64,000 nucleotides of DNA from Polypterus senegalus (GCF_016835505.1 NC_053155.1:74724088-74788087); one strand, 5' to 3'; shown: positions 1 to 64,000, counted from the first letter of the stretch. Notes: generated from the sequence alone by a model not told the origin. Numbers and translations are program-made.

Positions 1-122
1 ACTAAATTTACTAGATGCCCCACAACAGGGATTATGGGTAACAGCTTCAGGAAAATAACAGGTGGGATAAACAACAGCCTGTGATTTAAGATCACATGAC
101 TGCGGCCTGGATGGTGCTCTAA

Positions 123-1070
123 TCAGTCAACCAGGCAGTTTTGCTGCCATATTTTGGGATAATACATAAGATCCCTCCAGTTAGGATGAAGACCATCTCT
201 TCTGAAAAATCCAGGCCTTTCCCAAAAATCATCCCAATTGTTCACAAATGCTATGCTTTTATTTGCACACCAGGTTTCTAGCCAGCAGTGAAAGGAATGC
301 AATCTACTATAAATCACATCCCCTCTATATAATCTTGGTAAGGGACCAGATACAATTAAATTCCGACATTTTGTTTTAGCTTTGGTGCATAGAGATGAAG
401 TTCGCTTTAATACCTCAGATTGCTGTAAATAAATATCATTAGTGCCGACATGCAGCAATAAGGTAGATACTTCATCGGCAACACGGTCCAATGCGGCCTT
501 TATGCCAGAAATCTTGGCCCCTGCAAGGCACTTAACATTAACTGCTGGTTTAACATAGTTTGGAATTCTAACATTCCGCACTATGGAATCGCCAATTATG
601 AGCACTTTATTATTCTCAGTTTCCACAGGCGCGGAGAGCTCAGAATCTGTTCTGGGTCCGAATTGGTGACCTGAGTGCTGGGGACTAAATTTTGGATTCT
701 TAGACCCCGTCTTACTGTTACCCACTCGCCCTGTGGCTGAATTGGTGCTGCTGATTTCGGCCGCGCACTGACTACAGTGGGACCTGGAGAGACTGAAGCG
801 AATCAGATGTAGCGAATTGTCTAAACAAACCGAGTCGATCCAATTTTCGGTTTGCCTAATCGCTATCAGATTCCTAACGCGGTCCTCCAATTCGCGTATT
901 TTCCCGACCAAATCTAAATTAACTAAACACTTTTGGCAGGTGAAGCTATCTGCACTGTCGGCCGGAAAACCTGAGCTGTACATACTGCAGGACACACAAC
1001 ATATAAACGTGCCCTCGATGGGCAGAGAGCAGATAGAACTTACATTAAATGTTGAAGTCATCTTTGCCAT
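123..1070 (-). CDS. LINE ORF1 protein: N-terminal Cys-rich (PHD/zinc-finger-like) region, coiled-coil, then an SGNH/GDSL-type esterase domain
   Basis: Uninterrupted 948-nt ORF. The Cys cluster is FICCVSCS...CQKC. SGNH hydrolase blocks are present: LIIGDSIVRN (GDS block), HVGTNDI (GxND block) and DGLHPN (DxxH catalytic block). An esterase-plus-PHD ORF1 is an established feature of CR1-like non-LTR retrotransposons. Confidence 0.7.
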   Translation of the reverse strand: MAKMTSTFNVSSICSLPIEGTFICCVSCSMYSSGFPADSADSFTCQKCLVNLDLVGKIRELEDRVRNLIAIRQTENWIDSVCLDNSLHLIRFSLSRSHCSQCAAEISSTNSATGRVGNSKTGSKNPKFSPQHSGHQFGPRTDSELSAPVETENNKVLIIGDSIVRNVRIPNYVKPAVNVKCLAGAKISGIKAALDRVADEVSTLLLHVGTNDIYLQQSEVLKRTSSLCTKAKTKCRNLIVSGPLPRLYRGDVIYSRLHSFHCWLETWCANKSIAFVNNWDDFWERPGFFRRDGLHPNWRDLMYYPKIWQQNCLVD

Positions 1071-1260
1071 TTTTATAGGTGCTTCGCGCTTTCCATGTTC
1101 AGCTGAATCACCGTCGCTTTAAGTTTCCACCACCCGCTGAGCGATCGACTTTAATTTCTCACTGCCGGTTATTTCTACTGGTCAGCTGCCGGCATTACCT
1201 CAGGTGAACTTGCTCGGGTGCTTGTGAAGGGCTACGTGCCTGTGGGAGACGCCGTCACTC

Positions 1261-1310
1261 TCTGCTTCCGCTCGCTGATCCGCTCTCTGCTTCCGCTCGC
1301 TGATCCGCTC
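1261..1310. repeat. perfect 25-bp tandem duplication (tctgcttccgctcgctgatccgctc x2)
   Basis: Two identical adjacent 25-mers read directly from the sequence. Confidence 0.85.
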
Positions 1311-2557
1311 TACTGTCCAGGGATGTATTATTCTGTTGAAAACAGAATAATTAGAGGTGCAGTGTTGACTCTTTATAATGACTTTCATTACTTTAATAAA
1401 TAAACCTTAATAATTGGTGAAGAGTGTAAATTTTAGATTGGGCACAACAAATTTTAGATTAGGCACTACAACTAATGAGTAAATCATTTGTAAAGATGTA
1501 AAGAAGCATTATGAATGGTAATGATATAGTAATGAAAGATATTATAATGTGTTACCAATATATTATAAATATTTTTCATTTAATGGCATTTGGAATTTTA
1601 CTTGTGAGAAGACAAGCACATCATGAGAGATGTGAAATAACAACAATAAAATGTATTTCTATACTACATTTTCATACAAATGATGTAGCTCAAAGTGTTT
1701 TAAGAGATGTCAAATTAGTAGTTACTTGCAAAGAAAACAAATTATGCATTATTATTTTCTATATTTAAATTGTATATTTATTGACTTTGTATTCTTTGAG
1801 CTTCGTTGGTGGCACGTGCAACTTTTTGGTTGTGGTACCCATCAAGGATGCTGTCTATCCCCAGTACTTACACTATTACAATCAGGATGCTTGTTGTTGA
1901 CTTACACATTCAAGCAAAGAAAAAATGAATTCATAACAAAATGTTTGCTTTTATGTCAGTGATGTAAGGCATTATATTACAAATGTGAATTCATCACTTC
2001 AATATGTGTTAAATATAATGGAGGCGTTCCATAGGATCATAAGGCTTAACTAGAGAAGACTATGATACCAATGAATACCTTAGCATGTATGCCCAGCATT
2101 GAACATTTCTCTTTAACAGGCTTGTATCAGTTCACATAACTAGGGCTAACAGATATATATCTATATAAAGCTCCATCCATACATTTTCTAATCGATGTGT
2201 CTTAGTTAAGACTACATGGAGCTGGTGCCTATACTGGCAGCATTGGGTGAAAGGAGAGACACAGCCATGGAGAATCAGCTAAGGTATCACTCCACATGTC
2301 CTAGAACATAAACATAGTGAAGTAGTTTTGGGCAAATTTAGGTGTGTCCAATTAGCCTAATGTGTACTTTTTAAGTTATTTGAAGAAAACATAAATATCT
2401 ATTTTAAGTTAATTACCTGTTGTAAAGTGTTATACTGTACAATACTTTGCTACCTAGTATCATCTTTGTCCACTATTAGTGGAGATGGTCACAAATGAAA
2501 AAATAAAATTACTAAAATGAAAAAGCTAAAAGTTAATTCAAACACTTCTTCAGTTAC

Positions 2558-2645
2558 TTAGATTAGATTAGATTACACTATATTTCTCCCCAAGAGGAAA
2601 TTACAATTTTACAAAAGTTCCCCAATAAATAAATAAATAAATAAC
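2558..2645. repeat. interspersed repeat fragment with (GATTA)n and (AAAT)n microsatellite tail
   Basis: agattagattagattaca...ccccaagaggaaatt resembles the segment at 37325-37400 (gattagattagattagattc...cccaagcagaaattt). Confidence 0.4.
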
Positions 2646-4372
2646 CATATCCATAAAAAAATGGATAACTGCTGTCAATAACAGGCTTTTAGGAGACAGC
2701 AAGATGAGGTCAGACCTGCTCAGATCTTACCAAAGGTTTATACTTAAAGTCATGATTAATTGGAACGGAGCAGGTCCAGATTGTAGCATCCACAAATGGA
2801 ACATGTATAATGAGCACTTGATTCCATGTTTGAAGCCACCAGTATTCAGAATGATTCATCATTAAGGTATTGATACAGAGTAAATAGTTTCTGTTGCCGA
2901 GTCAGCCAGGATGATGTAACTTACATTCCTGAGCAGTTACTTGGACGAATTCACTCCACATCTCAATGTCTTGATCATACATTTTAGTTTTAATTATACT
3001 GTGCTCCCATTCTTTACCATTGCACATTCACAAAAATCTCCATTATCTCTCTTGCTTTTTCTACTCCGTCTGATGAAACCCATCCAGCATTGAAATAACA
3101 TCTGAAGTAAGAGGTGTAGGCTGGTTCTCGACACTACCCAAAATATCACAGTACCTGAACTTGGTACTTCCTGTTTTATATTATAAACTTAATCTTTAAA
3201 AACTGGAAACATGTTTAAGTTTTTTTATAGGAAATAGAAAGGTTCCTTGTATTAAAAAAACTTGTCCCTGTGAGGCAAAAGGCAGAGGAACACATACCCA
3301 ATTTTTAATTTAATCACTGGGTAGCTAACATTTATGCACCAATACTTTTGAAAGAGTTGGATGGTGCTGAGCTGACACTTGCATGGCTTGCTCTGGGAAG
3401 ACATTCTCACACTTCTATTTTTTTTTACACACTGCCTGCACCAAAATTTGCAGATTGATGCAAATATAGCAATAAACCAAAATTTTCAACACTTACTGTG
3501 AATATGATGTCAGTGCAGACAATAGTAGAATTACTACTGTCATTTGTCCTTTTACCTAATAATCATTCCCCAGACTACACATTATTTAACAAAGGGCAAT
3601 TGCAACTAGGACTTATACTGTACTTTGATAAAATATTTAAATACTTTGACACTGTAATCACAAGAGTAATTTGTCACCAAAACAACTCTTCCATTATGTG
3701 CAAAAAAGACATTTGTTTAAATAACTTTGTTCATTTTCTTATAATCTTCCTCCTTTATCCATTATGTAGACTGTTGCATGTGCTACTGATACTAATAAAA
3801 TAATTCTCATCAGACACTGCCAGTGTTTTTTAATGATACTTTTTCATTGGCTAATCTGAACTAGCACTGGTGACAGGTTCTTGAAATTAAACTCAGACTG
3901 TGAATATATGTAAACATTTGCCAGAATGCATTCTTTCTTAGTCTTTGTTAGACATGGTGTAGTCCTTTATATAACTGTACATGGCATGTCTCTCTGTCAA
4001 CTTAGACTGTTGAAGATTTACCCTGAATTAAACCCTACTTGTCAGAGATTCTTGAAGTACCCGTGGAGACATGTTTTCTTTATTTCATCTACTTAAACCT
4101 TACTGGACTTAAGTTTCCACCAGTCTATCAGACAACCTCACGATTGGTGTAAATCCTCATTCATTAATGGTCCTTCATGATGTAAACACTGAATGGAAGA
4201 CTGCAGCTTAAGGATCACTCTCTTGTAATAAGCTACACTACACTACGTTATTGACCCATATTATTTTGGCGTAATAGAAGACTCTTAATCCACCTATTAT
4301 AATACATGGCAGAAAAATGTCCTATATTACTTCAAATGAGAGGAAAATTATATTTAAAAAATTATATTTACT

Positions 4373-4455
4373 ACACTTCTTTATCCATGCCTTAGACATT
4401 TACTAAAGTGGTTTATATTCATGTTTCATTTTGCATCTTGTCTGCCTATGTTTGT
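4373..4455. repeat. copy 1 of an ~85-90-bp dispersed direct repeat (second copy at 6348-6432)
   Basis: tacacttctttatccatgccttagacatttactaaagtggtttatattcatgtttcattttgcatcttgtctgcctatgtttg is near-identical at both sites (1 mismatch seen). Confidence 0.75.
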
Positions 4456-4804
4456 GTAAAATATTTTAGCATACAGAAGCCCTTTATTAATTTAAACTAA
4501 CATCCTATTTTACAACTGTTCACTATATCTGCTAAATTAATAGGTTTTCTAATGACATATACCTTTGTAAACTGTTCTGAGATTTTATATGTAAGGAGGT
4601 CAGATGTTTCAAAGTAAAGTAGATATTTCAGGCAAGTCCAACAAAAGTTTCGAGGTAAGGTTGTAAATCAGTAATGTGAGAGTAAGATGGCTACATAAAA
4701 GCACTTCAGAAGAACAAACCAAGAGTATATTAATGTTGTTGATTTACAGACTTCATACTTGATGCTAGGATATACACACCTTTAGTTTACTTTTGACTTA
4801 ATTT

Positions 4805-5810
4805 GTTGCAGCTCTTCTGGCTGAATAAGAGGAGTAGAACTCAGGTCAGGTGTACAGCAGATTACCACCCCCATCACGCAATGAAACAGCTCAGGATCCT
4901 GGTTGGCAACCCTCCAGGCAGACACATGGTCCAGTCCTACCCTCTGGAAATGACCCCTCTATCTGCTGCAGCCAGGTGTTACATGGGCATCCCCTTGGCC
5001 TGGTCCAGCCACTCGGCTCCTCAACAATGAGAATCCTGCAAGCTGGATCACCTTCTGGGAATTGCGCCACATGGCCATTGTACGGTAACTGATGCTCCCT
5101 CATTCGGGACTCCATGAGCAACTACTCATTCGTCACAACCATATAGCAAGACAGTGTCAGGGATGCCAGGGGCAACGACCCGGCCGGGACGCCATGAAGG
5201 ACCGGAAGAGGGCGTGCGCCCACCTTGGACCATGTGGGGGCCGCCAGCCTGGTGATTCTGGTGGCCACGGGTAGGGGGCTTGGAAGCCCAACCCTGTAGG
5301 GGCCCGTGGTCACCGTTAGGGGGTGCCCCGAGGCCTTGGAGGCCCTGGACCTCAGCATTTCCGCCACACCAGGAAGTGCTGGGGGGAAGAGGAGCAGGGA
5401 CACCCAGAGTGCTTCCAGGAGTACAGCCGGCACTTCCGCCACACGGAGGCGTGTCGGTGGAGGATTGCCGGGAAGCACCTGGAGCACATCCGGGTGGAGA
5501 TAAAAGGGGCCGCCTCCCTTCATTCAGGGCTGGAGTCAGGTGGAAGACGGACTAAGCAGGAGAAGAGAGTGTGGAGGTGGCTCGAAGGAAGGCATAGTGT
5601 GTGGCCAGGACTTTGGGGGTTTGTGTGTGCACTTAATAACTTGTAAATAGATTTGTAAATAAACGTGTGGTGGTGGAAAACAACTAGTCTGCCTGTCTGT
5701 GCCCAGGTAACGTTCACAACAGGAAGCACCAGGAATCTGAAGACTTGGACCTTCATCCTTTAGCTTACATATCGGGAGCACCACACACCCCATGCTTTCC
5801 CAATCCATCT
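4805..5810 (-). mobile_element. 3' (C-terminal ORF2) portion of an RTE/Rex3-like LINE, split by insertion of the ~570-bp LTR-like element at 5155-5721
   Basis: The minus-strand translation on both sides of the insertion (MKVQVFRFLVLPV... and LLMESRMREHQLPYNGHVAQFPEGDPACRIL) is collinear with the plus-strand RTE-like copy at 63.7-64.0 kb (KRMKVQVFRVLVLLVLLYVC...ERLLMESQLRH). It matches the RTE C-terminal pattern (..LLYGCETW...IYWP..SN..L...WIGHV.R). Confidence 0.55.
5155..5721 (+). mobile_element. copy 1 of an unclassified ~570-bp GC-rich LTR-like element (family X), plus orientation
   Basis: It starts TGTCAGGGATGCC and ends GTTCACAACA. It contains two tandem ~80-bp units with CCGGAAGTG/CACTTCCGCCACAC motifs, GAGATAAAAGGGGCC (TATA-like) and TGTAAATAAACGTG (AATAAA). 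It is homologous over its full length to copies at 28830-29370, 30705-31278, 53498-53977 and 60181-60759. Confidence 0.65.
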
Positions 5811-6347
5811 ACTAGGATTGTCACTGCTGAGGTAAATAAACCTCTTGACAAGGTTGATACTGTCTCCAGAACATAACATGTATTATTTTAAAATGTCATC
5901 ATACAATATGCTTACATGTTATATCAGCAAATAAAAAGTGACACTCAGTAAATGTCCTTTATAATCAGTTGTCATCTTAAATTCAAATTACTTATGTATA
6001 CAAAAGTAGCTATTTTTATTTCACTGCCACAATGCATATTCATATAGAGGACATAGTAAGTGATTTTGATGGTTTGCACACACAGTAGCCTATAGCATGT
6101 AGCAGTACATTTACGTTTATTTGCTTGGCAGACACTTTTATCCAAAGCTGCTTACAAAAGAGGTAAACATAATCAAGTAACCTGCTAAGGTTTGTTTGTA
6201 AAGCAAGTGTAACAGGACAGGTAATAAAAGTTGATTGCCACAAGTGAAAAGATGTAATAACTAAACTAATAAATCAGCAGTACTACTTGTAGTGGTTCTT
6301 TTCAGTGGAAAATGCTATTGTAGGACAGGAATTGATACTACAAATAC

Positions 6348-6432
6348 TACACTTCTTTATGCATGCCTTAGACATTTACTAAAGTGGTTTATATTCATGT
6401 TTCATTTTGCATCTTGTCTGCCTATGTTTGGT
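6348..6432. repeat. copy 2 of the ~85-90-bp direct repeat
   Basis: Same sequence as 4373-4455. Confidence 0.75.
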
Positions 6433-7295
6433 AAAACAAAGGCTCATGCATACTGTAGTTTTGTTGCAGTTTCTAATGAAAGCTTTCTGTTTTAAGTGAA
6501 TACAATGTATCAACAGCAAGATTGCATTTAGTCTAGATATCAATTGTACATATGCAACTGAAAGGTATGGTTCATAAGGTTCCATTTATTGTGTTATTTC
6601 CTGCTGCTTAGGGTGTTAAGCTGGTGTTTAGAATTGAACAGAAATGTTACAAATTTTTATTGTCAATAAATATATAAAATGTATACAATATACAATGAGG
6701 AAAAAGAGGTAATAGAACATAAGAAAATCTACTTAATTGTACACCTGTGAATTGGCCTCTTCAGTACTTTACAGCAGTACTGATCTCTATCAAAAGAAGG
6801 TGAGTCATTAGAAATGCAAAGGGAGCCAATAGCAGATGGTGGGCAGCTCCATTAGTACACTGATGTGCAAACTAACTGGAAAACAAGCAGTGAAATATAA
6901 ACTGTAACTCTGGTAATGCATTGCTTTATCTTAAATCACAACATATATCTTTTTTAGGAGGACTCTGACAGCGGATCCAGCAGTTATGTTCTTGACTATC
7001 TTAACTTGGTAAATAAATTCATTATTTTGCATTAATTTAAAAAAAAAACTGACCAGCCCTTTTTGTACAGTTACAAAACACTGTACACAAACATCAGATA
7101 TATGTCTAGTTAAACTAAATGATATGCAGTGAAAAGCACATCACAATATCAAAACACAATGCAATAAAGCATCTCCATCAACACTACTAAGTTCTATGGG
7201 CAGTCTACCGGATCGAAAACTCACCCAGGAAATGAACCCAATATACAATAAACTGTGGAGCTTTATAGGTGAGACACATGGTTGATCTTGAGTGG

Positions 7296-7631
7296 CATCC
7301 ATCCATCCATTTTCGTAACCCACTTATCCTAAGCGGGACCATGGGAAAGCTGTAGCCATTCCAGCAAGCATCAAGTGCAAGACTGGAACAATCCTTGGAC
7401 AGAGTACCAGTCCATTACAGAGTGAACACACAGACAAACACACACACATGGGCCAGTTTAGCAATGGTAGTTCACATAACCTACATGTCTTATACTATTG
7501 GGGTTAAAGGACTACCCAGAAGAAACCAATGCAGTCATGGGGAGAAACTCTACACAGGAGCACCCTGGAAGCAAATCTTAGTCTCCTTGTCGTGAGGCAA
7601 CAGAGTTACCAGTGCGAAACTATACCATGCC
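7296..7631 (+). mobile_element. SINE-like interspersed repeat (fish 'catccatccattttc...cactgtgccaccgtgcc' family), diverged full-length copy
   Basis: It starts catccatccattttcgtaacccacttatcc and ends gtgaggcaacagagttaccagtgcgaaactataccatgcc, matching from memory the ends of a repeat abundant in ray-finned fish genomes. Confidence 0.55.
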
Positions 7632-10271
7632 ATATAATATACAATTATGTGTAATTTGGTTAAATGCAAATGAGTTCCTTAAAGCTTGAAAATTTGTAGT
7701 CTCAAAATTCAAAGTTCCTTGCTTCATATTTTCACTCACACTGGTTACAATGCGGACACACTGAAATGCAGGCAAACAGTGGCAATTAAAACAGAACACA
7801 ATGAAAGTCTAACAATTCATCTATAGCTTAAGGTTCAAGTTTGAAGCCATTGTAAGTTTTCTTTTGACTCGACAACACAGATTTTTATCACTCTTGCCCT
7901 TTTTCTTTTCATCCTGCCTGTGGACACAACCAGTTTCAGTCCCTGTTTTCACTTCTGAGTTAGGTGTGAATTTCAGATTATTTTGTCTCTAGACAACAGA
8001 ACTATAATAAGTCATATAACATTTTAATAGTGCTATTGTTTAAGTAAGCAGTTATTTAAAATGTGTAGGCCTTTAAATTCTATTTTTTTTCAGTTCTCAG
8101 ATATTCACCCTTGTGCAGAAGATGTAGAGGATATCTCATTAAAAATGGTTTGTAAAATGTTTTTTTCTGTTTTACATTTTGATTTTTTCTAAAATCTGGT
8201 TACTTTTATGCATTTACATTGGAATTTCGGTAGTGATACTCTGAATGTTTTTTATGTTTTCTCACTATAAAATAATTACAAATACTGTATCGTACAAGTC
8301 AAAGATGTGCAAACTAAATGCAAAAAATGTACTGTATTGAAACAACCTGAAACATCATACAATAAAGTATTGTAAGAAACATAATGGATGAACTAGCATC
8401 CTAACTGGGGTGGAGTGTGGTGTTGTACCCAGCTGGGAGGCCATTATGGTAGGACAGCATAAATGGAGGAGCACTCTCGCTGGGATGGTTCCTGTTCCAT
8501 TTTCCTGTTGGGCAGAAGAAGTAATGGATGGACTGGGTGATGTTGCCTGTCAAGAACAGTTCATCCTCTAGTATGATAGGTGGTGGTGCATCTCTGACAT
8601 GGCCACAGTTTGGACATTCTCAGGGCTGCATGGAAGTCATAGTCCAGGTGGGCAGCAATTTTGGGGTGCCACCAACAGCACTTCCGGACAAGGACTCCCC
8701 TGTTTCATGGAGGTTCAGCCTGACCCTGAAGTGCTTCCTGAGTACAGTGTTGTTTCAACAGAAGTACTTCCAGGTCTGGCATAAAAGAAGCCTCCTCACC
8801 TCACTCTAGAATTTGAATGTAGGAGAAAGTGGACAAAATCCTCCTTTAGAGGAGTGGAGGAGGAGGAGACAAGAATTGTTATATTGATTGCAGGGCTATT
8901 TCTGGGCATAGGCTGTCTAGGCAAGGGCTTAGGGCACCCTCTAGTAGTTAAGGCAAATTACTGCAGCCCCCTGTAGAAATTTCTGTCTGTATTTTCTTAA
9001 GAAAACTTTGTCAGGACTGGACTGGAACACAAAGAAATGTTTATGTTTTGTGCCTCAGCAGCGCCTGCACAGTCTGCACTGTGCACACCACAGTTAGTGT
9101 GCTGTTGTATATACAGCACTAGTGCAGACAGCGTGCCAGGCATCTCATGTGACTTGTGTTCTCCTTGCTACCTGTGAACTGCACACGTCACAGTGAGGCA
9201 TTACTGCTTGCAGTTAGCCCCTGCCAGGACCAGGAGTTAATGCTCATCCCCTGATCTTCCCATGTAAGGCGCAGCCTGCTAGATGGACATAGAATTTGAT
9301 TCCAGTCCATGCCTCTTCCTCTTCAAGCACTTTGCCACAGGGTGAGTGGCGGCTGACCCGGGTGCAGTCCAGACTCTGGTGAGTGACAGAGTCCAGGAAG
9401 CTTCCTCCTGTCATAACTTCCACCCACTTAGCTTGTTCCTCAGGACGGGAGGTACTAAGGTGAAAGAGTATGTCTCAGGAGAGAAGTTTCTTGGAGGCAG
9501 GAGCACTGGCACTGCAGCAGAAACATCGTGGCCACTAGGAATTGTGTGTTTGTCTGTGTGTGTTCAGTCTGCAATGGACTGGCACTGTGTTCCAATGTCT
9601 ATGTGGATTTTTTCTCCATATTTCTTCCACATTACAAGGACACATTGTGTTGTTTAACAGTGTGTTTGCTTGTGTCAGTGAGCCATGTGATGGGTTGCCT
9701 CCCAACCCTGCTTTTTTCCAGGGATTCCAATGTGGGCTCCATCCCTCCCCTTTTTTTTCTATTCCGTTTATACCATTTGCGTAGGCCTAAGTCTTGTCAG
9801 TGTGTTAAGCAGTACACACAGAAAGCATTCATAACCAAAGCCAGCCAGTGGTCTGTGTCCCTTCCCTGCTTTTGATCTCTCCTATTATCCCTTTACTAAG
9901 AGGGAGTCCATCTTTTTCAGACTATACTATTTCCTCAGCAATTTTCTCTTTCTGTACTCTTCTGCTGAATTCTGTATTCTGAGGGTAAGCACATATGAAG
10001 TCAAGAATGTACTTTTTTTTTTATTGGTATAATTTTTTATTTTATTTTATTACGTGTGGATTCCTTTTGAAAACAGTAAATTTAGAGATATTTGTACTGA
10101 TAATCTTGCTTACAAAGGTTTGCATAGGGAGAGAAAAATATAAACTTTAACAATGTCTATTTTGATAATAAAAATAAAAACGTATTTCTAATGAACTCAC
10201 CTCTGACTAGAAGCAGACAATCAGGTCAGAGAATTGTTTACAAAACAGTTGTGAAACTACATCTTTGAATT

Positions 10272-10396
10272 TCTCAATTTCCAACCCGCTATATTCTAAA
10301 AACAGGGTCACAAGGGTCTGCTGGAGCTAATCCCAGCCAGCACAGGGTGCAAGGTAGGATCAAACCCCGGGCAGGGTACCAGCCCACTGCAGGGCT
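10272..10396 (+). mobile_element. fragment of the same SINE-like family (5' part)
   Basis: ccaacccgct...gggtcacaagggtctgctggagctaatcccagccagcacagggtgcaaggtaggatcaaaccccgggcagggtaccagcccactgcaggg is the reverse-complement equivalent of the 14236-14598 and 22785-22937 copies. Confidence 0.55.
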
Positions 10397-13300
10397 CTTT
10401 GAATTACTCTTTTCTTGGAATTGTATAAGGTGTTCTATTAGAGACGCCCCTGTGGGTTAACATTAATAAACTGTGCAGGCTATAGCATGAAGGAAAGACT
10501 GAAGTGCATTCAGAAAGTGTTGTCTTGAGGAGCACTAATAGTCTACCTCACACACTTCATTTAAAACTGTCCTCAAAGCTGAATCATTCCACACTACGTT
10601 TTACAGAGACAGATTAATCCTGTATATCACAGCATTAAAAATACATTGCACTTATGCAGTTAGTGAATACTTTATGAGGTATCTTAGGATCTCCCTTTGT
10701 CTCCAGACCAGCTCTGAATACTTTAAAGCATAGATACAACAAGGTGCTGGTAGTGTTTCTTGAGAATTTTGGACAATGCTACTTTGATAACTCACATAGT
10801 TCCTGCCAGGGGTGGACGGGGGTCACAAACTGGTACTTGACATTTGTCGAGACTGGCTCACCACAATTAGCTAGGCACTAACCATCCTTGCACCCAAAGT
10901 GCCTGTACACATAATATTTCCTACTAATGCATAGATGCCTAATTTACTGGAGTATTAACATCCGATCTAAGCTTCACTACCCTTAACTTCAAAGTGTCAG
11001 AATGATTACAGAAACTGTAGGCAAATATTGTCTTTGTTTCAGGTCCATTATATGTGCATTTATGTACAATTGTTACTTTACCCTAAAAAGTTACATACAC
11101 ATTATATTTCCTGCCACTATTGTGAGAATTTATTTTTTTTTATTTCAATCATGCCAAATTTACCCCTAAAAGACTAGCAAGTTATCATTATTCTTTAATG
11201 ATTTAGTGAAATGTTTTATTTCTAATAGATAATAATCTAGTTTATTTTGCACTGCATTTCAGTTACTCTTGTAACAAGATACTTTGCTGAGTTTAGAGTT
11301 GTGATAATATGTAACTAACTAATGTTGTCTTTTTATTTAGGATTTCAGAAGTGGATTTGCTGAATATTGTGAAATGGTAAACAAATTAATTCTTTGGTTT
11401 TTAAAAGCAAGAGGTAGAAGTAACAATTTTTAATATTTTCTTTATCTGTATGCATATGACCTTTAATTTGATTAAGTGCGTTTGTGAATTTTATGTTATT
11501 TTTGTTTAAATGCAGTTATTATACATTATATATGTAAGTGCCATTTGTTTCTAAAATACGATAAATCGAAAATTGATGATTGGAAAGCAAGTGTCTATCG
11601 CAAGGGAGGTCAAATTTCTCACTGAATCCCACTTTATAGATACTTTCCACTTAAAGAGTGTCATAAGTGCAAAGAGAAAATATAAAAAAAGAGTTAAATA
11701 TTTTTATGAATAGAATACGTTTCAGATTATTTTAGCATTATGGTTTCTACCTGTTTTTTTCAAGTCATTAAATATGAATACTTTACTTCTAATGCATTTG
11801 CTTGGGGATAAATATAAACACAACTGGTATAAGTAAACAATTTTTGACAGCTAACTTAGAAAGAAAATCAACCATTAATTAGAAATGTAAAGGCAAATAT
11901 GAAATATTTGGTATTTTACAAGGAATTGAACATCACTAACCAGATAAAGGATATTGATTAATAAAGTTAGCAAGTCTAAAATATAAAAGCTTGGTGTGCT
12001 CCATTCAATATACATTTACACGTATACAACTGGAAATCAAGAAACCCTGTGGAAATTGCCAAGTTCAAGGTTTAAAAGGTAAAACTGTGATGCATCTTAG
12101 CACATATGACAAACAAAATGGTAAATACGCTTTACATCTAAAAATCCAAATTTAAATACAGGAAAAGGAAATAACTATTAAATATTAACTGAAAAAATAT
12201 CTTTAGTTACGCTGTATTACATTATTTACATCCTGTCTAAAAGTCCATGCACAGAAATAATTCAGCTGATCAGGATGATGCTAAAGGTTGCTTATGAAAA
12301 GTATTTATAGAAGATGCACTGTGGACTTTAAGACATGTTTAAAGATTCTGGTCCTGAAGATGCTGGAAGGCATGTAGCCCCACGCAGTGCAGATATGTCA
12401 GATATTAATTTGTAAATATCTATATGTGGCACAGATAGTAACCAAAACAAAAATGTTGGAGATGGCAGTGTTCCTCAAAGATGAAATTGTTAACCGGGAA
12501 TATGATCGAAACAGGATCCTTAGAAACCTTTAAATTATAATAAATTAAATATGTTTATTTTCTTTTATTGTACTGAGCCCAGGTCATGGAGGTGTCTGTC
12601 CACTCTTGGGGCACATCATTTGATGCTAGTTTACATAGCCCAAATTATGTAACATTGCACATGGACCTGCTACACAAAGTGCATACTTCTCTGCTGTCTC
12701 CTTGATTATCATGTGATGTAACCTGCAATTTTTCCACATATGTGATGCAGATCGGACTTTGGTAGTAGTATGTGATTTCTTTTTTTCTTATTTTTTAGAT
12801 CAAATACAGGCCAACTTTGTATGTGGTACTGAATTCTTACCTAATTTTAAATGACCATAAGCTCAAGAAGGTGGCTTATGTCAGTTTTGCACAACATGCA
12901 AAACATTTCAAAAAGAGAAATGTTTGGGGAGAGAAGATTGCACTGATATTAAAATGTTATATGTCTCATTCAAAAGTTCAGCAGCCAGTTGGATTCATCA
13001 AAGTAGTTAACAGTACAGTCCCATCACTCTTGACTGCTGTTCTTCATCCAAATCCGTCTCTAAATAGAGATGAAGGAAATCATGGCAGGAAGCACTGAGG
13101 TATACCTGTATAATGGCATAGTCCTTCTGCACTGATTTTGCACATTTAGAAAACAACATATGCTTCTAAACACACAAAAATTGAAGAGCAAAAAAATGCA
13201 ACGATCCATATTTATGCCTTACCGGTGTTATTACATTACAATGAATGCGCAGGACAAATATTTCTAATTAGTTGAATGTGTATATAAATGTTCGGGACAC

Positions 13301-14235
13301 ATAATCTAAACAGCACAGACTTCCAATTTGGGCATGAAAACCTGGTAGTGTAAGAAGCATTTATAAGCACAGTACAGCAAAAATACATTTCTGCGTGATG
13401 TATTTTACACACCTCATTTAATACATTGGATGCCTGCCAGGTAAACTTAAACTTTACTTTTTTTAAGCTTAAAAAAAAAAAAAAAAGTAAAACTAAACGT
13501 TTACATTTTGCATGAGCATTTGGGATTGTCCATTCATTAAGGACATATGGCCCTTAAAATTAGGGGTCTACTTCTACTCAGTCTATTTGTGTTCTGCACT
13601 ACTCTCCAGATGAGAGTTGCAGAGGCAGCAAATTTGGTTATTTTTTGAAGACATACAGGCATTCATAGTGCAGCCATTTGATTTAATCCTTCCAGGCTTT
13701 TTGGCACCTGCTTCAAGATTATCTGTCAGTGGAACATCCCTGGTACAGTTGTAGCTGGATGAACCACAGATGCCTTCTCATTTAAAACACCCAAACATGT
13801 CAAGGGACTCCTCAAAATCCCAAGGAGCAATGACTCTTCTTTGCTGAGCTACTCACACTGTCATGGATGGAATGTCCACCAACCCAGCAAACAATTTACC
13901 TGCTTTTTACCCTTAAGTCATGACCATTTGTTGAGACTGAAACACTGATTTTTATTTTTAAACTGAGAAGTACAACAAATGTTTCCCAACTTAAGGTCCA
14001 TTGTCCTCTGAAGAGCTTTCTGTGTGTTTGTCACTATCCCAGTTTCCCAATTAGCTTTCAGTACTCAAGGGTAATAGCTGTACTATTTTAGAATGATATT
14101 ACTCATTGTAAAGTTCGGCATTTTAATATGCCATGTAGGACCTCCAAATCATAGATCATTTTGCCCATCAGGAAAAGTGAGAAGTGCAAAGGGATACATA
14201 AACTTCTGCTATTGGAGATGTTTAACTTTTTCGGC

Positions 14236-14598
14236 GCATGCGGGAGGCACAGTGGCACAGAGGGTAGCGCTGCTGCCTCGTAGTTATGAGTCCCAGGTTT
14301 ACTTCGCAGGTCCACCCTGCATGGAGTTTGCATGTTCTCCCCGTGTCTGCGTGGATTTCCTCTGGGTACTCCGGTTTCCACCCACAGTCCAAAGATATGC
14401 AGGTTACGTGCATTGGCGATCTTAAATTGTCCCTAGTTGTGCTTGGTGTTGTGGGTGTGTGCGCCCTGCGGTGGGCTGGCGCCCTGCCCGGGGTTTGTTT
14501 CCTGCCTTGCGCCCTGTGTTGGCTGGGATTGGCTCCAGCAGACCCCCGTGACCCTATAGTTAGGATGTAGCAGGTTGGATAATAGATGGATGGATGGA
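14236..14598 (-). mobile_element. SINE-like family, full-length copy in inverted orientation with a terminal (GGAT)n
   Basis: Contains ggcacagtggcacagagggtagcgctgctgcctcg...gagtttgcatgttctccccgtgtctgcgtgg...gccctgtgttggctgggattggctccagcagacccccgtgaccct...ggatggatggatgg, which is near-identical to 22785-22937. Confidence 0.6.
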
Positions 14599-16602
14599 TA
14601 ACTTTTTCAGTGAGTCACTGGCAAAGGTAGAGTGTTGTGACATGTTGTATGTTGGTTGGATATGGAAGTAAGAATTTCACTGTACTCAATATTGCTGCTG
14701 CTACTCCTACTACTACTACACATCAGATCAAAAGGATCACTTGAGAGATGATGTTTGATCTTAACTGTATACCATTGTTCATATTCAAACCACATCCATA
14801 CATGTTCCAAGTTTATGATGAGGCATTTGCTCTTTATTTGCAGTTAATTTCAAATGTTATTTGGGACTATACATGAAAATGTTAGCCGTTCAATTTTTGA
14901 ATGATTGTTTAGCTGCATACTCTTGGTAGAGGTATACTGTATATAGTCATAGCAGAGAACAGCAGGTGGTGCTGTGTCCCTTAGGTCCAGTTTCAAGCTA
15001 GGATGTCACTTTGTCAAGTTTACATGGGCAAAATGTACAATTGCCTGTATTTACATGGGCTTCCTTTCTCATGCTAAATATTTGAAGGCAAATAAGGTGT
15101 GAAATTGGCTGTACAAGCGTGTGCTTGAGGTAGAGACTGATCTGATTTTTTTTTCAGGCAAAAATTAAAATTAGCTCAAAATGTCAATATTGTTTACAAT
15201 CCTAAAAAAAAACAAAACAAATGTATCTCTGGCAGAGGTAAATCCACAGATTTACTGTTTAATCTTGAATTTCAAATATGGACTGGATTAAAAACCACAT
15301 CACCTTTGACACTTTTATGAAAACTAAACAAAACTTGACAGTGTATATTTATGATTATGATGACACATACCTGATTATGTGCAACTTGCAATGCATTGCA
15401 AACTCGGAGCAATGGCAGATGAACCAGTGGTGGTGGTGCTAGCTAGGCAGTGGCACCAGGGCCCATGGTGACTGCATAAATGCTATTCCACAAGGCTTTT
15501 TTATTACCATGCTTGCCTCCTTGATATCAGTTCAAAATGGTTAATGGTTTTCTCATTCCCACACTCCAGAAATGCTTAATTATGACTGTTGAGATATGAC
15601 ATAGCTTACAGGCTTTTGAGGTAACTCATTGATTGTGGTCATTTCTTTACTAGAGTTAAGTTAATTTTACATGGCAGGGGCATAATTTTTTTTTTTTAGG
15701 ACTAGGGCCCGTCGAATTCTAGTCACACCACTGAAATGAACAGATAATCTGTGATTTCGTAGATGGTAAACATTGTTAGGTAAAATGCATCATGAAGATT
15801 GATTTGAAAAGCAGTTTGATCGCAGTTTGTGCCAAGCTTATTAGGATTGCAACTTAAATTGTCCATTTTACTCTGAAGAGCGTCACCTGACGCTGAACTT
15901 TTCCGTGTCTGTATTTAGTAAGTTTCACCATTAACACTTAAAACTGAGTATTTGTACATTTAAAAGAGGTGATACTGCTAGACTGCTCCCTTCATTGAAG
16001 TGGGGTTTTTCTCTTCAGATATTTTGTTAGAAATTGTAAGGCTTTCCTTCTGATTTTAACTTATCTCTCTTTATACCATGAAGACCATGGGCCAGATTAT
16101 TTTACGAACAGTGAGAGTGTCACTTATGCTTTCCTCACTGGTCTCTCACCAAGCTCTTTTCATCTGTTTCTCAAAGGCTTGTGAGAAATCACACCTGAAA
16201 AAAACTTTCCTTTTAGAGGGACGCTTGTCTGATATTTTAGAAAAAGGGATTCAATAAGGAAAGGTGCAAATTAAACCATAAAATAACGAGGGCACTCAAA
16301 ATATGAATTTAGGGAAATTGCAGTAATAAAGTACAAATGAAATGAGGGACAAAATTTAAGTCCAGGCTCAAGAAGCAGATCTGAATAGCACAAAAAATGA
16401 AAAAAAAAACAAAAAAAACACTGCAGTGATTAAATTGTTGACACTTGCACAACATTGTTAAATATGTTGAAATAAATAATGGTAAGGAAGATGGAAAAAT
16501 GATGCAAAGGCAATTGTATGAAGAATGCACTGTGTTTGGAGAAAAGATTACTCTGTAAAATTGAGTTTTTTTGTTTTCTGATATTTTATATTAATTTTAC
16601 AG

Positions 16603-16911
16603 GATAGTTTTGTTCAGGATTACCGGGAAATTTCATCAGACATCTTTGTTTCTAAAAGAGCTGTAAAGGAAATAATTCCTGCAGTTGATGGGCTTCCACT
16701 TCCTCCTCCTCCTCCTCCTCCTCCTCCCCCTGATCTTCCAGAAGGAATGGGAATGTCACGCATAATATTGCATGATATGTCAACAGAATGTTCAACTTCT
16801 GAGCCTCTTGAGTCTTTTCTTCTACATCGTGGTTCTTCTGTACGAGCAAACAGAAGAAAGTCAAGGCGGTATATACCTGCTTTTGATGAAGGTTCAGATC
16901 ATATGGCTCAG
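16603..16911 (+). CDS. coding exon A of an unidentified host gene (DSFVQDYREISSDIFVSKRAVKEIIPAVDGLPLPPPPPPPPPDLPEGMGMSRIILHDMSTECSTSEPLESFLLHRGSSVRANRRKSRRYIPAFDEGSDHMAQ)
   Basis: A polypyrimidine tract with ttttacAG acceptor ends at 16602. There is a 309-nt open frame (phase 0 to 0) with a (CCT)9 polyproline run, and a consensus donor CAG|GTAAGG at 16912. Confidence 0.55.
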
Positions 16912-19672
16912 GTAAGGGTTCCTAGCAGTTTGTCCTTCGGGTCACCAGTGAATTTTGGAAAATTGTAATAATACAATACGCATGAAATTCATAAGTCCTA
17001 TCTGTAGATTCATATCTTAATGGCACAAAAAAGACAGTAAGACAAAAACGCTACATTGATTAAATTGCTGACGTTTACAGCACATTATTAAACATGTATA
17101 AATAAATTATGGTAAAGAAAAATGGATATGATGACAAGGCAATTGTACGAGGAACACACAGTATATGTATTAGTTACAAAAGTGGAGAAGCCCTACATCT
17201 TACTAATGGGTGATAAAGGGATTCAAGCGATGTTAGTGAGACGGTGGCAGTGGGTTATAATTATAGACTAGTCGTTATGGCTGAATGATTAGTTGGTATC
17301 ATTTTCCTCTCCTCTGTTCTCTGGCTTCCCTCACAAAGTTATTCACAATACAGAAATTGCCACTGTTAAGGTAAATGTAGCAGCAACCTTAAGACACAAA
17401 GAACATTCAAACATTAGACTTGCAAATGTGTAATCACTGCATAAATTAGTTTAGTTTTAACAGTTTATCTTTAAAATATGATTCTATACCATGGTGCTTT
17501 GGCTGTCAGGCCCTGCACATACTGGTAAATGAGCGGTGTACTAGGAAGTACTTATTTGTGTACTTGCGTATCTCCCATAACATTGTAAAAAGAATGTGGT
17601 AGCGTTCACTGTCGGCTCGTTTACATTTTACCAGAAGGTTGGACTGTACACGTCCTTTTTTTAAACAAAACTTTTTTTTCCTTCCTATCCACTTTAAAAA
17701 TATACTTTAACAACTTCTTTGTCCTTCATTCGCTTCTGTGGTGTGCCTTTGTCTTTGTTGAGGAATATTTTGATGTCTTAAAGCAGATGGCGAATAGTAA
17801 AATCGCAGTTTTAATTCTGCTAACATGATGAGAACTATACAGATTCTCGCCACCTCCCAATAATGTCATACACTGATTCACATGCACTTTTGCTAGTGAC
17901 ACTATTTTTGAGAAAGCAAGCTCATCTCATTTGTAAAAGGTGTTCAAGAAACAAGTCCTATACGACATGAACAAAGAAAAATCACTAAAGCCAAATGGAA
18001 AAAGTGGGCATAAATGAGGCTGCAAAAGCAAATTTCCCAAAACATAAGAAATGTAGATTTAAAACTTTTGAACAAAAAAGTTGATGCACAGAAATATACA
18101 TACTACAATTATACAGTATTTGCAACTAAACTGAGAAAAGCGCTATATAAATGTAATTAATTATTATTATTATTATTAAACTAGTGATGTAGCTGTGTTT
18201 TCCCAAAATTACCAAAGTTCAGCAGCTTCAACTCAAAAAATGGGATTCAACAAAAGCCTGACCGCAGAAATGATTCCACAGACAAATATCTTTGTTTTTA
18301 AAAGTTTAGTTAAGTTTTAAAGTAAAACAGTTCACACAAAAAAGGAAAATTAAAATACCAAAAAAGGAAAAATGAATGTTAAGAAAAATTCAATTCTAAG
18401 CTTAATCTTGTTACATCTCAAATCATTACTATTTACTTAACATTTCTTAACCATTTCAAAACAGTCAGAAAACTGTATGCTTATCCCATTTCTAAGTTTA
18501 CAAATGAGTCTTTTAAGTCCCTATGTACTGGGACCTGTTCTAAACAATAACTGAGCTTATTATCACACTGTTTCTCAGTTACAGTAAGAAGGTTCTATCT
18601 CTTGCTAACTTATAGGGGGAAAAGACTATACCATAAGTTATGACTATGAAAGAAATTTATGTTCTATTCAAATTAGGCAAACATTAATATGAGTTTAACT
18701 CAAAACTTTAACTTTCTAAGATTGGCTCTTACAAGTGAAATGTTTAATATATTTAGTGTAAATCTGACTGACAATTATACAGTATTTGCAACTAAACTAG
18801 TGAAATTTTTGATATATTTAAATCTGAAGGTTGATGATTTAACCAGCATTGTCTTCCTATGATTGGCACACTTTTCATTGAATCCATGATTTAAACTTCA
18901 TGGTGCCTTACAGGGATGTAGAATGTGATCTTTAGTAAAGGCTTAAAGTCTATCCGCCAATCCATTTTCCAACCCCACATATTTAGTTCAGGGTCAAAGA
19001 AAGACAGTGCCTACCATAACAGTTCCAGAAAGTTGACCCTGTAAAGGGCATCATAAAGACATAATATATGTATCAGAATAATATATATGTTTTAATTTAT
19101 CAGTCAAGCTTCTTCTTTCTTATGAATGAAGTAGGGTGTGTGTTTAGCAATTGAAGATGCCCAATCAGTGGTTCATCACTGTCTTGCTCCTGATGTTGCT
19201 GGAATAGGATGTGGACCCTGCAACGGTAAACTGTAGGTTTGAGGGGATAACAAGGACACTTGCAAAATGCAAAACTGTAGAAGAAACAGTCAGGAAGGAT
19301 AAGGAGAGAGCAATTGTATATGGCCATCACCTGCAAACCCATTCCCTTTCTGGGGGTTGTCTTGCTGTTGCCTCTTCAATGCCCCTATTGTCACTTTCAT
19401 TTGCACCAAAGAAGGTGAAATTGATTTACCATCACTTGTGCTTCCTAACTGGAGAGACTGATATCTCTGAAGCTTAATTGACTTGGTGTTAGACTGTGAT
19501 GATGAAGTGTCCCCTTAATTTTTTGAGCAGTATATAACCAAAGTTGTCAACAAAATAAACACCTTTACAGTATTACACACCTGGATTTTAAGATGCATTT
19601 GATGCTAGTAAAAAGAGTAAATTGAGTTTAATTTTTATATTTTTTATTAAGTTTAATATTTATATTTTACAG

Positions 19673-20337
19673 GGTTTACACATGAAATTGTCTGGTTTGT
19701 CAGGCATATCTTCAACTTCTGGGCCTCCTGCTTCTATTCTTCCTCATAATGTTCCTTTTGGTCTTACACAAGCAAGGGAACAAGATTTACAAGACAGTCT
19801 GCCTCTTTGTGCTAAGCCATGTCTACCAGCACAACAAATGATTCAACCAAGTCCACCATTACTTGGGGTTGTGGTACCAAAAACGCCAAAGTTTGGACAA
19901 GCAATGACTCAAAAAAGTCCCCAGATTACTGGAATAATGTCCTTTGGAGAAAGACAGATTCAACAAAGTCCACCAATTGCTGAGAGTGCATTCTTTAAAT
20001 CATCATTTAATCAACAACGTTTATCATTTCCAATGATAACTGGAAAGTCATCCTTTCACCAACCATCACCTCCTGTCCCGGGTCAATTATTTGGACAAGC
20101 CACGATTCAACCAAGTCTACTGTTTGCTAGGAGTGAGGCTGATCAGTGTGATTTGATTCAACCAAGTCGGTCATTTACAAGATATATGTCACCTGCACCT
20201 GGAGCACAACCAGTACTCCATTCAAGTCTGCCTCTTTTTGAAAAGATGCATTGTGCAGGTTTTTCCGGTGGATTTGGTGCTTCTACAAATATAATGTTGA
20301 AACCTTCTAAATCCTCATACCTTCTCCCAGAGTTTAT
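19673..20337 (+). CDS. coding exon B (221 codons + 2 nt): disordered Pro/Ser/Gln-rich segment with five FG dipeptides (VPFGL, KFGQA, SFGER, LFGQA, GFGAS) and repeated QPSPP/QSPP motifs
   Basis: The acceptor tatattttacAG ends at 19672. A 665-nt open frame continues exon A in phase 0. A perfect donor AT|GTAAGT lies at 20338. Confidence 0.6.
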
Positions 20338-20989
20338 GTAAGTTCAAGGATATCAGGCATTCAATACAGCTTTAGCTGTGCCTTTTTGGCCCCCACAGAA
20401 TGTATTGATAGGCATTATTTTGTAAAGTCTCAAAATTAGAAATCATTTTCCTACACTTCCACTTAATTTGTTGAAATTTTTGTTTTTTTTTAATTCTGTA
20501 ATGTACAGCTGTAGTTAGTTGTTAGTGATTCTTCTATTCCTGATACAAAAGCTGCACACTTCTGAGTTTGTGTGTGGCTTACAGCCTAACCTGTATGCCT
20601 TGGCGGTGCTTTGGTACCTACAGATATCCCAGGATGAGCTGTATCTCAGGTGAAGCAATGATGTATTCTGGTTTAGCTGTAGGTTTTTCTTTGATATGCA
20701 CAACAGTACCACAGGAAGTTCTTATATGTGATACTATTCTGTACACTATATTCTTCATATTGTGTAAAGAAGAATAGTTATACAGTAGTATAAAATATTT
20801 CAAGCAAATGTCCTAAAACTAGCTAGTAGTAGAATGGCTTCTATGCACATCTAACTACTAGTGTTTTAATTTGAGTCCCTGATAAATATGAACAAAGTGA
20901 CTTTTTTCCTGTTTTTGCACCTTTACCCTGTATGCACACTTTAAATGTATGATTAAAATATAATGCAAAAAAATATAGTGAATAGGACA

Positions 20990-21480
20990 CTTTTAAAAGT
21001 CAAAGGGATTTTCTCTAAGAATGTCAAGGATCCCTTAACTGGATTCCTGGCAATATGCATTCTCAGTATGGCTGATTGCAGAAACTGTGCCAGTCAAAAT
21101 GACATTCATGGGCTATAACAACCTTAACATGACAATCTTCCATATTTATGACCTCCACCTTGTGGGTGTCATCTTCAATCAACTTCTACCTCCACTTAAA
21201 TTGCTTGGCCCAGAATTTCACGTTATAGTGTGAAGGTGTATCCTCACCATACACAGCATTCAGCATCTCATGGATTTCCTCTTCCTTTGTAAGGAATTTA
21301 ATGATGGAATGAGGTTCACGGACTGTCAGTTTCTTTGTAGACGGCAGGTAGATGTGTTTGCTCTCCTCTCTCTCTAAGTGCTTGCCATAAAATGACCTCA
21401 AGAAGCACGTGTGGCATGCCAAGATGTGTTCTGATTTCCAGTGAAGAGTTCAGATTTGTAGCACAAGTACACGATACTCA
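20990..21480 (-). mobile_element. mariner-like transposase N-terminal remnant
   Basis: The minus-strand ORF 21186-21422 (..HSIIKFLTKEEEIHEMLNAVYGEDTPSHYNVKFWAKQFKWR) fits the conserved N-terminal HTH pattern of mariner-family transposases (I..F....K...EIH..L..VYG...PS...V..W...FK.GR). A degenerate LEDD-RSGRP-like stretch follows. Confidence 0.4.
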
Positions 21481-21715
21481 GGTAGATAAATTATTGAACT
21501 CCCCTCTTATACATTTACAATGAAGAATACTGATTTATGCTGTAGAAAATTTAGGTTGTTTATGTGTAATTGTCAGCATATAGTGGAATTCAGGATTATT
21601 TTTTAATGCATGTTTAGTTTCATTAAAAAAAAACAATGACTATTCCTGTATGATTCCAACTTGTGAATGTGTGTGTGTGTACATAGCAATACTGTATACT
21701 TGAATTTTTCTCCAG

Positions 21716-21806
21716 GCACACTGATCCTCAAGCAGCTGCCGTGAAAGCACAAAGAAGAAAACAGGATCTGGTATCTTGGGCAAATATATTTCTACTCCAG
21801 CATGTG
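21716..21806 (+). CDS. coding exon C (MHTDPQAAAVKAQRRKQDLVSWANIFLLQHV after the phase-2 join)
   Basis: Acceptor tttttctccAG at 21715 and donor GTG|GTAAGA at 21807. Its 91 nt restore phase 0 when joined to exon B (AT+G=ATG). Confidence 0.45.
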
Positions 21807-22008
21807 GTAAGATTTGTTTTTTTATGTACAGTGTTTATTTTCTGTGCTTTCATATAGTCTTGATGTTTTTTCAACTGACATCTTAGAGATTCAAGAAACT
21901 CTAGCTACAGGTAATAGCAGTTTGTAAAGGTTCAGAATAAAAATCAAATAAAATACACAAACCAAAAATGTAAACTTGATTACAATGTTTTGTCTACAGT
22001 AAATTACC

Positions 22009-22029
22009 TATTATTATTATTATTATTAT
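22009..22029. repeat. (TTA)7 microsatellite
   Basis: Direct read. Confidence 0.9.
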
Positions 22030-22325
22030 GAAAGGTAAATTAACAGATATTGGAATGGGTGCCCAGAAGAAAGTGTTAGCTCCATGAATGGAACAATTTT
22101 CAGTACTGGTAAATGCACAGTGGAAATGTAGTCTCACGTACAGTGCCACCACAAAGACAGCAAAATAAATACAACAAAAACAGTAACAACACAAATGATC
22201 ATTTTATACTGATCTTATATTAAAGAAGCACTCAACGTGCAATCTACAGAAGGCTCTGCCAGGGGACCCCCACTGAATATCATCAGGATGAATGTTAGGA
22301 TACTCAATCTCTTTCTCTCCCTCTC

Positions 22326-22331
22326 CCTTTT

Positions 22332-22383
<52 letters not shown>
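22326..22383. repeat. (TTTA)n microsatellite, ~13 units
   Basis: Direct read. Confidence 0.9.
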
Positions 22384-22384
<1 letters not shown>

Positions 22385-22784
22385 TAATTGAAGTGCTCTT
22401 GGTGCACTGGCTATCTTGACCAGGTATCATCAGGGTGTGTAGATGTTTGGAGGAGGAAAGGTTACAAAGGGCATCAACTCAAAAATCTCAGGGATTGAGC
22501 AAATCATCATTTTTGATGCCCCAGTTTATCTGAAGTTCTGGGGGGATTAGGGGTTGTCAAGTGTGGTATGTGGGCTCCAGCAGAGTTGAGCTTCCATGCT
22601 CCAAACCCGTGACCTTGCTGCAACCCAGGGGGGCTGCCCTCTAGCATTCCAGGGGAGGTAATGCCTTGAATATGCTCTCTCCTTCCATTATAAGATCGTC
22701 CCAGGCAGGCAAGGGCACCAGCCATCCAGCACAGAGCACAGTATGCTTAAGTAAAGTAGCTTCATTTCACACATTTATATTCTG

Positions 22785-22937
22785 CTAGTCTGTCCCTGGT
22801 GTGTTCTTGGTGTGTGTGCCCTGCGGTAGGCTGGCACCCTGCCCAGGGTTTGTTTCCTGCCTTGCGCCCTGTGTTGGCTGGGATTGGCTCCAGCAGACCC
22901 CCATGACCCTGTAGTTAGGATATAGCAGGTTGGATAA
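22785..22937 (-). mobile_element. SINE-like family, truncated copy (distal half only)
   Basis: ggtgtgtgtgccctgcggtaggctggcaccctgcccagggtttgtttcctgccttgcgccctgtgttggctgggattggctccagcagacccccatgaccctgtagttaggatatagcaggttggataatggatggatag is ~95% identical to 14440-14598. Confidence 0.6.
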
Positions 22938-23629
22938 TGGATGGATAGTCTCTTACTTAACAATTTAACAGAAGGCTTCTAATATATTTTAACACATTGT
23001 AAAACAGAATTTTTTCCAGACTTCATTTGACTTAGCATTTTTATGATAATAAATCTTGACTGAATGTGCAATTTCCCAATGCCAGTGGCTGTAATTATTT
23101 TCCAGAAGCCAGCTAATCAAATCTTCAAGCAACTTTCAGCAGCTTTCACAGACCACAGCTTCATAAGGCAGGTTACAAAGCATTCAAGAATACAATTTAA
23201 AGCCACAAGATTACAAGGGCTGAGGTTTTAAGATGTGATACCATCAATTTTTAGAAAATGTGTTTTTACTTCCCACTTATACAGCATGCCAAAATGTTAT
23301 TTTTGTTCAGATTTCAGTGGCTGCTTTTCATGAGCACTGGAGTAATTTGAGATGTAGCTGAAGGCTACGTTTTAAACAGAGCCAGAACTAATTTGAGGAA
23401 TCCACACTTTTTTTCTTACAGGAAAACAAAATATTTTGTAGACTGTATGTTCAAATGCACAAATATCTCCTGTAATTAATTAAAATGTTTTACTTTTATA
23501 TCCATCTATCCATCCATTTTCCAACCCGTTGAATTTAGTTATGTTGTCAAATGCCTCTGAAAAACACAAGAATTGTCTTCTGATAACCAAACAGAAGTGA
23601 GCTACATTATATCTTTTTTCCCCATTCAG

Positions 23630-23732
23630 GATGGCTATTGGGAAGCTACTTCAGAACTAGGAGCCTTACTAGATGTCAACATGGATTATTTTGCCAATGT
23701 TTTCCTGAAAGAAAAGGGAATCATGTCTTTGG
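23630..23732 (+). CDS. coding exon D (DGYWEATSELGALLDVNMDYFANVFLKEKGIMSL + 1 nt)
   Basis: Acceptor ttttttccccattcAG at 23629, a 103-nt open frame and donor G|GTATGT at 23733. It is phase-compatible with exon C. Confidence 0.5.
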
Positions 23733-34589: not shown

Positions 34590-35215
34590 CAAAAAAGAAA
34601 AAGAATAATCTAGGTGCAAATTCAGAAAATAAGGAAAGTAATTATCAGCCAGGAACAAGTGGAATTGCAAAAAAAGCACGTCCAATCGGGACGTGGGCAC
34701 TATACACATGCAGAGCAGGTTAGAGATTATGAAAGCAGGGGAATTCAAAAGGCTCAAAAAAAAAAAAAGCTTTGGTGCGATACACATGTGGAGAAAGTTA
34801 AAGAATATGAATGTAGGAAAATTTGAAAGTATAAAAAAAAAGAAAGTAAAGATCACAGTAGCGCAAACAAATGGAAATTATTACTCGAAAAAGGGAAAAT
34901 AATCACCACGGACCAGGTGTCATTGCAATAAAAGCAGGATAAAGCGAGGTCAGAAATAAAAGACAGAGTAGAAAACAAAGTAAAATGTCATAAAGAGGTT
35001 AAAAAACAAGGGGGCCAAACACATGCAGAGCGGGTTAGAGATAATGAAAACTGGAATTCAAAAGACTCAAAAAGAAAACATAGGCGTGGAACACATGCAG
35101 AGCAAGATACAGAATATGAATGCAGTAAACAACGACAGTGTCAAAACAAAGAAAGTAAACATCGCATTAGCGCAAAGAAAGAGAAATTATTACTCGGAGA
35201 AATAATGAAAAGGCG
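34590..35215. repeat. A-rich tandem repeat, ~315-bp unit x2, with an internal ~75-bp sub-duplication
   Basis: Unit 1 (~34705-35019) and unit 2 (~35020-35210) share acacatgcagagc(a/g)ggttagagat(t/a)atgaaa...acacatg(t/c)(g/a)gag...tatgaatg(t/c)ag...aaagtaaa(g/c)atc(a/g)ca(g/t)tagcgcaaa...aattattactcg. The plus-strand ORFs 34693-34902 and 35023-35205 are visibly homologous. Confidence 0.7.
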
Positions 35216-37324
35216 AATAGAGATCGAATATATGAACATAGGTAATATGTCAGAAGTACATAAATATTGTAAGGCTTTGAAGTTTAAGTCAAGAGAATTT
35301 CAAAAACGGAGTTTACCTCACATGAATTTATTGGTTACTTTGCAAAAAAAATGATTAACTGCTGATGATGTAGATTGTTTTGTCTGTGTTGAAATTCCAA
35401 ACAGAGAAGCCTATCCTGAATTATGGTACAAAGTCATTAAACACAAGTCTCACTGACCTCATTAAAAAGATACAGCACATTGGGACTCAAAAGATTCCAA
35501 ATATTGTTTTTACAGAAGTTCTGAAATAAAAGTGAAACTAATGAAATAACAACAATTCAAAGAAAAAAAAATCTTAAAAGTGTGTATCAAAAACAAAAAT
35601 GGGGGTTGGCGAGCGAAGCGAGCAGAGGGCAAAGCCCCCTAGTTGAGAAAAAAAAAGTGGATCCTGTACAAAGTTTAATCCATAGATAAGCTCATATTTA
35701 TGAGTTCATACTCATGCCATGATTGTGTTCATGTATTCTCTATTAAAGAGAATAAAATGTGGAAAGGCCACTGAACTCTAACATTAATATTTAAGCAAAA
35801 TGAACAAAAATCAACTGCACAATGTAATGCCCAGGATGTCCACAAATGGCATACTCGTCTTTGAATCTGGGATATTGACAGACACAAAGCAAGATGGACT
35901 GGGCAAAGAGGACCTGTACACACAGCACAGAAAGTTGTACAAGAGTTTGGTGCTTTTTGTTTTTTATTACAAGTCCAACAGTGTTACAATGTAAAGTGCA
36001 GTGCAGGTTTCTTCTCTAAATAAATACATTAATAATCCAGTAAAAATTGTATCTTTTTGTGGCAGTTTAAAACAACAATAAATAATCCAGTTGATAAATA
36101 ATCACAAGGTCAGCAAGAGGAGACATCCACTGGCTCGAGTTCCCACTACCATCCCTTAGTATTCAGCAGGGGACCCTGCGAGCCCTGCTCCCTTTTTTTC
36201 CCTGCATCCCTCAGTGTTCAGCAAGAGTCTCTCGGAGTGGTTGGTTGCTCCTACTCCTTGGGCACTCATCTAAAGTGACACTACCCCATCCACGCCATCT
36301 GCTCACTCAACTCAGGGCCTTTTCCCAACTGCTTGCCTCCACACTCACTGTTGCCCCGGCACAATCACAATCCTGCTGCTCTGTCTTTCTTTCTTTGTCC
36401 CTTTAACCTCCAGGTTTCTCTTTCTTTTCTTGATCTCCCCCATATCCTGCTCAGGCTCCTTTTATACTATAGTGAGCACTGGTGCTTTAATTAAGAATCC
36501 CACAGTACCCAGTAAGGAAACCAGCAGGACTAACCTACAGATGAATGTGCAATCAGCCAGTTACCCCATCAACACCCGGGGGCCTCTCAACGGAGCTACT
36601 GTAAGCACGTGTGCACCCCCTGGGCCTGAGCTTGCTGTTTTATAAATACTTCCACAGACCCCAAAATGCGCTTTACCAACCTGTTGACCTGTCAGCCAGT
36701 TCTCTGGAAAGTAACAACATGTCGCTGATAAAACTGACACAAAAACAAAACGAAAAAAAATTATTCGGTGTATTACGCAGCAGTGTCCCTCTTAAAGGGG
36801 AACTAAAATACAGTCTGTACGTAATATTTGTTTTTGAGGTGTAATATGTTTGTCACATCAACATGCATTATAATAACGGCTCAGTGATATGAATTATGTG
36901 TGCGAGTCATTTAGCTGCTTCGCCCTGCTTGATCGAGGGTATCGTCCTTTCCCAGTTTCCATGGGCAAAGTTGCTGTAAATATACATACGTTCCCTCAAC
37001 GTGTTTTCTTTTATAAACCCCACATTTCAAGCCTGTTTGTATGTAGACAACCACACTTTATAAAAGAGGTCCCAGGTACAGTACGTCCTCTCTTGAGGTA
37101 TACCAACAATGGCCTACTGAGAAGCTGGAAGGATTACATGAATTAACTAGTCTTTGAGCAGTTGGAGATTCCCAAAATGGGAAGCAAGAGGTTTTAACTG
37201 CAGAGAGTTCAAGTCAGCCAAGTCCTGCATATTGCTACTGCCAGCTTTTACCAGGAACAGAGGAATGAAAACAACGATTGCTGTTTCATTGGCGCACTGA
37301 ATACCCTAGGGTTGATTTTACAGT

Positions 37325-37365
37325 CAAATCTACTTTTGGGTTTTAGATTAGATTAGATTAGATTC
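37325..37365. repeat. (GATTA)n microsatellite leading an interspersed repeat fragment
   Basis: ttagattagattagattagattc followed by a segment resembling 2575-2605. Confidence 0.6.
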
Positions 37366-39297
37366 AATTTTAGTAATCCCAAGCAGAAATTTAGATGCAT
37401 GCAGCAAGAGAAACAACGAAGCTCCAGACTCACAGTATAAATAATGGAATCAATCAATAAATAATGTATATTGTACAGCAGGCAGAAAAGACCCCCAGAG
37501 GAGCTTCTTACGAGTAGCACGCCATGGAGGAATGAACCTGTGGCTAAAAGTGCTTCGAGACAGCGCCTCCTTGAGGGAATGGAAGGGTTTTTTTAATTGA
37601 GGCATTCAATTTTGCCACCATCTTCCAGTGTGTCCAGGGTTAGACCTGTGATGGAGCAGGCTTTCCTGAGAAGTTTGTTCAGGTATTGTGTGTCTTTTGA
37701 CTTCCAAAAAAAACCATGGTAGCACCAGAAGAGTACCAGGACAAAGCACAACGGGTAGCATGCATGCGTTTCCACTAGAGGGCCCTACAAATGGACACAC
37801 TTGCCACCCCGTCCACTCCAAGCCTGACAACATGCGGCTGCTCCACATGTGCATAACAGGAACAAACTGGTAAGTGAACACGTGCCTTTTTCTTTTATTT
37901 TAAGGATGGTGCATGCAAACAGTTAGATGGAAATAGAGCAAAGTGCTTTTAAATGAACACATTCGAAGACGTTTCCTCACAGGTCTGTTGGTCACTTTGT
38001 TTGGTTCTTCGACTTCTGCTTGGCTTTTGCCTTTGCTTTTGAAATGTTATTTTTAGTATGTTGTTATAAATTATAATAAGCTTCTTAGTAAAGTAATTTA
38101 TGAACTGTAGAACCCAAGCACTGGGGTATTGTTACAAGGCGCCCAAGAAAGAGGGGCCTCACATAAAACAACACGAATGATCACCAGCTACCCTGCAGCA
38201 GGAATCATTTTTTATTGTAGCGAAAGAGGACCACTGTGTGTGAAACCCGAAAGACTAAAAATTGTAGCACAGCCCGCAAACACAAGGTGCGAAAATCCAA
38301 CAGACATATAAGACATGAAATGCACAATCCCACATTCCTCATGTGTCAAAAGAAACCATTCATGCACCCTGTAGCAATGGAGACAAAGCATGGCCTCCAC
38401 CTTTTGGAATGGACTAAAACCGTACTACAGTGCTTTATATTATTGATCCCAAGAACTGCACTGTTTATAACTTTGTAATTTAGATACAACTTTATTTGTT
38501 CCCAGGGAGAAATTTGGTTGACAGTAGGGAAGGCTGAAGGGATCTGTGGGTACTGTGACAATACGGGTTCGCTCCACGCTCCCATCCAACTTCCGGGAGC
38601 TCTTGGACCCAACATCATCAGTAATGTCACCGAGATGAGCTGACATATGAGGACAATTCTCAAATGAAGTCAGGGGGTAGTGTAAAAAGTGCCAATGTGC
38701 TTTTATTACACATTAAAAATCAATACAGTGTCCAAAGTGCAGTGGTCCACAATTCCAATAAATAAATTCATAAAAACAGTGAAAAGATGGGATAAAAGAA
38801 TAAATAATTCTTAAAAGTCTTAGGTTAAAATCAGAAGTTAAAAGGCAGTCTCTCTAATTCCGATCTCAGCACACCTCCATCTCATTCTCCCCGGCTCACC
38901 CATTGCTCCCATAGCCAGCGGAGACCCAACAGCCATGAGCTTCTTTTGGCCGACCTCCGTCTTGGCTGTCTTAAGGACATCACGGCCAGACCATCCGAGG
39001 TCAGCTCTCCTCCATTCTTCCTTTGCACTCCTCTAGTCGCTCCTCAGATCCATCGGGAGGACACCTGCCTTGCTCACCCCACTCCACCCAATCATTCAGT
39101 GGGATGGACTAGCCGCTAGAGTGCTACAGCCTTACGCTCCTTTGCAGGTCCCCAGCTCGTGCTGTCTCCTCCTACTAGGTGGCCAGATTATACCTGCTAA
39201 GACTGCTCTTTCATGTCCTTTAATCTTTTTTTCTTCCTCTTTTCCTCGATCCATCCTGGTTTCTCGATCCATCTATCCTCCTTCCTGCTGCTGACCC

Positions 39298-39298
<1 letters not shown>

Positions 39299-39378
<80 letters not shown>

Positions 39379-39380
39379 TA
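39299..39380. repeat. (TA)~40 microsatellite
   Basis: Direct read. Confidence 0.95.
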
Positions 39381-40899
39381 GCCCCATCTCCGTAATTGCA
39401 ATTGCTCACAGTGTCCTGAATGACGCACAGTACCTGCACTGTGAAGGAGTGTCAGTTACGGCACTACGTCCATATGCCCAATTCCCCGGGGGTGCTCCAG
39501 CTTGCAAGATCCTCACATGCTCCCCAACCTGTCCTGGCTTTTTTATATAAGCTCTTTAGATAGATAGAGTAGATAGATAGAAGACACACTTCTGAATAAT
39601 TCATTAGCTGAAAGTGCTCAGTGTTAGTGTGTCAAAGAAGATTTACAATGGCACTCAGTTTTGTTTTAATTTTCTCCTTTGCTACCATGTTTTCACATAT
39701 ATATTTCTGGTTATTAATGTTGGCTTAACTTAAAGTAATAAACTGTGTTATGAGTTTCTCCACCTAACCTTAAAAAGAAAATTATTTAACTGCCCTTTAG
39801 TTAAGAGCAACATCCGCCATGTAGTGCCTTCGCAGAGCGTGCAACACAAACGCACTCACAGAGGGGCTGAGGGCTGCATGTCAGTGCAAGCACACAGGAG
39901 ACATCTCTAAAGATAAAGGACATTTTAAAGTAGGTCCTGATTCCTGATTCCTTGGACAGTTCTTTAAATAGGAACTAAGGAGAATGCATTCAGAACTTTT
40001 GTGCCGTTTTCTACAAGAGAGAATAATATGAAACCAAGCTATGATGAAATCTAGATTTCTGTTTTTTGTTATTCTCTGTTGTCCTGTTTCTGTATATACT
40101 TATGTTATAAATAAACTGCTGTATCTTGTTTACTGCAGCAAGTGTACATGGTTTATTTATTGGAAAATGGTCAATGTCCACATCCAAAGCACAAACAGAT
40201 AAAATGACATTTGTCTTGTGGAGACTTTAGAACTGTGATGAGATCTTTTCAATTCATGAAGTCCTGGCAGGAGCATGAAATGGAGATCTCTCACAGTTTG
40301 CAAGGCTGAGAACACTTAATAAAGACCATAATATGATTAAAGTTCTAGTTTTGATTCATATTGGCTATGATGAAATTATTCAGAACGAATCTTGAATTAG
40401 TGATGGCTCTCTAACTCTGACATGGTTTTATTCATTGTGTTGTCACAGATGGGCCACAGGTCTCACTTTGAGGAGATCGTGACTGGGTGTCTTTGCTGTC
40501 TATTCACCCATTAAGGTGAATTCTCCCTGGGACTCCAGTGGTTATGCAGTGTCAATCACAGGACCACAATGGTGTCTTTATTATCTAATTATTAGATTAA
40601 TTGTAGTTAAAAATAAAATCAATCAAGTGTACCCGTTTATAATAGACTGGCAATTCTTTTAACTTTTTTGTAGTTCTCTCTCATTGCTATCTGCCTGAGG
40701 CTCAACAGACATCAAAGTGAAACTGTTTAGTCATAAGTGACATCTGTTCCAGCTGTAATGATTTACTATCAAACCTTATATTTGTTTTTCTTTGGAAAAT
40801 GTTTTATAAGAGCATTGAAGTTACAAGTGAAGTCCTCATTGCAGATTTGAGCTGTTTTCTGTCCTAAACATGAGGTGGAAAAAAGGACTGCATATGTTA

Positions 40900-41660
40900 T
40901 GGGTGCTCTGAATGTGCTGTTTCTGTGGGCACACGAGAGAATATGTGGCTTGGTAGCACTTGAAAAAGGGCAGCCAATTACAGGCCCAGTGAGGCATTCA
41001 AATGGTGAATAATTGGTATTAAGAGGCCTACTGTGTGCCAAGAACACATTCACCATACCATTCCACTACTACGACTACCTCACACCTTTGGCATAAACCA
41101 GGATTTATACATGTGCCAAATTCTGACCACACAGTCCAAGTGTGGCAGCAGAAGTGGAGATTCACCGTCTCCAGACCAGATGACATGTTTCTAATCTTCA
41201 TTCGTCCAGTTTTTGGGATCTCGTGCCCACTGTAGCCTAACCATCCTATTTATAAGTGACAGGAGATGAAGTCAGTATGATCCTCTGCTGCTGTAGCCTT
41301 CTGCTTCAAACACTTTGTGCTTTCAGAGACACACTTCTGCATGCCACTGCTGTGAAGAGCTGTTATTTCAGAGTTATGGCCTCTCTGTTAGCTTGACCAA
41401 GTCATCTCATTCTTCACTAACCTCTCACATTAACAAGTGTTTTCGCTTATGGAACTGCCGCTTGCTGGAAGTCACCGTATTCTGCGAACTCTACAGACTG
41501 TAAGGCATGACAATCCCAGGAGCGCAGGTGATTCTGAGATATTGAAACCACCAACGTTTGGCACCATCATAGTCAAAGATATTTAGATTTTGCACCCTGC
41601 CCTTTCTTATTTTTGGTCAACATTGACTAAATCTGCAGGTCATGTCTGCATGTTGTATAT
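40900..41660 (-). mobile_element. Tc1-like transposon remnant (transposase N-terminal and DDE-upstream region, with frameshifts and stops)
   Basis: The minus-strand translation ..KNWTNEDWKHVIWSGDGESPLLLPHLDCVVRIWHMYKSWFMPKV.GSRSSGMVW.MCS parallels Tc1 transposase ..K.WT.EDWKKVLWSDESKFELFG.....V.RR..E......V.PTVKHGGGSVMVWGC. The upstream ..RSVSLKAQSV.SRRLQ resembles the Tc1 ..KVS.STV.RVL.R.GL region. Confidence 0.5.
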
Positions 41661-42029
41661 AGTGTGTTAGAGCCATATGATTGGCTGTTTGGAGGACTAG
41701 CATTAACAAAGAGGTTGCACTTAATAACGTGCTAACAGAATGTAAAGTAGCTGGAATGAAATGAACACAATTTGACCCTGGATGGTGGAGATTTAATCAA
41801 ACTAAACTCTTTCTACCAATGTGCTTTAGTTGCTGATGTAAATTGAGATCAAAATGGATTCTCGTATGGTGCCAAGTTAGTAGGCTTTTCCAATAATGTG
41901 CTGCTTTACTTCTCCACTTGTTCTGTATTTGTATATTAGCTTATTAAACATATACTTAAGATTGTTTCAATAAACATCTATATAACATAACTTAAAACTC
42001 TCAAACCCTGTTCATCGAGGTTGGACTCA

Positions 42030-45000
42030 TGGGGAGAGCTGCTTTTCTCACCTTTTCTTTTCAGTATGTCATGTGCCATCTCCTAAGCCTTATCCCTTGG
42101 TCTGTTGGGAAGTTCTTTGGAGGCTATCAAATCCCACACTTTTCCTGCTTCTGCATAAACGATTTTTTTTTTCATATGGCTTCTTCATTTCATCTGGGAT
42201 TTTCCTTAATACCTTCTACTGTAGTTGTATGTGCCCAGCCTCTCTCTCTCTCCTGGTAGTTGTTCCAAAATTCAATTCCTTCTGCCTTCAAAGCTACTAG
42301 TTTCAAAGCTTCCTCCTCTTTTTAATGACTACAGACCAGTGGTACTAATGTCTGACATCATTAAGACTTTTGAGTGGCTGGTCCTAGACTATATGAGGCC
42401 TCTTGTGGTGGACCACCTGGACCCACTGCAGTTTGACAATCGGACAAAGACTGAAGTGGAGATCTGTCTGCTGCAATGGGCTTATTCTCACCTGGAGAAA
42501 GCTGGCAGCACTTTGATTTCTCCAGTGCCTTCACTACCATCCAGCCATCCCTGTTAAGGGGTAAGCTCAGAGATATGTATGTAGATGAGCTTGTGGTGTC
42601 CTAGATAATGGACTATCTGTCAAACAGTATGTGAGGCCCAAGAACTTTGTTTTTGATATGGATGTGAGCAACACTAGAGTACCACCAGGAACAGACTTGA
42701 CTCCGTTTCTCTTCAATCTCTACACTTCAGACTACAGGTAAAATTCCATTACAACGAACTCCCAAGGACCTAAAAAATATTTCGTTATAACGAACATTTC
42801 ATTGTAATGAGATTCTGTATTTGGAGCTATAGTGCTTTCTTTAACTTCAATAGCTTCTTTTGTGTTAATTTTATAAGTTATGCTGACGAGAATTTTTCTC
42901 AGCATTTCCTTGCGATAAAACACTTTTCCCAAGCACGATTGCAGCGTCTGTGGAAGATTGTTTGTCTGTTGCTGAAGCAGGTCAACAACAGACTTATAGC
43001 GCTGCAGTGAAGTGACACAGAAGTAAATCATAAAAGATCGGAGTCGCGCTTGCACCACAAAATACGAGGCTGAGACTCAGTACTTTAGGAAAACCAGCTT
43101 TATTCAGCTTGAAACAGGAACGGCACACTTATTTGTTGTAGCGGGATCTGCCACTCTGCTATACACAGACACAGCAGTCAGGCTGCATTACCCACCGATA
43201 TTTTTCTGTTTGCTTTGGCGGAGAGACGCAGAATATCTTTGAGCCAGCTGTTACCCCGGCAACAGATAAACAGTCTTCCACAGTCGCAGAGATTGCACTT
43301 CGAGAGGCTCTTCGGCGTGTCGTCCAGTTGGGGGAGGTCCCAAGACAGTTTACAAACCTCACATTTTCTTGAATGAGTGCCGCATTAAAAGGAATGTTTC
43401 TTGAAAGGGCATCACTGAACCACATAAAAACTGCTTTTTCAACTTCAAATGCAGCAGTTCATATACGTTTGCAACCCGAGATTTTTTTCTTTTTTTGCTC
43501 GGTCTTTCAAAAAAGTTGACAGCATCGATGGCAAAATTCCAAATTAACTGGCAACGTTTTTTTGTTTTTTTTCTAATATGAAATGTTATTGTTTTTCATG
43601 TCTGCCTTTTCTATAGGAGGGTGACAATGAGTTAAATTCCAAAGGATGTTTTTCAAATGTTAATGAGCAATAAGCAAAAGGTATCACTGAAAACCGCAGG
43701 AAGCAAAAAGGGCAAAAAAAAAAAAAACAGTACGAGGAAAGCTCGAAGAAAGAAAAAAAAATTACAGTGTTTCTGTTTGTGGATCGTTGTGCACAACTGA
43801 GCTGCAGCCTCAGAACTAACTGCTCTGTGGATGATTCATTCAGGCATTTCAAGGTCTTTTGAGCACTTCGTTGTAATGAAAGTATCTGCTGAATGTACTT
43901 GGTAGTAACGAGATTTCTATTGACTCGTGTCATATGGGGAAGCTGTTAGGACCATAGAAATACTTTGTTGTAATGAAAATTTCGTTGTAAAGATATTCGT
44001 TATAACGAAATTTTACCTGTATAAATATAACACCCGGTCATGTCACTGACAGAAATTCTCAGATTATTCTGTATTTATGGGATGTATTGATAAAAGGAAA
44101 GAGACAGAGTATAGGAGTCGGGTCCTGAACTTCGTTTCTTGGTGCAAAGAGATTTGTGTACATCTTAACATCAGCAAAACTAAGGAGCTGGTTATTGACT
44201 TTCCTGTATGTCTGGTCACTATTCAGGGAGTGAATTTAGAGTTGATCCACTCATTCAGTTATTTGGGGGTCCATATTAATGACAGGTTGGACTGGTCTCA
44301 GAACACAGAAGAACCATATACAAAATGGCAGAGCAGGTTCTTTTTTTCTTAGGAAACTGGGTTCTTTTAATGGTGGAAGTGACGTCCTTCACATCTTCTA
44401 TAACTCTGTGATGCCCAGGGCTGCTTTCTACGCTGTGGCATGCTGGGCTGGTAACATCACTTTAAGAGCGGCCCACCAAATCAACAGGCTACTTAAAAGG
44501 GCAAACTCAGGTACACTCAGGACACCCTGAAGATCGCAGCAAAGAAGGGAATTAAAACAAAACTGAGTGCCGTTATGAACAAAGCTGCACATCCTCTCTG
44601 TGACACACTAACATGGAGGACTTTCAGCCAACAAATCATTCAACAGAAGTGTGTCAGGAAACACTACGGGGGCTCCTTTATACCAACAACAATACACCTC
44701 CATAATGCCTCACTGGGACTGGGCCTGCCAAGTCAGAAATTTTCTTGTTACCTTTTATTCTTCCTAATTGATCATATAATGAGCTTCAAAAAAATTAAAA
44801 CAGGAGTCTTTCAATTTCCTTAATAGGTTTTACTGCGGGAAAGGAGATTATTCCTGAGTATAAAAGCTTGGGTAAAATAATCGACTTTATCAACAAAACT
44901 TTCCCCTCATAGCTTAGGTGTTTGTATGGAAATGTACAGAGAGTGATGTCACTGTCACAATAGTCCGAAAGGTCAGATATCCAAGATTCATGAGGACTGA

Positions 45001-45056
45001 GTTTTTGTGACTGTGTTTTGTTTCTGGTTTTATGGTAAAAAAAAAAAATAAATACA
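42030..45056 (+). mobile_element. Rex1/Babar-like LINE (5'-truncated, RT to 3' end) carrying a nested DNA-transposon insertion
   Basis: RT blocks LFNDYRPVVLMSDIIKTFEWLVLDYMRPLVVDHLDPLQFDNR.KT..E and TRVPPGTDLTPFLFNLYTSDYR precede the insertion; GCIDKRKETEYRSRVLNFVSWCKEICVHLNISKTKELVIDF...IQGVNLELIHSFSYLGVHINDRLDWSQNTEEPYTKWQSR, NSVMPRAAFYAVACWAGNITLRAAHQINRLLKRA and HPLCDTL...HYGGSFIPTTIHLHN follow it. This matches the Rex1 consensus (DYRP.ALTS..MK..ERL...DPLQFAYR; STG.PQG.VLSP.LF.LYT.D; W...N.L.LN..KTKE...DF; KYLGVH....L.WS.NT..L.KK.Q.RL..LR). The 3' end assignment is approximate. Confidence 0.6.
42735..44019. mobile_element. non-autonomous TIR DNA transposon (1285 bp) inserted in the Rex1-like RT, with a TA target-site duplication
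   Basis: Termini CAGGTAAAATTCCATTACAACGAA... and ...TTCGTTATAACGAAATTTTACCTG are inverted. They are flanked by TA on each side (acTA|CAGG...CCTG|TAta). Subterminal motifs CGTTRTAACGAA and CATTGTAATGA recur at both ends. The host RT reading frame resumes exactly after the insertion, and there is no transposase ORF inside. Confidence 0.6.
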
Positions 45057-46081
45057 TCTTTGACTTGAACTTTACCTGAAAATTAAAACCTAAATTGTAA
45101 CACACTAAGCATGTTTCTGCCTCATGTTTCTAATTCTGGTCCCTTTTTAAATCCATCTCAGTAGAGTACTGACTTAACTAGAATGTCAAATAATTTATAA
45201 ATGTCTTGAAGGGTGGGCATTCTGTTTTACATAAAAGGTGAGACTGGCTACACGATCTGCGTCCCCTCACTGATTTGCTCTGCGTGATAGTCTGTCTCTT
45301 TAACTTTGTATTGAAGCGGACTTTGCCTTATTAAGAAATGAAGATTTTGAGTCTTACTTTGAAAGATAATGTTTCAGTTTTACAATGCATTGAAAAAATA
45401 CGATCAATGGAAAGAACTAAATTGTAATTTAAGAAAGATGTTGTGAGAAGAGTGTCTTTTTAACTTGGAAATAACTTTTGCCGTTTCCCTTTGCCGATGC
45501 ACTGTGATGTAGCTCTACACTAACTCCATAAGTAAAGCAATCCCATTACGATTTCAGAGGTCCTTAGGAGTTTGGAATGGAGCACGTTCTTTGGGTAACT
45601 GTAGACCATCCCAGCAGCACCAGACACAAGGCAGCACTGGTCTTATTGTGTTTTCAGCCACACACAAAAGGCTGAAGTGGCGTGAGGCCCATAAGAACAC
45701 AGTGCAGAGTCCCAAAATGTCCCCGGAAAGGTTCTTGGAATGCCCACTTGTGGAGGTAAAGACTGTCAAAATCCTTGGCTAGCCACACAAGGGCGAACAA
45801 AAAATCTTTATAAATAGAAGATTTATTTTACACACAAATGCTCTGTAACAAGAAGGTCCATGGAGCACAAAAGGTACAGAAGACAATGCCTTCAAAATAA
45901 GTAATTCCAATAGTCCTAATACGAAATCCAAGAGAACAGTTGAAAATCAGAGCAAAAGAACTAAAAAAAAAAAAACAAAAACAAAAATAAGTAATAATCA
46001 TAAAAGCAATAAACACAGGAGAACTCACCAACCACCTAATGCATTCAATGAACCACAACGGACTGTGGCTCTTTTTCAACC

Positions 46082-49000
46082 TTTTTTTTTTTTTTTTAAT
46101 TTTATTAATTTTATTGTACTCATTCCATACAAATAAATCAATTTTTACAAAAAAAAAATAGGATGAAAACAACTTAACCCCCACCCATGAGAGAGAGAGC
46201 ATGGCCAACGGAGTAAAACTTAAAGCTTGTAAACATACCTAAATTGATTAGTTTAAAAGGGCATGAATGGAGAAGAAAAAGAAATGTGGAAAGAATTGCT
46301 TCCTCTGTGCTTTAAGAGCTTATTCTAAATTATTATTGATTAGATCCTGCAAATTCTGCACTGATCCTCTAACTGAGAATTAGATTTTTTCCAATTTCAA
46401 ACAGTGTAACACATCAGTTTTCCACTGACTTAAAAGAGGAGAGTTAGGATTCTTCCAGTTTAGCAAGACAAGTCTGCGTGCCAAAGTGTAGTGAATGCAA
46501 TCACAGTTTGTTTGTCCTTCTCCACTTTAAGCCCATCTGGAAGAACCCCAAACACAGCTGTTAATGGGTTAGGAGGGATTGTGACACCAAGGCTGTCTGA
46601 AAGGTAATTAAAAATTTTGGTCCAAAATTATGTTAATTTGCTGCAGGCCCAAAACATGTGACCCAGTGAGGCTGGAACTTGATTGCACCGTTCGCAAGTT
46701 GGCTCTTGCCCTGGGAACATTTTGGACAGTTTTAAGTGAGACAGATGTGCTCAATATATAATTTTAAGTTGAATAATTGTATGCTTTGTGCATATGGAGC
46801 TCAAGTGAATTCTCTGCATTGCTACCTTCCACTCCTTTTCTGATATATTGATTAAGAGACCTTTTCCCCATTGTCCTCTTGAATCTTTGAAAGGCAGGGA
46901 CTGTAAAATAATTTTATATATTGCAGAGATGGTGTCTAAGTCCTCGAAATTGAGCAATATTTTTTCCAGCATGGAGGAGGGTGCAAGATGAGGAAAATCA
47001 GGCAGGTTTTGTTTAACAAAGTTCCTAATTTGAAGATAGTGAAAGAAATGTGTAGCTGGAAAGTTAAATTTGGTAATTGTTCATAGGATGCAAAGATGTT
47101 GTCTATATAAAGATCTCTAAGCAATTAATCCCAAATTTTTCCAGATATAAAAAACTGCATATGTTTGCGAGGGTTGAAAGAGGTGGTTCTCTTGCAGAGG
47201 TGCCACAGATAAAAGATTCTCCATCTTAAAATGCTTTCTACATTGGTTCCATATTCTGAGTGAGTGAAGCACAAATGGATTACAGTATTAGTAAAATGGC
47301 GATAACTTAAATTTGTTGGGGCACACAGCAGGGAATATAAAGAAGTACTGCAGGATTTTACTTCTATTGCGGACCAAGCCTATGTATGTTCATCTATTTG
47401 TGTCCAGGTTTTTATAGCTTGTATGTTTGCTGCCCAGTAATAAAATTCAAAGTTAGGTAGAGCCATGCCACCTTCTGCCTTAGGTCTTTGTAGGGTCGCT
47501 CTTTGGATACGTGGATGTTTTGAGTTCCAAATAAATGAGGTTATTGTTGAATCTAATTGCTTAAAAATGATTTATTGATGTATATTGGAATGTTTTGAAA
47601 TAAAAAAGGAGCTTAGGAAGAATATTCATCTTAACAGTGTTAATTCTTCCAGCTAGAGTGAGATGAAGGGTTGACCATCTATGCAAGTCTTGCTTAATTT
47701 TTTCCATGCAGATGGCAAAATTTTGTTGATAAAGAGCTTTGTGTTTACTTGCGATACTTACCCATAGGTATTTAAACTGATCTGCAATGATAAAAGGTAG
47801 GGTGTCTAATCTAATATTATATGCTTGAGAATTCACTGGAAAGAGTACACTTTTATTCAGATTAATTCTGAGACCAGAGATCTTTTGAAATTCTGTGAGT
47901 GCTGTTAAGACTGCAGGCACAGAATTTTGTGGGTCTGATATATACAGTACCATATCATCTGCATATAGAGAAATTTTCTGTTCCAGTCCCTCTCTGATAA
48001 TCCCCTTTATCTGATAAGCATTTCGACAGTGAATTGCCAGGGTTTCAATGGCGATTGCAAATAGCAGTGGTGACAAGGGACATCCTTGTCTGGTACCACG
48101 TTCTAGTTTAAAGTAGTCTGAACAAATGTTAATAATAAACTGAAGCTTCTGGATTGGTATACAGTAGTTTGATCCATGCACAAATGTTCGGGCCAAACCC
48201 AAATTTCTCTAATGTAGTAAAAAGGTATTTCCATTCAATCATGTCAAATGCTTTTTCTGCATCCAATGATAATATTTCTGGGGTGTTTGATTTAGTTGGT
48301 GAGTATATTACATTAAACAGGCGTCAAAGATTTGAAGATAAGTGTTGACCCTTGATAAATCCAGTTTAATCTTGTGATATTATCGAAGGCAGCACTTTCT
48401 CCATCCTTCTAGCTATGATTTTTTAGAGTATTTTAACATCATTATTCAAAAGTGAAATTGGTCTGTATGATGCACATTGTAATAAGTCCTTATTTTGTTT
48501 AGGAAAGACGGTGATTAATGCTTGGCGAAAAGTTTGAGGAAATTTGATTGTCTCTGGCTTCTGTAAATGTTGCTAATAGGAGGGGAGCTAGCTGAGTGGA
48601 GAATTTCTTATAAAATTCTGCAGGGTAGCCATCAGGGCCTGCTGCTTTCCGCCTTGAAGTGACTTTATAGCATCTAGTAATTCTGATAGCCAGAGGTTTA
48701 TCAGTTCCTCCGCACTAAAAGTATCTATTTGTGGTATCTGTAATGTATCCAGAAATGCATTAGATTGTGTGTTGTCTTCTTTAAACTCAGTAGAATATAA
48801 GGATTTATAGTAGTCTCTAAATGTATACATTATTTTTATGGTCAATGATTTTATCTCCGTTCATGTTGGTGATTACTAGGATTGCATCTTGCTTATGGAT
48901 TTGTTGAGCTAAAAGCTTATTAGCTTTCTCTCCGTGTTCATAGTAATGATGTCTGATTTATAAATTAGTTGTTCAGTTTCTTTAGTTGTCAGAAGGTTGA

Positions 49001-51900
49001 GTTCTGAATGTAGAGCCTGCCTTTTCCTATGTAGAGCCTCGCTTGGATGCCTGGCATCTATTTTAGTAATTTCCTTTTAGCTCTGATACTTTCTTGGTTT
49101 CTAACTTATTTCTTGTGGAAAGATATGAAATAATCTGTCCTCTTAAGAAGGCCTTGAGAGTTTCCCCAGAGTATTCCTGCAGACACCTCTGAGGATGTAT
49201 TTGTCTCTAGGAAGAAACTGATTTGTTTGGATATAAATTCTGTACAGTTCTCGTCTGCTAATAGAAGCGGGTTAAGACGCCATCTGCAAGGTGAGAGTGT
49301 TGGGCATAATGATTTAGCTCCAAGATCAGAGGTGCATGGTCGGAGATAACAATAGTCGTATTTGCAAGATTTAATCGTAGGCAAGAAATTATTATCTATA
49401 AAGAAATAATCAGTTCTTGAGTAGCAATGATGTACTGGTGAGTAGAACGAATATGTTCTTGAGTTTGGGTTTAGAAACCTCCAGGGGTCTGATAAGTTGT
49501 GGTCAGTTACAAACTGTATAATTGTCTGTTAGATGTCATCCCCCCTGTGACAGGAGTCCTATCTAAGAGTGGGTTTAAAACACAATTAAAGTCCCCAGCC
49601 ATTATAATTTTATGAGTGTTCACATTGGGAATGGATGCAAATACATTTTGTATGAATTCCTTATCATATATTAGGTACATAAACATTTATCAAAATCATT
49701 TTACAGTTAAATAAGTTGCCCATGACAATCACATATCTTCCTTCAGGATCAGATACTACATCTGATGCTACAAATGAGACTGTTCTATGTATGAAAATTC
49801 CCACATCTCTAGTTTTCTTTGTAAAGCTAGAATGGAACATTTGGCCAGTCCAGTCTTTTTGCAGCTGGAACTGATTCTTGCTTAGTAAGTGGGTCTCCTG
49901 TAAAAATACTATTTTAGCATTTAGACCGGTTAGGTGAGAGAGTACTTTCTTTCTCTTTAATTTGTGATTCAGGCCTCTAACATTCCAGCTCACAAAGTTA
50001 ACTGTCCCATCATGGAGACATTGATTCTGAATTTTTGATGTCACTTTATTGTCTTAACTGGAAGTGCGACAGCTTTAACCTTAATTTCCAGTTTCCCCAC
50101 GAGCTATTGCCATACAGCCTATTGTTACGTTGATAGCTGTAATTATAAGGGTTAAAAAGATAGATAAGATATAGCCTGCTCTCTTTCTTTCCCCGCCCAT
50201 TTTGCCTCCCCACGTGAGGCTGGGCCTCACTTCACACAGTCCCGGTCCTCTGACATACCCAGAGACAGAGCACATCCAAAGCAAAACAAGCCCCCACGCA
50301 GCGGCGTTTTAGGATTAAAAAGCAGAGATAGCTATTGCCAATATAGTCTAAATACTATATGCCTAAATATGATCATTAACAAACTATAAGCATAAAATAT
50401 AATCTTCAGCAATCTTAAAGTATTAAGATAATAAAAACCCAGGGAATGGTGTTAAAAAGTGGTCCAGAATAAGCATAGTAAATCTGAATGCAATAATAAC
50501 AGTAACGATAAACCAAGGGTATGATGTTAAACAGTCTCCTTTAGGGCAGTAAAAAAAAAAAAAAACTATTAATTTCTTCCACACACGTCTATAACTGTAA
50601 GCAAAACATAAACAGAAAGCGTCCGAGTAATGAAAAGAATGTATAATTATAATATCCGTATCAATACAAGTGGATCAGACAACAGGTGATATCTACAGTA
50701 ATTGCCATGCCATGACAGGATGTGACTCACTATTGTGTTTCAAAAAAGTGTCGGGATCAGCTTCCTTAATTCCTTTTCTGCTTCTTTCTTGCTGGCGAAG
50801 ACATAGAATTGACCGTGCAATTCCACTTTCAGTTTGGCAGGATACAAGAGGCTGTAATTGATATCAGCTTGATGTAACCGCTGTTTAATGTTGTAGAAGG
50901 CTGCACGTGTAGCAGCTGTTGCCGGAGGGAAATCAGGGAAAATACAAATGTGGTTATTTTCAAATATAATCTCTTGCTTGTGTCTGAGACATGCCATCAC
51001 ATCTAGCTTAAATAATAATTTCTCAAAGCGGACAATAAAAGACCTAGGTCTAAAGGTATTAGATCCGCGTATGTGATAAGCTGCTGCTATCTCAGTATCT
51101 GATTTAAATTCTTCTCCAGTTATTTTATAGAAAAGTTCAACTGCAAATTTTACTGGGTTTGGACTTTCACGATTCTCAGGTAGACCTTCGATTCTAATAT
51201 TATTCCTTCTGCATCCATCTTCCAGAGCAGGATGTCTGTCTCAGAGTTTCTTGCATTCAGAATTCGCTGCTGTAGCTTTTCCATCGGCGTTAGATACTAG
51301 TTGTTCTGCTGTTTCAATTCTCATCCAACTGGTCAGCAAGTTTCTTCAGTTTAGACGTATTTTCTTGAATGTGTTCCTCAATTTTCCCCAGCATACCTTT
51401 AAAGGTTGCGGCAAAACGATTGTATAGACGTATTTCCAGTTCTTGAATGTCTTTCTTAAGCTCACTTATGGCTGTGGCCGATGTTGTGATCATTTCCTTC
51501 AGTTCGGAGAAATCATTTCGGTTTTCGTGCTCCGCAGGTGGAGTGGCAACCCCGGTTATAGCCGATGTTTCAGGCTCACAAGGAATGAATGCAAGCACGG
51601 ATGGCAAGGCCATTTCTGGCTTCATGTGATCTACTGGAATCTGCGAGCTCTCGTGACCTGCATCACTTGCACCTTTGCTCCCATTTTGACTCCCATTTTC
51701 GCTCTCGACTGGAGAATTTGCAGTGGAGCGGGGTCCTGGGAAGTGTGTGCATTCGCCTGCCTGTTCCAGGTCAGTCTCTAAAAGGCCGTACCTCGCACTT
51801 GGGCTTGGACTTGATGTATGTCTAGTCTTGGATGTAGCTTTAAGTTTCTTTTCCAGTTCTTTCTGACCCCCTTTCTTATTCTCATATTTATATATTGTAG
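46082..51900 (-). mobile_element. L1-clade LINE, near full-length, on the minus strand (ORF1 + ORF2 with multiple frameshifts; poly-A tail seen as T16 at 46082-46097)
   Basis: Minus-strand ORFs give an L1 ORF1p coiled-coil (51314-51625: ...ISELKKDIQELEIRLYNRF...) and an RRM/CTD (50740-51000: FPDFPPATAATRAAFYNIKQRLHQADINYSLLYPAKLKVELHGQFYVFASKKEAEKEL). The APE-type endonuclease is at 49664-50044 (VSWNVRGLNHKLKRKKVLSHL...IVFLQETHL). L1 RT is at 47561-48202 (RGTRQGCPLSPLLFAIAIETLA...LYADDMVLYISDP...LTEFQKISGLRINLNKS). The Cys-rich C-terminal region is around 46750-46970. The 5' limit is approximate. Confidence 0.7.
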
Positions 51901-52374
51901 TGGAAACCCTTCATGTCGGGTAAATACAGGATACCTCAAAATAATAAGAAATAATTAAAAAAAATAAAGCCGCTGCTAACGGAGCTCCGCTTCAGACGTC
52001 CATCTCCCGTAATGGACGAGACCTTTATAGGGCAGAGGGCAGCACCTTGACAGTCGAGGGATGTGGGGGACCACCCACAAAACACATGGGCTTGTTGTAA
52101 AAGATTTAAAATGTCTCAAATTTTTAAATATTAACATAAATGGAAGAATCAAAAATAAATAAAACAGACATAAAAGAGGAATTGGAACCTCAGATATGGG
52201 GGGAGTTTGACTGAAACATACGTAACAGGTCTGGGTGCCAGTTCACTTCAGAGCCCCATCATGCACACTCCTGCTCACATGAAAGCTAGTTTGAAATCAC
52301 CAGCTGACCATTCGTGCCCCTGTTTGACAACGTGGTAAACCTCGCCAGTGGAAAATCCACACAAACCCAGGCAC

Positions 52375-52475
52375 AGCGTTCAGCCCCACACACTGAATGA
52401 CCAGGCATTGGATTCAGACCCAGAAAACTGGATCAGGGAGGTGGCAGTGCTAACAACTGTGCCACCATTCTCCAC
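52375..52475 (+). mobile_element. short fragment of the SINE-like family (distal part)
   Basis: ...ggattcagacccagaaaactggatcagggaggtggcagtgctaacaactgtgccaccattc resembles the family end ..gaacccaggaccttcttgctgtgaggcgacagtgctaaccactgtgccaccgtgcc. Confidence 0.35.
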
Positions 52476-53497
52476 CAGTAACCATTTAATAAGTCTGTAA
52501 GTGTTCTTTTTAGTTTGATTGTCTAGGGTGAATTCAAACATTTCCTTATTCTGTTCCTTAAACTGGAACAAGGAGTACATCTGGTAAGCCAGTTTGTGAT
52601 TTCTAGTAATGCACGCTCGTTTATAGAGAGTGCCAGTGTGTTGCATGTTGGTTGGGTTTTCAACTGTACTCTAAAGTGTCAATATGAATGCTGTTAACGA
52701 GAGTCCGACCATTGATCTGTCATGGACTTTGATGTGTAAGAAAACTCCAAGACAGCGTGCTACTAAAAACAGCACAATACCTTATGGTGCTGACAATTTA
52801 CAAAACTTCTTAAGACTAGCCTTCAAAAGACACATCATCTTTACAAAGGTTTACTGCAAGACAGCAAATACATTTTTAAAACAGGATGTACAGAAGAATA
52901 CACCATAAAGAAGTGAAACAAAGTGTAATCTTTACATGACCGGGAAGAAAACAACATAAGACAAAACACATTGGTAACCTGCCAGGTTTCTTAGCTTTGT
53001 CTTTTGGCATAAAGTGATAAATTAAAGCTAGAAAGGACCAGAGTTTTGTGGAATTTGTTTTCTTTGTCAATTAATATTTGCTGCATATTCATTTTCAGTT
53101 CTTGGCATCTTGTGGAACAGGTGGATGGCTCTTGTTATTCTTTTCATGAATAATGATGAGAAGCATCTTAGAAATGCTGCAGTCTTGCTGATAGCAAAGT
53201 GAACATCCTCCTCAATTCTTGGCAAGGACAAGTCAGCAGGCCAGAACTAGGGTGGGATTGTGTTGTGAGCTCCTTAAATGTATGTTTTTTGTTAAGTCGA
53301 TAAGATTCATTTTAAAGTGTGCTCAGCTCATATGGTCTGCCCTCAGGTGTAAATCAGCAGAGTCCTATTTAGTTCTTTATCTTATTCAGCAAGTTAAGGA
53401 TTCCTTTTCAACCAGAATTGTCATATAAGGAGCCAGGAAGCAGTTATTCTCCAGTTGTGTGCCAGCTGACTGACTAGTCAAAGATGGTTTTATGGAC

Positions 53498-53977
53498 TGT
53501 GTGGCAGACAACCAGGGTCCATGCCCGGCCGAGGAGGCCCCTTCAGTATTTGTTCAGGGGGAGCAGCCATGGACTTTGCAATACCTCCCCCGAACACTAG
53601 ATGGCAACTCCCCTGGGTTGGAGCGGTGCCTCGGTTTCCCGCAGGGCTTCATGGGAATTGGAATTGGGTGCAGCCCTGTTGGGTCCCGTAGGCACCGCCA
53701 GGGGGTGCTGCAGCTGGGACTCCTGAGGCCTTATGGGCAGCGTATTCACACACCCGGGTGGACTATAAAAGGGCCCAGCAACCACCACTCAATGGCCGGA
53801 GTCGGGAGGAGGAGTGGTGGTTAAAGGAGAAGACTGTAGTGTTTTGTGTTGTGCTTGTGGGACGAGCGGAAAACGTCCCCCCACAGGTGAAGAAATATAA
53901 ATGTTTATTTGTTTTTATACGTGCCTCCGGTGAGAGTCTGTGTCGGTCAGGCGCCAATATAGCGCCTTTGTTACAAC
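53498..53977 (+). mobile_element. family X LTR-like element, copy 4 (variant lacking the tandem ETS-motif units)
   Basis: TGTGTGGCAGACAACCAGGGTCCATGCCCGGCCGAGGAGG...CCCGTAGGCACCGCCAGGGGGTGC...CACCCGGGTGGACTATAAAAGGGCCCAGC...GGAGTCGGGAGGAGGAGTGG...GTTACAAC is collinear with copy 1 (TGTCAGGGATGCCAGGGGCAACGACCCGGCCGGGACGCC...CCCGTGGTCACCGTTAGGGGGTGCC...CATCCGGGTGGAGATAAAAGGGGCC...GGAGTCAGGTGGAAGACGG...GTTCACAACA). Confidence 0.5.
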
Positions 53978-55329
53978 TGATAGAGCTGTTTAAATATAAT
54001 GCATACCCCAATCCACAGAAATCTTATGAATGTACACTGGGCTACCAGCTTCAGTCAAACAGTGTGGCCCAGTGGCTAAGGAACCGGACTATAAATCACG
54101 TGGGGATTCAACCAGCACCCTTATGGCTTTAAGATCTACTCTGCTGCATTGAGTCAGATTAACATTTTATAGGCCACAAACACAGCCCTGCAGTTCTCAT
54201 CCCAGCACAAGACAGAAGCTCCTGGGAAAGCATACTAAAAAAGCCATGGAAGACAAGATGTCAAATGGATTTGCTGGAAATTTCCAGTGCTAAATGTTCA
54301 GTTTCATAAAAAAAAGATGATTCCCTTGTTCACAAAATGCCCGTTTTGTCCAAGAAAAAGACTCATTTTTGCAGACTTGCTTCTGTTGTTAGGCAGAAAG
54401 AGGCTCAGGCCAAACAAAAGTCAAGCCACTGATGTACAATGGAGAGGACATCACTGAGTTCTGCCAAGTCCTGTCTGCCTGAAGAAGCATCACATTGGTG
54501 TAAAGTGCCTGTTTTCTGTTCTCCCGTATTCCAAATTTATTTCTGCTCTCCTCAGTTTTATACTTTCCCCCTACATTGTCTTGGAAATCTGAAGTAAAGG
54601 CTTAAAGTGCAGCTTTAAAAATGTGTCGTTTGTCATTTTATAACCATCACAGAGCTTGTATCACCCATATGCACGTTATATATATTCCTCCCTCGTTTTT
54701 CCAGTTTTATTTAACTTTTAAGCAGTTTCAGCGAATAACCTGAAATGGTACAAAGGTAAGTGGTAAACTGCCAGAGTGTTGAAAAAATGTAAGCTGCCGA
54801 AAAATGAAAAATAATGTACACATGATTTCAAAATGACTATATACAAAAAGTTTGTATTCATACAATTCATACAGGTCTTCTGCAGCAGTTGAGGTTCATT
54901 AAGCCTTAAATGTTGATGCAAACAATTCCTACGGGTGTCCCATTTTTTGTTGATTACTTACAAATCCTCAGTCTGTATAAAGGCAATGTTGGATCAAACT
55001 GCACTGCTAAGCCCTCTGAATTGTTATGTGGACATCATAATGGTGAGAACAAGGAAATTAACAAAGAAGTCAGAACATAAAATGTCTAGCCATTCAACAG
55101 CACCCTACTTCACGAAAAGCAGTAATCAAAAATGTTTGAAGATGTTTTCTTATGATTTAATTTTGTTAAAAAGATTACTTAATCTGGCATTCGATGTCAC
55201 TGTTTTCACATTTTTGGAGCATGTCAATGATTTGCCTGTTCACACAATGGGTTCATGTCTTGCTGTCATACTCTGCATTCCCCTGTAATCCTGAACTAGA
55301 ATGAGCAGGCTGGGTAATAGATGGAGGAA

Positions 55330-58206
55330 TGCACGTTCTGTTCTAAATGCTGGTGCTCCTGCTTGAACTTGGCACATGACCAGTAATCTCCTCGTTGATC
55401 GTAAGTTTGATTTCCTCTGTTTAGTTGAGACTTGGCAAAAACCTAATGACTTTTCTGAACTCAATGAATCCACTCCGCCGGGATTTGTTTACATCTGTCA
55501 ACCTCGTGGCACTGGCCGCGGAGGAGGTCTCGCGATGTTATACCGCGAGAAGTGGAACGTTTTGCCGATGTCTGTCCCTGCTTTCAACTCGTTTGAATGT
55601 ACTGTATGCAAGTTACCTGGATTTTCGCCTACCGTCATCGCTGCTGTTTATCGTCCACCTAAACCGAATAGTGACTTTTTAAATGACTTTGCTGCTTTCC
55701 TTGCTCAGCTTGTCATTGTCTCCCCTAATATTATTTTGCTGGGTGACTTCAATATTCATATGGACAATGTAAATAACCCTCTTACTAGAGACTTTATGTC
55801 CTGCCTGGAGAACTTTGGGCTCCAACAGTTCACCAAGGTCCCCACTCATTCAAAAGGACACATTTTGGACTTAATTTGTTGCTCTGGTGTCTCTTCTCTC
55901 GATCATACAACTGATGAACTGCCTTTCTCTGACCACTCTCTCCTCTCTTTTAATCTTCAACTCTCTATATCTATCCCGGCTACCCCAAGACAATAACTTT
56001 TCGCAATATCAAGAACATTAATTTGGACTCTGTTCGATCCAGTATTGAATCACATATTGCCACTTCTAACTTAACTACCGCTGATGAGTTGATTTTGCAT
56101 TATAACACCAGCCTTCATCATATTCTGGATTCTCTTGCCCCTTTTAAAACAAAGTCTGTTTCATTTTCCCTCTCTGCCCCTGGTTTACGCGAACTTCGTC
56201 TCATGAAAGCGAAAGGCCGGCAATTAGAGCGACTTTATAAAAAACTGGGCTCGGGTTCACAAAGATATGTATTTCCACCATCTTTCACATTATAAGGATT
56301 GTATTAATCAAACTAAATCTGCCTACTATTCTAATATAATCAGCATGAATGAAGGCAACACTAAATCATTGTTCTCACTCCTCAAACGTGTCACCCAACC
56401 CCCTGATTTGTGGCCATCACATCTCTACTCTTATGCCTTTTGTAATTCTCTGATGTCATTTTTTATGAACAAAATCGAGAGTATCCACCACTACCTTGCT
56501 TTGCAATCCGCTCACACTACTCCTTCTGAATTCTTCCCATCTACTCACCCTTTTTCTTTCTTTCAACTTCCCCACCTTAGAAATATCAGATATAATCCTT
56601 CATTCTAAGTCATCCACCTGTCTGCTTGACCCCTTACCTACATCACTTGTCAAAGCCTGCCTTCCATCTCTGCTCCATATTATATCTGCTATTATCCATT
56701 CTTCTCTTTCAACTGGAATTGTTCCTGCTTCATTCAAAACTGCTGTAGTAACCCCAATTTAAAAAAATCGGCCGATCCATCTAATTTTAACAACCTGCGT
56801 CCGATCTCTAACCTACCTTTCTTATCCAAAATCCTAGAAAAAATGGTAGCCAAACAGCTCCACTCTCACTTATCCCTGAATAACCTGTATGAACAATTCC
56901 AGTCTGGTTTCCGACTCCATAGTACAGAAACTGCATTAATCAAAATAACTAACGATCTTCTCATGGCAGCAGACTCCGCTTACTCTCTATCCTCATACTA
57001 CTTGATTTGAGTGCGGCTTTTGACTCCATTTCTCATTCCATTCTTCTCAATAGACTATCTTCCATTGGTGTCACCCACAATGTCTATAACTGGTTCACAT
57101 CCTACCTTTCTGGCCGCTCCCAATTCATACAGCTCAAATCATTTTCATCTCACTCTGTATCCGTTACCTCAGGAGTGCCACAAGACTCTGTCATGGGCCC
57201 CCTTCTGTTCACCATCTATCTCCTTCCTCTGGGCAATATCTTCAGGAAATATAATATTCATTTTCACTGTTATGCAGATGACACCCAGCTTTATTTTTCA
57301 ACTTCACCCACAATCACCCTCCCACCTACCACCCTTACTGACTGTCTGGCCGAAATCAAAAACTGGTTTACATTTAATTTTCTTAAACTCAACAGTGATA
57401 AAACAGAGATCCTTCTTATTGGTACAAAATCCACATTATCCAAATCCCATAACTTCCCTATTATAATTGATAACTGTACTCTATCCCTCCTCTCAGGCCA
57501 AAAGTCTTGGTGTCATCTTGGATAATAACCTCTCCTTTCTTTCACACATCAATACTATTACACGATCTGCCTACTTCCACCTACGTAATATCAACCGTCT
57601 CCGCCCTCTCTCACCCCCCACTCTTGTTCATAGCCTTGTCACCTCTCGCCTTGACTATTGTAACTCTCTTCTTTTTGGTCTCCCTCAAAAAACTCTTCAC
57701 AAACTTCAATTAGTCCAGAACTCAGCCGTCCGTATTATCACAAGATCTCCTTCTACTCACCACATCACTCCTGTTCTGCATCAACTTCACTGGCTCCCTG
57801 TCAAGTTCCGCATCGAGTTTAAAATCCTTCTGCTAACCTTTAAAGCTATTCATGATTTAGCCCCCCCCATACCTGTCTAACCTTCTCCACATTGTCACCC
57901 CTTCCCGTACTCTTAGATCATCCTCCTCAATTAAATTGACTGTTCCTTCCGCTCGTCTTTCCACAATGGGGAACAGAGCTTTCAGTCGTTCTGCCCCCCG
58001 ACTTTGGAATGCACTGCCTCCTGAGATTAGAAACATTAATTCATTCTCTCTGTTTAAGTCTTCAGTTAAAACTCATCTTTTTAAACTTGCCTTCTCTATG
58101 TAAACACTGTACTGTATTGTGTGTTGGGTGTTGTGTAAAGTGTACGGTGTCCTTGAGTGTTTGAAAGGCGCCTATAAATAAAATGTATTATTATTATTAT
58201 TATTAA
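55330..58206 (+). mobile_element. L2-clade LINE (ORF2 endonuclease plus RT, frameshifted) with an L2-type 3' tail ending in (TTA)n
   Basis: The APE-like EN ORF 55376-55996 reads ..LCLVETWQKPND...GGGLAMLYREKW...LLGDFNIHMD...VPTHSKGHILDL. RT blocks are [88 protein letters not shown]...[25 protein letters not shown] and [12 protein letters not shown], which match the fish L2 consensus ([15 protein letters not shown]...G..G.AL.WF.SYL..R.Q.V......VPQGSVLGP.LF.IY.LPLG.I....[11 protein letters not shown]). The tail is ..gtgtccttgagtgtttgaaaggcgcctataaataaaatgtattattattattattaatgg. Confidence 0.7.
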
Positions 58207-59094
58207 TGGGTCCTGCCCATAATGTTCATGCAAATGTCTTTAGCGTGGTTCTCACATGTCTCATCCAGCTTCAGGAGAAATACTTCTCATTCCACTGTCA
58301 ACTAACTTGCACATAATTCTCTTTCTTAATGCAGTTTTGTTGTTTAACTCTTAGAGATAAATTATCTTTTAAAACAACAAACACTACTAGCCTTTAGTGG
58401 AAAGAATTTACAGAATGGTAGAGACAGGCCAACACATGGCTGACCACAGAACTAACATTAGGCACTTCCCACCACAGGAGCTGTGCTTTCGGGATCCAAT
58501 GAGCTCCTGTACAATGCCAGCCGTGGGCCACTTTTGTGTGTTGCATTCGCACTGCACAACAGGAACTGTAACCTTCAGGCGAAATATGTGATGTGCTGTG
58601 ATACGATGTGAAGTGCAGCATGATCAGGGAGTTCTTTCACAGGGGACCAACCCCACCTTATTGCTTTGCAGTAATGCGACTTCACAGGGGAGGTCATTGC
58701 TTTGATGCACCACAATATGTATGCAGCTGTGAAGAGTGTGATGAGAAGTGCAGCACTCCATTTTCACCAGTACAGTATAATCTCCAAAATCCTTACTACT
58801 ACCAAAGTTGTAAAATGGCACCAGTGCTTGTGGTAAACCAATCAGCACAATTTATTACCCAAACCCCATCCATAAGAGTTCCAGGCCGAACAAAAAGTAC
58901 ACACCCTGGAGTGTGAGCTAAACACAAAAAAGTGGGAATGCTGCATAAGTTCCCACGTTTCTAAAAATTCCCAGGTTCCTGAAACAAATTCCTGCACTGT
59001 GAAAGCATACGTGACATACTGTATGTCTCTTACTGTAAGCCTCTTCTCTTGATGACGGATGAAGGATGATCTGAGAGATTTACAGTTCATTGTA

Positions 59095-59278
59095 GGCAGT
59101 GGGCCCAGTGGGGGCTGGGTGGTCTCGTGGCCTCGGAACCCCTGCAGATTTTGTTGTTTTTTTTTTTTTCTCCAGCCCCCTTGCCTAATCTTATTTTTAT
59201 ATGTTTCTTTCTTCATCTTGTAAAGCACTTTGAGCTACAGCATTTGTATGAAAACGTGCTATACAAGTAAATGTTGTT
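59095..59278 (+). mobile_element. probable tRNA-derived SINE with an L2-like 3' tail
   Basis: A box-A-like tgggtggtctcgtggcc sits in the head, and the tail cttgtaaagcactttgagctacagcatttgtatgaaaacgtgctatacaagtaaatg is of the same type as the L2 3' tail at 58120-58185. Confidence 0.35.
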
Positions 59279-60180
59279 GTCATGACCTTTGATTCTTTGG
59301 TAGCAGCCAATCAAATAAGTTTTATTTAATGGGACAATTCTATCCCACTGTTGCCAAAGTGTTCACAAAAAGTTAAATAGAACACAACACTCTCAAATTC
59401 CTTTGTCTATCCTGGTAGCATTGGAACCAGCCCTGGACAGTGTGCCAGTCCATCACAGGGTCCACTAACACACACACACACCCACTCTGGGCCAATCTGA
59501 AACCACCAATTAACCTAACATCTGTGTGTTATGAACTAGAGAGTTCCTAAGCACAAAATCCTATAAAATACTAAAAATGCCTACAACAGAGAGGAAAACC
59601 GTCAAACTCTGGCTAGTCGAAAAAAGGGTGAATGTTGAATCTTTATCAATAAAAAGATTTATTTTCAGAAAAAGTGCTCTGCGGCACAAGGATGCATTGA
59701 AGAGCACAAAATACAAATAAGGAGTTGCCTAAAATAGGTAATGTCATAGTAACAATGTCCCAAAACATAAATCCAGAATACAAAATCAAAAATAAAACAA
59801 AGGTCAAAAAATCCAGCAAATACTTGGGGAAAAAAATCATAAGAAATTCTCAAGACCAGTGCATTTAATGAACCGCAAGGGACTGTGGGTTTTCCTCAGT
59901 CTTTGAGGGCAGTCCCTTGTGGTGATGAACAGGTTTGGCTAACAAGAGGAGCTCACTCAGTCCATCAAGCTTGTTTAGTTATCTAACAGGGAAAGAACTT
60001 ATCTTAATATCTCATTTAACTGCTTTTTTAAAGATTCTTCCCTTGCCATCTGCATGTTTTGGAAGTTTATTTCAAACTGTTTGTGTAAAGAAGCACTTCC
60101 TGGGTTCAATCTGTCTATGTCATACTTCAGAATTCTGAAAATTTAAATCTTACGATTCCAAAGAACTAGGTCTATATATA

Positions 60181-60759
60181 TTGTGGACTTGAACCCGGAC
60201 ACAGGCGGACATCGTAAGTTCACCCAACACACGTTTATTTACAGTTATATCTACAAATTAGTGCACACAAACCCCAGTGCCACTTGCACCGATCCCCCAA
60301 AGTCCAGGCCACACAGTCCTTCGTGCCTCTCTCTCTTGGCCGCCTCTAGTCCTCTCTCAGCTCTGTCCACTTCCACCCGACTTCCGCTATCGACTGAAGG
60401 GAGGCGGCCCCTTAAATAGGAACCCGGATGGGCTCCAGCTGCTTCCCGGCATTCCTCCGCAGACACGCCCCAGTGTGGCAGAAGTGCCGGCTGCACACCC
60501 GGAAGCCATCCGGGTGTCCCCTGTCATCTTCCCCCCAGCACTTCTTGGTGTGGCGGAAGTGCTGGGCTCCGGGGATATCTAGGCGCCAGGGCGCCACCTG
60601 GCGGTGGCCACGGGTCCCTGCAGGGCTGGGCTTCCAAGCCCTTTACCTGAGGCCCCCAACATAACCAGGGCGGACGCCACTTCGCGGTCTGGAGGAGGCA
60701 CAAGCCCTCCTCCGTCCTCCCTGCGCCCCGCCGGGCTACAGCCCCGGCTGGATGCCACA
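60181..60759 (-). mobile_element. family X LTR-like element, copy 3 (minus), flanked by TA-rich sequence on both sides
   Basis: The reverse complement is collinear with copy 1 (..GGCTTGGAAGCCCAGCCCTGCAGGGACCCGTGGCCACCG...CACTTCCGCCACACCAAGAAGTGCTGGGG...CACTTCTGCCACACTGGGGCGTG...CCTATTTAAGGGGCCGCCTCCC...CTGTAAATAAACGTG...GTTCAAGTCCACAA). The flanks are tctatatatat|TGTGG... and ...CCACAA|tatataatatatatatatatatat. Confidence 0.6.
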
Positions 60760-60785
60760 ATATATAATATATATATATATATATT
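60760..60785. repeat. (TA)n microsatellite abutting family X copy 3
   Basis: tatataatatatatatatatatat is read directly. Confidence 0.9.
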
Positions 60786-61899
60786 GTCACGCATGCATGT
60801 ATGTGTACCACTCTCTGGGCTCATCTGAGATATGTACTACCACCTCGGGTCGAGAGGGGACGCTGACACTAACATTCTCCTGTCTTGTTCCCTCCAGAGC
60901 ACAGAGAAGACACAAAGTGAATGACAAATGACTCTCTCCCATCCGGACCCTTCCCAATAAATCCTCCACCAAACTTACCATAGGACAGAGGTTCTTCCTA
61001 GCGGTAGCAACCCTTCACAGCCTGATGACAACTTTGTTCAATAAATTTTCAAAAGTACTGGCACACATAATGACCCTTATTTTCATTGACAGGGACAAAC
61101 GGGTTGGCACTCGAGCATTTTTCAGTGTTGATGTTCAGTCATATATGTCCATTCTTCACAAAAGCTTGAAATTAAAAAGTTTTTGTCAGCCAGAAATACA
61201 AACTACTGTACGTGTGGTGATTAAATTATAAAAAAATATATATACTGTATGTATAATTTCTGGGTAGAGTATCCCTTTAAGAAGTGTAAATTGAATTAGA
61301 ATAAGTCTTGGGATGCATTGGGTCTTTTTCAGCCGCTGCTTTCTCTTTTTTGTAAAGTGGTCACCAGAACTGCATACAACACTCCTGCTGCTGTCTCAAT
61401 GGCATATTATACAGTTTAAGTATACAATCCCTTGGTTTACATTGAACAGTTTTTACAATATAACATAAAAATGTATTTGCTTTTTTAATTGCTTCTGCAA
61501 ATTACTTGGACGATGAGAATGCTGTAACAATGAAATTTTCCAGGGTTATATTTTTTTCTGTTATAACTTCTGGATAATTTTATTAGCCTCTCATAAGGAT
61601 TGCATATATGTGCTTATTGTTATTTCTAATTCTGGCTTAAAAATTATAGAAATTATTTCTGTTCCATGTTGAAATTACTGCAACACCATTTTTGTTTTGG
61701 GCACCTCTAGGTTGACCACATGTGGATAGATTTTCTAAAAACTCTTGTGTGTTTTTAGTTTAGATTTTATGGAAAACCACGTAGTGACTGTGTTTCTAAT
61801 TTAATTTTATGTTTTTTTTGGTTTTTGATGAAAGATAGGACTGATTTCTGGTTTTGACTTTGCCTTATCCTCTGACGGGTCTGTCTCAGCCTTCGTCCA

Positions 61900-62170
61900 C
61901 TGTCCAGGTCTTTTTGAATCATTTTTCCTACCTCCTTAGTATTTTAGCGTCCTCTGCAAATTTAACAAGTTTAAAAATTATGCCAGAATGAAATTCATAA
62001 ATGTATATTAGAATAAATAAAGGTCCATGGACACAGCTGAGAGGCATTTTGCCATCGCCTGCCAAGTAACCAATTTGAAATCCAGTTTCTCTGACACCAA
62101 TGGCTTCCAGTTTCAGAATTAACCTCTGGTGCAGAACTCTGTCACCGGCTATCCAAGGGTCCAAATAAAT
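61900..62170 (-). mobile_element. CR1/L2-type RT fragment (domains around the FADD box)
   Basis: The minus ORF 61928-62164 reads ..SCVHGPLFILIYIYEFHSGIIFKLVKFAEDAKIL against the CR1-type ..VLGPLLFNIYINDL..GI.S.L.KFADDTKL. Confidence 0.4.
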
Positions 62171-62199
62171 GATGCTGTATGCTTAGCTTTTGACTACGT

Positions 62200-64000
62200 G
62201 CGACTCCTAGAGTTATGGGTGCAGCACAGATTCCACTTGCAGACATTCAGCCTAAAAGGAAATTCTGACTTCTCCTGCACAGAGGACAGTAAATCCTTGA
62301 CCTGCATATATCAAGTGCAACATAAGGACGAGACAAGACATTCCACGTGCCTACCTGGATGGGCCGCCTCTAATTGGGACCTGAGTGCTGCCATGCAGCG
62401 GGCAACGCCTCAGCACCACACCAGTTCTGATCCCCGACGGGCCTGACCCCACTGGCTCTCGGACGGTTTTGACTCCTCTGGTGATGGGGCTCCCGAGGGC
62501 TTTCCCCCATCCTCTTCATAATGCAGACAGCCTTCCTATGGTCAGCTGCAGCAGAGCTACTCCCATGGAGAGTAGAAAGGAGTCCCCTCTTTAGTCTCAA
62601 ATCTGCATGAAGTTTTTTTTATGGTGACTAGGGTGCCAATCCTGCCACCAACCCCATTAATTTCTCTGTAAGTTGGAGGACTACTTGCAGGGCCAGATGC
62701 AGTTTAATGTCATACCAGGACTCCAACTAGCTGTGAACTACCCAATCTCACTGAGATTGCACAGGTGGTGAACCAGCTGAGGGCAGGGACAGCTGAAGGG
62801 ATCTGTGGTAGCCGAGGTGAACTTCTCCAGGCTGGCGGTAAGGCTGTCCTCCTGGCCATGTAAGCAATATTTGCTTCCAACTGGGTGACTGGCATCATCC
62901 CAACTTATCATCCCTATCTGGAAAGGGACGGGTGATTGCATGAATTGCAGCAACTACAGGGGGATAAAACTGCTCTCAGTGCTGGGTAAGATCCTTGCTA
63001 GGATCATCATCAGTAGGATCCGTGATCACTTGCTCACCTACCAGTGACTGGAACAGTCTGATTTTACGCATAAGAAATCTACCATTGACCGCATCCTGCC
63101 CATGAGGGTTCTCATGGAGTGCAAACGCGGATATCATCAGAATTTCTTTGCAGCCTTTGTCGATTTTTGCAAAGCGTTTGACTCAGTTGACCGAGCTGCC
63201 CTGTGGGACATCCTGAGACTTCGCGGGATCCCCTCGAGGTTGCTGGATATCATGGCCGGCCTGTACACTGGTACTGTGAGTGCTGTGCAGAATGGAGGCA
63301 GGACCTCTGCGTTTTTCCCAGCTGATTCTGGGGTTTGTCAGGGGTGTGTTCTTGCTCCTACTTTGTTCAATATTTGTATGGAATGGGTGTTGGGCAAGGT
63401 CATGGGGTCCAGTGGCTGTGGGGCATCTGTTGGTGAAGAAAGGTTCACGGATCTTGACTTTGCTGACGATGCTGTGATCTTCGCGGTGTCAATGGTGGCT
63501 CTGATCGGTGCTCTTGAGAGCCTGAGCGAGGAGTCTGAGTGTCTGGGCTTGCGAGTGTACTGAGTAAAAACCAAGATCCAGGCCTTTAATGACCTCTTGG
63601 GTACAGCCATCAGCAGTGTGTCTGTTTGCGGAGAAAGTGTTAACCTTGTTGAGAGGTTTACTTACCTTGGCAGTGACATTCATGTCTCTGGTGACTCTTC
63701 CTGTGAAGTCAGTAGATGGATTGGAAGAGCATGGGGGGTCATAAGGTCGCTGGAAAGGGGTGTTTGGTGCTCCCGATATCTATGCAAAAGGATGAAGGTC
63801 CAAGTCTTTAGAGTCCTGGTGCTTCTTGTCTTGTTATATGTTTGCTAGACATGGGTGATATGCAGTTACCTTAGATGAAGACTGGACTCCTTTGGTGCTG
63901 TGTCTCTTTGGAGAATCCTTAGGTACTACTGGTTGGACTTTGTGTCGAATGAGCGGTTGCTCATGGAGTCCCAATTGAGGCACATTACCTGCATTGTGAG
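62200..64000 (+). mobile_element. RTE/Rex3-like LINE (RT region, frameshifted upstream of 63.1 kb), continuing beyond the window end
   Basis: 62900-63100 translates to ..NYRGIKLLSVLGKILARIIISRIRDHL...DFTHKKSTIDRILPMRVLMECKRGYHQ, followed by ORF 63102-63563 (FAAFVDFCKAFDSVDRAALWDILRLRGIPSRLLDIM...GVCQGCVLAPTLFNICMEWVLGKV...FTDLDFADDAVIFA) and FTYLGSDIHVSGDSS...KRMKVQVFRVLVLLVLLYVC.TW...ERLLMESQLRH. This matches the RTE pattern (W.GITLLSV..K......R.....QAGFR.GRS..D.IF.LR...E; FIDFKKAFDSV.R..LW.IL...GIP.K; DLDFADD; EF.YLG; KIRIFRSNV..VLLYGCETW). The 5' limit is uncertain. Confidence 0.6.

Follow-up and report, generated by a model that had tools for sequence, protein, structure and literature searches.

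Five GC-rich repeats in a Polypterus senegalus genomic window are very probably solo LTRs of old retrovirus-like insertions

We analysed one stretch of 64,000 nucleotides of Polypterus senegalus DNA (the window), in which an earlier note had recognized five GC-rich repeats and read them as probable solo long terminal repeats (LTRs). Our analysis upholds that reading. The five repeats are very probably solo LTRs of old retrovirus-like insertions, most likely of the ERV1 or class I type (gamma- or epsilon-retrovirus-like). All five have TGT...ACA ends and an exact 4-bp target-site duplication (TSD), an unoccupied version of the target site of copy 1 is present in the window, and neither a primer-binding site nor a polypurine tract adjoins any copy. 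Each copy stands alone as a discrete insertion, with ends of the LTR type and a duplication that is 4 bp throughout.

Results

Five LTR copies and three fragments belong to related subfamilies

The copies and fragments of the family are as follows.

5155-5718, plus strand: LTR copy 1, family A
28833-29370, minus strand: LTR copy 2, family A; 84% identity to copy 1, with a 29-bp deletion relative to copies 1 and 5
30705-31276, plus strand: LTR copy 3, divergent subfamily; 48% GC
53500-53975, plus strand: LTR copy 4, divergent subfamily
60182-60759, minus strand: LTR copy 5, family A; 77% identity to copies 1 and 2
27805-28190, minus strand: LTR fragment f6, resembling copy 4; without the first ~80 bp, retaining GGCTATAAAGGGAGCC and the ...CACA end
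22572-22733, minus strand: LTR fragment f7, the 5' ~160 bp of a related LTR only; its start is ambiguous, 22733 or 22727
about 8540-8900, plus strand: LTR fragment f8, strongly diverged and old (profile E 4e-6), with uncertain limits

The places and orientations of the five copies agree with those given earlier. Their limits needed trimming by 2-4 nt, the last bases, A(C/T)A, being part of the target-site duplication. Profile searches of the window recovered, besides the five copies, the three fragments that had been missed; the oldest of them, f8, contains ACTTCC/GGAAGT motifs and GGCATAAAAGAAGCC. LTR debris of this one ERV-like superfamily comes to ~3.6 kb, or 5.7% of the window.

BLASTN comparisons show that copies 1, 2 and 5 are clearly related: copy 1 matches copy 2 at 79% over 572 bp (E 4e-141) and copy 5 at 73% over 526 bp (E 4e-78), and copies 2 and 5 match at 71% (E 3e-63). 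Aligned globally, these three copies are 84, 77 and 77% identical. Global identity of copies 3 and 4 to every other copy is 62-72%, and their BLASTN matches are limited to blocks of 38-69 bp (E 1e-4 to 3e-6), the match between copies 3 and 4 having an E-value of 3e-6. A profile built from copies 1, 2 and 5 finds copy 4 at E 3e-7 and copy 3 at E 0.08 only. The description of the five as mutually homologous therefore holds only transitively. By the BLASTN scores, global identities and profile E-values, the five copies make up one superfamily with at least three subfamilies, namely A (copies 1, 2 and 5), copy 3 and copy 4.

What connects copies 3 and 4 to family A is a conserved block of ~40 bp, along with the profile hits. 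In family A the 5' end is variable for ~100 bp and is followed by the well-conserved block AGCCCAGCCCTGTAGGGnCCCGTGGnCACCGCCAGGGGG, which is the sole stretch recognizable across all five copies. A 19-nt degenerate pattern taken from the conserved block occurs once per copy and nowhere else in the window, with 0 occurrences expected in shuffles, a result that is circular in that the pattern was derived from the same copies.

Copy 4 does not have the block of GGAAGT boxes found in family A, as had been reported, and on that basis it had been called a natural deletion variant. This interpretation does not survive comparison with f6, the nearest match of copy 4 outside itself. Because f6 is also without the block, its absence from copy 4 is a subfamily trait and not a private deletion.

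G+C content of the copies is 56-62% (48% in copy 3) vs 39.5% in the window, confirming that the family is more GC-rich than its surroundings. The window looks eukaryotic, has a CpG observed/expected ratio of 0.35 and contains (TA)n microsatellites and many LINE fragments; in the LTR copies the ratio is 0.5-0.6. Kimura two-parameter distances within family A range from 0.20 to 0.43, and copies 1 and 2 differ by 63 transitions and 27 transversions. These distances, the excess of transitions and the CpG depletion fit old, neutrally decaying copies that came from more than one source element.

Termini and target-site duplications mark each copy as an insertion

We read the junctions of all five copies base by base. 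Every copy starts with TGT and ends with ACA; the end is CACA in four copies and TACA in copy 4. The start motif TGT(C/G)A(G/A)(G/A)GATG is present in copies 1 to 3, whereas copies 4 and 5 begin TGTGGCA. The proposed 3' motif, GTTCACAA(C/T)A, extends into the first bases of the duplication.

Target-site duplications and the unoccupied site are as follows.

5151-5154 and 5719-5722: TSD of copy 1, ACAG
29371-29374 and 28829-28832: TSD of copy 2, ATAC
Copy 3: TSD ATAT on either side
53496-53499 and 53976-53979: TSD of copy 4, ACTG
Copy 5: TSD ATAT on either side, at the edge of a (TA)n tract
63757-63844, minus strand: paralogous unoccupied target site of copy 1, in a second copy of its host repeat

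An exact 4-bp direct repeat flanks each of the five. Three of these repeats, ACAG, ATAC and ACTG (copies 1, 2 and 4), have non-repetitive surroundings, and on both sides the match breaks off at the next base; the chance of three exact 4-mers at predefined positions is about (1/256)^3. The ATAT duplications of copies 3 and 5 sit in (TA)n and are uninformative. Mapping of the duplications, which the earlier note had put forward as a check, thus gave a consistent length of 4 bp together with TGT...ACA termini in five of five window copies. BLASTN and reading of the flanks show that the copies are dispersed, occur in both orientations and have unrelated flanks.

The flanks of copy 1, minus the LTR and one ACAG, align unbroken across the junction to the site at 63757-63844 (89.8% over 88 bp). 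The empty site reads CAAG-ACAA-GAAGCACC, and the occupied site CAAG-ACAG-LTR-ACAG-GAAGCACC. The paralogous site, which reads straight across the junction, shows independently that copy 1 was inserted, that its ends are precisely those given above and that 4 bp were duplicated.

The internal layout of the copies is consistent with that of an LTR

Three regions can be proposed for copy 1.

About 5155-5529, plus strand: putative U3, with the GCAYTTCCGCCACAC boxes and the TATA-like box
About 5530-5680, plus strand: putative R, with AATAAA at 5658
About 5681-5718, plus strand: putative U5

Family A carries two GCAYTTCCRCCACAC boxes with GGAAGT cores, 75-76 bp apart, and CAGGAAGTGCTGGGGGG follows the first of them. 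The GCAYTTCCGCCACAC boxes of copy 1 are located at 5355 and 5430. They had been described as a block of tandem ETS units. The GGAAGT boxes are indeed there, but Tandem Repeats Finder detects no array in copy 1, which has two boxes of 15-28 nt with a spacing of 75-76 bp. These units appear to be an old, decayed 75-bp duplication. The 3.6 kb of LTR sequence contains GGAAGT or ACTTCC 14 times, where shuffles predict 1.7; the remainder of the window has 0.48 per kb. The copies are related, however, so that the counts are not independent. The motif recurs at non-homologous positions in copy 3 and in f8; the cores are ETS-type by sequence only.

Downstream of the boxes lies a TATA-like element, ATAAAAG at 5500 in copy 1. 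The TATA-like boxes quoted earlier were found as described, GATAAAAGGGGCC in copies 1 and 2 and TATTTAAGGGGCC in copy 5. Copies 3 and 5 have a TATTTAA box, and copy 4 has, as had been claimed, the best box among the copies, TATAAAA at 53764. In family A, TGTAAATAAACGTGTG follows ~158 bp downstream of the TATA-like box, with a GT-rich run immediately after it, and a tail of ~55 bp after AATAAA ends in CACA. The AATAAA signal attributed to the family is present in copies 1 (5658), 2 (28893) and 5 (60239); copy 3 has ATTAAA instead (31192) and copy 4 no canonical signal. The positions of the TATA-like box, AATAAA and the GT-rich stretch are conserved in copies 1, 2 and 5 despite 16-23% divergence.

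This arrangement is consistent with a U3-R-U5 layout. The predicted U3 of ~375 bp would hold the duplicated 75-bp enhancer-like unit with its ETS-type GGAAGT cores and the TATA-like box. R would span ~150 nt, from about 28 nt past the TATA box to about 20 nt past AATAAA, with a GT-rich downstream element, and U5 would take up the last ~40 nt, ending in CA, its border being predicted. RNA folding of the putative R region reveals no notable structure vs shuffles (z = +0.8).

No internal region or coding sequence accompanies the copies

The earlier note reported that no primer-binding site, gag or pol follows any copy, and we agree: there is no TGG-type primer-binding site and no retroviral Pfam domain. 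The search for a purine tract preceding each of the five copies likewise gave no adjoining polypurine tract. Nowhere in the window do two LTRs enclose a primer-binding site and gag-pol, as they would in a full-length element.

We examined 300 stop-to-stop frames of at least 60 aa across the window with Pfam. Gag, retroviral protease, integrase, RNase H and Env are absent from these frames. The domains that were found are RVT_1 (six segments), AP-endonuclease, the mariner helix-turn-helix (HTH_48) and an ORF1 esterase, and two marginal hits, vMSA (E 5e-4) and She9_MDM33 (E 8e-4), were taken as chance. Four of the six RVT_1 segments contain the catalytic motif, as YADD, FADD or FVDD after GxRQGCPLSP-like contexts, and are LINE-type. 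A regular-expression search of all six frames for the retroviral motifs YxDD, LPQG, DTGA, CCHC and HHCC returned one spurious HHCC only.

Open reading frames inside the LTRs had been dismissed as by-products of composition, and our results support this. They match no Pfam family, and the 173-aa frame spanning copy 2 has 0 relatives among 5.8 billion proteins. Rfam gave nothing, either for the whole window at gathering thresholds or for copy 1 at E up to 1, and ARAGORN found no tRNA-like sequence. Two conserved LTR patterns had 0 hits in viral contigs. One conserved pattern matched two loci in metagenome contigs, where the BLASTN matches are just 22-31 bp and were treated as chance.

Three copies lie in or at the edge of (TA)n tracts

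Perfect (TA)n accounts for 285 bp, or 0.45%, of the window, and copies 2, 3 and 5 are found within such tracts or at their borders. Copy 3 splits a microsatellite of ~84 TA units into 30612-30704 and 31277-31351. Copy 2 sits in imperfect (TA)n (28818-28828), beside a 5'-truncated LINE, and the tract beside copy 5 is at 60767-60784. A (TA)n tract at 39299-39380 is unoccupied and served as a control. The duplications or flanks are ATAC, ATAT and ATAT, plus GTAT for f6. It is possible, if doubtful, that the ERV lineage favoured (TA)n when integrating, or alternating purine/pyrimidine sequence in general. Any such preference would be a matter of degree and not of kind and, with five insertions, is a lead only.

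Other elements of the window

Besides the LTR copies, we noted the following features.

123-1070, minus strand: intact 315-aa LINE ORF1 with a GDSL/SGNH esterase domain, of CR1/L2-type ORF1 architecture
47564-51910, minus strand: LINE remnant, L1-like, with a YADD reverse transcriptase (RT) and an ORF1-like frame
55367-58000, plus strand: LINE remnant, L2/CR1-like, with AP-endonuclease and RT
63048-63560, plus strand: LINE remnant with a FADD-type RT
28190-28200, minus strand: junction of f6 with the middle of a LINE RT domain (...FVDDVGLLASS)
29378-29780: GC-rich block beside copy 2, with ...TTGCTGGGGA units about 77 bp apart
30267-30406: palindrome of 140 bp between copies 2 and 3
30545-30600: short (TGAGTSAG)n-like tract with 8-bp periodicity, adjoining the (TA)n that hosts copy 3

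The best match of the intact ORF1 is an Erpetoichthys calabaricus protein (78% identity), with more distant matches in other ray-finned fishes. By this one repeat-encoded protein the host would very probably be a polypterid, Erpetoichthys or Polypterus, the match not separating the two genera. GC skew is strongly negative at 56-58 kb, within the remnant at 55367-58000. Fragment f6 runs straight into the RT domain; since neither an LTR 5' end nor a LINE 3' end is present, the junction points to a deletion or rearrangement rather than to a simple nested insertion. The GC-rich block beside copy 2 is not homologous to the LTR family. Its 126-aa ORF has no Pfam hit, and the pooled ORF scan gave only LINE, mariner and esterase domains and the marginal vMSA. 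The palindrome has 70-nt arms that are 89% complementary, without a spacer, and (TA)7 at its centre. A foldback or MITE-like element could account for it, and so could an inverted duplication.

Discussion

Origin of the solo LTRs

The copies combine TG...CA ends, a TSD of fixed length, dispersal among unrelated flanks and a TATA box upstream of a poly(A) signal, the last in variant form in copies 3 and 4. On established retroelement biology, a provirus would have integrated at each site, its integrase making a 4-bp staggered cut, and recombination between the two identical LTRs would later have deleted the interior, leaving a single LTR between the original duplications. Solo LTRs are the product of recombination between an element's two LTRs (PMC7599744; PMC6298018). 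We considered whether copies 2 and 3 could be the two LTRs of one provirus and rejected it: they are in opposite orientations, belong to different subfamilies and have each their own TSD. Several observations count against the solo-LTR and ERV1 reading, namely the short predicted U5 of ~40 nt, the lack of a canonical poly(A) signal in copy 4 and the ATTAAA of copy 3, the uninformative ATAT duplications of two copies, the unremarkable folding of the putative R, and the weak homology of copy 3 to family A (E 0.08).

Curators of vertebrate repeats treat a 4-bp TSD as the signature of ERV1, the rule for solo LTRs with TG...CA ends being 4 bp for ERV1, 6 bp for ERV2 and 5 bp for ERV3 (PMC6523648), and class I ERVs are reported as the commonest ERVs in ray-finned fishes (PMC7599744). 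Because the duplications in the window are 4 bp long, we would place the copies in the ERV1 type (class I), the link to retroviruses drawing on TSD length and LTR layout. The assignment is provisional because the window copies have no internal region and because a duplication of 4 bp is known from some Gypsy and BEL elements too.

The strongest competitor is a different parent, in which the same LTR-LTR recombination acted on a non-retroviral LTR retrotransposon (Ty3/Gypsy, BEL/Pao or Copia). We consider this unlikely. TGT...ACA ends and TSDs of 4-6 bp occur in those groups too, the window copies have no internal region that would decide the parent, and the ATAC and ATAT targets resemble those of Drosophila gypsy, which prefers alternating purine/pyrimidine TA-rich sites and makes a 4-bp TSD. 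Against it stand the curation rule for 4-bp duplications and the fact that Gypsy, Copia and BEL elements of fish mostly have 5-bp TSDs, and an LTR of ~570 bp with a TATA box, an R of ~150 nt and AATAAA followed by a GT-rich element is typically retroviral.

Readings that do without an LTR parent fare much worse. The earlier note had offered, as an alternative, that the repeats are the 5' promoter or UTR module of a non-LTR retroposon (LINE). What speaks for it is copy 2, which ends at 28833 on the minus strand, with an RVT_1 domain starting at about 28743 on the same strand (E 1e-19). That reverse transcriptase, however, belongs to a 5'-truncated LINE fragment (FVDD) that begins in the middle of ORF2 and lacks an upstream endonuclease domain. 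Between it and copy 2 stand the TSD ATAC and (TA)n, and copy 2 has its own TSD on both sides. The other four copies have no LINE sequence after them. All five are full length and their ends are fixed, unlike the 5' ends of LINEs, where truncation varies, and the copies carry neither a 3' A-tail nor a microsatellite tail of their own. Fixed ends, a constant 4-bp TSD and the single LINE neighbour lead us to abandon the promoter-module alternative, to which we give hardly any credence. It is just as improbable that the repeats are non-autonomous, MITE-like DNA transposons with short terminal inverted repeats (TIRs). TGTG...CACA ends do form an inverted repeat of 3-7 nt and the TSD length is fixed, but the inverted termini reach only 3 nt in copies 1, 2 and 4, 5 nt in copy 5 and 7 of 8 positions in copy 3, short of the ~10 bp by which a TIR is recognized. 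There are neither extended TIRs nor subterminal repeats, the interior is directional, with TATA and then AATAAA, and to our knowledge a 4-bp TSD of variable sequence matches no common vertebrate TIR superfamily. The sole transposase signal in the window is the mariner HTH_48, and ORFs of the LTRs match no transposase family in Pfam. A SINE reading was also tried and set aside: ARAGORN found no tRNA-like sequence, Rfam no match, and the CACA ends carry no tail.

Comparison with known LTRs

Returning to solo LTRs of retroviral type as the preferred origin, we compared the copies with known systems. In the murine leukaemia virus LTR, U3 contains a direct repeat of a ~75-bp enhancer, in which there are ETS-type GGAA sites, and then a TATA box; R contains AATAAA, and the TSD is 4 bp. 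The window copies likewise have a 75-bp-spaced repeat with GGAA cores, a TATA box, AATAAA and a 4-bp TSD. Unlike those of the virus, the 75-bp units here are strongly diverged, with only a box of 15-28 nt recognizable; the predicted R is longer (~150 nt) and the predicted U5 shorter (~40 nt), and there is no detectable sequence similarity. ERV1 solo LTRs of vertebrates (Repbase/Dfam) share with the copies the TG...CA ends, the 4-bp TSD, a length of 0.45-0.6 kb and the U3-R-U5 order with TATA and AATAAA, and there too solo LTRs, dispersed in either orientation, make up most of the surviving copies. They differ in that three of the five copies here lie in (TA)n and that the family is known here from its LTRs alone. 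In size the LTRs are also comparable to those of ZFERV of zebrafish and other epsilon-like ERVs of fish; the host here is a polypterid and not a teleost.

Significance

The families are probably unnamed or annotated by machine only, and belong to an ordinary class of vertebrate repeats. The value of the finding is mainly one of annotation: GC-rich ORFs within pieces of these LTRs should not be called genes. Such LTRs carry promoter, enhancer and poly(A) signals, here predicted, that nearby genes can co-opt. ERVs of polypterids are little described, and consensus sequences of these families would enrich repeat libraries in a small but useful way. The association with (TA)n is their sole unusual trait. 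If it were true genome-wide, it would represent an unusually sharp sequence- or structure-directed choice of target for a vertebrate retrovirus, and the family could be a natural record of an integrase preference for flexible or non-B DNA.
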